Notes under the pieces: generated by a model
Databases searched by the model: none
What the model saw: only the letters and a program-made list of their open reading frames with translations
What the model was told of the DNA's origin: nothing
Made by a program: the position numbers and the translations under genes
Source of the DNA: an uncultured bacterium
GTDB taxonomy: Bacteria > B130-G9
Length of the DNA: 33,344 bases
Direction of reading: 5' to 3'
Assembly: GCA_965372715.1 (NCBI GenBank)
Contig: CBDVDH010000044.1
Coordinates: 1-33,344 of the forward strand
Shown: positions 1-33,344 of the stretch, one piece after another
Layout of the letters: the number at the start of each line of letters is the position of its first letter
Numbering within the stretch: the first letter of the stretch is position 1

Positions 1-68
1 GGCTGGAAAGCCTGCCCCACACCGACGAGAGTCACGGCCTTGAATTATTCGGGCTTTCCAGCCTGCCT
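1..68. repeat. REP-like palindromic elements (GTGG-GGCAGGCTTTCCAGCC type), first copy cut by the window edge
   Basis: Bases 1-20 read GTGGGGCAGGCTTTCCAGCC on the minus strand, and 50-68 is CGGGCTTTCCAGCCTGCC. A related hairpin GGCGGGCT-TTCT-AGCCCGCC lies at 27392-27411. Confidence 0.55.
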
Positions 69-145
69 TTTGTGGACGGAGGCAATCGAACAGGCGGGGC
101 ACATACTGAAGCGCTGCGCCTACTGATGGACTGTTAGTCGCCGGG

Positions 146-2047
146 CTACAGGTAGTTCAGAAGCGTAACTTGATTCAGTATCCTGGCCCCGATCGCAAGT
201 GACGTTTGGTACGCGAGCTCCTCCTGCTCGAGGCGCGCGATGGCCTCGGGTAGGTTCACGCCTCGCTGCTCCTCAAGCTGCTCCTTCATCAGGGCCTGAT
301 AGTCGAGCAGATTCTTCTGAACCATCATCATGTATTGCAGCGTCGAGCCGGCCTGCGCCTCGGTCTTGATGAGGTGAATTATGTTGACGTCGAGTGCCGC
401 ATGCTCGCTTCTGTCGTGCCTCAAATCAAGTGCGAACGAATCGCCCGCTTCAAACTCACCCGGGACGCCGGAGAATGAGACAGAGACGCCGTCTGCGATG
501 AGGATGCTCTCGCCCGAGGAGTAGGCTTCGCCGACGTCGATCGTCTTGATGATCTCCCCGGTCGCCTGGTCCGTCACCGTGATCGTTACGCCCTCGGTCT
601 CGCCCAGAAGGCCGCCTGTGCTGCCCAGCGTGAAGACCCAGGTCGCGTCAATGTCCCCGGTGTAGTAGCCATCTCTGCTGACCGAAACGCTGCTCTCTCC
701 ATTCCAGTCGGATGGATCGAATATCTTGGACTGGACCACGCCCGCGTCGATGTTGCGCGCCAGGCGATTGAGCGTGTCCAAAACGGCGACGCCATCCGTC
801 TGTCCGCTTGACATGCCGAAGAAACTCGAAAGCGTGTTTGCGCCGGAGCTCAAGTCGTTCAGGACGATCTTCGCAGGGAGACCCTCCGAAAGTGGGCGAA
901 GCCGCAGGCGCCCCTGCGAATCAAAGCTCGCCTGTATGAAGACCTCGTCGTCGTATTGATCGCCTTGGTCGATGAACAGGCCGGCCTGATCGAGCAGATT
1001 GAGAACGTCGGCCTGCGTGTATGATGTCCCATCTGTAAGTGTGATTGTCTTGGTTGTGGCTCCGTCTGAGATTCGGAACTCTATGTCCCCGCCACCGGCG
1101 CTGACGGGCGTCCCACGAACCGCATCAATGATCGCTGTCCCGATGACTGTGTCGGCCTGCAAGAAAGTATGGCCCGCCACGTTGATATCGACTATCAGGT
1201 CATCTCCGATCTTCGACTTGATAGCGCCGTTGTTGCCGACGTAGGAAAAGCTGCCCAGCGGGGTGTACATGACGCGGAAGCTCTGCGTACCTGAGGCCAT
1301 CGTTGCCGACGTCTCGATCCGAAGGCCGCGGCCGGTATTGACGGTCTCTCCCAGGGTAACCGTTACCGAGTTGGCCAGGTGGTTATAGCTCGAGAAGTAA
1401 TGCGTGTTGTCCCTTGAGTTGTCGTCGATCTGGACCGACGAGCCGTCGGCCTCCTTCAGCGAGACAGTGGCGCTTATGCCGTCGGAAGTTATCTCAACGG
1501 TATAAACAGAGCGGTTAAGTTCCGGCAGGTCTGAGAACGGCGAGCCCGTCGTGATCTCATCGATGCCATCCGGCAGCGACCCGACGAGTGTGATGTCCCG
1601 CTCTAGTCTGACAAAGGGCTGAGTGGATGTCCGCGTGCCGGAGAACATGTATCGGTTGTTCTGCGAGCGGTTGGCCAGGGAGACGAGCTCGTCAATGTAG
1701 CCGCTTACAGCTTGTGAAAGGCCACTTCTGGCATCGTCGGACGTCGTGTCGCTCAGGGCGAACATCGCCTTTTCGAGCGCCTGCTGCACGAGGCCCGACG
1801 CCTGGTTGATGCTGTCCTGGGTCGTCTGAGACCATGAATACGCCCTGTCCGCGTTCGCGGAATACCTCTCAATTCTGCTGATCGCCGCCTCGTATCGGTG
1901 AATTCTTGCGAGCCCGCTTGGGTCGTCTGAAGGCTTGTTGACCCTTTTGCCCGACGCGATCTGAGCGGTCAGTTCGCTCAGACGTTCGTATTGCAGCTCC
2001 GCCCTCGTGAGGAAGTTCTTAACCATCATGTTGCGAGTAACCCGCAT
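146..2047 (-). CDS. flgL: Flagellar hook-associated protein 3 (FlgL), long form
   Basis: Flagellin-like N-terminus (MRVTRNMM...QIASGKRVNKPSDDPSG), YMFSG motif and C-terminus (AYQTSLAIGARILNQVTLLNYL). Lies directly after flgK. Confidence 0.93.
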   Translation of the reverse strand: MRVTRNMMVKNFLTRAELQYERLSELTAQIASGKRVNKPSDDPSGLARIHRYEAAISRIERYSANADRAYSWSQTTQDSINQASGLVQQALEKAMFALSDTTSDDARSGLSQAVSGYIDELVSLANRSQNNRYMFSGTRTSTQPFVRLERDITLVGSLPDGIDEITTGSPFSDLPELNRSVYTVEITSDGISATVSLKEADGSSVQIDDNSRDNTHYFSSYNHLANSVTVTLGETVNTGRGLRIETSATMASGTQSFRVMYTPLGSFSYVGNNGAIKSKIGDDLIVDINVAGHTFLQADTVIGTAIIDAVRGTPVSAGGGDIEFRISDGATTKTITLTDGTSYTQADVLNLLDQAGLFIDQGDQYDDEVFIQASFDSQGRLRLRPLSEGLPAKIVLNDLSSGANTLSSFFGMSSGQTDGVAVLDTLNRLARNIDAGVVQSKIFDPSDWNGESSVSVSRDGYYTGDIDATWVFTLGSTGGLLGETEGVTITVTDQATGEIIKTIDVGEAYSSGESILIADGVSVSFSGVPGEFEAGDSFALDLRHDRSEHAALDVNIIHLIKTEAQAGSTLQYMMMVQKNLLDYQALMKEQLEEQRGVNLPEAIARLEQEELAYQTSLAIGARILNQVTLLNYL

Positions 2048-2058
2048 CGCGAATCCTC

Positions 2059-3777
2059 CTAGCTACCCAGCTTCTCAAGCACTGTGTTAATCATCGAGTT
2101 GACTACTGATATGAAATGAGCAGTGCTGTTGTATGCCTGCTGATACATGACGAGATTTGCGAGCTCCTCGTCAACTGATACACCGGATGTCTGCTCTCTG
2201 AGGTTCTCGTAGAAGTCGAGGTTGTCCATCTCGTGTTTGACCTCGAAATCCGCCGTCGTTGTCTGATTGCCCGCCCGCGTGACTATAGAGTTGAAGAACT
2301 CGGCGAACGTCGCCGTCTCATCGTTCAATAACAGCTCGTCAGCAAGCATTGAGAGCGAAAGCGCGTTCTCGCCGTCGCCCACCGAGAACGTGGCCCCGGC
2401 CGCGATGAGCGTCTGGTCCTCAGCGATCGCGGCAGCGACTTGGATGTCGTAGGAATCATGCCCCGTGAGCAAGACGTTGACCCCAAGCTGCGCAAGTACA
2501 CCGCCCGTGTCCTTTCCCACAACGAACTCGTGATCGCCAACGCCGGTGATCTCTAGTCTGTTCTGAGAGACGCTTGCCGAAAGGAGCGTCGTTGACGAAT
2601 TGATCATGGCAACCACGTCCTGAAGCGAATCGACGTCCGGGTCAACCGTAACAGTAACGCTCTGAACTATCTGGCCGCCCTGGGTGATCGTTATATTGAA
2701 GGTCCCCGCCTCAGAATCGTAGGCCAGGTTTGACCCGCCTTCCAGGTTCAGGGCATCGTTCAGCGCAATCGTTGAGCTATACACCGCATAGGCGCCGGTC
2801 ACGCTCGTCTGATCCCGGAGAGCGAAGCCCATGCTGTGCGCGCGATTGACCGTCTTGAGCAGGGTCGTGGTCAGCTCATCGAGTTCCTCAACGTAGGAGA
2901 CGATCATCTCGTCCCGGGCCTCGAGGTTCGCGCCGAGCTTACCACCGTCTATAAAGGACGTTATGTTGCGCTGAGAGGCGCCGTCGTCCCAATAGATGTC
3001 GTAGAAACTGTTGTTGGCAACGTTGTTACGGCAAACGAGCACGTTGCGCTGGTCCCTGCTGACGAGCATGCGGTTGTCGCCAACGAATATCGTTACGGCG
3101 CCGCGGTCGTCCTCGATCATGTTAAAATCAATGAGTTGGGAAAGCTGGTCAAGCGCCTCTGCCCGGCGGTCTGTGAGATCGTTGGCGTGCGTCATCCCAC
3201 CACCATAGCTCGCAGTTATCCCGACGTTGAGTTCGGCGATCTCCGTCGTGAGCTGGTTGATCCGCTCAACGATCTGGGCAACCTCGTTGTTGGCAAACGT
3301 GCGCTGGTTGCGGAACTTGGCATTCTGGGCGCGAATTGCGCTCGTTAGTCGCTCGGCGGTCTGGGCCAGATTCTGCCTCTCGGCGGCGCCTTCCGGGCCA
3401 TTGCCCACCTGTTCAACGGCCTGCCAGAACTCCGTCAAGGACTCGCCCAGGTGCTGCGCGTTGGCCGACACAAGCGATTGCTCAACCTCCGAGATGAACG
3501 AATACTTGCGCTCGGAATAGGCCAGAAGTCCCTTGTGAAGATTCACCTTGGAAAGCGCATACGTATCGCGATACTGCACAATCTGGGCAATAGTCGCGCC
3601 GGTCCCGACCTGAAGCAGGCCCAGGCGATTCGGAGTCGAAGACGATAGAACCGCCGCCTGCCGTGTATAATTCGGCGTGTTGATGTTCGCAATGTTGTGC
3701 CCGCAGATGTTGATAGCTATCTGCTGTGCAGCGAGAGACCTAACGCCGATGTTCAGAATCGAAAAGATGTTGGTCAT
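2059..3777 (-). CDS. flgK: Flagellar hook-associated protein 1 (FlgK)
   Basis: GHNIANINTPNYTRQ at the N-terminus and SGVSVDEELANLVMYQQAYNS at the C-terminus. GGAGG RBS upstream. Confidence 0.96.
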   Translation of the reverse strand: MTNIFSILNIGVRSLAAQQIAINICGHNIANINTPNYTRQAAVLSSSTPNRLGLLQVGTGATIAQIVQYRDTYALSKVNLHKGLLAYSERKYSFISEVEQSLVSANAQHLGESLTEFWQAVEQVGNGPEGAAERQNLAQTAERLTSAIRAQNAKFRNQRTFANNEVAQIVERINQLTTEIAELNVGITASYGGGMTHANDLTDRRAEALDQLSQLIDFNMIEDDRGAVTIFVGDNRMLVSRDQRNVLVCRNNVANNSFYDIYWDDGASQRNITSFIDGGKLGANLEARDEMIVSYVEELDELTTTLLKTVNRAHSMGFALRDQTSVTGAYAVYSSTIALNDALNLEGGSNLAYDSEAGTFNITITQGGQIVQSVTVTVDPDVDSLQDVVAMINSSTTLLSASVSQNRLEITGVGDHEFVVGKDTGGVLAQLGVNVLLTGHDSYDIQVAAAIAEDQTLIAAGATFSVGDGENALSLSMLADELLLNDETATFAEFFNSIVTRAGNQTTTADFEVKHEMDNLDFYENLREQTSGVSVDEELANLVMYQQAYNSTAHFISVVNSMINTVLEKLGS

Positions 3778-3796
3778 TGAGGCGCCTCCTCCACGG

Positions 3797-4315
3797 CTAC
3801 AACGTTATCGAGGACCTGGACTCCTGCGCGCCAGCTCTTAGCCGACCATTCGCGGCATAGGTTGACGGCGGCTTGTCGTCCAGCGTGATCGTTCTGACCA
3901 TGTGGTCAACGTATTCCATGGATTTTCTTAGCAGCTCCTGGGTCCTCAGACCGGATTCGCCGGCGCTATTGGCCGCAAGCCTATGCTCTTCGAGCCGCCG
4001 AGATAGGATACACGCCCTCTCGTCGTCATTTGTGAGAAGGAAGCCCGGCAGCTGATTCAGGGTAACGCTGTCGCGATCGATTCCCGCAGCGCTGCAAGCT
4101 GCCGTCATCGCCCGGTCCGTCTTTTGTGAGGCGGCCGAAAGTTCGTCCTGGAGCCCGCACTTCTTCTTGACCAAACGCCTCTGCGCATCCGCGTCGGCGT
4201 TGATCACGAGCTCACGCTCGGCTGTGAAAAGCTCCGCAAGGTTGTTCAAGATTGCGGTCTGGGCCTCAATCGACTCGGCCAGTTCGTCAAAGAAGGGGTA
4301 GATGGAGGGTAGCAC
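3797..4315 (-). CDS. flgN: Flagellar export chaperone FlgN
   Basis: 172-aa helical protein between flgM and flgK with a TYAANG C-terminal motif. AAGGAG RBS precedes the GTG start. Confidence 0.75.
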   Translation of the reverse strand: MLPSIYPFFDELAESIEAQTAILNNLAELFTAERELVINADADAQRRLVKKKCGLQDELSAASQKTDRAMTAACSAAGIDRDSVTLNQLPGFLLTNDDERACILSRRLEEHRLAANSAGESGLRTQELLRKSMEYVDHMVRTITLDDKPPSTYAANGRLRAGAQESRSSITL

Positions 4316-4426
4316 TTTGTCTGCTCCTTTCGTCCGTAGGTTTGAGACTTCAGTTGGGCTTCGGGACGTTAGGAACCGGCTTTTTGTGCTAAACCGCCGA
4401 TAAGAATGCTAGCGCTGAGTCTGAAA

Positions 4427-4753
4427 TCAGACCTTGATGCTGATACTGCTCAGCATCTTCTCGGCAATCTTCTCGGCGTCGGGGTTGTACTGACCGCTCT
4501 CGATCAGCTTGGAAAGCTTATCAACCTTCTCCTGGCGAACGTCAGGCAGCTTGTCAAGGGCGCTTTTAGCCAGTGCGCGGAGCTTGGCCTCACCAGAGAT
4601 AGAGACCTTATCCGGCACATCTTCTCGCACTCGCGCTGAGACATCCTGCGCCTTATCAACCTTACCTGCCTTCTCAACTTCCGCCTGTTTCTGGGTGTCA
4701 ACTTTCCGATAAGAATCTACTGCCTGGCTTGGTATGTTGCCATCAATCTTCAT
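4427..4753 (-). CDS. flgM: Anti-sigma-28 factor FlgM
   Basis: MKID start, DKVSIS and DVRQEKVDKLSKLIESGQYNPDAEKIAEKM. AGGAGG at 4765-4770 favours the ATG at 4753 over the ORF-track start at 4774. Confidence 0.93.
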   Translation of the reverse strand: MKIDGNIPSQAVDSYRKVDTQKQAEVEKAGKVDKAQDVSARVREDVPDKVSISGEAKLRALAKSALDKLPDVRQEKVDKLSKLIESGQYNPDAEKIAEKMLSSISIKV

Positions 4754-4810
4754 CTTGAATTCAACCTCCTGCACTTATCCGGTGCCACCACATCCATACT
4801 ACCTGCGGCC

Positions 4811-4839
4811 TCATCGGTAAGTCAAGCCAGCATCTTTAG
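4811..4839 (-). promoter_or_regulatory. Putative sigma28 (FliA) promoter for flgM-flgN-flgK-flgL
   Basis: Minus strand reads C-TAAA-N16-ACCGATGA, against a consensus of TAAA-N15/16-GCCGATAA. It sits about 60 nt upstream of flgM, inside the 3' end of flgJ. Confidence 0.6.
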
Positions 4840-5269
4840 CAGATTCTTCACTTCTCCCATTAGCCGATTCCACCTCTCCGTTGTCCGACTGCTCCTCCAT
4901 TGAGTTGACTAAACTTTGAAAAATCATATCTGAAAGGCCTATGCCGCCACCCTCACATGCGGCCTGGGCCACCTCGTCATCAAACATCGACATATATATC
5001 CTCTTCGCCGGGGTCTCGGGCATGAGCGACGACTTCTGCACCGTGTTTCTCATCTGCTTCAGAAGGTAGCCCAAAAAGATCGCCTCGAACTTCTGACAGG
5101 CGCCGCGGAGCTCCTCACGTTCGCTCTCATCCATCCTGTGGGCATGTCCCTTTGAGGCGTCAACTTTCGCCTTTGCCTGTTCGGCCCGCTGCATCAGTCG
5201 CTGCCAGCTTGCGTCCGATGCAAGCCTATCGAAACTGATTGCACCGCCACTGAGAAGGTCGCTTTGCAT
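4811..5269 (-). CDS. flgJ: FlgJ rod-binding protein (short form, no muramidase domain)
   Basis: LRGACQKFEAIFLGYLLKQMRNTV...MFDDEVAQ...GGIGLSDMIFQSL rod-binding motif, located after flgI. An alternative start is at 5287. Confidence 0.88.
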   Translation of the reverse strand: MQSDLLSGGAISFDRLASDASWQRLMQRAEQAKAKVDASKGHAHRMDESEREELRGACQKFEAIFLGYLLKQMRNTVQKSSLMPETPAKRIYMSMFDDEVAQAACEGGGIGLSDMIFQSLVNSMEEQSDNGEVESANGRSEESAKDAGLTYR

Positions 5270-5313
5270 CCTAAGTAATCCCTTCAAGAACTCCGTATGG
5301 ATACGCTCGATTA

Positions 5314-6456
5314 TCAGATTATCTTGAGCTCGGCCCGCAGTGCCCCGGCCGACTTTATCGCTTGAAGGATAGCTATGAGGTCCCTCGGCGAAACGCCAAT
5401 CGCGTTCAGGCCCGTCACGACGTCCCTGATCGTTACCGCTTGTTCCACCAAGAGCAGCCGTTGCTCCTCCTCGCTCACCTGGATCGTTGTATCTGGTGTA
5501 ACCGCCGTTTGGCCCATAGACTCCGGATACGGCTGGCTCACGTCGAGTTCCGTCTTGATGACAACGCTGAGGCTCCCGTGCGCAACCGCAACTGTGTCAA
5601 CTTGAACGTCGCGGCCAATGACAATCGTGCCCGTTCGCTCATCAATCACTACGCGGGCGGTCGTGTCGGGAAGGACCCGGATGGCCTCCAGCTGCGATAT
5701 GAACTCTACTATCTTCGCCCGCCGCTCCGTAGGGACCGAGACCTCAACCGACCCCGCGTCCACCGTCCTGGCCAAATCGCCCAACTTACTATTTATCGCC
5801 TCGGCGACCCTGGCAGCCGTCGTGAAGTCCTCCTCGCTCAACTTGATCGTCAAGCTGCTTCTGGAATTGATATTCGTCTCCAGGTTACGCTCAACGGTCG
5901 CCCCGTTCGGAACCTTGCCGACGGTCGGGTGGTTCTTCTGCGCTTTGGCCCCCGCGCCCGATGCCAGGAAGCCCCCGATTGAAACGGGCCCCTGCGCCAC
6001 CGCGTATATCCTGCCGTCTGGGCCCCGAAGCGGCGTCATGACCAGCGTTCCGCCCTGAAGGCTCGAGGCGTCCCCGAGCGATGAGACCGTCACGTCGAGC
6101 CTGGAGCCCGACTTCGCAAACGCCGGGAGACTCGTCGTCACGATCACGGCCGCGACGTTGCCGACCTTCATTTTCTGCGCGTCGGCCCGAATCCCGAGCC
6201 GGTCGAGCATATTGGCAAGGCTTTGCATCGTAAACTTCGTGCCGGATGCGTCGCCGCTCCCGTTGAGGCCTATGACGAGACCGTAGCCGATGAGCTGCTG
6301 CGTCCTGATCCCATGTATCGACGCGATATCCTTCAGCCTCACCAGGCCCCCGCAGTCCCCGGACGCGCCGGCTAAGAGGACCGCGACCGCGAGGACCACG
6401 CCCAAAAGGCCTCGAACACCCAACTTGAAACCTGGAACTTGAAACTTGAAACTCAT
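5314..6456 (-). CDS. flgI: Flagellar P-ring protein FlgI
   Basis: RLKDIASIHGIRTQQLIGYGLVIGLNGSGD and DLIAILQAIKSAGALRAEL. Confidence 0.97.
   Translation of the reverse strand: MSFKFQVPGFKLGVRGLLGVVLAVAVLLAGASGDCGGLVRLKDIASIHGIRTQQLIGYGLVIGLNGSGDASGTKFTMQSLANMLDRLGIRADAQKMKVGNVAAVIVTTSLPAFAKSGSRLDVTVSSLGDASSLQGGTLVMTPLRGPDGRIYAVAQGPVSIGGFLASGAGAKAQKNHPTVGKVPNGATVERNLETNINSRSSLTIKLSEEDFTTAARVAEAINSKLGDLARTVDAGSVEVSVPTERRAKIVEFISQLEAIRVLPDTTARVVIDERTGTIVIGRDVQVDTVAVAHGSLSVVIKTELDVSQPYPESMGQTAVTPDTTIQVSEEEQRLLLVEQAVTIRDVVTGLNAIGVSPRDLIAILQAIKSAGALRAELKII
6422..6456. repeat. Heptamer tandem repeat (AACTTGA-like, 5 units) forming the first codons of flgI
   Basis: aacttga aacctgg aacttga aacttga aactcat. 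On the minus strand it encodes MSFKFQVPGFKL. Confidence 0.75.
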
Positions 6457-6480
6457 CTTATTGCTCTATCCTTTTCTAAT

Positions 6481-7242
6481 TCAGAACGGCCAAACCAGAG
6501 ATATAATGCGGCCAGCCCAGCCCGCTCGCTGCTCCTCTGAGACCTGGCCCTTGCCGCCGTAGAGTATTCTCGCGTCAGCGATCTTCGTGGAGGCAATTGT
6601 GTTGTCGGCCTGAATATCGCGCCTACGGATGACGCCGCTCACGAATATGGTCTCTTTCTCGCTGTTGATCTTTATCTCTCGCTGACCGAGTATGACGAGA
6701 TTGCCGTTGGGGAGCACCCTGACTACCCTTGCGCTGACCGTCGTGATGATCTTTCCTGAGCGAGCCGTCTTTCCATCCCCGCTGAACGTCTTGTCGAGGT
6801 TCGCGGACAATAGGCTTGATGCGGCAGCACCTTTCGGGAACCTGAACCTGTTGACTAACTCCGCCTCATGTCCAAAGAAGGCCGGGATGCCGGCCGTGAT
6901 CTCGGATTTCTTGGCCCCCGATGTAGAGGCGCTGTTCTCTGCCGTGGTGCTCTCGACTATCAGAATCGTTATGATGTCGTTCACGCCCCTTGCCCTGGAA
7001 TCGCTGTAAAGGACGCCGAACGGCAACTGATCGTTCCAGAGCGAGTCCGGCGCGAAGCCATCCCGCTCCGCTGGCTGCGCAGCCGGCAGCGCCGGGAAGT
7101 TCTGCTGCGGCATCGGCTCCGAGTACATCGAATGCCGCTTGGTGAACGAACAGCCGGCGTAAAGGAATAAAAGGGCCGAAATGCCCAATAGAATGCCGAT
7201 GATCTTAAGAGTAAGTCCTTTCAATTGCTGCCTCGCTTTCAT
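6481..7242 (-). CDS. flgH: Flagellar L-ring lipoprotein FlgH
   Basis: Lipobox-like YAGC, LYSDSRARGVNDIITILIVE and VVRVLPNGNLVILG, ending in WPF. An alternative TTG start is at 7248. Confidence 0.95.
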   Translation of the reverse strand: MKARQQLKGLTLKIIGILLGISALLFLYAGCSFTKRHSMYSEPMPQQNFPALPAAQPAERDGFAPDSLWNDQLPFGVLYSDSRARGVNDIITILIVESTTAENSASTSGAKKSEITAGIPAFFGHEAELVNRFRFPKGAAASSLLSANLDKTFSGDGKTARSGKIITTVSARVVRVLPNGNLVILGQREIKINSEKETIFVSGVIRRRDIQADNTIASTKIADARILYGGKGQVSEEQRAGWAGRIISLVWPF

Positions 7243-7254
7243 TCGCAATCGTGA

Positions 7255-7980
7255 TTATCGAGAAGCGCCCACGAGGACCAGCACCGTGCCGTCCTGCTGC
7301 ACAACCCCATAAACCGTTTTCTTTGAGGCGGTATTCTGAACTGGAATCACGTCGCCTGTCCGGCCGTCCTTGAGCGCCACTCCCAGCGTGGCAATTCGAA
7401 GCGATCTGATCCGCGCCTCAAGCCGGACCACGGTTCTCTTCTTCACGGTCAGGGGTTCAACCAACATATCCGTTGTGAGCATCTTGCCTTTGGGCAGCCC
7501 ACGCTTGAGCATCTTGCCGACCGCGAGGTTGACGTCTGTAACAGGACGCTTCGAGAAATTGCCCCCAATCTCCTGCTCCCTCAGTATCACGTCGCCGGGT
7601 CCAATCACAGAACCAGCTCTCATTGTCTGAGCCGCGCACACGACGGTCGTTCGCGCCGAGACATTCGCCGTCACCCAGTATTTCTTCTTCACTCCGTCGT
7701 CCCCAAAGGCCGTTACGGCGAACGACAGCCGGCCCAGCTCTCTAGCCGAGTTCTGCTGATGGATTTGCAGCCGGCATTTTTCGCCGGGCACGCTTATCTT
7801 GGGGATGCGGACGAACTCGACGGTAATCTCGTCCCTTTCAAGGCTACTGTTGCTCAGAATCTTCTCGCGGACAATCGCCTCGATCCTACTTTGAGACACA
7901 ACAGCCGCCTGGGCCGTGGCGACGAGCAGCAAGGCAATACATAAAGGCAAGGTATAATCGGTCAGTTTCAATCTGAACAT
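7255..7980 (-). CDS. flgA: P-ring formation chaperone FlgA
   Basis: Signal peptide (ATAQA), a SAF-like region and GVALKDGRTGDVIPVQNTASKKTV. Lies between flgG and flgH. Confidence 0.9.
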   Translation of the reverse strand: MFRLKLTDYTLPLCIALLLVATAQAAVVSQSRIEAIVREKILSNSSLERDEITVEFVRIPKISVPGEKCRLQIHQQNSARELGRLSFAVTAFGDDGVKKKYWVTANVSARTTVVCAAQTMRAGSVIGPGDVILREQEIGGNFSKRPVTDVNLAVGKMLKRGLPKGKMLTTDMLVEPLTVKKRTVVRLEARIRSLRIATLGVALKDGRTGDVIPVQNTASKKTVYGVVQQDGTVLVLVGASR

Positions 7981-7991
7981 CTCGCCGGCTC

Positions 7992-8777
7992 CTATCGCTT
8001 CAGGTTGTTTGCCTGGCTCATCATCGAGTCCGCCGTCTGAATCGACTTGGCGTTGAGCTCGTATGCCCGCTGGGTCATGATCATCTGAACCATCTCATCG
8101 ACCACAGAGACGTTCGACATCTCCAGGAAGCCCTGGGCTACGTTGCCTCTCCCCTCATCCCCGGGGCTTCCCGTTGTCGGGACCCCGGACGAATCCGTCT
8201 CCTGAAAGAGGTTCCTACCTACCGCCTTCAAGCCACCCGGATTTGAAAAAAGGGCCAGCTCCAACACGCCGACCTCCGACGGTGAGGTCTGCCCCGGCTG
8301 AAGCACCGAGACGGTGCCATCCGACTCAATCGAAATCGAGAGGGAGTCGGTCGGTATAACTATATCGGGCGAGAGTCTGTAACCGTCCGGCGTTACCATT
8401 GAGCCAGCGCTGTCCAGCTGAAACGAGCCGGCCCGCGTGTAGGCCATATCGCCGGTCGGCAACACAATTTGAAAGAAGCCCTTACCCTCGATGGCGACAT
8501 CCAGCGGGGAGTTAGTGTTTTTGAGGCTCCCCATGCTGAACTCGCGCTGTGTCGAGACCGGCCTGACGCCGTGCCCCAACTGTATCCCGCTGGGTACCTG
8601 CGAGCCTGCGATCGGGGCGCCGGGTGAGCGGAGCGTCTCATACATGAGGTCTTGAAACTCCGCTCGTGACTTCTTGAAACCGCTCGTATTGACGTTGGCA
8701 AGGTTGTTAGCAATCGTGTCAATCGTCAGCTGCTGGGCCTGCATACCAGTTGCAGATGTCCACAGTGTTCTCATCAT
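7992..8777 (-). CDS. flgG: Flagellar distal rod protein FlgG
   Basis: MMRTLWTSATGMQAQQ...NNLANVNTSGFKKSRAEFQDLMY and QRAYELNAKSIQTADSM; 261 aa. Confidence 0.97.
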   Translation of the reverse strand: MMRTLWTSATGMQAQQLTIDTIANNLANVNTSGFKKSRAEFQDLMYETLRSPGAPIAGSQVPSGIQLGHGVRPVSTQREFSMGSLKNTNSPLDVAIEGKGFFQIVLPTGDMAYTRAGSFQLDSAGSMVTPDGYRLSPDIVIPTDSLSISIESDGTVSVLQPGQTSPSEVGVLELALFSNPGGLKAVGRNLFQETDSSGVPTTGSPGDEGRGNVAQGFLEMSNVSVVDEMVQMIMTQRAYELNAKSIQTADSMMSQANNLKR

Positions 8778-8830
8778 CTTATCCTCCGAGCATACCTATC
8801 AAACATTCACTTATATTCACTATTGCTGTG

Positions 8831-9577
8831 TTATCTTAAGTCAGCTAACGTATTGATCATTTTGCCTACCGTATCGTCCAGAATCGCGCGGATGCTCTTC
8901 TGGTGAGATTCATACCGCCTCATCCCTTCGATCATCGAGATCATCTCCTCGATGATGCTGGCGTTGGAAGATTCTAAAAAACCCTGGTGCACCTCCGCGT
9001 TTGGCGCCTCTTGTGGCGGGACCTCGTCCGTCTTCGTGACCCAGATGCTAGCGCCGACCTTCTCGAGAACGGACTTGTCGTCAAATGTGACTATCCGCAG
9101 GCTGCCGACCGAGTTTCCGTCCGCGAAGACATCCCCGTTCGTATCGATCCGTATCTCGGTGCCCTCTGGGACCGTGAGCTCGCCTTGCCCGGCCATGACG
9201 GGAAGGCCGTTTTGGTCTAAGAGTTCTCCGCCAGAGCCGATCCTGAAGTTGCCCGCCCTCGTGTAGCCTTGTTTGTCGCCGAACTTGATGACAAAGAACC
9301 CGTCGCCCTGTATAGCGAGGTCCAGAGGATTGCCCGTCTGCCTGAGCGGGCCCTGCGCAAAGTCGGTCGCGGTTCCACCAATCAGCACGCACGACGGCGC
9401 AAGCGGATCGTAGGAGGTGGACGAATCGGGGGCTGCTTCCTTGGTCAGAATTCTAAAGAACGGCGTGTCCTTCTTGTAGCCGACAGTGTTTATATTGGCG
9501 AGATTATTCGATCGTATCTCGTGCGCCCTCGCCTCGGTCAGAAGACCCGACGCCGCCGCGTAAAGGCCCTTAATCAT
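8831..9577 (-). CDS. flgF: Flagellar rod protein FlgF
   Basis: GLYAAASG...NNLANINTVGYKKD, TGNPLDLAIQGDGFF and QGFLESSN. Lies upstream of flgG. Confidence 0.9.
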   Translation of the reverse strand: MIKGLYAAASGLLTEARAHEIRSNNLANINTVGYKKDTPFFRILTKEAAPDSSTSYDPLAPSCVLIGGTATDFAQGPLRQTGNPLDLAIQGDGFFVIKFGDKQGYTRAGNFRIGSGGELLDQNGLPVMAGQGELTVPEGTEIRIDTNGDVFADGNSVGSLRIVTFDDKSVLEKVGASIWVTKTDEVPPQEAPNAEVHQGFLESSNASIIEEMISMIEGMRRYESHQKSIRAILDDTVGKMINTLADLR

Positions 9578-9632
9578 CCCTGAAAAACGCTCCTTTCATT
9601 TGCGTTGCCTACATCCTGTCGCCGTGATCTCA

Positions 9633-9648
9633 AGCAGATCCCGTGCCA
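9633..9648 (-). promoter_or_regulatory. Putative sigma54 (-24/-12) promoter of the flg operon
   Basis: Minus strand reads TGGCACG-GGAT-CTGCT (GG-N10-GC), 55 nt upstream of the flgF ATG. Confidence 0.75.
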
Positions 9649-9821
9649 TTGCAATCAAAAACGTATCTCTGAAGACCGCTCATCCACGTCCTAAACGCAA
9701 TTGTCATACGTTGAGCACGACGCCCAAGGCGCTTCGGGTGGCGAGGGGTCTTGGTCAAACAGCTATCATTTCGGCAGGTTTTTCCCCCTTGACGGAGGCA
9801 ATAGAGCTCAAGAACTTCTGC

Positions 9822-9851
9822 TTGATAACGCCTTCAAGGCTGGGATATAGT
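9822..9851 (+). promoter_or_regulatory. Possible sigma70 promoter for the DUF1015 gene
   Basis: TTGATA-N18-TATAGT, about 120 nt upstream of the ATG at 9973. Confidence 0.35.
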
Positions 9852-9972
9852 CATCCTTAGCCTTGTTTTTCTTGTGGGCCTTGTGATCGGAAATAATTTC
9901 CCAGAAAGGGCCGGGACTGCTTGCTGATACGTTTCATAGCCCCAATACGTTCGAGTCTGGTGGAGGAACAGG

Positions 9973-11316
9973 ATGGCACAGATATTCCCGTTTAGGGGCT
10001 ATCGATACAACGTTGAAAAGGTGAAGAGCCTCGATAAGGTAGTAAGCGATCCGTACGACAAGATAGGCGACGAGCTACAGGAGTTCTATTACGAGAGAAG
10101 CCCACACAACATCGTCAGGATCATCAAGGGCAAGACCTATCCGAATGACACGGAGTCCAACGACCAATACACGCGGGCGGCGGGTTTCCTCAATTCATGG
10201 ATAAGCGAGGGGATACTCAACCGGGACCAGACGCCCTGCATATATGTCTGCGATCAGGAATACATTGCCCCGGGCGTGGGGGGCGCCAGAACAAGGAAGG
10301 GATTCATTGCGCTTCTGCGGCTGATGTCCTACGAGGAGGGAGGCGTCAAGCCCCACGAGCGGACGCTTGCAGGCCCGAAGGCCGACAGATTGAACCTGAT
10401 GCGGGCTACCCAGGCACAGTTCGGTCAGATATTCATGCTCTACCCAGACCCCGAGAACCTGGTGAATAACCTTCTGGACGAGGCGCGCTCCGTGCGCGTG
10501 CCAGTAGTGGGGAGGGACCGCTTTGGCGATCTACACAAAATGTGGCCTGTCAGCGAGCCCAGGATCATAGGCGACTTGCAGAAGCTGATGCTGGACAAGC
10601 AGGTATTCATAGCCGATGGACACCACCGCTACGAGACCGCGCTGGCCTTTCGGGACGAGATGCGCGGCAAGGTTCCGCCAACCGACGAGCTCGAGACGAT
10701 AGAAAACCGCATGATCACGTTTGTTAGTTTTGACGATCCCGGCCTCTTAGTTCTGCCGACCCACAGACTGATAAGGCACGTGAAGGATTTCGATCCCGAG
10801 GCTCTTGTTGGGAGGCTTGGGGAGCTCTTCGAGTTGGAGATGCTGCGGTTCTCGGACGAGGCGTCCCGGGAGACCGCGCGGGGCAAGATGATGGCCCGCT
10901 TGGAGTCCGTCTCGGAGCAGGAACACGTATTCGGCATGGTGCTGGGCGGGCAGAGTCAGTTCATTCTGGCAAGGCTCAGGGACGAGGCGATTCTCGATAG
11001 GATGGTCACCGGGGTGGAATACGAGGAATTCAAGCGGCTCGACGTGGTTATTCTCCACATGCTTATCCTTGAGAATATCCTTGGGATAACGAAGGAAGAC
11101 CTGGCCCACGAACGTAACGTCGAATACTTGCGCGACGCGGGCCCCGGCATTGATTCTGTGCTCAAGGGCGACGCTCAGGCGCTTTTTGTCTTGAATCCTA
11201 CGAAGACCCGGCAGGTTCGCAACGTGGCTTCTGCCGGGGTCCGGATGCCTCAGAAATCTACGGACTTTTACCCTAAGCTCGTTACAGGCCTTGTGCTTAA
11301 CAAGCTTGGCCTATGA
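9973..11316 (+). CDS. DUF1015 family protein
   Basis: IFPFRGYRY, PYDKI, PHERTL, IADGHHRYETA, VLPTHRL and MPQKSTDFYPK. GGAGG RBS upstream. Confidence 0.9.
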   Translation: MAQIFPFRGYRYNVEKVKSLDKVVSDPYDKIGDELQEFYYERSPHNIVRIIKGKTYPNDTESNDQYTRAAGFLNSWISEGILNRDQTPCIYVCDQEYIAPGVGGARTRKGFIALLRLMSYEEGGVKPHERTLAGPKADRLNLMRATQAQFGQIFMLYPDPENLVNNLLDEARSVRVPVVGRDRFGDLHKMWPVSEPRIIGDLQKLMLDKQVFIADGHHRYETALAFRDEMRGKVPPTDELETIENRMITFVSFDDPGLLVLPTHRLIRHVKDFDPEALVGRLGELFELEMLRFSDEASRETARGKMMARLESVSEQEHVFGMVLGGQSQFILARLRDEAILDRMVTGVEYEEFKRLDVVILHMLILENILGITKEDLAHERNVEYLRDAGPGIDSVLKGDAQALFVLNPTKTRQVRNVASAGVRMPQKSTDFYPKLVTGLVLNKLGL

Positions 11317-11356
11317 TCCTAAATGAAGTTGTGAAGGATTAACTCTGGGTGATGCC

Positions 11357-11599
11357 ATGATGACGTTTTTCAAGCTGCTCGGGATTGTGGTAGCGGCGGT
11401 TCTGGGTGTTTTGGTCTTTTGGTTCGTGATCTTGCCGATTGTCGTGTTCTGTTTCGGTCTCTGTTTTTCAGTGCTTTGGGGGATTGCCAGCGTTTTGGCG
11501 TTTCTGGCAAAGATCGCGATATTCGTGGGGCTTCTGGCGTTTATTTGCTTGCTTCTCTTGCGAGTAGCTGCCTGGGGGCTTGAGCTGATTCTTTATTGA
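11357..11599 (+). CDS. Small hydrophobic membrane protein of unknown function
   Basis: 80-aa ORF, almost entirely hydrophobic, filling the gap between co-oriented genes. Confidence 0.65.
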   Translation: MMTFFKLLGIVVAAVLGVLVFWFVILPIVVFCFGLCFSVLWGIASVLAFLAKIAIFVGLLAFICLLLLRVAAWGLELILY

Positions 11600-11612
11600 G
11601 GGCGCTTGCTTC

Positions 11613-12677
11613 ATGGAAGCTCCATTGGTTGTCGAAGGCGACGTTGACATAAGGACCGGCGATATCGATGGCGCAGGCGATGTCATAGTCAAGGGCGACG
11701 TTCGGTCAGGCCAAGTCGTCACGGCAAAAGGCTCGGTCAGCGTCTCGGGAGTTGTTGAGGTCAGCACGATCAGCGCCGGGGGCGACGTTTCTGTGCTGTG
11801 TGGAATAGCTGGCAGAGGCAAGGGCAGGATTCGCGCAAAGGGCAAGATAACCGTTGGCTATGCGAACCAGGCTACGCTTGAGGCCGCCGCTGGCCTGGTT
11901 ATCGGCTCATCAGCTATGAATAGCACGTTATTGACCGATGGGGATGTTCTTATTGAAGGTGATGGCGTTCTTGTGGGAGGCGTCGTGATGGCGGGCGGCA
12001 ACCTCACGGCGAGGCGCGTTGGCCATAAGGGCGCAGACCTTTTGGACAAGAGCAAGGGCATGGCCACGCACGTGATTGAGAAGACGGTTATTATGCTCGG
12101 CCTTCCGCCGCCGGTCCGCAGGGACCATCTCGAGGCGCGGTCCCGGTTGTCGCTGGCCGAGAAGTTAGGACGCGCGTCCGCAAAGAACGTTCAATACCTC
12201 ATCTCGCGAGGAGTGCCGGGAATGGACAATGCGATGGCCGAGCGAGCAGCGTTTCTGGCCAAGGCGCCCGTTTCCGAGGCTTTTCTCTTGGGCAAGGGCC
12301 CAGAAGCCGCGCTTGAGGCCAACCAAGAACTGCAAACCATCGTGGCCAACATTGCGCTAGGGCTGCCATCGCCGTCCAAACATCCCGAACTTCAGGACAC
12401 CGAAATCCAAAATCTCGCGCTCCACCTGTATCACTTATACGCTGCGAATAGGTTCGTGATCGAGCTTTGCCAGCAGGAGCAGGACCGGTTGAGTTGCCCC
12501 GAGCTCAATTTGGGTGCTGCGCTCTGCGCTCAAGATACGGTTCACGAAGGCGTAGAGATAACGATAGGCTTTCAGGACTTTTTGGTCGAGCACGAGATGG
12601 CCGGGACGGTTTTCAGGCTTGCGGACGGCGAGATCGTGGCACAGCCATACAGCGCGGACACAGGCGAAGGGAGCTGA
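11613..12677 (+). CDS. FapA/DUF342 family beta-solenoid protein lacking the N-terminal domain
   Basis: Starts directly at VEGDVDIRTGDIDGAGDVIVKGDVRSGQVVTAKGSVSVSGVVE. Also has GVLVGG and a C-terminal TVHEGVEITIG. Confidence 0.8.
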   Translation: MEAPLVVEGDVDIRTGDIDGAGDVIVKGDVRSGQVVTAKGSVSVSGVVEVSTISAGGDVSVLCGIAGRGKGRIRAKGKITVGYANQATLEAAAGLVIGSSAMNSTLLTDGDVLIEGDGVLVGGVVMAGGNLTARRVGHKGADLLDKSKGMATHVIEKTVIMLGLPPPVRRDHLEARSRLSLAEKLGRASAKNVQYLISRGVPGMDNAMAERAAFLAKAPVSEAFLLGKGPEAALEANQELQTIVANIALGLPSPSKHPELQDTEIQNLALHLYHLYAANRFVIELCQQEQDRLSCPELNLGAALCAQDTVHEGVEITIGFQDFLVEHEMAGTVFRLADGEIVAQPYSADTGEGS

Positions 12678-12679
12678 GA

Positions 12680-13075
12680 ATGAGCGAAGAGACCAAGAAC
12701 GATTCGCCGCGCGGCGAACAGAAAAGGCACTTCTTTAGAGGGGAGGTGGCTCTGACTGTGCGAGCCGAACTGTTCGCGCTTCCCGACGGCTCAGAACTCC
12801 CAACTGATAGGGAGATACCCATCGATATGCTCAATGTAGGCGGCGGTGGAATGCTTCTTTTGGTGACGCGCCGGACCCCGACTACTGAGCTCGTCTGCGA
12901 CAGAGCACTGGTTGACCTGTCGATTCCGAGTTTTGGGTCGGTTCTCGTGGTACGGCTGCTTTCCCGCGTCGTCAGGATAGAGACGCCAATGCCGGACGAG
13001 CTCCGCCTTGCTCTTGAGTTTCTCCTCCTCTCTCCGAAAGAGGCCGACGCCATTGTGCGCATGGCCTCGCTCTGA
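12680..13075 (+). CDS. Stand-alone PilZ-domain protein (131 aa)
   Basis: RxxxR (RHFFR), NVGGGG, and SRVVR...LALEF. The ATG at 12680 follows AAGGGAG, 2 nt after the upstream stop codon. Confidence 0.75.
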   Translation: MSEETKNDSPRGEQKRHFFRGEVALTVRAELFALPDGSELPTDREIPIDMLNVGGGGMLLLVTRRTPTTELVCDRALVDLSIPSFGSVLVVRLLSRVVRIETPMPDELRLALEFLLLSPKEADAIVRMASL

Positions 13076-13123
13076 ACTCCTCTTGGCCCATCTCCATTTG
13101 AGTGAATTAAGGGAGGCAAAACC

Positions 13124-15007
13124 ATGACGAGGAAACGAGCGATGAGATTGCTAATTGTCGCCTTGATGCTTTCGCTTTTGGCGCTCGGCTGCGCCGGCAT
13201 GTCCGACTCGGCTAGATATAAAGCTTACGAGGCTAGAGACAGGGGCGACTATGACGACGCAATCGCGCTGTTCTCGAAGGCGATACGCCTGAATCCCCAA
13301 AGCGCCAAGGCTTACAAGGGGCGTGGACGGATACATCAGAAGAAAGGTCAGTATGACCTCGCCATAGCCGATTTCACAAAGGCCATCGAAATCGATCCCG
13401 AATTCAAATCAGCCCATAACTCGCGGGGGAACTGCTACAAGGCCCTTGGGCAACGCGACAAGGCTCTAGCGGACTACGACAAAGCAAATGAAATCGACCC
13501 ATCCTATTATCTGGCCTACAACAATCGGGGGCTCCTCTACGCTCGTGAGGAGGACTATGAGAAAGCAATTGAGGAATTCAGCAATGCAGTTGAGATAAAC
13601 CCAAGATACGTGAAAGTCCGCTGCAACCGCGGAGATACTTACGTTGACATGGGCAGATTCGATGAGGCGATTGCTGACTACTCAGAGGCGATCAAGATTG
13701 ATCCAAGATGTTGCAGGGCCTACGGAGCTCGCGGCGATGTGCGTTATCAGAGGGGGCTTATGGACGAGGCGATCGCGGATTATACAGCGGCAATCAAGAT
13801 AGAGCCCGGTCGTGCCAGCTTCTACTGCGATCGCGGGGACGCCTATGGCGACAGGGAAGACTATGACAAGGCGATCGCCGATTACGCGAAGGCCATGGAA
13901 CTCAGGCCCCAATACTGGAGAGCCTACTGCAATCGCGCGGGAACCTACGGCGATATGGGCGAGCTCGACAAGGCTCTCGGGGATTACGATAAGGCGCTCG
14001 AGCTGAAGCCCGACTCATCAGAGACGTTCAAGAGCCGTGCGTGGATGTTCGCGGAGATGGGTGAGTTCGAGAAGGCCATTCCTGACGTCAACAAGGCGAT
14101 TGAGTTGGTCCCAGAAAGCGCCTCGGCCTACGACACGAGAGGCTACGCCTACGCCGGGATGGGCAAGTACGAGCTGGCGCTCGCGGACTACGACAAGGCG
14201 CTTGAGCTCGTGCCCGACTATGACGCCGCATTCTATCATCGGGGTCGGCTCTTCTATGCCCACGGCGAGACCGAAAGGGCCCTGGCGGACTACGGTGAGG
14301 CGTTGGAGTTGAGGCCCAACTACGCTGAGGTCTATCTCAACCGGGCACGAATCCACGAGGATTGGGAGCGCTGGAAGAGCGCAATCGCTGACTACACCCG
14401 CGTGATTGAGGTCCGTCCCCGGTCGTCAGAAGGCTACGTCAGGAGGGCCTACGTCTATTCCACGCAGGGCCGGTTCAAGCTGTCGGTCGCGGACTACGAC
14501 AAGGCGGTTGAGGTCGATCCCACATGCGACGAGTGTTATTTGGGCCGCGCACGAGCTTGCCTCTCCATGCGCCTCCTGGACGACGCGATCGCAAGTTGCG
14601 GCAAGGCGATTGAGGTGAACCCGGAGTGCTGGGACGCGTATCAGCTGCGGGGAAGCTGCCACCTCGACAGGGGCGAGTTTGAGGCGGCGATTTCGGATTG
14701 CAGCAAGGCCGTTGAGATCAACCCGTTGTGTTGCGAGGCTTTCAACAGCCGGGGCTATGCCCGCGCTGCCCTGGGCTACGTAGAGAAGGCGCTTGAGGAT
14801 TACACCAGGGCCGTCGAGCTAAACCCGAGCTTTGCGGACGCGTACTTCAACATGGCCACAGTCTTGGAGGCGAAGGACCGAATCGACGAGGCGATACGAG
14901 CCTATCGGCTCTTCGTGCAGTACGCGCCTCTTGAGCGCGGCAAAGCCGTCCAGCACGTCAAGAAGAAGATAGTCCGCCTCTCGCACAAGCTCGAAGGCCG
15001 GCACTGA
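13124..15007 (+). CDS. TPR-repeat lipoprotein
   Basis: Lipobox LALGC followed by about 16-17 34-aa repeats (AYxxRG...AIADYxKAIELxP). AAGGGAGG RBS upstream. Confidence 0.92.
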   Translation: MTRKRAMRLLIVALMLSLLALGCAGMSDSARYKAYEARDRGDYDDAIALFSKAIRLNPQSAKAYKGRGRIHQKKGQYDLAIADFTKAIEIDPEFKSAHNSRGNCYKALGQRDKALADYDKANEIDPSYYLAYNNRGLLYAREEDYEKAIEEFSNAVEINPRYVKVRCNRGDTYVDMGRFDEAIADYSEAIKIDPRCCRAYGARGDVRYQRGLMDEAIADYTAAIKIEPGRASFYCDRGDAYGDREDYDKAIADYAKAMELRPQYWRAYCNRAGTYGDMGELDKALGDYDKALELKPDSSETFKSRAWMFAEMGEFEKAIPDVNKAIELVPESASAYDTRGYAYAGMGKYELALADYDKALELVPDYDAAFYHRGRLFYAHGETERALADYGEALELRPNYAEVYLNRARIHEDWERWKSAIADYTRVIEVRPRSSEGYVRRAYVYSTQGRFKLSVADYDKAVEVDPTCDECYLGRARACLSMRLLDDAIASCGKAIEVNPECWDAYQLRGSCHLDRGEFEAAISDCSKAVEINPLCCEAFNSRGYARAALGYVEKALEDYTRAVELNPSFADAYFNMATVLEAKDRIDEAIRAYRLFVQYAPLERGKAVQHVKKKIVRLSHKLEGRH

Positions 15008-15036
15008 CTGTTTGAGACACCAGTCAGTCGCCGGTA

Positions 15037-15143
15037 TGTAGGGGCGTGGTCTCAGACCCGCCCGCTTTATCGATTGAACAGAATCGGCCGTCGAGAACTT
15101 AGCAATCAATTAGAACGGGCGGGTCAAAGACCACGCCCCTACA
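15037..15143. repeat. Inverted REP-like pair (GTAG type)
   Basis: TGTAGGGGCGTGGTCTCAGACCCGCCCG (15037-15064) and CGGGCGGGTCAAAGACCACGCCCCTACA (15116-15143) are near-perfect reverse complements, and each is internally palindromic. Confidence 0.85.
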
Positions 15144-15346
15144 CAAATCCCCTTTCGCCTTTCCTCTTTTTCCCCATTGACCCATTGACCTTTCACCCGC
15201 GCGCCTCTCATTCAACGATTGAGCTCAAGACGACATGGTGGTTACGTGAGCGAAATGATGCACAATAACGCACATTAGTGCACAGTATTGACTCTGCAAT
15301 TCTTGAATCTTGAACGAAATCACTCTGACGAAGGCAGCGATAAACA

Positions 15347-16612
15347 ATGCAGAAACTGGTGATAAACGGCGGGAAGAGGCTGTCAGGGACCGTCGAGGTC
15401 TCGGGCGCGAAGAACGCGGCGCTTCCGATACTCGCGGCCACGATTCTGACGGACGGCAGAACACGTCTGAATAACGTCCCAAACGTGATTGACATCGACT
15501 CGATGTGCAGGCTGCTCGCCAATCTGGGCGTCGAAATAGACAAGATCGGGGACGACGGGCACGCGGTCCAGGTCAGAATGGGCGAGCTGTCGTCTCTTGA
15601 GGCGCCGTATGATTTGGTGCGTAAGATGCGGGCCTCTGTCATCGTCTTAGGCCCGATGTTGGCAAGGTATGGTCGCGCGCGGGTATCGATGCCGGGCGGG
15701 TGCGCAATCGGCGAGCGGCCCATCAACATGCACCTTTCGGCGCTCGCGAAGATGGGCGCGGACATCGGCATCGATCACGGCTACATTGAGGCGAGGGCGA
15801 AGCAGCTTGCGGGCGCGGAGATATGCCTCGACTATCCGACCGTCGGCGGCACAGAGAACATCATCTGCGCGGCGGCGCTTGCAAAGGGCACGACGGTAAT
15901 CGACAACGCTGCGAAGGAGCCTGAGATTGTCGATCTCGCCGACTTTCTGAACAAGGCGGGCGCGAGGATATCGGGCGCAGGGACGCATCGGATCGTCGTT
16001 GATGGCGTCAAGTCGCTGTCGGGCGTTGAGCACACGGTTATCCCCGACCGGATTGAGGCGGGGACGCACGCGATTGCGGCGGCGATCACGGGCGGCGAGG
16101 TGACGGTGGTGCGGAGCAATCCGGGGCATCTTGACGTGCTTTTGGAGAAGCTTAGCGACTCGGGCTGCCAGGTCGAGACGTCGGCGGATTCATTGACAGT
16201 CAGGGGCTGCGAGCGGCCTAAGCCGGTGAATGTCACGACGCTGCCGTATCCGGGCTATCCGACGGACCTTCAGGCCCAATGGCTTGCATTGATGACGCTG
16301 GCGGACGGCGCGAGCGTAGTCAAGGAGACTATCTTTGAGCGGCGCTTCATGCACGCTCAGGAGCTGAGGCGCATGGGCGCGAGCATCACTGTCGATGGGG
16401 ACACGGCCATCATTACGGGCGTCGAGAGCCTTCAAGGTGCGCCCGTCATGTGCACGGACATCCGCGCTAGCGCCTCGCTTGTCCTCGCCGGCCTCGTCGC
16501 GGCGAACACCACCGTCATCTCGCGGGTCTATCACCTCGACCGCGGCTACGAGCGCATCGAGGCGAAGCTGCGAGCGCTGGGCGCGGACATCGTCCGCGAG
16601 GAGGACCCGTAG
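15347..16612 (+). CDS. murA: UDP-N-acetylglucosamine 1-carboxyvinyltransferase
   Basis: SGAKNAALP, RKMRAS, PGGCAIGERP (catalytic Cys present), PDRIEAGT, PTDLQAQ and HLDRGYE. Confidence 0.98.
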   Translation: MQKLVINGGKRLSGTVEVSGAKNAALPILAATILTDGRTRLNNVPNVIDIDSMCRLLANLGVEIDKIGDDGHAVQVRMGELSSLEAPYDLVRKMRASVIVLGPMLARYGRARVSMPGGCAIGERPINMHLSALAKMGADIGIDHGYIEARAKQLAGAEICLDYPTVGGTENIICAAALAKGTTVIDNAAKEPEIVDLADFLNKAGARISGAGTHRIVVDGVKSLSGVEHTVIPDRIEAGTHAIAAAITGGEVTVVRSNPGHLDVLLEKLSDSGCQVETSADSLTVRGCERPKPVNVTTLPYPGYPTDLQAQWLALMTLADGASVVKETIFERRFMHAQELRRMGASITVDGDTAIITGVESLQGAPVMCTDIRASASLVLAGLVAANTTVISRVYHLDRGYERIEAKLRALGADIVREEDP

Positions 16613-16679
16613 GGGCAGGCCCCCGCGCCTGCCCTCTCTCATTGATTGTAAAGGGCAACCGCGGGGGGATTGCCCCTAC
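16609..16679. repeat. Inverted REP-like pair (GTAG type) overlapping the murA stop codon
   Basis: GTAG-GGGCAGGC-CCCCGC-GCCTGCCC ... AGGGCAACC-GCGGGG-GGATTGCCC-CTAC. Confidence 0.85.
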
Positions 16680-16746
16680 ACTGAGCGGGCGTCCACTTAT
16701 GACCCAGCCTCCAACCACCGTCACTACCAGGCCAGAGGAATGTGGG

Positions 16747-17469
16747 TCAGACGACCAGGACTGCAACGGTGAGGGCGGCTACGGCGCCGAACAAGAGGAC
16801 CTGTGATGCGGTGATCGGCTTCGTGTTGCCGCCCTTGAGCCAGACTTCGGGACCGGAATAGCCCTTGCTGGCCAGCCGGCCGAGAATGTCGTCCGATGCG
16901 AGATAGAGCCTCCTGAGCGCGAAGCTGACCAGCCTTTTGAGAATGCGGCGGGACCGGCCGACTGATTTCAGGCCAAAGGACCCGCCTCTCGCCCTTGCCG
17001 CGGTCCTTGCCGCCGAGAGTGAGTTTTTGCACGTCGGAAAGATCAAAAGGCCCGTTGAGACAAGTGAGACGAAGCTGTGGGAGAAGGATCCCGGACGAGT
17101 GGCAAACGGCAGAAAGCATCCAATGGCGCGCGTGAGTTCTTGTGGCTTTGCCGAGCCAAACAGGAGCGTCGCTGCGGCCCAAAGTGAGATTATCGTGAGC
17201 GCGAGCCTGGCCCCCCTTTCGCACCCGATCGCGGAGAACTGGCCGTAGCTCGAGCCATCCACAGCGAAAAAGCAATGCAGAGCAAACACGGAGCCAGCGA
17301 CGAAGAGCAAGGCGAGCAATGCGTGAGGGCGCCGCAGACGCGTTCTCCTGAAGAGAAGCAAAAGCAGTGCAAGCAGGACAGACAGGAATGCGAGCCGGAG
17401 TGTGCTCTTGGCGAAGAAGAGGGCGCCGGCCAGGGCGAGAAAGTAGAACAGCTTTAGCCTTGCGTCCAT
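16747..17469 (-). CDS. ECF transporter transmembrane T component (EcfT/CbiQ family), divergent
   Basis: MDARLKL N-terminus, several TM helices, an ARG motif (ARARGG) and a degenerate second motif (ASKGY). Confidence 0.7.
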   Translation of the reverse strand: MDARLKLFYFLALAGALFFAKSTLRLAFLSVLLALLLLLFRRTRLRRPHALLALLFVAGSVFALHCFFAVDGSSYGQFSAIGCERGARLALTIISLWAAATLLFGSAKPQELTRAIGCFLPFATRPGSFSHSFVSLVSTGLLIFPTCKNSLSAARTAARARGGSFGLKSVGRSRRILKRLVSFALRRLYLASDDILGRLASKGYSGPEVWLKGGNTKPITASQVLLFGAVAALTVAVLVV

Positions 17470-17484
17470 AGTAGGACGTTGTTT

Positions 17485-20400
17485 CTAGTGGAGCTCAAAT
17501 GGGGTTACCCAGATGTCGGTGACGGGCGAGAGGGCGCCTGGCCAGCAAAAGGCGGTGTAGAACGTGTATGTCCCGGGCGCGAGCGAGCCTTCGAGAACGA
17601 CATCGATGAACGTGAGTCCTTCTGGACAGTAGTATCCGGGCAGCGGGCGCCATTCTATCGGCGTCAGATCAACGCCAAACCCCGGCAGGCACAGCATCTG
17701 GCCGTCCGGCAAGACGACCACCGCGTAAAGGTCAACGTCAACCGGCTCTCCGGGGTTGTAGCAATAGAAATCGGCCGTGAGCCGGTCGCCGGCGTGGAAA
17801 TCAGCGACGTTCACGAGAATAGCGGCAGTTGGGGCGCCGTCGCTTGGATAGCTCCCGACGCAGTTCGAGACCTGCGACCAATTGTTGGAATCGTCAACCG
17901 CTCTGATCGCGAAGTAGTAATACGTTCCGGGCGCGAAGCCCGACACAACGAACTGCTCAGCGGAGCCGCTCGTCCGCGGCGTCCAGGAAGTCGAATCGCC
18001 GTAAATCGTCGCGGCAGGCCAGCTTGTCTCATTGATAGGGGCGGCGCCGAACCTAAGCTCGTAGCCGCTTGCGGTTCCGAATCGACCGTTATCGCCGGTC
18101 GCGGTGAAGCTCAGGAGTATCTCGCCCGCGTTGAGCCATTTTCTGGCCGCAAGGTCGTATATCGGCGATGGCGGCACGGTTTCGCCGGTCGGCGTCGCGG
18201 AGGCCACATTCGACATCCGCGAGCCGTTGCTCGCCTCGTCGTAGGCCTTAATTGCGAAGTAGTGGGTCACGTTCGCGGTGAGGCCAGAGACCGCGAACGT
18301 CTCTGTGCTTCCTGCCGGCTGCGGCATCCAGAATAGAGAAGGCTCGTATAACGTAGCGCTCGAGAAGGTGTCCGCTGTGATCATCGACAGCGAGTAGCGC
18401 AGCTCGTAGGACGACGCTGTGCCCTCGATGCCGCTGTCGCCCGTGGCGGTGAATCTCAACACGACGGAGTTCTCGCCAGCGGTCGCGGAGAGATTCTGTA
18501 TAGAGGACGGCGGAACCGCATCGCGGCCCGCTGTAGCTGAGTCGCAGTTTGAGACCTCCGATTGGTTTGAGCCGTCGTCAAACGCCTTGAGCGCGAAGTA
18601 GTATGTTCTGCCGGAGACGAGGCCTGAGATCGTCTTCAGCTCCCGCTGTCCCGCTTCAAGTGGGGTCCAAGTGAGCGAGGGTTGATACGTCTCCACGAAC
18701 GCCCAGTTGGTGGCGCCGATCTCAAACTCAGCGTATTTGAGGATGTAGCGGATGGCGGTACCGATGTTTCCATCGTCGCCCGTCGCAGTCCAGGAGAGGA
18801 TCAATTGACCTTCCACCTCACCGTCCTGGCCAGCGAGGTCCTCAATTCGCGCAGGCGGCACTTGGTCCTGACCGCCGCCGGCGGAGGCGCAGTTGGACAC
18901 GGCCGACCAGTTGTCCGCGTCATCGACGGAGACCATGGCGAAGTAACACGGTATGCTGGAATCGAACCCGGAGATGACGAACGATTCGTCGGCGCCGGCC
19001 GTCTGGGGGACCCATTCAAGGGAGGGCGCATAGACCTGGGCGGCGTCCCAGGCGCCCGCGTTGATGAATGATTCAGAGTATCTGAGCTCGTAGCTGACGA
19101 CTGTGCCGACGGTTCCGTCGTCGCCCGGCGCCGTGAAACTCAGCGTTATTTGACCCTCGAACGGCCCGGAAACCGCAAGCAAGTCCTCGATTGCCGCCGG
19201 CGGCACATCATCTGACGGCGCCTCAGTTGAGGCGAGATTCGAGATTGACGAGGCATTGCCCGCGTCGTCGAAGACCTTGAGCGCGAAGTAGTATGCGGTT
19301 TCTGCGCCCAAGCCCGTCACCGTTCTCTGCTCCTTGACTCCGGCTTGCACGGGCGTCCACGAGGTTGATGGCCCATAGAGCGTCACGGTGGAGAAATCGG
19401 ACGCGTCAAACGGCTCGGTGTGGTATCGCAGCTCGTAGCGAGCCGCCGTGCCGGAGCTGCCGTCATCGCCCGACGCCGTCCAGCTGAGGTCGCAGGTTGT
19501 GGGGGTGTCGGCGTCCCGTTGAGCCGAGAGGTCCTCGACCCTTGCTGGCGGGACATTGTCGTCCCCCGAGCCAACGAACATCATCTCGACCGTTGAATCC
19601 GCGAGGTTGCCTCCGCCGTCGCGAGCATAGACGCTGAGCTCAACTATGCCCTGGCCGCTGTATGACACAGGAAGGTCGTTTGAATAGACGAAATCACCGG
19701 CACGGAGGTCCCCGTGCGTGCCGTCGTCGTAGAGCTCGGTGTCCGTCTCGCCGCCAATCGGGAGCAGATTAGCAGTTACGGAGGTTATGTTGCCGCGGCC
19801 ATCCTTGTGGACAGCGCACACGCAGAACAGGACATCAACTTCCCCGTTCGTCCCTGGCGCCGAGTCAACCACAGCCGGATATGACAGCGCGTAGGCTATT
19901 TCAACGATCGAGCTGCCGCCGCTCTCACGGACCGAGCGCTGGGTCGTGCCCACGTCAACGGTCGCCTGAACAAGCTCGCCCTGCGAGACGGTGAAATCGC
20001 CCGATTGGGGCACGAACAGAGTTTTGAGGTCATCATCGCCACCGGAGAAATCCTCTACCATGAGGTAGAACGTGCCCGGAGCAGGAAAGAAGCTCACTCT
20101 TCCCGAGGCGCCCAGGCCTCCCTCGTTCTTTCGGCCCAGGTAGAGGTCGTCGTCCGCGAAAAGATAGGCCCTTGCCGACTGGAAAGCCGCTCCGCTCTTC
20201 TGAACGGTAACTTCCACCTCGTTCTCTATGAACGTCTTTGTGATGCTTATGGATTCGGCCGCCGAGAGCCAGACGAGGCGCTCGCATCTCGAATCCCTCG
20301 CATCGGCGCCAGATGTGAATTGGAGCCTGTATTGGCCCGGAGGCACGGTTAGCGTCCGCTGGCCGTCGTCGCCTACACCGTAGTCTGGGGTCGAGGCTAC

Positions 20401-22821
20401 CCATTTGCCTGAGCTTTCGTCGAAGACCTCGACGTCGCCGTTGCACGGGCCGTTTGTGTTCTCGATTCTTGCGTGGATGTATGCCGTATCGACAACTATG
20501 TCCCGGTCGAGGCTTTGTCCGCTTCCAAGCGAGACAGAAGAATCGAGGCTCTGCACGTGCGTCGCGCCGTCAAAGCCCTGATATGTCAGTTCGGCCTCGT
20601 ATTGGCCGGTTAGGAGCACATAGGAGCGCTCGCCCAACGGCAGTGCGCCAACGTCGGGGGGCATGCGCTTCGTATCGTCTTTGTAGAGCAGGCTCGTAAA
20701 ATCCTTGTAGCCGTCCGATGCCGGAACGTGAACGTAAAGCGAAAGACTGGTCGTAACAGGCCCCGCCGAATCGAACGTCGAAATCGTCAGCTGCCCTTGC
20801 CCCACGGTCTTGGAATGCTGCTTCCGCTGGCCCGCGGCGAGCTGTATCGGATAGTCGATGGGGTGCACGGCGATGCTGTTGGGATCGACATATTGGTATC
20901 GGAAGCTGAACGTTGACGGCATCAGGTTGAATGTGTGATCGCTGGCGGCAAGAAGCGGATAGCCGTCGGCCGCTGTCAGGAGCGTCCCCGCCGAGTTATA
21001 TATCCAAATCCTGCCCTCAGCCGAGCCGTCCCGGTCGCGCAGGTCAACCCAGATCGTGCCGTTGCCAAACGTAACGGTATCCGCGTCGCTCGCGCCCTCG
21101 GCCAGTGTGAATCCCCTCGTGATAACGCAGGCGTGAGGCGAGGACTTGTCATAGACATACTTGATGGTGTATGTGCCCGCCGGGACATCCCACTCCTGAA
21201 ACCCGTCGTCGCCTACGCCATAGCGCGTGGTCTCCTCGACGAGGGTCCCAGTCTCCTCGTCGTAGATCGAGGCGCCGCCGTTGCACGACCCACTGGCGTC
21301 GCGGAGATAGACGCCCAGCGTGCACGAGTCCGTGCCGCGCTCAAAGTTCAAGAGGTCGAGCGCGTATGAGTTCGCCTCCAGGTCGTTGGCTTCGATGTCG
21401 AAGAAGAACCGCTCAATTGGATCGCCCTCTTGAGGCGCGAAATAGACCTGAACGATGTATGTGGCTGGGATGACGTTATCGAACGAGCAGAGGCCGCCTC
21501 CGTGGGCCAGCGCGCTCGCCACCGCGTCGCCTGTGTCCTGATTGAGAAGGAACGCCGTCGCGGAACTGGCGGGGACGCTCTCGCCATCGTAGCGGACCGT
21601 GAGCGAGAGATCGCTGCCCCGCTCGACGGCGATCTGTAGCGTTTCAGTTGCGCCAGCCACAAGTTCCCGGCCAACGAGGAACCACGTCTTCGAGGGCTCA
21701 ACGAGCGAGTTCTCGACCTTGACGCTCACGCTGCCGGCGGGGACGTATCCGAAATCGACGATACCTCCAGCCCCGGGGGATTTACCCTCGTCAATCGCGT
21801 CGAAACTCGGGTCGTGTATCAGCGAGAGCTTCACAGCGTCATCGACAATTGGCGTTCCCGCGGAGTCCTTCACCTCGCAGCGCAGCCTCGCGACCTCGTC
21901 AAGAAGGATCGGGAGATTCACGCTAACGTCCGCCGGCGCCTCAAGGTCAAAGAAATATCGCTCCAGGCTCACAAGGCCGCGGTTATAGACGACCTTGACT
22001 TTGTAGTAGCCTGCGACTACTTCGCCAAAGTCGGCCCTGCCGGAGCCGTCGCACAACAGCGCGTCAACGACCTCCGAAAACGGCGCCGATTGGTGCGACA
22101 AGAAGACCGTCGCCGAACCGGTCAGCGCTCGACCGAATGAGTCGGAGACAGTGAACATCAGGCCTGAACAGAGCGGTATCTCGACGCGCCTCGTCTGGTT
22201 CGAGTTCGGCTGAACCACGACGTCGAACGTGTGAAATCCGCCTTCGGGCCGAATCGACCAATGCCGCACCTTCGCGGAGTATATGCCCGGAACCACCTCA
22301 TCGTAGCGCGCCTCGCCCAGACCGTCGCAGCGAACGCTGCCAACGAGATTGCTGGTGATCTGATCGTAAAGATAGACGTCAATGAGGCCGTCCGGAACGG
22401 AGCCCGCCTCAGACCGAACCCGTATTCTGAGATCTCCGCTGGAGCGGAAACTGATGGAGTCCTGAACGTCCTGCCCCGGGCCGACGACGATGTGGTGCTT
22501 GAACTTGACCACGACCGGCTGCGCGCGCACGTGCTTGACCCTGATGAAATAAGTGTTGGCGCCTAGGCCCGAGAAAGTCAGCTTGCCCTCGTCGTCCGTC
22601 ATGATTCTGCCAGGCGGGTCCTGAAACGACAGGCTGCCCTCGACAAACAGCGCGCCCTCCGCGTCGTCCGTAGAGACAGGACCCAAATCGTCAAGAACTG
22701 TCAGCTCGATACTCGCGGCTGCGGCGTCCGAGACAAATGCCAATGAGCTGCTGCAAACCAGAAGCGCAAGCACGATAATCGCTTGCGGCCAATTCCAGGC
22801 CTCTGAATTCGTATTCCTCAT
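17485..22821 (-). CDS. Large secreted multidomain protein: signal peptide, beta-sandwich repeats, DDGxxGD motif, 5 FN3-like repeats, C-terminal domain
   Basis: 1778-aa ORF with a Sec-type signal (…FVSDAAAAS). It has five repeats of VPPxxIxDL...WTAxGDDG..GTA..YELRY...YYFAxxAxD..N.S..SN, and LYDDGTHGDLRAGDFVYS. Confidence 0.88.
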   Translation of the reverse strand: MRNTNSEAWNWPQAIIVLALLVCSSSLAFVSDAAAASIELTVLDDLGPVSTDDAEGALFVEGSLSFQDPPGRIMTDDEGKLTFSGLGANTYFIRVKHVRAQPVVVKFKHHIVVGPGQDVQDSISFRSSGDLRIRVRSEAGSVPDGLIDVYLYDQITSNLVGSVRCDGLGEARYDEVVPGIYSAKVRHWSIRPEGGFHTFDVVVQPNSNQTRRVEIPLCSGLMFTVSDSFGRALTGSATVFLSHQSAPFSEVVDALLCDGSGRADFGEVVAGYYKVKVVYNRGLVSLERYFFDLEAPADVSVNLPILLDEVARLRCEVKDSAGTPIVDDAVKLSLIHDPSFDAIDEGKSPGAGGIVDFGYVPAGSVSVKVENSLVEPSKTWFLVGRELVAGATETLQIAVERGSDLSLTVRYDGESVPASSATAFLLNQDTGDAVASALAHGGGLCSFDNVIPATYIVQVYFAPQEGDPIERFFFDIEANDLEANSYALDLLNFERGTDSCTLGVYLRDASGSCNGGASIYDEETGTLVEETTRYGVGDDGFQEWDVPAGTYTIKYVYDKSSPHACVITRGFTLAEGASDADTVTFGNGTIWVDLRDRDGSAEGRIWIYNSAGTLLTAADGYPLLAASDHTFNLMPSTFSFRYQYVDPNSIAVHPIDYPIQLAAGQRKQHSKTVGQGQLTISTFDSAGPVTTSLSLYVHVPASDGYKDFTSLLYKDDTKRMPPDVGALPLGERSYVLLTGQYEAELTYQGFDGATHVQSLDSSVSLGSGQSLDRDIVVDTAYIHARIENTNGPCNGDVEVFDESSGKWVASTPDYGVGDDGQRTLTVPPGQYRLQFTSGADARDSRCERLVWLSAAESISITKTFIENEVEVTVQKSGAAFQSARAYLFADDDLYLGRKNEGGLGASGRVSFFPAPGTFYLMVEDFSGGDDDLKTLFVPQSGDFTVSQGELVQATVDVGTTQRSVRESGGSSIVEIAYALSYPAVVDSAPGTNGEVDVLFCVCAVHKDGRGNITSVTANLLPIGGETDTELYDDGTHGDLRAGDFVYSNDLPVSYSGQGIVELSVYARDGGGNLADSTVEMMFVGSGDDNVPPARVEDLSAQRDADTPTTCDLSWTASGDDGSSGTAARYELRYHTEPFDASDFSTVTLYGPSTSWTPVQAGVKEQRTVTGLGAETAYYFALKVFDDAGNASSISNLASTEAPSDDVPPAAIEDLLAVSGPFEGQITLSFTAPGDDGTVGTVVSYELRYSESFINAGAWDAAQVYAPSLEWVPQTAGADESFVISGFDSSIPCYFAMVSVDDADNWSAVSNCASAGGGQDQVPPARIEDLAGQDGEVEGQLILSWTATGDDGNIGTAIRYILKYAEFEIGATNWAFVETYQPSLTWTPLEAGQRELKTISGLVSGRTYYFALKAFDDGSNQSEVSNCDSATAGRDAVPPSSIQNLSATAGENSVVLRFTATGDSGIEGTASSYELRYSLSMITADTFSSATLYEPSLFWMPQPAGSTETFAVSGLTANVTHYFAIKAYDEASNGSRMSNVASATPTGETVPPSPIYDLAARKWLNAGEILLSFTATGDNGRFGTASGYELRFGAAPINETSWPAATIYGDSTSWTPRTSGSAEQFVVSGFAPGTYYYFAIRAVDDSNNWSQVSNCVGSYPSDGAPTAAILVNVADFHAGDRLTADFYCYNPGEPVDVDLYAVVVLPDGQMLCLPGFGVDLTPIEWRPLPGYYCPEGLTFIDVVLEGSLAPGTYTFYTAFCWPGALSPVTDIWVTPFELH

Positions 22822-22955
22822 TACATATCCCTCAAATTGCTGACCAGGTCACAGTCGTGCGGGCCGATAATAGACGATAATGAATTCCAGCCACGCTTGC
22901 GCGGACCAACACCATGTTCTGATTCAGCAAAGCTTGAGAACTTCCTTATGGCTTG

Positions 22956-23301
22956 TCAAGCACGTTGACCTCTGATTCGCACCGCACCAGGTGTGATCAC
23001 TGTAAAATTGTGAGCCAGTTCATCGGCATGTTCTTGCACAGCAATTGTCACAACCTCAGCTTTACGTTCCGGGGATAGACCTGACAAGCGCATCAATACA
23101 ACCCCGTGAGCCACGCGTCCCTGTCGAAACACCAATTCCCCAAAATCCTTGTCCGCAGTCAAGACTAACGCTTGCTCTTCTCACCACATCCTCATCCGAA
23201 CTGCTCGGCGCCATCTCGATTACGTTGAGGACACAGTGACCACCGTCTCTGAGACGGTCAATGATTGGCTTATCCACATTTTCGTCGGCCAGGAACTTCA
23301 C
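22956..23301 (-). pseudogene. Frameshifted DUF5615/VapC45-like PIN toxin
   Basis: MKFLADENVD...SDEDVVRRA in one frame continues as ALVLTADKDFGELVFRQ...GVVLMRL in another, with the shift at about 23172. The GTG start overlaps the DUF433 stop (GTGA). Confidence 0.85.
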
Positions 23302-23534
23302 TGGACCTGTTCGGGCATCGGATAAACCACATCCGCCCTTAACGCCTCCGCGGCGAAGGCAAGGGCCGCTTGGATAGCTTCGCGGGTCAGCCTGGGATGA
23401 GCCTCAAGAATCTGCTCAACTGTCTCTCCGGCAGCGAGCTTCTCAAGAATCAGCTCAACTGTAATGCGAGTACCCGCAACCACTGGCTTGCCCATCATGA
23501 TCGACGGGTCTGATTGGATAATGCCTCTGTCCAT
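23298..23534 (-). CDS. DUF433 family antitoxin
   Basis: IQSDPSIMMGKPVVAGTRITVELILEKLAAGETVEQILEAHPRLTREAIQAALAFAA. GAGAGG precedes the ATG at 23534. Confidence 0.92.
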   Translation of the reverse strand: MDRGIIQSDPSIMMGKPVVAGTRITVELILEKLAAGETVEQILEAHPRLTREAIQAALAFAAEALRADVVYPMPEQVQ

Positions 23535-23574
23535 ACCTCTCATCACCTTGGTCCCGCTCAATGTTCTCTCACGC

Positions 23575-23718
23575 CTATTGAAAAGGCAAAACTACCACAT
23601 CTTTCTCACAAATATCGCCAAGCCTCGTCGTCATCCGATCGTAGCCAGTTTTTCTTAAGAGAGACTTCGCTTCCGATCGAGGTCGTATCCATCTTCCAAC
23701 GCCCGGCAGCCTGGGCAC
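23575..23718 (-). pseudogene. Fused TA remnants: HicA-like N-terminal stub, DUF2281-like C-terminal fragment, MazF/PemK-like N-terminal stub
   Basis: MPRLPGV (23698-23718), MDTTSIGSEVSLKKNWLRSDDDEAWRYL* (23606-23692), and (M)AIFVR/KDVVVLPF (23575-23621, 1-nt shift). Confidence 0.6.
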
Positions 23719-23720
23719 AA

Positions 23721-23918
23721 CTACCCTACCTCTACGTAGAGCGACTGCTGGCCTTTGCTTAGCTCCTCAGCAGTCCCCAAGTACGCTTCTATTGCGTCCT
23801 TGATGTTCTCCAAAGCCTCGTCTTGGGTCTGTCCCTGCGACCAGCAGCCCGGCAGGCCAGGGACCCAAACAGCATAGCCCTCTTCCGTCTTCTTGAGACT
23901 TACTCTGTCCCCTCGCAA
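23721..23918 (-). CDS. hicB: HicB family antitoxin (short form); start uncertain
   Basis: LKKTEEGYAVWVPGLPGCWSQGQTQDEALENIKDAIEAYL. Confidence 0.88.
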   Translation of the reverse strand: MRGDRVSLKKTEEGYAVWVPGLPGCWSQGQTQDEALENIKDAIEAYLGTAEELSKGQQSLYVEVG

Positions 23919-23954
23919 GCCAGAAGTTGATCGATACGAGAGCTCGCTGTCGTC

Positions 23955-24176
23955 TCACAGCAACTCAGGGAATTCCTCAATGGTGAGGCCAGAATTGCGG
24001 ATTAGGACCCGAAGCGTTCCAACAGACAGTTCTCTGTGCTGGGGAATCGAGAGGTTGGCCCTCACACCGGGTTTGACCATCACCATGTGACTACCAACTT
24101 GGCCAAGCCGCGCCCAGCCGGCCTTTTCAAAGGCTTTGGTAGCATCCCTGCCTGATATGTTCGCCAACAGGGCCAC
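23955..24176 (-). CDS. hicA: HicA family toxin
   Basis: LANISGRDATKAFEKAGW...QVGSHMVM...LSIPQHRELSVGTLRVLIRNSGLTIEEF. The GTG start lies 4 nt after the upstream hicB stop. Confidence 0.9.
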   Translation of the reverse strand: MALLANISGRDATKAFEKAGWARLGQVGSHMVMVKPGVRANLSIPQHRELSVGTLRVLIRNSGLTIEEFPELL

Positions 24177-24180
24177 AGGG

Positions 24181-24396
24181 CTACACTGACACGACGATGG
24201 GTTTCTGGCCCGGCCCCTGCGACAACGTGGCGGCTGCCTTCTGGTCCTCGGCCCACAACCAGGCAATGATTGCTTCTTTGATGTTCTCCAGGGCTTCCTT
24301 TTCGTCCTTGCCCTGAGAGACGCACCCGGGAAGCGCCGGACACTCCACAACAATCCAGCCATCTTCGGCACGCTCGACTGTAACGTGAAAGATCAT
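24181..24396 (-). CDS. hicB: HicB family antitoxin (short form)
   Basis: MIFHVTVERAEDGWIVVECPALPGCVSQGKDEKEALENIKEAI. GGAGGG RBS upstream. Confidence 0.9.
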   Translation of the reverse strand: MIFHVTVERAEDGWIVVECPALPGCVSQGKDEKEALENIKEAIIAWLWAEDQKAAATLSQGPGQKPIVVSV

Positions 24397-24409
24397 AGCT
24401 CTGACCCTC

Positions 24410-24616
24410 CTATTGTATGGCAGGCAAAGTCCCGTTGTCATTCGCCTGCTTTCCCAATGACGTGACGTATTCGAGAAAACTCACTCCTTCGAGCTCCGCC
24501 TCTCTGGCAATGATCTTCCTCCCGATATGGACCTGTTGCAGGGACCGATCCTCAGGGAACTCCGCCTCAACCGTCCTTCTTATTGCTTTTGTTTCTTCTT
24601 CTGCGATTGCGCTCAT
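24410..24616 (-). CDS. Small hypothetical protein within the TA cluster
   Basis: 68-aa ORF (EFPEDRSLQQVHIGRKII), co-oriented and tiling the gap between neighbours, with GAGAG upstream. Confidence 0.6.
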   Translation of the reverse strand: MSAIAEEETKAIRRTVEAEFPEDRSLQQVHIGRKIIAREAELEGVSFLEYVTSLGKQANDNGTLPAIQ

Positions 24617-24654
24617 ATCGCACTCTCTATCTACCGGTGACAGTGTCGTTCAAC

Positions 24655-24858
24655 TCACTTCCGTGACTGGTGCTGAGCGATTAGGCTACGAACCTTGGGA
24701 ACCAATGCATAGGGGATCTCCATAATGCTCTGGCCCTGCTGTTCGCATGCTGCTTCATCTTCAGCCACGGCCTGCTCTTCAGTCTGATGCTCATAATGAG
24801 CTAACACCCGACGGACTCGCTCTTCGTCCCATCCGGGTGGGAACCTGCTCTCCTTCAC
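24655..24858 (-). CDS. Small acidic hypothetical protein, putative antitoxin
   Basis: MKESRFPPGWDEERVRRVLAHYEHQTEEQAVAEDEAA...IMEIPYALVPKVRSLIA. GAGG precedes the GTG at 24858. Confidence 0.7.
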   Translation of the reverse strand: MKESRFPPGWDEERVRRVLAHYEHQTEEQAVAEDEAACEQQGQSIMEIPYALVPKVRSLIAQHQSRK

Positions 24859-24924
24859 TTGTCTTCCTCTCTCTTGCCGCCCGCGACACAATCCGCAGAT
24901 TCTCTGTATCCCTCTTTCGAGAGA

Positions 24925-25089
24925 CTATACGTTCTCTTGCCCTTTCGCAAGAGCCTGAATGACCCCAATCCGCAATCTCGCCCGGGGCTCGCCCTGCAAG
25001 CTGGAAACAATGGAGCCAGTCAGCATATACTCGATGCCCGCACGGTCAAGCGCCTGCACAGCCCATCTCAATAGTTCCTGTTGTGACAT
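24925..25089 (-). pseudogene. Truncated nucleotidyltransferase-type toxin (MenT-like N-terminus)
   Basis: 54-aa ORF not in the ORF track: MSQQELLRWAVQALDRAGIEYMLTGSIVSSLQGEPR, then unrelated residues and a stop. It overlaps the 3' end of the upstream gene. Confidence 0.75.
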
Positions 25090-25283
25090 TTCTCCAGCCG
25101 CTCAAAGTATATCTTCTTTATCTCTTCATCCGATTTGTCGGGGAATCTCTTTCGCAGCTCGTGCAAGAATAGCCCTCGAACGAACTCAGACAGCTCGAAG
25201 CACTTGAGCAGCCTCGCCTCGGGTGACATGGAGCGAAGTATCTGAATATACAGCTTGTGATTCGGACGCTTTTTTATGTTCAT
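25068..25283 (-). CDS. Rv0078B (MenA1)-like antitoxin
   Basis: YIQILRSMSPEARLLKCFELSEFVRGLFLHELRKRFPDKSDEEI. It overlaps the start of the nucleotidyltransferase fragment. Confidence 0.7.
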   Translation of the reverse strand: MNIKKRPNHKLYIQILRSMSPEARLLKCFELSEFVRGLFLHELRKRFPDKSDEEIKKIYFERLEKCHNRNY

Positions 25284-25359
25284 CTTTTCCCACTAAAGCT
25301 CCTTATGATCAGCCCAAACGCGTCTCAGCAGCGCGGAGCGCAGATTCGACCACGAAGAC

Positions 25360-25764
25360 TCACCTGGGCCTCAGTATCTCCAGCCTGACCTCGACCACGC
25401 CCGCCTCGAGCATGTCGATCTCTTTTGCCGCGCCCAGCGAAAGATCGATTATCCTCTTCTTCTTGTCCTTGAACGGCCCCCTATCGTTTATGCGCACGAC
25501 GACGCTCCTTCCGTTCTCCAGGTTTGTGACCCTGACCCACGTGTCAAATGGCAGCGTTCTGTGCGCCGCGGTCATGGCGAACATATTATAGGTCTCGCCG
25601 TTTGCCGTCTTGCGACCGTGGAACTTGCCGCCATACCAGGACGCGTAGCCGTGTTGAACGCCCTTCTTGATCTTCTGTGACCTGTGGGCGCAGCATCCGA
25701 GTGTGATGGATAACGTGAGTATGACGGCTAGTGTGCGGCAGAGCTTTGCGCCTTGCTTAGGCAT
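25360..25764 (-). CDS. rlpA: RlpA family lytic transglycosylase lipoprotein (DPBB domain only)
   Basis: Lipobox [40 protein letters not shown] and RIIDLS. Confidence 0.93.
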
Positions 25765-25872
25765 GATCACCCTCTCAAGAGCCTTTCGTAGCAGATATTG
25801 AGCAGAATACCGCCGAGCAATATGAAGGATTAGGCTCGGTTCTGCAACCTACGCGCCCGCGTGCCCGTATCG

Positions 25873-27369
25873 TCAGGTCGTGTCCCCTCTCCGCCCGAAT
25901 GAACCCCTGAAGAGGTATTTGAAGAAGGTCTTGGCGGCCTTCTTGGTCCGACTTATCTCGCTTGGATGTCGAATCATCTGAAGGGCCTTCCGAGCGATAT
26001 AGCTCGGCCTCAGGTAGAACTTCTGACGCGCCTCGTCACACCATTTGACCAGCTCCTCGCCCGAGAAGTCGACCGTCCTGACAACGCAGTTGTGCAAACC
26101 CTCGTCGGTCAGCCAGTCGGAGTATCTATCGACGGTCAGAAAGCCACCCGCCTGATACTCGTCGTAGAGCTCCGTCCCAGGATACACCATTATCGGATAG
26201 AACTGCGCGGTGTCGGGCGACAGTTCAAGGGCCAGATCAAGCGTTTTTTGCATCATCTCGCGCGTTTCTCCGGGCAGGCCAACCATAAAGCATCCGTGCA
26301 CCAGAATCCCCGCGCGCCTCGCGTCATCGGCGAAGGTGTGCATCATCTGAACCGTCGTCCCCTTGTGAATAGCATCCAGAAGCGCCTGAGAGCCGCTCTC
26401 GAAGCCGACGCAGACCATCCGGCACCCCGCCATCCTCATGGCCCTCAGTGTCTCGTAATCAACATCGGCGCGGCAGTTTGCTGTCCACGGAAACCTAATG
26501 CCACGCCTCTTCACAAGTTCACAGAACTCGATGCAGCGCCTCTTGTCCGCCGGCAGCGTGTCGTCCTCAAAGAATATCGATTTGGCGTTCGGGAAGTGCC
26601 TGATGACGTATTCCATCTCTTCGACAACGTTCTCCGGCGAACGAAATCGATAGCGCCGCCCGTGCATCGTCTGCGGATAAACGCAGAACGTGCAGCCGTT
26701 GGGACAGCCCCGGCCAGAATTGACCGTTACCATCGGATAGAGTGCGTTGGGGTTGAAATAGTCCTCTATCCGCAGGAATCTGTCATAAATCGGCGCCACG
26801 AAAGGCAGAGCGTCCAGGTCCTCGATTGGCTCTCTGCTTGCCGTCCTCACAAACTCGCCATCGTTGAGATATGCAACGCCCGGTATCGCGTCGAGCCTAA
26901 TCTCACCAGCGACCCATTTTGCCAAGTCCAAAACGGTATAATCGTATTCGCCGATGCAAAGCCCGTCGAGCGCGTCCGTGCTTCGCAGAGTCTCCTCAGG
27001 CCGCGCGGAGGGATGCGTCCCGACTGCAAAGACCCTGGTCTTGATCCGCGACTTGATCGCCTCGGCCACCTTGAGGTCGCTTTCGACGCTTGGCGTCACT
27101 ACATCCATTATCACCAGGTGAGGCGCAAAACCGGAGACCTTGTTGAGAACCTCTTCGAGCGCAATTCCCGTTGCGGGCGCGTCCCAGAGCTCCGCCTGAA
27201 CGCCTGCTTCCAGAAGAACGCCGGTCGCGTGAGCCAGCCAAATCGGGAAGTAAAGCGTCCCGCTCTTGGTTACCGCCGGGCTGCGCTGCGGCCGCGAGAA
27301 CTTCTTGAAATACGGCCCATTCAGCACCAGGACCCGAAGGTCATTAAGATTCTTCACATTCCTCTTCAT
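25873..27369 (-). CDS. B12-binding domain radical SAM protein
   Basis: N-terminal cobalamin-binding-like region (PIWLAHATG, VGTHPS, GEYD), then GRGCPNGCTFC, FEDDT, VGFESG and FMVGLPGET. Confidence 0.9.
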   Translation of the reverse strand: MKRNVKNLNDLRVLVLNGPYFKKFSRPQRSPAVTKSGTLYFPIWLAHATGVLLEAGVQAELWDAPATGIALEEVLNKVSGFAPHLVIMDVVTPSVESDLKVAEAIKSRIKTRVFAVGTHPSARPEETLRSTDALDGLCIGEYDYTVLDLAKWVAGEIRLDAIPGVAYLNDGEFVRTASREPIEDLDALPFVAPIYDRFLRIEDYFNPNALYPMVTVNSGRGCPNGCTFCVYPQTMHGRRYRFRSPENVVEEMEYVIRHFPNAKSIFFEDDTLPADKRRCIEFCELVKRRGIRFPWTANCRADVDYETLRAMRMAGCRMVCVGFESGSQALLDAIHKGTTVQMMHTFADDARRAGILVHGCFMVGLPGETREMMQKTLDLALELSPDTAQFYPIMVYPGTELYDEYQAGGFLTVDRYSDWLTDEGLHNCVVRTVDFSGEELVKWCDEARQKFYLRPSYIARKALQMIRHPSEISRTKKAAKTFFKYLFRGSFGRRGDTT

Positions 27370-27527
27370 GCAACGTCACCAACCTGTTTGAGGCGGGCTT
27401 TCTAGCCCGCCAAGATTCCCACCATAGAAACTGATTCGCGACAGCAACCTATAGCAAGGTGAGGATTTGGTCAAGCACGGCGTGGGGCCCCTAAAAATCA
27501 TATCGGGGCGAACGAAGAGGGTTTTTG

Positions 27528-27696
27528 GGAGTGCGGCGGCCTGACGCCGCTTTTCTTGGCGGTGACCTGGCACCGCCTTCTCAAGACTGCGTTATGAGCG
27601 GTCAGGTGGGTGATCTGGAAAACGCAAGATCATCGTTAGATCAGATGCCGCGTCAGGCCGCAGCAAGTGAAAGCGGTGCCAGGTCACCGCACTCCA
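27528..27696. repeat. GGAG-type REP-like composite inverted repeat (4 palindromic units)
   Basis: GGAGTGCGGCGGCCTGACGCCGCTTT ... GCGGTGACCTGGCACCGC ... GCCGCGTCAGGCCGCAGC ... AAAGCGGTGCCAGGTCACCGCACTCCA. Confidence 0.75.
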
Positions 27697-27969
27697 GAGC
27701 ACCCAACGGGTGCAAGACGCATCGCTACTGTATCCAACAAGAACAGCCCTTTGAACGGCTCAAGCGACTTCAAGATATGATGTCAGCGACCGTCAATCTG
27801 ATTTTTCGGGGGGGAGGAGTTCTCGATAGAACAGAGACTCATCCTCTCAAGAATTGTCGCTTGACCGTTTGAACTCGAACGTTGAACCTTTGGGTTTGAG
27901 GGCCTAGCTGGTCGGAGGCTTTTGCGAGTATTCAACCTGAGACTTAGAACGCGAAACCGGAAGCTGCGA

Positions 27970-29298
27970 ATGAGATCAGTGGCATTTTTGACGCTAGGCT
28001 GCAAGCTGAACCAATTCGAGAGCGCGGCTATGGCGGGCCAGCTCGAGGAGGCGGGATTTGAGATAATCGATCCTAAGCGGCCGGCGGACGTTTATATCAT
28101 CAACACGTGCACGGTTACGGGCAAGACCGATCACAGGAGCCGCGCCGCCGTCCGTCGTGCTCAGCGGCTCAATCTTGACGCGGTAATCGTCGTTGCGGGG
28201 TGCTACTGCAAGGTCGCGCCGGACGAGGTCGAGGCGCTGCCCGGGGTTGACCTCATAATCGGGAATGCCGAGAAGACGAAGATCGTCGCGCTTGTGCGAG
28301 GGCTTTTCGGAGGCCGAGAGCCATTTTCGGGTAGTCAAAGGTCGGCAATCCGCGATCCGCGATCCGCAATCCGCAATCGGGCGCCGATGATCGTGCGGTT
28401 TTTCGATTATTCGCGCGCTTTCGTGAAGGTTCAGGAGGGCTGCGACTCACAGTGCGCTTATTGCATCATCCCGAGGGCAAGAGGCCCGAACAGCAGTATG
28501 TCGCCCGATTGGGTCATAAAGCAGGTTCAGAAGCTGGTCGGCGCGGGATACCAGGAGGTCGTCCTGTGTGGGACGCATCTGGGGACTTATGGCCTCGACC
28601 TTGCCCAAGGGCCGACATTTACAGATATGCTGAAACGCATCCTTGAAGAGACGTCCGTCCCGCGCGTCCGCCTGAGCTCGATCGAGCCGATGGAGTTCGA
28701 CGCCGAGCTGAGGGAGGCAATCGTATCGTCTAACAGAATCTGCCGACATCTACACATCCCGCTTCAGAGTGGCTGCGACGCCGTTCTGAAGGCGATGAAC
28801 CGCGGCTATTCAACGGACGATTACAGAGAACTGATTGACTGGTTCAAGGCAAAATGCCCTGGGATGTGCATCGGGGCGGATGTGATCGTTGGCTTCCCAG
28901 CTGAGACTGAGGCGCAGTTTGAGGCGACGCTCGCGTTCATTAGGAGCATCAGTCTTTCCTACCTGCACGTCTTCTCGTATTCTGTTCGGCCAGGGACGCC
29001 CGCAGCAAGGGACTATACGACCCGCCAGCAAGTGCCGCCGGAGGAGATCAAGCGGCGAAGCAGAGCGCTTCGCGCCGAGAGTCGGGCAAAACGGCTCAGG
29101 TTCAGCCAGGCGCTTCTGGGAACGACGCTGGACGTGCTGGTGCTCAAGAGAACCGACGAGCGGACGGGGAGGCGCCTTGCTCTTTCCGACAACTACGTCA
29201 ATGTCTTGGTCGATGCGGACGAGTCCCTTGCGGGGCAGATAATCCCCGCTCGCATCACCTGTGTAACTGAAGACGCGGTGATGGGGGAGCCCCAGTGA
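27970..29298 (+). CDS. mtaB: tRNA t6A37 methylthiotransferase MtaB
   Basis: TLGCKLNQFES, INTCTVT, VAGCY, KVQEGCDSQCAYCIIP, RLSSIEP, HLHIPLQSG and LHVFSYSVRPGT. Confidence 0.92.
   Translation: MRSVAFLTLGCKLNQFESAAMAGQLEEAGFEIIDPKRPADVYIINTCTVTGKTDHRSRAAVRRAQRLNLDAVIVVAGCYCKVAPDEVEALPGVDLIIGNAEKTKIVALVRGLFGGREPFSGSQRSAIRDPRSAIRNRAPMIVRFFDYSRAFVKVQEGCDSQCAYCIIPRARGPNSSMSPDWVIKQVQKLVGAGYQEVVLCGTHLGTYGLDLAQGPTFTDMLKRILEETSVPRVRLSSIEPMEFDAELREAIVSSNRICRHLHIPLQSGCDAVLKAMNRGYSTDDYRELIDWFKAKCPGMCIGADVIVGFPAETEAQFEATLAFIRSISLSYLHVFSYSVRPGTPAARDYTTRQQVPPEEIKRRSRALRAESRAKRLRFSQALLGTTLDVLVLKRTDERTGRRLALSDNYVNVLVDADESLAGQIIPARITCVTEDAVMGEPQ
28345..28379. repeat. Heptamer tandem repeat GC(A/G)ATCC, 5 units, inside mtaB
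   Basis: gcaatcc gcgatcc gcgatcc gcaatcc gcaatcg, encoding AIRDPRSAIRNR. Confidence 0.85.
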
Positions 29299-29340
29299 TG
29301 TGTCGCAGCACTTGCGGACATCTCCAGCCCTCGACCCCAC

Positions 29341-29375
29341 AACTTCGAACCCGGAACTTGAAACTCGGAACTAGC
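29341..29375. repeat. Degenerate heptamer tandem repeat (AACTTGA family), intergenic
   Basis: aacttcg aacccgg aacttga aactcgg aactagc. Confidence 0.65.
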
Positions 29376-29524
29376 GGGCTTGCCCGCCTCGACTTTGGAC
29401 TAATTGTCATTTGCGAACCCGCAGTGAAACTATTGACGCAACTGGCGTGTTTGCACTACAGGGCTATGTAAGTAGCTACGGCTGCGAGCAGTGATTGCGG
29501 GCGGAATGCAATTGAGGTGATCAG

Positions 29525-30259
29525 TTGAGGAAGAAGAGAACAAGCGCGGAACAGAAAGACGGGTTCATGGGCCCGGTCGCACAGCGGCTGGTTGAATACG
29601 TGGAGGTCGCGGCGATTGCGATACTTCTGGCGTTCTTTCTGAGGACTTTCGTTGTGCAGGCGTTCATGATACCGACCGGCTCGATGGAGAACACGCTTCT
29701 GCGAGGAGACCATATCCTGGTCAACAGGATGATCTACAGTTCAGAGGGCTTAGGCCCACTGAAGTGGATTCTGCCCGTGCGCGAGCCCGAGCGGCTGGAC
29801 ATCATGGTCTTCAAGAACCCGACCAAGTTGGAGCAGGATTACATCAAGCGTATGGTCGCCATGCCAGGCGATGCCGTCGCTTATGAGGCAAAACGGCTCT
29901 CGGTCAACGGAGTCGGGGCGGCCCATGGCTTTGAGCGGCACGGGAGCCCCTGGGTGATCCCTCGTGACAGGGACAAGAGAGACTTCTTTGGTCCGCTTGA
30001 CGTTCCAGAGGGTCACTACTTCATGATGGGGGACAACCGGGACAACAGCAAGGACTCGAGGTACTGGGGCCCTCTTGACGCGGCTCTGGTCAAGGGTAGA
30101 GCTTTTTTGGTCTACTTCTCATGGATGCCTTCCAACCTGGCATTTCAGGACAAAAGCCACGCGGAAAGGCCGCATTCTCTGGCGGAATCAGTATGGTTCA
30201 ACATAACCCATCTTGGCGACAGGCTGCGCCTCGGGCGGACGCTGAACGTCATAAGATAG
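29525..30259 (+). CDS. lepB: Signal peptidase I
   Basis: FMIPTGSMENTLLRGDHILVN, DYIKRM and MGDNRDNSKDSRYWG. GAGGTGA RBS precedes the TTG start. Confidence 0.95.
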   Translation: MRKKRTSAEQKDGFMGPVAQRLVEYVEVAAIAILLAFFLRTFVVQAFMIPTGSMENTLLRGDHILVNRMIYSSEGLGPLKWILPVREPERLDIMVFKNPTKLEQDYIKRMVAMPGDAVAYEAKRLSVNGVGAAHGFERHGSPWVIPRDRDKRDFFGPLDVPEGHYFMMGDNRDNSKDSRYWGPLDAALVKGRAFLVYFSWMPSNLAFQDKSHAERPHSLAESVWFNITHLGDRLRLGRTLNVIR

Positions 30260-32173
30260 CGGGAAGGCGATCTCGTCCAGACGTGCGTCGAGGCTCGCCT
30301 GGGGATTGAAATTGGGGATGACTTCCCTGATTATCTCGATTATCTCCTCCTTGCTTCCCCAATGAACAGCCCACCACAGCCTGTCCATCGCCGAGTCGAG
30401 ATCGACGTTGACGGGCATCTGCGATGCGGCCACGTTGATCTTGGGGTGAACCGTCACGCGCACCGTCTCGTCCTCGGACCACAGCGTCTCGGCTATCTTT
30501 TCGCCTTGCCTCAGTCCGGTATATCTGATCTGGACCTTGCGCTGCCTGGGCGTTGAGTAGAGGCTTATCAGGTCCTCAGCGAGGTCCTTAATCCTGATCG
30601 GTTTGCCCATGTCAAGAACTTGCACCTCACCGTTCTTGGCCAAAACAGTCGCCTGAGTTATCAGCTGCACCGCCTCATAGATGGTCATGAAATAGCGCTT
30701 CGCCTCCGGATGCGTTATGGTGACCGGCCCGCCGTTCCTTATCTGCTCCTCAAAAATCGGGACAACGCTTCCCTGGCTGCCCAGAACATTACCGAATCTA
30801 ACGGCCACAAACCTGCCCTTCTCGCCCTCGCCGTAGCGCCGTGTGAGGACCTCGCAGAGCTTCTTTGAGGCGCCCATGAAGTTGACCGGCTCAACCGCCT
30901 TGTCGCTTGAGATGAGCACAAAGCTCTGAACGCCGGAGTTCTTGGCTTCTCGGAGCAGGTTGAGCGTCCCGAAGACGTTGTTCCTGATGGCGCGCCTGAA
31001 GTTGACGTCCATAAGCGGCGCGTGCTTGTGCGCCGCGGCGTGGAAGACTACGTCAGGCCTTTGACGCGCAAAGAGAGCCTTTATCGCGGACGCGTTGCAT
31101 ATATCCTCCACAACGGGGCAGATCGCGCAGGACAGGTGCTTTCCCAGGAGCTCGCGGTGCAGGTTGAAGATAGCCGTCTCATCGATATCGAGAAGCACCA
31201 GCTTTTCGGGGCTGTATGCGCCTATTTGGCGGGCGAGCTCCGACCCGATGGAGCCGCCGGCCCCCGTTATGAGCACGCGCTTGCAGTAAAGGCTCTTCTT
31301 GACGGTCGAAAGGTCTATCTCGACCGGGTCCCGGTGTAGCAAATCCTCGACGCGTATCGGTCGGATCTGCTCCAGCCGGACCGTGCCATCGATTATCTCC
31401 TTCAACGCCGGAACGATCTGAACCTCAACGTCGAAGCCCCGGCAGTAATCCACAATGCCCCGTATCCTGTCCCCGGACGTGGAGGGAATCGCGATGATAA
31501 CGTGGCCTATCTGCTCGCGCTCGATTATCTCAGGGAGCGAGTGCCTGTCCCCCTTGACCCGCACACCTTTGACTCGCATGCCGATTTTTGCCGCGTCATC
31601 ATCGATGAACCCTACGAGCCTCAGGCCCAAGTCGGGGTGCTTGAACATCTCCTCGCAAACCATCTCGCCCGCCTCGCCCGCGCCGACAATCAACGTCGCG
31701 ACTGCGCCTCTTCTGGCCGCCGACCTCCTGTTTCGAACGGAGACAATGAGCCTGAAGAGCGAGAGGAGACAGATGAGTAGCAGTGTATCGACCACGCCCA
31801 ACCTCAGCGCAAACAAGTCCTTCGACGCGGCGAAATACGACGCATAAAAGAGCAACGAGCCGAACGTCACGGTTTTGGCTAGCCGCTCGACGTCCCGCAA
31901 CGTGAAAACGCTCCACCTCTGCCGCGGCACGCCCAAGACCGCGAACGAGGCGGCACGCACCAAGATCACACCGCCGAGTAGTGGAAGGAACTTGGCCCAC
32001 AGAACCGAGGCGCCCGCCCCCGAAGCAACCAAGATCATCCCGAGGACAAAGCTCACTGCGGCAAGAAAAAGATCGGACATGAACTTGACCGCTGCTCTGA
32101 GAGCGCTTGAAGAGTTCATTTTTGAGAAGGCCCCTCTTCGCAAAGCGTATCGATTGTCTTTTGGACTACACAT
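30188..32173 (-). CDS. CapD/PglF-type membrane-bound nucleotide-sugar dehydratase
   Basis: N-terminal TM helices, then IVGAGEAG, ITGAGGSIGSEL, FHAAAHKH, SSDKAVEPVNFMGASK and VRFGNVLGSQGSVVP. The start may instead be 32119 or 32080. Confidence 0.93.
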   Translation of the reverse strand: MCSPKDNRYALRRGAFSKMNSSSALRAAVKFMSDLFLAAVSFVLGMILVASGAGASVLWAKFLPLLGGVILVRAASFAVLGVPRQRWSVFTLRDVERLAKTVTFGSLLFYASYFAASKDLFALRLGVVDTLLLICLLSLFRLIVSVRNRRSAARRGAVATLIVGAGEAGEMVCEEMFKHPDLGLRLVGFIDDDAAKIGMRVKGVRVKGDRHSLPEIIEREQIGHVIIAIPSTSGDRIRGIVDYCRGFDVEVQIVPALKEIIDGTVRLEQIRPIRVEDLLHRDPVEIDLSTVKKSLYCKRVLITGAGGSIGSELARQIGAYSPEKLVLLDIDETAIFNLHRELLGKHLSCAICPVVEDICNASAIKALFARQRPDVVFHAAAHKHAPLMDVNFRRAIRNNVFGTLNLLREAKNSGVQSFVLISSDKAVEPVNFMGASKKLCEVLTRRYGEGEKGRFVAVRFGNVLGSQGSVVPIFEEQIRNGGPVTITHPEAKRYFMTIYEAVQLITQATVLAKNGEVQVLDMGKPIRIKDLAEDLISLYSTPRQRKVQIRYTGLRQGEKIAETLWSEDETVRVTVHPKINVAASQMPVNVDLDSAMDRLWWAVHWGSKEEIIEIIREVIPNFNPQASLDARLDEIAFPLSYDVQRPPEAQPVAKMGYVEPY

Positions 32174-32194
32174 CCACCACTGCAGTTTTCCCTA

Positions 32195-32223
32195 TAATCG
32201 GAAATCCGGCGCCCATTCTTTAG
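32195..32223 (-). promoter_or_regulatory. Putative sigma28 (FliA) promoter upstream of the CapD-like gene
   Basis: Minus strand reads C-TAAA-N16-TCCGATTA, the same CTAAAG...CCGAT spacing as the motif before flgM. Confidence 0.5.
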
Positions 32224-32300
32224 TCCAAGTCACACCTCGATGAGACGGACCGGGCCTTAAATGTGCATCACGATCTGCGCTGTGGGCGGTGTCGGGCACC

Positions 32301-32374
32301 GTAGGGGCGGCTCACGAGCCGCCCTCTTCTGATTTAACCGAACGCGCGGAGGGCGGCTCGTGAGCCGTCCCCAC
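32301..32374. repeat. Inverted REP-like pair (GTAG/GTGG type)
   Basis: GTAGGGGCGGCTCACGAGCCGCCCT ... AGGGCGGCTCGTGAGCCGTCCCCAC. Confidence 0.85.
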
Positions 32375-32580
32375 AGGGGCTATCACGCGTCCCGTAACCA
32401 CATTTTCAACGGCGAGGCGGGCAGACGCACAGCAAGACTTGTGACACTGCCTTGATGGCTCAATGGCCGAGGCGCGTAACAAGGCGGTGCGCCAACGCCC
32501 GGACCCTGCACGCGGCTATGCCCACGATAAGGATGACCAGCCGCACAAGCCTCATCGGCGGATTCTCGCGGGCATGGCCG

Positions 32581-33273
32581 TTAGACGGCGAAGCCGCGAC
32601 GGATTTCCGCCGCTCTGCTCTCAAGGTACTTCTCAAGGGTGCGCCGGTCATCATCGGAAATGGTAGTGAATGCAACCGCACAACTGACGGCGGTCATCCT
32701 GACAACCCTGGCGTTCACCCGAATGCTCCTTTTGGGCAGCTTCAGCTGCATCCCCTCTATCGTCTTGCCAGCTTCGAGAATGGGCGCGCGGACTTTGGAA
32801 ACGAAGAGCGCGCCGCCGACCGAGATATCGGTGACATTGCCCAAAATGGCGTTGTCATCCACGACGAGGTACACTCTCACTGGCTCACCGGGCGATGGTT
32901 CCACGCGGAAATGACTCCTCGATCGCGCGAGGACGGCGCTTTCTGGAAACGCTATCTTCCAAAGCCAATCCTTGTCTTCTTTCCAGCCTTTTTCAAACGC
33001 GGCCGTGAAACTGACCAGAAAGTCGCCTTTGGCAAACGAGACCGAAATAAACCGGTTGGAACTTAGCAGCTCGTTCCCGTAGCCCGGAAACAACGACTCA
33101 AGAACTAGATGCTGCTTTGACAGGTCAGTTTGGTCTGAGAAACGGGACTGGAGTCTCAGAGCGAAGGCCTCGATCTGGACGTTCAGGGACAGACCTTCAT
33201 TCGCGGCGTAGGCAAGCAAACGCCTCACATTGTCAGGTTTCGAGAATGTTCTGGACCAACCTTCAGTGCTCAT
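32581..33273 (-). CDS. PilZ-domain protein with N-terminal extension (YcgR/flagellar brake-like architecture)
   Basis: RSHFR (RxxxR), DISVGG (DxSxxG), and ARVVR...AVAF, preceded by an N-terminal domain of about 115 aa. Confidence 0.85.
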   Translation of the reverse strand: MSTEGWSRTFSKPDNVRRLLAYAANEGLSLNVQIEAFALRLQSRFSDQTDLSKQHLVLESLFPGYGNELLSSNRFISVSFAKGDFLVSFTAAFEKGWKEDKDWLWKIAFPESAVLARSRSHFRVEPSPGEPVRVYLVVDDNAILGNVTDISVGGALFVSKVRAPILEAGKTIEGMQLKLPKRSIRVNARVVRMTAVSCAVAFTTISDDDRRTLEKYLESRAAEIRRGFAV

Positions 33274-33344
33274 GCCGCCAAAAAAGGAACCTATTTCGGT
33301 GGGTTTCGATCAATTCTGGCGCCACCTCGCGCGGAACCTTCTCA

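Follow-up and report, generated by a model that had tools for sequence, protein, structure and literature searches.

A probable toxin–antitoxin islet undergoing erosion downstream of rlpA in an uncultured bacterial phylum

Introduction

Toxin–antitoxin (TA) modules can be clustered in small chromosomal spots that lack mobile-element genes, which are designated as "TA islets" (Belot et al., Mol Biol Evol 2026, PMC13617665). In that work, the toxin alone was pseudogenised in 185 copies, both genes in 186, and the antitoxin alone in 8, which its authors interpret as a two-step decay with the toxin being inactivated first. Orphan antitoxins have been surveyed in Klebsiella, with a median of nine per strain, and the roles proposed for them in the discussion of that survey include anti-addiction, cross-talk, and regulation (Horesh et al., NAR 2020, PMC7192599).

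The window analyzed here is a stretch of 33,344 nucleotides from an uncultured bacterium (lineage B130-G9; contig CBDVDH010000044.1 of assembly GCA_965372715.1). A first-pass annotation, made from the letters of the window, had described in it a mosaic of TA genes and proposed that it may be a library of antitoxins rather than the product of simple decay. In this study, we characterized the array piece by piece and compared it with the corresponding region of six other genomes of the same small phylum (G001–G006; the genome holding the window is designated as G000, making seven in total). The array is probably a small chromosomal TA islet in a permissive gap, caught part-way through erosion.

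Results

Organization of the array

Thirteen co-oriented genes and gene scraps are present between positions 22956 and 25283, corresponding to seven TA modules and the tail of a methyltransferase gene (Table 1). The first-pass inventory of about 11 genes or fragments was largely real, and every piece that it listed was found on the minus strand where it had been placed, but the methyltransferase tail had been overlooked. The seven modules are clustered between two core genes, namely rlpA, a match to which is present in all six other genomes compared, and a gene for a fibronectin-III-repeat surface protein, the flank of which is homologous in G001, G003, and G006. The sole whole TA pair of the array is hicB1–hicA1. 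No terminator-like site was found inside the array.

Table 1. Pieces of the array and its two flanking genes, in the order of transcription
Feature	Position	Strand	Evidence
rlpA, septal lytic transglycosylase family, upstream flank	25360..25770	-	Pfam DPBB_1 E 3.8e-27; NCBIfam TIGR00413 E 9.6e-48
Rv0078B-like gene, 71 aa, open, antitoxin position, orphan	25068..25283	-	neighborhood in relatives
Nucleotidyltransferase (NTase) toxin stub, codons 1–37 of 188	24979..25089	-	custom NTase HMM E 3e-17; 17 intact partners
Class I SAM methyltransferase C-terminal tail, about the last 34 codons and stop	about 24855..24959	-	custom HMM E 1.9e-15
orf67, 67 aa, GTG start, open	24655..24858	-	unannotated family, typically directly downstream of a DUF4258 toxin
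orf68, 68 aa, open	24410..24616	-	unannotated family, typically directly downstream of a 152-aa PIN toxin
hicB1 antitoxin, whole	24181..24396	-	Pfam HicB_lk_antitox E 1.1e-6
hicA1 toxin, whole, sole intact toxin of the array	23955..24176	-	Pfam HicA_toxin E 1.7e-11, profile 1–58 of 58
hicB2 antitoxin, 5′ end damaged	23721..23918	-	Pfam E 6.6e-10; alignment to G001
hicA2 stub, 7 codons (VPRLPGV)	23698..23718	-	aligns with the start of an intact 70-aa hicA
MazF-partner antitoxin, C-terminal 25 codons, N-terminal part deleted	about 23606..23683	-	tblastn against the C38 pair
Possible MazF/PemK-like start, 19 codons then stop (weak call)	23575..23634	-	by-eye resemblance and position
DUF433 antitoxin-type gene, whole	23298..23561	-	Pfam E 2.1e-24
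DUF5615 (PIN-like) toxin, frameshifted	22956..23301	-	two Pfam half-hits in different frames
Fibronectin-III-repeat surface protein, 1778 aa, downstream flank	17485..22821	-	Pfam fn3 E 1.8e-16

State of the individual modules

The Rv0078B-like gene had been taken for an intact Rv0078B-like antitoxin. It is open and precedes the NTase, but its score against PF18993 (15 bits, E 0.026) lies below the gathering score of 27.1, and membership in that Pfam family by profile score was rejected. We found 27 full-length relatives in many phyla. The 188-aa NTase, which in full-length form matches PF10706 (E 1.8e-5) and DUF6036 (E 4e-4), starts inside their 3′ end in 17 of the 27; these 17 are whole, 9 others (including that of G001) are broken or absent, and the remaining one is cut by a contig end. 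Conversely, when close NTase homologs were found via the toxin, the small upstream partner was full in seven of seven loci and the toxin itself was split in one. The toxin in the window had been described as cut after about 37 aa, and its stub indeed matches the first 37 residues of the NTase; it ends before the conserved HDIDL motif, with the frame continuing to a stop at 24925. The stub is still identical to an intact homolog at 27 of 37 residues, suggesting that the toxin was lost recently. An open Rv0078B-like gene is found in three genomes of two genera, G000, G001, and G004, that group as a clade (SH-aLRT 94), each with its own NTase breakpoint. For the window copy, the dN/dS ratio (omega) is 0.20 when compared with G001 and 0.04 when compared with G004, where the G000–G001 values here and below rest on 4–18 substitutions per gene. 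Against a profile built from paired copies, orphan copies had a median score of 133 bits (n = 12) and paired copies 148 bits (n = 22), with a Mann–Whitney p of 0.022 that takes no account of kinship.

Everything but the C-terminal tail of the methyltransferase has been deleted from the window, and DNA homology to G001 begins at 24959. The gene is intact elsewhere, encoding 171 aa in G001 and 178 aa in G004 (Pfam Methyltransf_31 E 2.6e-23).

The product of orf67 has at least 2722 homologs, which are 65–70 aa long, contain no Pfam domain, and share an invariant FPPGW motif near the N-terminus; the window copy retains all 24 columns that are invariant in the family alignment. Nine of 12 loci have a DUF4258 partner (Pfam E 8.7e-9) upstream of the family gene, the partner being whole in six and broken in three, and the other three comprise two loci without a toxin and one in which the orf67 homolog itself is truncated. 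An HMM search detected no DUF4258 remnant upstream of the window copy. The putative orphan antitoxin of the first-pass annotation is thus a real orphan, its usual toxin being wholly missing from the window. In G001 orf67 is frameshifted by a 5-bp deletion, and in G006 it is only a scrap.

The neighboring orf68, formerly a "hypothetical gene", has 69 homologs in bacteria and ANME archaea. Of the 17 loci inspected, 11 have a PIN gene (Pfam PIN E 2.4e-7) upstream, which is whole in nine and truncated in two. The gene in the window is likewise a real orphan, and its usual PIN toxin is wholly missing. Three near-invariant residues are altered in the window copy, which differs from that of G001 by 4 non-synonymous and 0 synonymous changes. 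As a smaller side claim, the orf67 and orf68 families may represent two families of antitoxins that Pfam does not yet include; their linkage to DUF4258 and PIN toxins, respectively, could improve the annotation of TA systems in environmental genomes.

As first annotated, hicB1 and hicA1 are adjacent, co-oriented, and open, and both match Pfam profiles. There are no internal stops in hicA1, and hicB1 has an omega of 0.27 against G001. The second hicB had also been called intact, which proved incorrect: relative to G001, a 47-bp deletion located between two ACAGAGT repeats took the native ATG and the Shine–Dalgarno sequence, and an in-frame TTG is all that is left. A cold-seep contig, 98.4% identical over 23334–23903, continues into an intact hicB2 start. 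In G001, a 2-bp insertion close to the end of hicB2 shifts the frame at the C-terminus. The orphan hicB2 copies of G000 and G001 give an omega of 0.52 against each other and approximately 0.05 in comparisons with the copy in G003, where hicA is intact. The hicA2 stub is too short for statistics (HMM E 4.7); as had been recognized, it is hicA-like: in G003 and G004 an intact hicA comes after hicB2, and the stub aligns with the 5′ end of that gene. The paralogs hicB1 and hicB2 form a direct repeat (D1) with 71% identity.

The piece downstream of the hicA2 stub had been labeled DUF2281-like. We found no support for this label: the best non-self match in the genome (44% over 25 aa, E 0.001; 60% for the G001 copy) lies in the tail of an antitoxin that is intact on contig C38. 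This antitoxin has no Pfam hit, and its toxin is PemK/MazF (Pfam E 3e-6). The piece belongs to a MazF-partner antitoxin. The reported MazF-like stub, which overlaps this tail, resembles the N-terminus of the C38 MazF by eye, but Pfam gives no hit.

The last two genes of the array were correctly identified in the first pass as an intact DUF433 gene and a frameshifted PIN toxin. Omega of DUF433 is 0.05–0.11 across six pairwise comparisons, including 0.06–0.11 for the orphan copy of G006, which is open with its PIN partner gone. The DUF5615 gene is split over two frames (Pfam E 1.3e-7 and 9e-9) with one internal TGA; the lesion is an 11-bp deletion near 23171, and the 11 bases are present in G001-like contigs. 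In G001 the toxin is intact at 118 aa. The order of DUF433 followed by DUF5615, a putative TA pair, is present in the window, and the pair is intact in G001 and on contig C19 of the same genome as the window. The lesions of the array are ordinary small deletions, as exemplified by those in DUF5615 and hicB2 of the window and in orf67 of G001.

Content of the array in related genomes

The interval that follows rlpA differs in content among all seven genomes of the phylum; the six relatives retain varying parts of the array, with scars left by deletions. G001, which belongs to the same genus, is collinear over the whole array with about 90–93% identity; it has 1009 bp carrying a DUF4258 toxin gene, an MqsA-like zinc-finger gene, and the whole methyltransferase gene, versus 88 bp in the window. 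The hicA2 stub, the MazEF relic, and the orphan states of orf67, orf68, and the Rv0078B-like gene are common to G000 and G001. In G004 the methyltransferase gene and the hicB2–hicA2 pair are both intact; G003 has only a hicB–hicA pair, G006 a methyltransferase/orf67 scrap and the orphan DUF433 gene, and G002 only a methyltransferase scrap. The array is absent from G005, where a converging gene lies 148 bp after rlpA. The earlier proposal that TA segments were repeatedly captured at one site holds insofar as TA modules have a hot spot in the region after rlpA, but the relatives show net loss.

Lesions in toxins and antitoxins

The toxin is broken or absent in six of the seven modules and the antitoxin in two, both of which have a broken toxin as well; no module with a whole toxin and a broken antitoxin was found among the seven. 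The first-pass statement that four of five toxins are broken and four antitoxins whole was right in that toxins are struck more often, but its counts and the state of hicB2 had to be revised. With its count (1 of 5 toxins and 4 of 5 antitoxins whole), Fisher's test gives p = 0.21; the seven-module count (1 of 7 versus 5 of 7) gives p = 0.10, and scoring hicB2 as whole (antitoxins 6 of 7) gives p = 0.029. Full-length toxins account for 62% of the seven modules by coding length. With seven modules the difference is borderline, p ranging from 0.03 to 0.21 according to how the pieces are counted, and the window alone cannot decide the matter.

The same asymmetry was observed elsewhere, in HicAB of the same genome and in the Rv0078B-like/NTase and DUF4258/orf67 loci of unrelated phyla. 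In the HicAB census, at least three whole HicB genes lie beside a broken HicA (contigs C44, C5, and C22), and no full-length HicA lacks a neighbor in the antitoxin position.

As for selection on the orphans, for which dN/dS had been suggested as a measure, the outcome was mixed: the Rv0078B-like and DUF433 genes look constrained, whereas hicB2 and orf68 gave the values described above. The apparent constraint on the former two counts against plain erosion. Five toxin-less antitoxin-type genes side by side also represent a high density, which likewise counts against plain erosion.

Discussion

The most plausible history is that several unrelated type II TA modules were gathered at this site in the ancestor of the phylum, in the same orientation as the flanking genes, and that each lineage would then have shed pieces via short deletions, some of them between direct repeats. 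Since loss of an antitoxin is harmful while its toxin is active, the first surviving lesion would nearly always strike the toxin; after toxin loss, the antitoxin would drift and go later, so that a snapshot should contain many broken toxins beside still-open antitoxins. We infer this order of events and likewise that most of the orphans have no present function. The locus looks like an ordinary case of known toxin-first decay and not a purpose-built antitoxin collection. The idea of an antitoxin library rather than simple decay is not favored: the orphans hicB2, orf67, and orf68 decay too, G006 and G002 retain only scraps and G005 nothing, and the asymmetry recurs in unrelated genomes.

The anti-addiction idea for antitoxins was reportedly put forward by Saavedra De Bast in 2008. 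Applied to the array, it would mean that some toxin-less antitoxins (the Rv0078B-like gene, DUF433, and perhaps orf67 and orf68) are kept and expressed as anti-addiction factors, which would neutralize toxins arriving with plasmids or phages, or as regulators; the array would then be a working collection and not debris alone. We regard this as unlikely. It would fit the Rv0078B-like gene, which stays open and apparently constrained in three genomes with different NTase breakpoints, the open orphan DUF433 of G006 with its low omega, the retention of all family-invariant columns by orf67, and the co-orientation of the pieces behind rlpA in an array without a terminator-like site; moreover, an anti-addiction role for orphan antitoxins is already in print, in the discussion of PMC7192599. 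However, three of the five orphans are decaying in at least one of the sister genomes, Rv0078B-like orphans lie further from the family profile than paired copies, low omega over long paths may date from a period when the toxin was whole, and nearly everything has been lost from G002, G005, and G006. Selection may still be keeping the Rv0078B-like and DUF433 genes, judging by their substitution patterns. A stronger version, in which read-through from rlpA would supply the Rv0078B-like, orf67, orf68, and DUF433 products as an immunity set that disarms NTase, DUF4258, and PIN toxins of plasmids, phages, or TA-based defense systems, seems improbable from the sequence data. None of the public runs recorded as RNA holds the stretch. 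If this version were true, toxin erosion would be the route by which such a set is built, and if the constrained orphans neutralized foreign toxins, the locus would be a useful test case for the anti-addiction hypothesis.

It is very improbable that the lesions are artefacts of assembly or strain mixture in a metagenome-assembled genome, with the 11- and 47-bp deletions and the NTase/methyltransferase joint being consensus errors or chimeric joins. The G000 assembly consists of 112 contigs, no independent high-identity contig covers the G000-specific lesions, and the window was not found at 99% identity or above in any public run, so that these three lesions are seen in the assembly alone. Against this, the independently assembled G001 is collinear over the whole array and shares the orphan states, the hicA2 stub, and the MazEF relic; the form seen in G001 recurs in salt-marsh contigs; and the cold-seep contig repeats the junctions of hicB2, the hicA stub, the antitoxin tail, and DUF433 found in the window. 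Consensus errors from short reads do not usually take the form of deletions of 11 or 47 bp.

An integron-like array, in which a site-specific recombinase would have collected promoterless cassettes at a single attachment site, is close to refuted. The co-orientation and tight packing of the small genes would fit it, as would the frequent occurrence of TA cassettes in chromosomal integrons, but, as the first pass had noted, no integrase or transposase was found among the 20 ORFs scanned with Pfam in the 33-kb window (all of at least 150 aa; flagellar, radical SAM, signal peptidase, and similar genes), neither attC-like repeats nor recurring imperfect inverted repeats separate the pieces, the hicB1/hicB2 paralogy being the sole notable repeat, the array has no Rfam match (E up to 0.1), and the junctions fall inside genes and not at cassette borders.

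An eroding islet remains the preferred reading, and the locus provides a clear natural snapshot of the breakdown of a chromosomal TA cluster in a barely sampled phylum, in which the order of nested deletions can be worked out from the seven genomes. Published work already covers toxin-first decay and the abundance of orphan antitoxins, and the locus by itself opens no new question.

Among known systems, the array resembles type II HicAB in that hicB1 and hicA1 match the HicB and HicA profiles and are adjacent and open. The order in the array is hicB followed by hicA, and both HicB proteins are short (64–72 aa); longer HicB proteins carry an added DNA-binding domain. The array shares dense, co-oriented small genes, including TA modules, with the TA cassette arrays of chromosomal integrons, but differs from them in having no integrase or attC and in its breakpoints inside genes. 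Like the orphan antitoxins described in PMC7192599, those of the array have no working toxin, and some lie in the original context of a degraded pair; the five of the array are side by side and not scattered, and their cross-neutralization and expression are putative. The closest likeness is to the TA islets of PMC13617665: unrelated type II modules lie between conserved genes with no mobile-element genes and variable content, the lesions are truncations and small deletions, and pseudogenes of the toxin alone or of both genes far outnumber those of the antitoxin alone. That work concerns Photorhabdus (Gammaproteobacteria) and includes functional assays, whereas ours concerns seven genomes of an uncultured phylum studied through their sequences. 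With one whole pair among seven modules, the present islet is more eroded than those.

Anatomy and setting of the array

The TA mosaic that had been described at 22956-25283 is real, but the description needed correction both in its anatomy and through a comparison with relatives. The earlier gene list was incomplete, since it had overlooked the methyltransferase tail, which was detected by an HMM search. Its division of 23575-23718 into three pieces was retained: the alternative, in which this frame (47 aa) is a degenerate full-length hicA2, was rejected because the HMM covers only profile positions 1-14 (E 4.7).

Features of the array and its flanks in transcription order (G000, source genome; G001, same-genus sister; G003 and G004, other family members; C38, a G000 contig)
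Feature	Array position	Coordinates	Strand	State and evidence
rlpA		25360-25770	minus	upstream flank; TIGR00413, E 9.6e-48
Rv0078B-like gene	1		minus	open, 71 aa; Pfam only at E 0.026
Nucleotidyltransferase (NTase) stub	2		minus	codons 1-37, then unrelated sequence; HMM E 3e-17
Class I SAM methyltransferase tail	3		minus	last ~34 codons; whole gene in G001 and G004
orf67	4	24655-24858	minus	GTG start at 24858
orf68	5	24410-24616	minus	"hypothetical" in the first-pass annotation
hicB1 and hicA1	6-7		minus	both whole; only intact pair of the array
hicB2, then seven hicA codons	8-9		minus	stub aligns with intact hicA of G003 and G004
Antitoxin tail	10		minus	last 25 codons; intact C38 paralog precedes a PemK/MazF toxin
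Possible MazF-like start	11		minus	19 codons; resemblance by eye only
DUF433	12	23298-23561	minus	whole; E 2e-24
DUF5615	13		minus	split over two frames
1778-aa protein, fibronectin-III repeats		17485-22821	minus	downstream flank

When the TA pieces were searched against NCBIfam, nothing came near any curated cut-off (every E at least 0.045). The rest of the 33-kb window encodes flagellar genes, radical SAM enzymes, a signal peptidase and similar functions, and no integrase or transposase was found among the 20 ORFs scanned in the window, each at least 150 aa long. The G000 assembly comprises 112 contigs, and the phylum is represented in the collection searched by seven genomes, all of one family. 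Outside the array, only ~39% of the spacer at 27300-27900, between divergent radical SAM and MiaB-like genes, can be aligned between G000 and G001, whereas its flanks are at least 95% identical; no convincing ORF was seen in it in either genome.

Comparison with relatives and independent assemblies

G001 is collinear with the window, with flanks 93-98% identical and the relic region 23550-23850 only 73-81% identical. Three lesions are specific to G000. Its DUF5615 lacks 11 bp that are present in the intact, 118-aa gene of G001; hicB2 has lost 47 bp, among them its ATG and Shine-Dalgarno sequence, the deletion lying between two ACAGAGT repeats; and at the NTase/methyltransferase joint 88 bp stand in place of 1009 bp in G001, which encode DUF4258 (E 1e-19), an MqsA-like zinc-finger gene and the whole methyltransferase. 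G001 has lesions of its own, namely 5 bp missing from the invariant FPPGW region of orf67 and 2 extra bp near the end of hicB2.

The other family members carry different subsets. The order in G004 is the Rv0078B-like gene, whole methyltransferase, whole hicB2-hicA2, a second methyltransferase tail, DUF433 and DUF5615; G003 has hicB-hicA only, G006 a methyltransferase/orf67 scrap followed by an orphan DUF433, and G002 a methyltransferase scrap only, and in G005 a converging gene lies 148 bp past rlpA. From these subsets we infer that most of the array already existed in an ancestor and that each lineage has since been losing different parts of it. In G004 (contig C80, locus L013, 3282-4465), hicB2-hicA2 is located between the whole methyltransferase and a second copy of its last ~50 codons, and homologous recombination may have carried this TA pair in or out along with part of the neighboring gene.

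Salt-marsh contigs carry the G001 form of the array. A cold-seep contig, 98.4% identical, has the same junctions among hicB2, hicA stub, antitoxin tail and DUF433, and runs on into an intact hicB2 start. No close independent contig was found over the three G000-specific lesions, the contigs found being G001-like or partial. The stretch was not contained in any public run at a threshold of 99% identity (the highest share of sampled words was 0.20), nor in any RNA run among the public runs searched.

DUF433 differs from its neighbors. Between G000 and G001 (23298-23561 versus 3952-4200 of locus L011), its dS is 0.78 with a dN of only 0.04, whereas dS of the neighboring genes is 0.06-0.19. The segment seems to have evolved separately from the genes around it, for instance through allelic replacement by recombination. 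Gene conversion from a paralog was rejected, since blastn against the G000 genome matched the window copy alone and revealed no donor.

The Rv0078B-like gene and its NTase partner

The Rv0078B-like gene has 27 full-length relatives in many phyla, and a 188-aa NTase (Pfam PF10706, E 1.8e-5) is the next gene in 17 of them, its start lying inside the 3' end of the Rv0078B-like gene. In a tree of 35 sequences, the copies of G000, G001 and G004 form a single clade (SH-aLRT 94), consistent with a single ancient acquisition after which the NTase was deleted differently in each of the three. Contig depth summed over 25054-25160, where the Rv0078B-like gene ends and the NTase starts, far exceeds that of adjacent bins in four metagenome runs (up to 138 versus single figures); evidently, the module occurs widely in other organisms of these samples.

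orf67 and orf68 belong to families absent from Pfam

The orf67 family counts at least 2722 proteins (65-70 aa), archaeal ones included. It has no Pfam domain, and its FPPGW motif, close to the N-terminus, is invariant. Among 12 loci inspected (cited: L095, L096, L099, L100, L103 and L106), six have a 94-aa DUF4258 toxin immediately upstream that overlaps orf67 by 4 bp, three have a broken toxin and three have none, one of the latter having a truncated orf67. Because of this usual arrangement, the family is likely to be an unannotated antitoxin family. An HMM search detected no DUF4258 remnant upstream of orf67 in the window. orf67 was present in one of five genomes reached through loci, where a zinc-finger gene, not DUF4258, stands upstream; on viral contigs, the single sequence yielded one weak locus and the alignment one. 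The predicted structure has three helices (pLDDT 79, pTM 0.36). Foldseek (E up to 10) found no PDB structural match to it, the only hit of a PDB sequence profile search was a chance WW-domain match (E 0.71), and the named clusters of the ESM Atlas gave no usable match.

The gene called hypothetical, orf68, likewise has a family: 69 homologs of 61-68 aa in bacteria and ANME archaea. At the 17 loci inspected of 35 returned (cited as L054-L079), a 152-aa PIN gene lies ~10 bp upstream in nine, is truncated in two and is absent from six, two of these six being G001-like contigs. The orf68 family is likely the partner or antitoxin of that PIN subfamily. The window itself has no PIN remnant upstream of orf68 by HMM search, and three near-invariant residues are changed in its orf68.

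HicAB genes across the source genome

Profile searches of G000 gave 15 matches to HicB and nine to HicA, with a tenth, weak HicA match. A whole HicB stands beside a broken HicA on contigs C44, C5 and C22 (the C22 stub being judged by eye); beside another five whole HicB-like genes there is no trace of HicA, and one truncated HicB is alone. A small neighbor occupies the antitoxin position next to every full-length HicA. We also observed three near-identical HicB paralogs. A HicA-like gene (Pfam E 5.8e-5) lies upstream of just one of them, on C17 (14243-14461); the copy on C6 (6178-6396) stands alone, and that on C13 (50613-50789) is truncated (58 of 72 aa).

Toxin/antitoxin asymmetry and selection on orphans

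In the window, one of seven toxin partners is whole versus five of seven antitoxin-type genes (Fisher p 0.10), or six of seven if hicB2 is counted as whole (p 0.029); the count in the first-pass annotation gives p 0.21. The toxin was broken or absent at nine of 27 Rv0078B-like/NTase loci found via the antitoxin, and the antitoxin was broken at none of seven found via the toxin. A broken DUF4258 toxin accompanies a whole orf67 at three of 12 loci. Toxins are thus hit more often, as had been noted, but not specially at this locus: because the pattern recurs in these two modules and in the HicAB genes of G000, the asymmetry is, as far as sequence comparison goes, typical of decaying TA modules in general and not a feature of the site.

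The first-pass annotation had favored an antitoxin library over simple decay. Selective retention of some antitoxins is a live minority reading that we regard as rather unlikely, and dN/dS (omega) of the orphans is mixed. Omega is low for DUF433 (0.05-0.11, orphan G006 copy included) and for the Rv0078B-like gene (0.20 against G001, with few substitutions per gene as in all G000-G001 values, and 0.04 against G004, where dS is saturated), and is 0.26 for the shared part of orf67, whose G001 copy is broken. For hicB2 it is 0.52 between the two orphan copies and about 0.05 against the G003 copy, whose hicA is intact; orf68 shows no synonymous and four non-synonymous changes against G001, leaving omega undefined. 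Against a profile of paired Rv0078B-like copies, orphans score a median of 133 bits and paired copies 148 (p = 0.022, kinship uncontrolled).

Discussion

The array is probably best explained as an ordinary TA islet undergoing toxin-first erosion, a verdict drawn from sequence comparison of seven genomes of the phylum and small substitution counts. A mostly ancestral islet would have shrunk along separate paths in each lineage, with toxins lost before antitoxins. The chief addition to the annotation is the likely status of orf67 and orf68 as antitoxin families missing from Pfam.

Orphan antitoxins are abundant according to Horesh et al. (2020; PMC7192599), whose account of them lists anti-addiction among possible roles. 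In their treatment of TA clusters, Belot et al. (2026; PMC13617665) find them in small spots and also describe TA islets that lack mobile-element genes. Their pseudogenization counts are 185 copies with the toxin alone affected, 186 with both genes and eight with the antitoxin alone, which they read as inactivation of the toxin before loss of the antitoxin.
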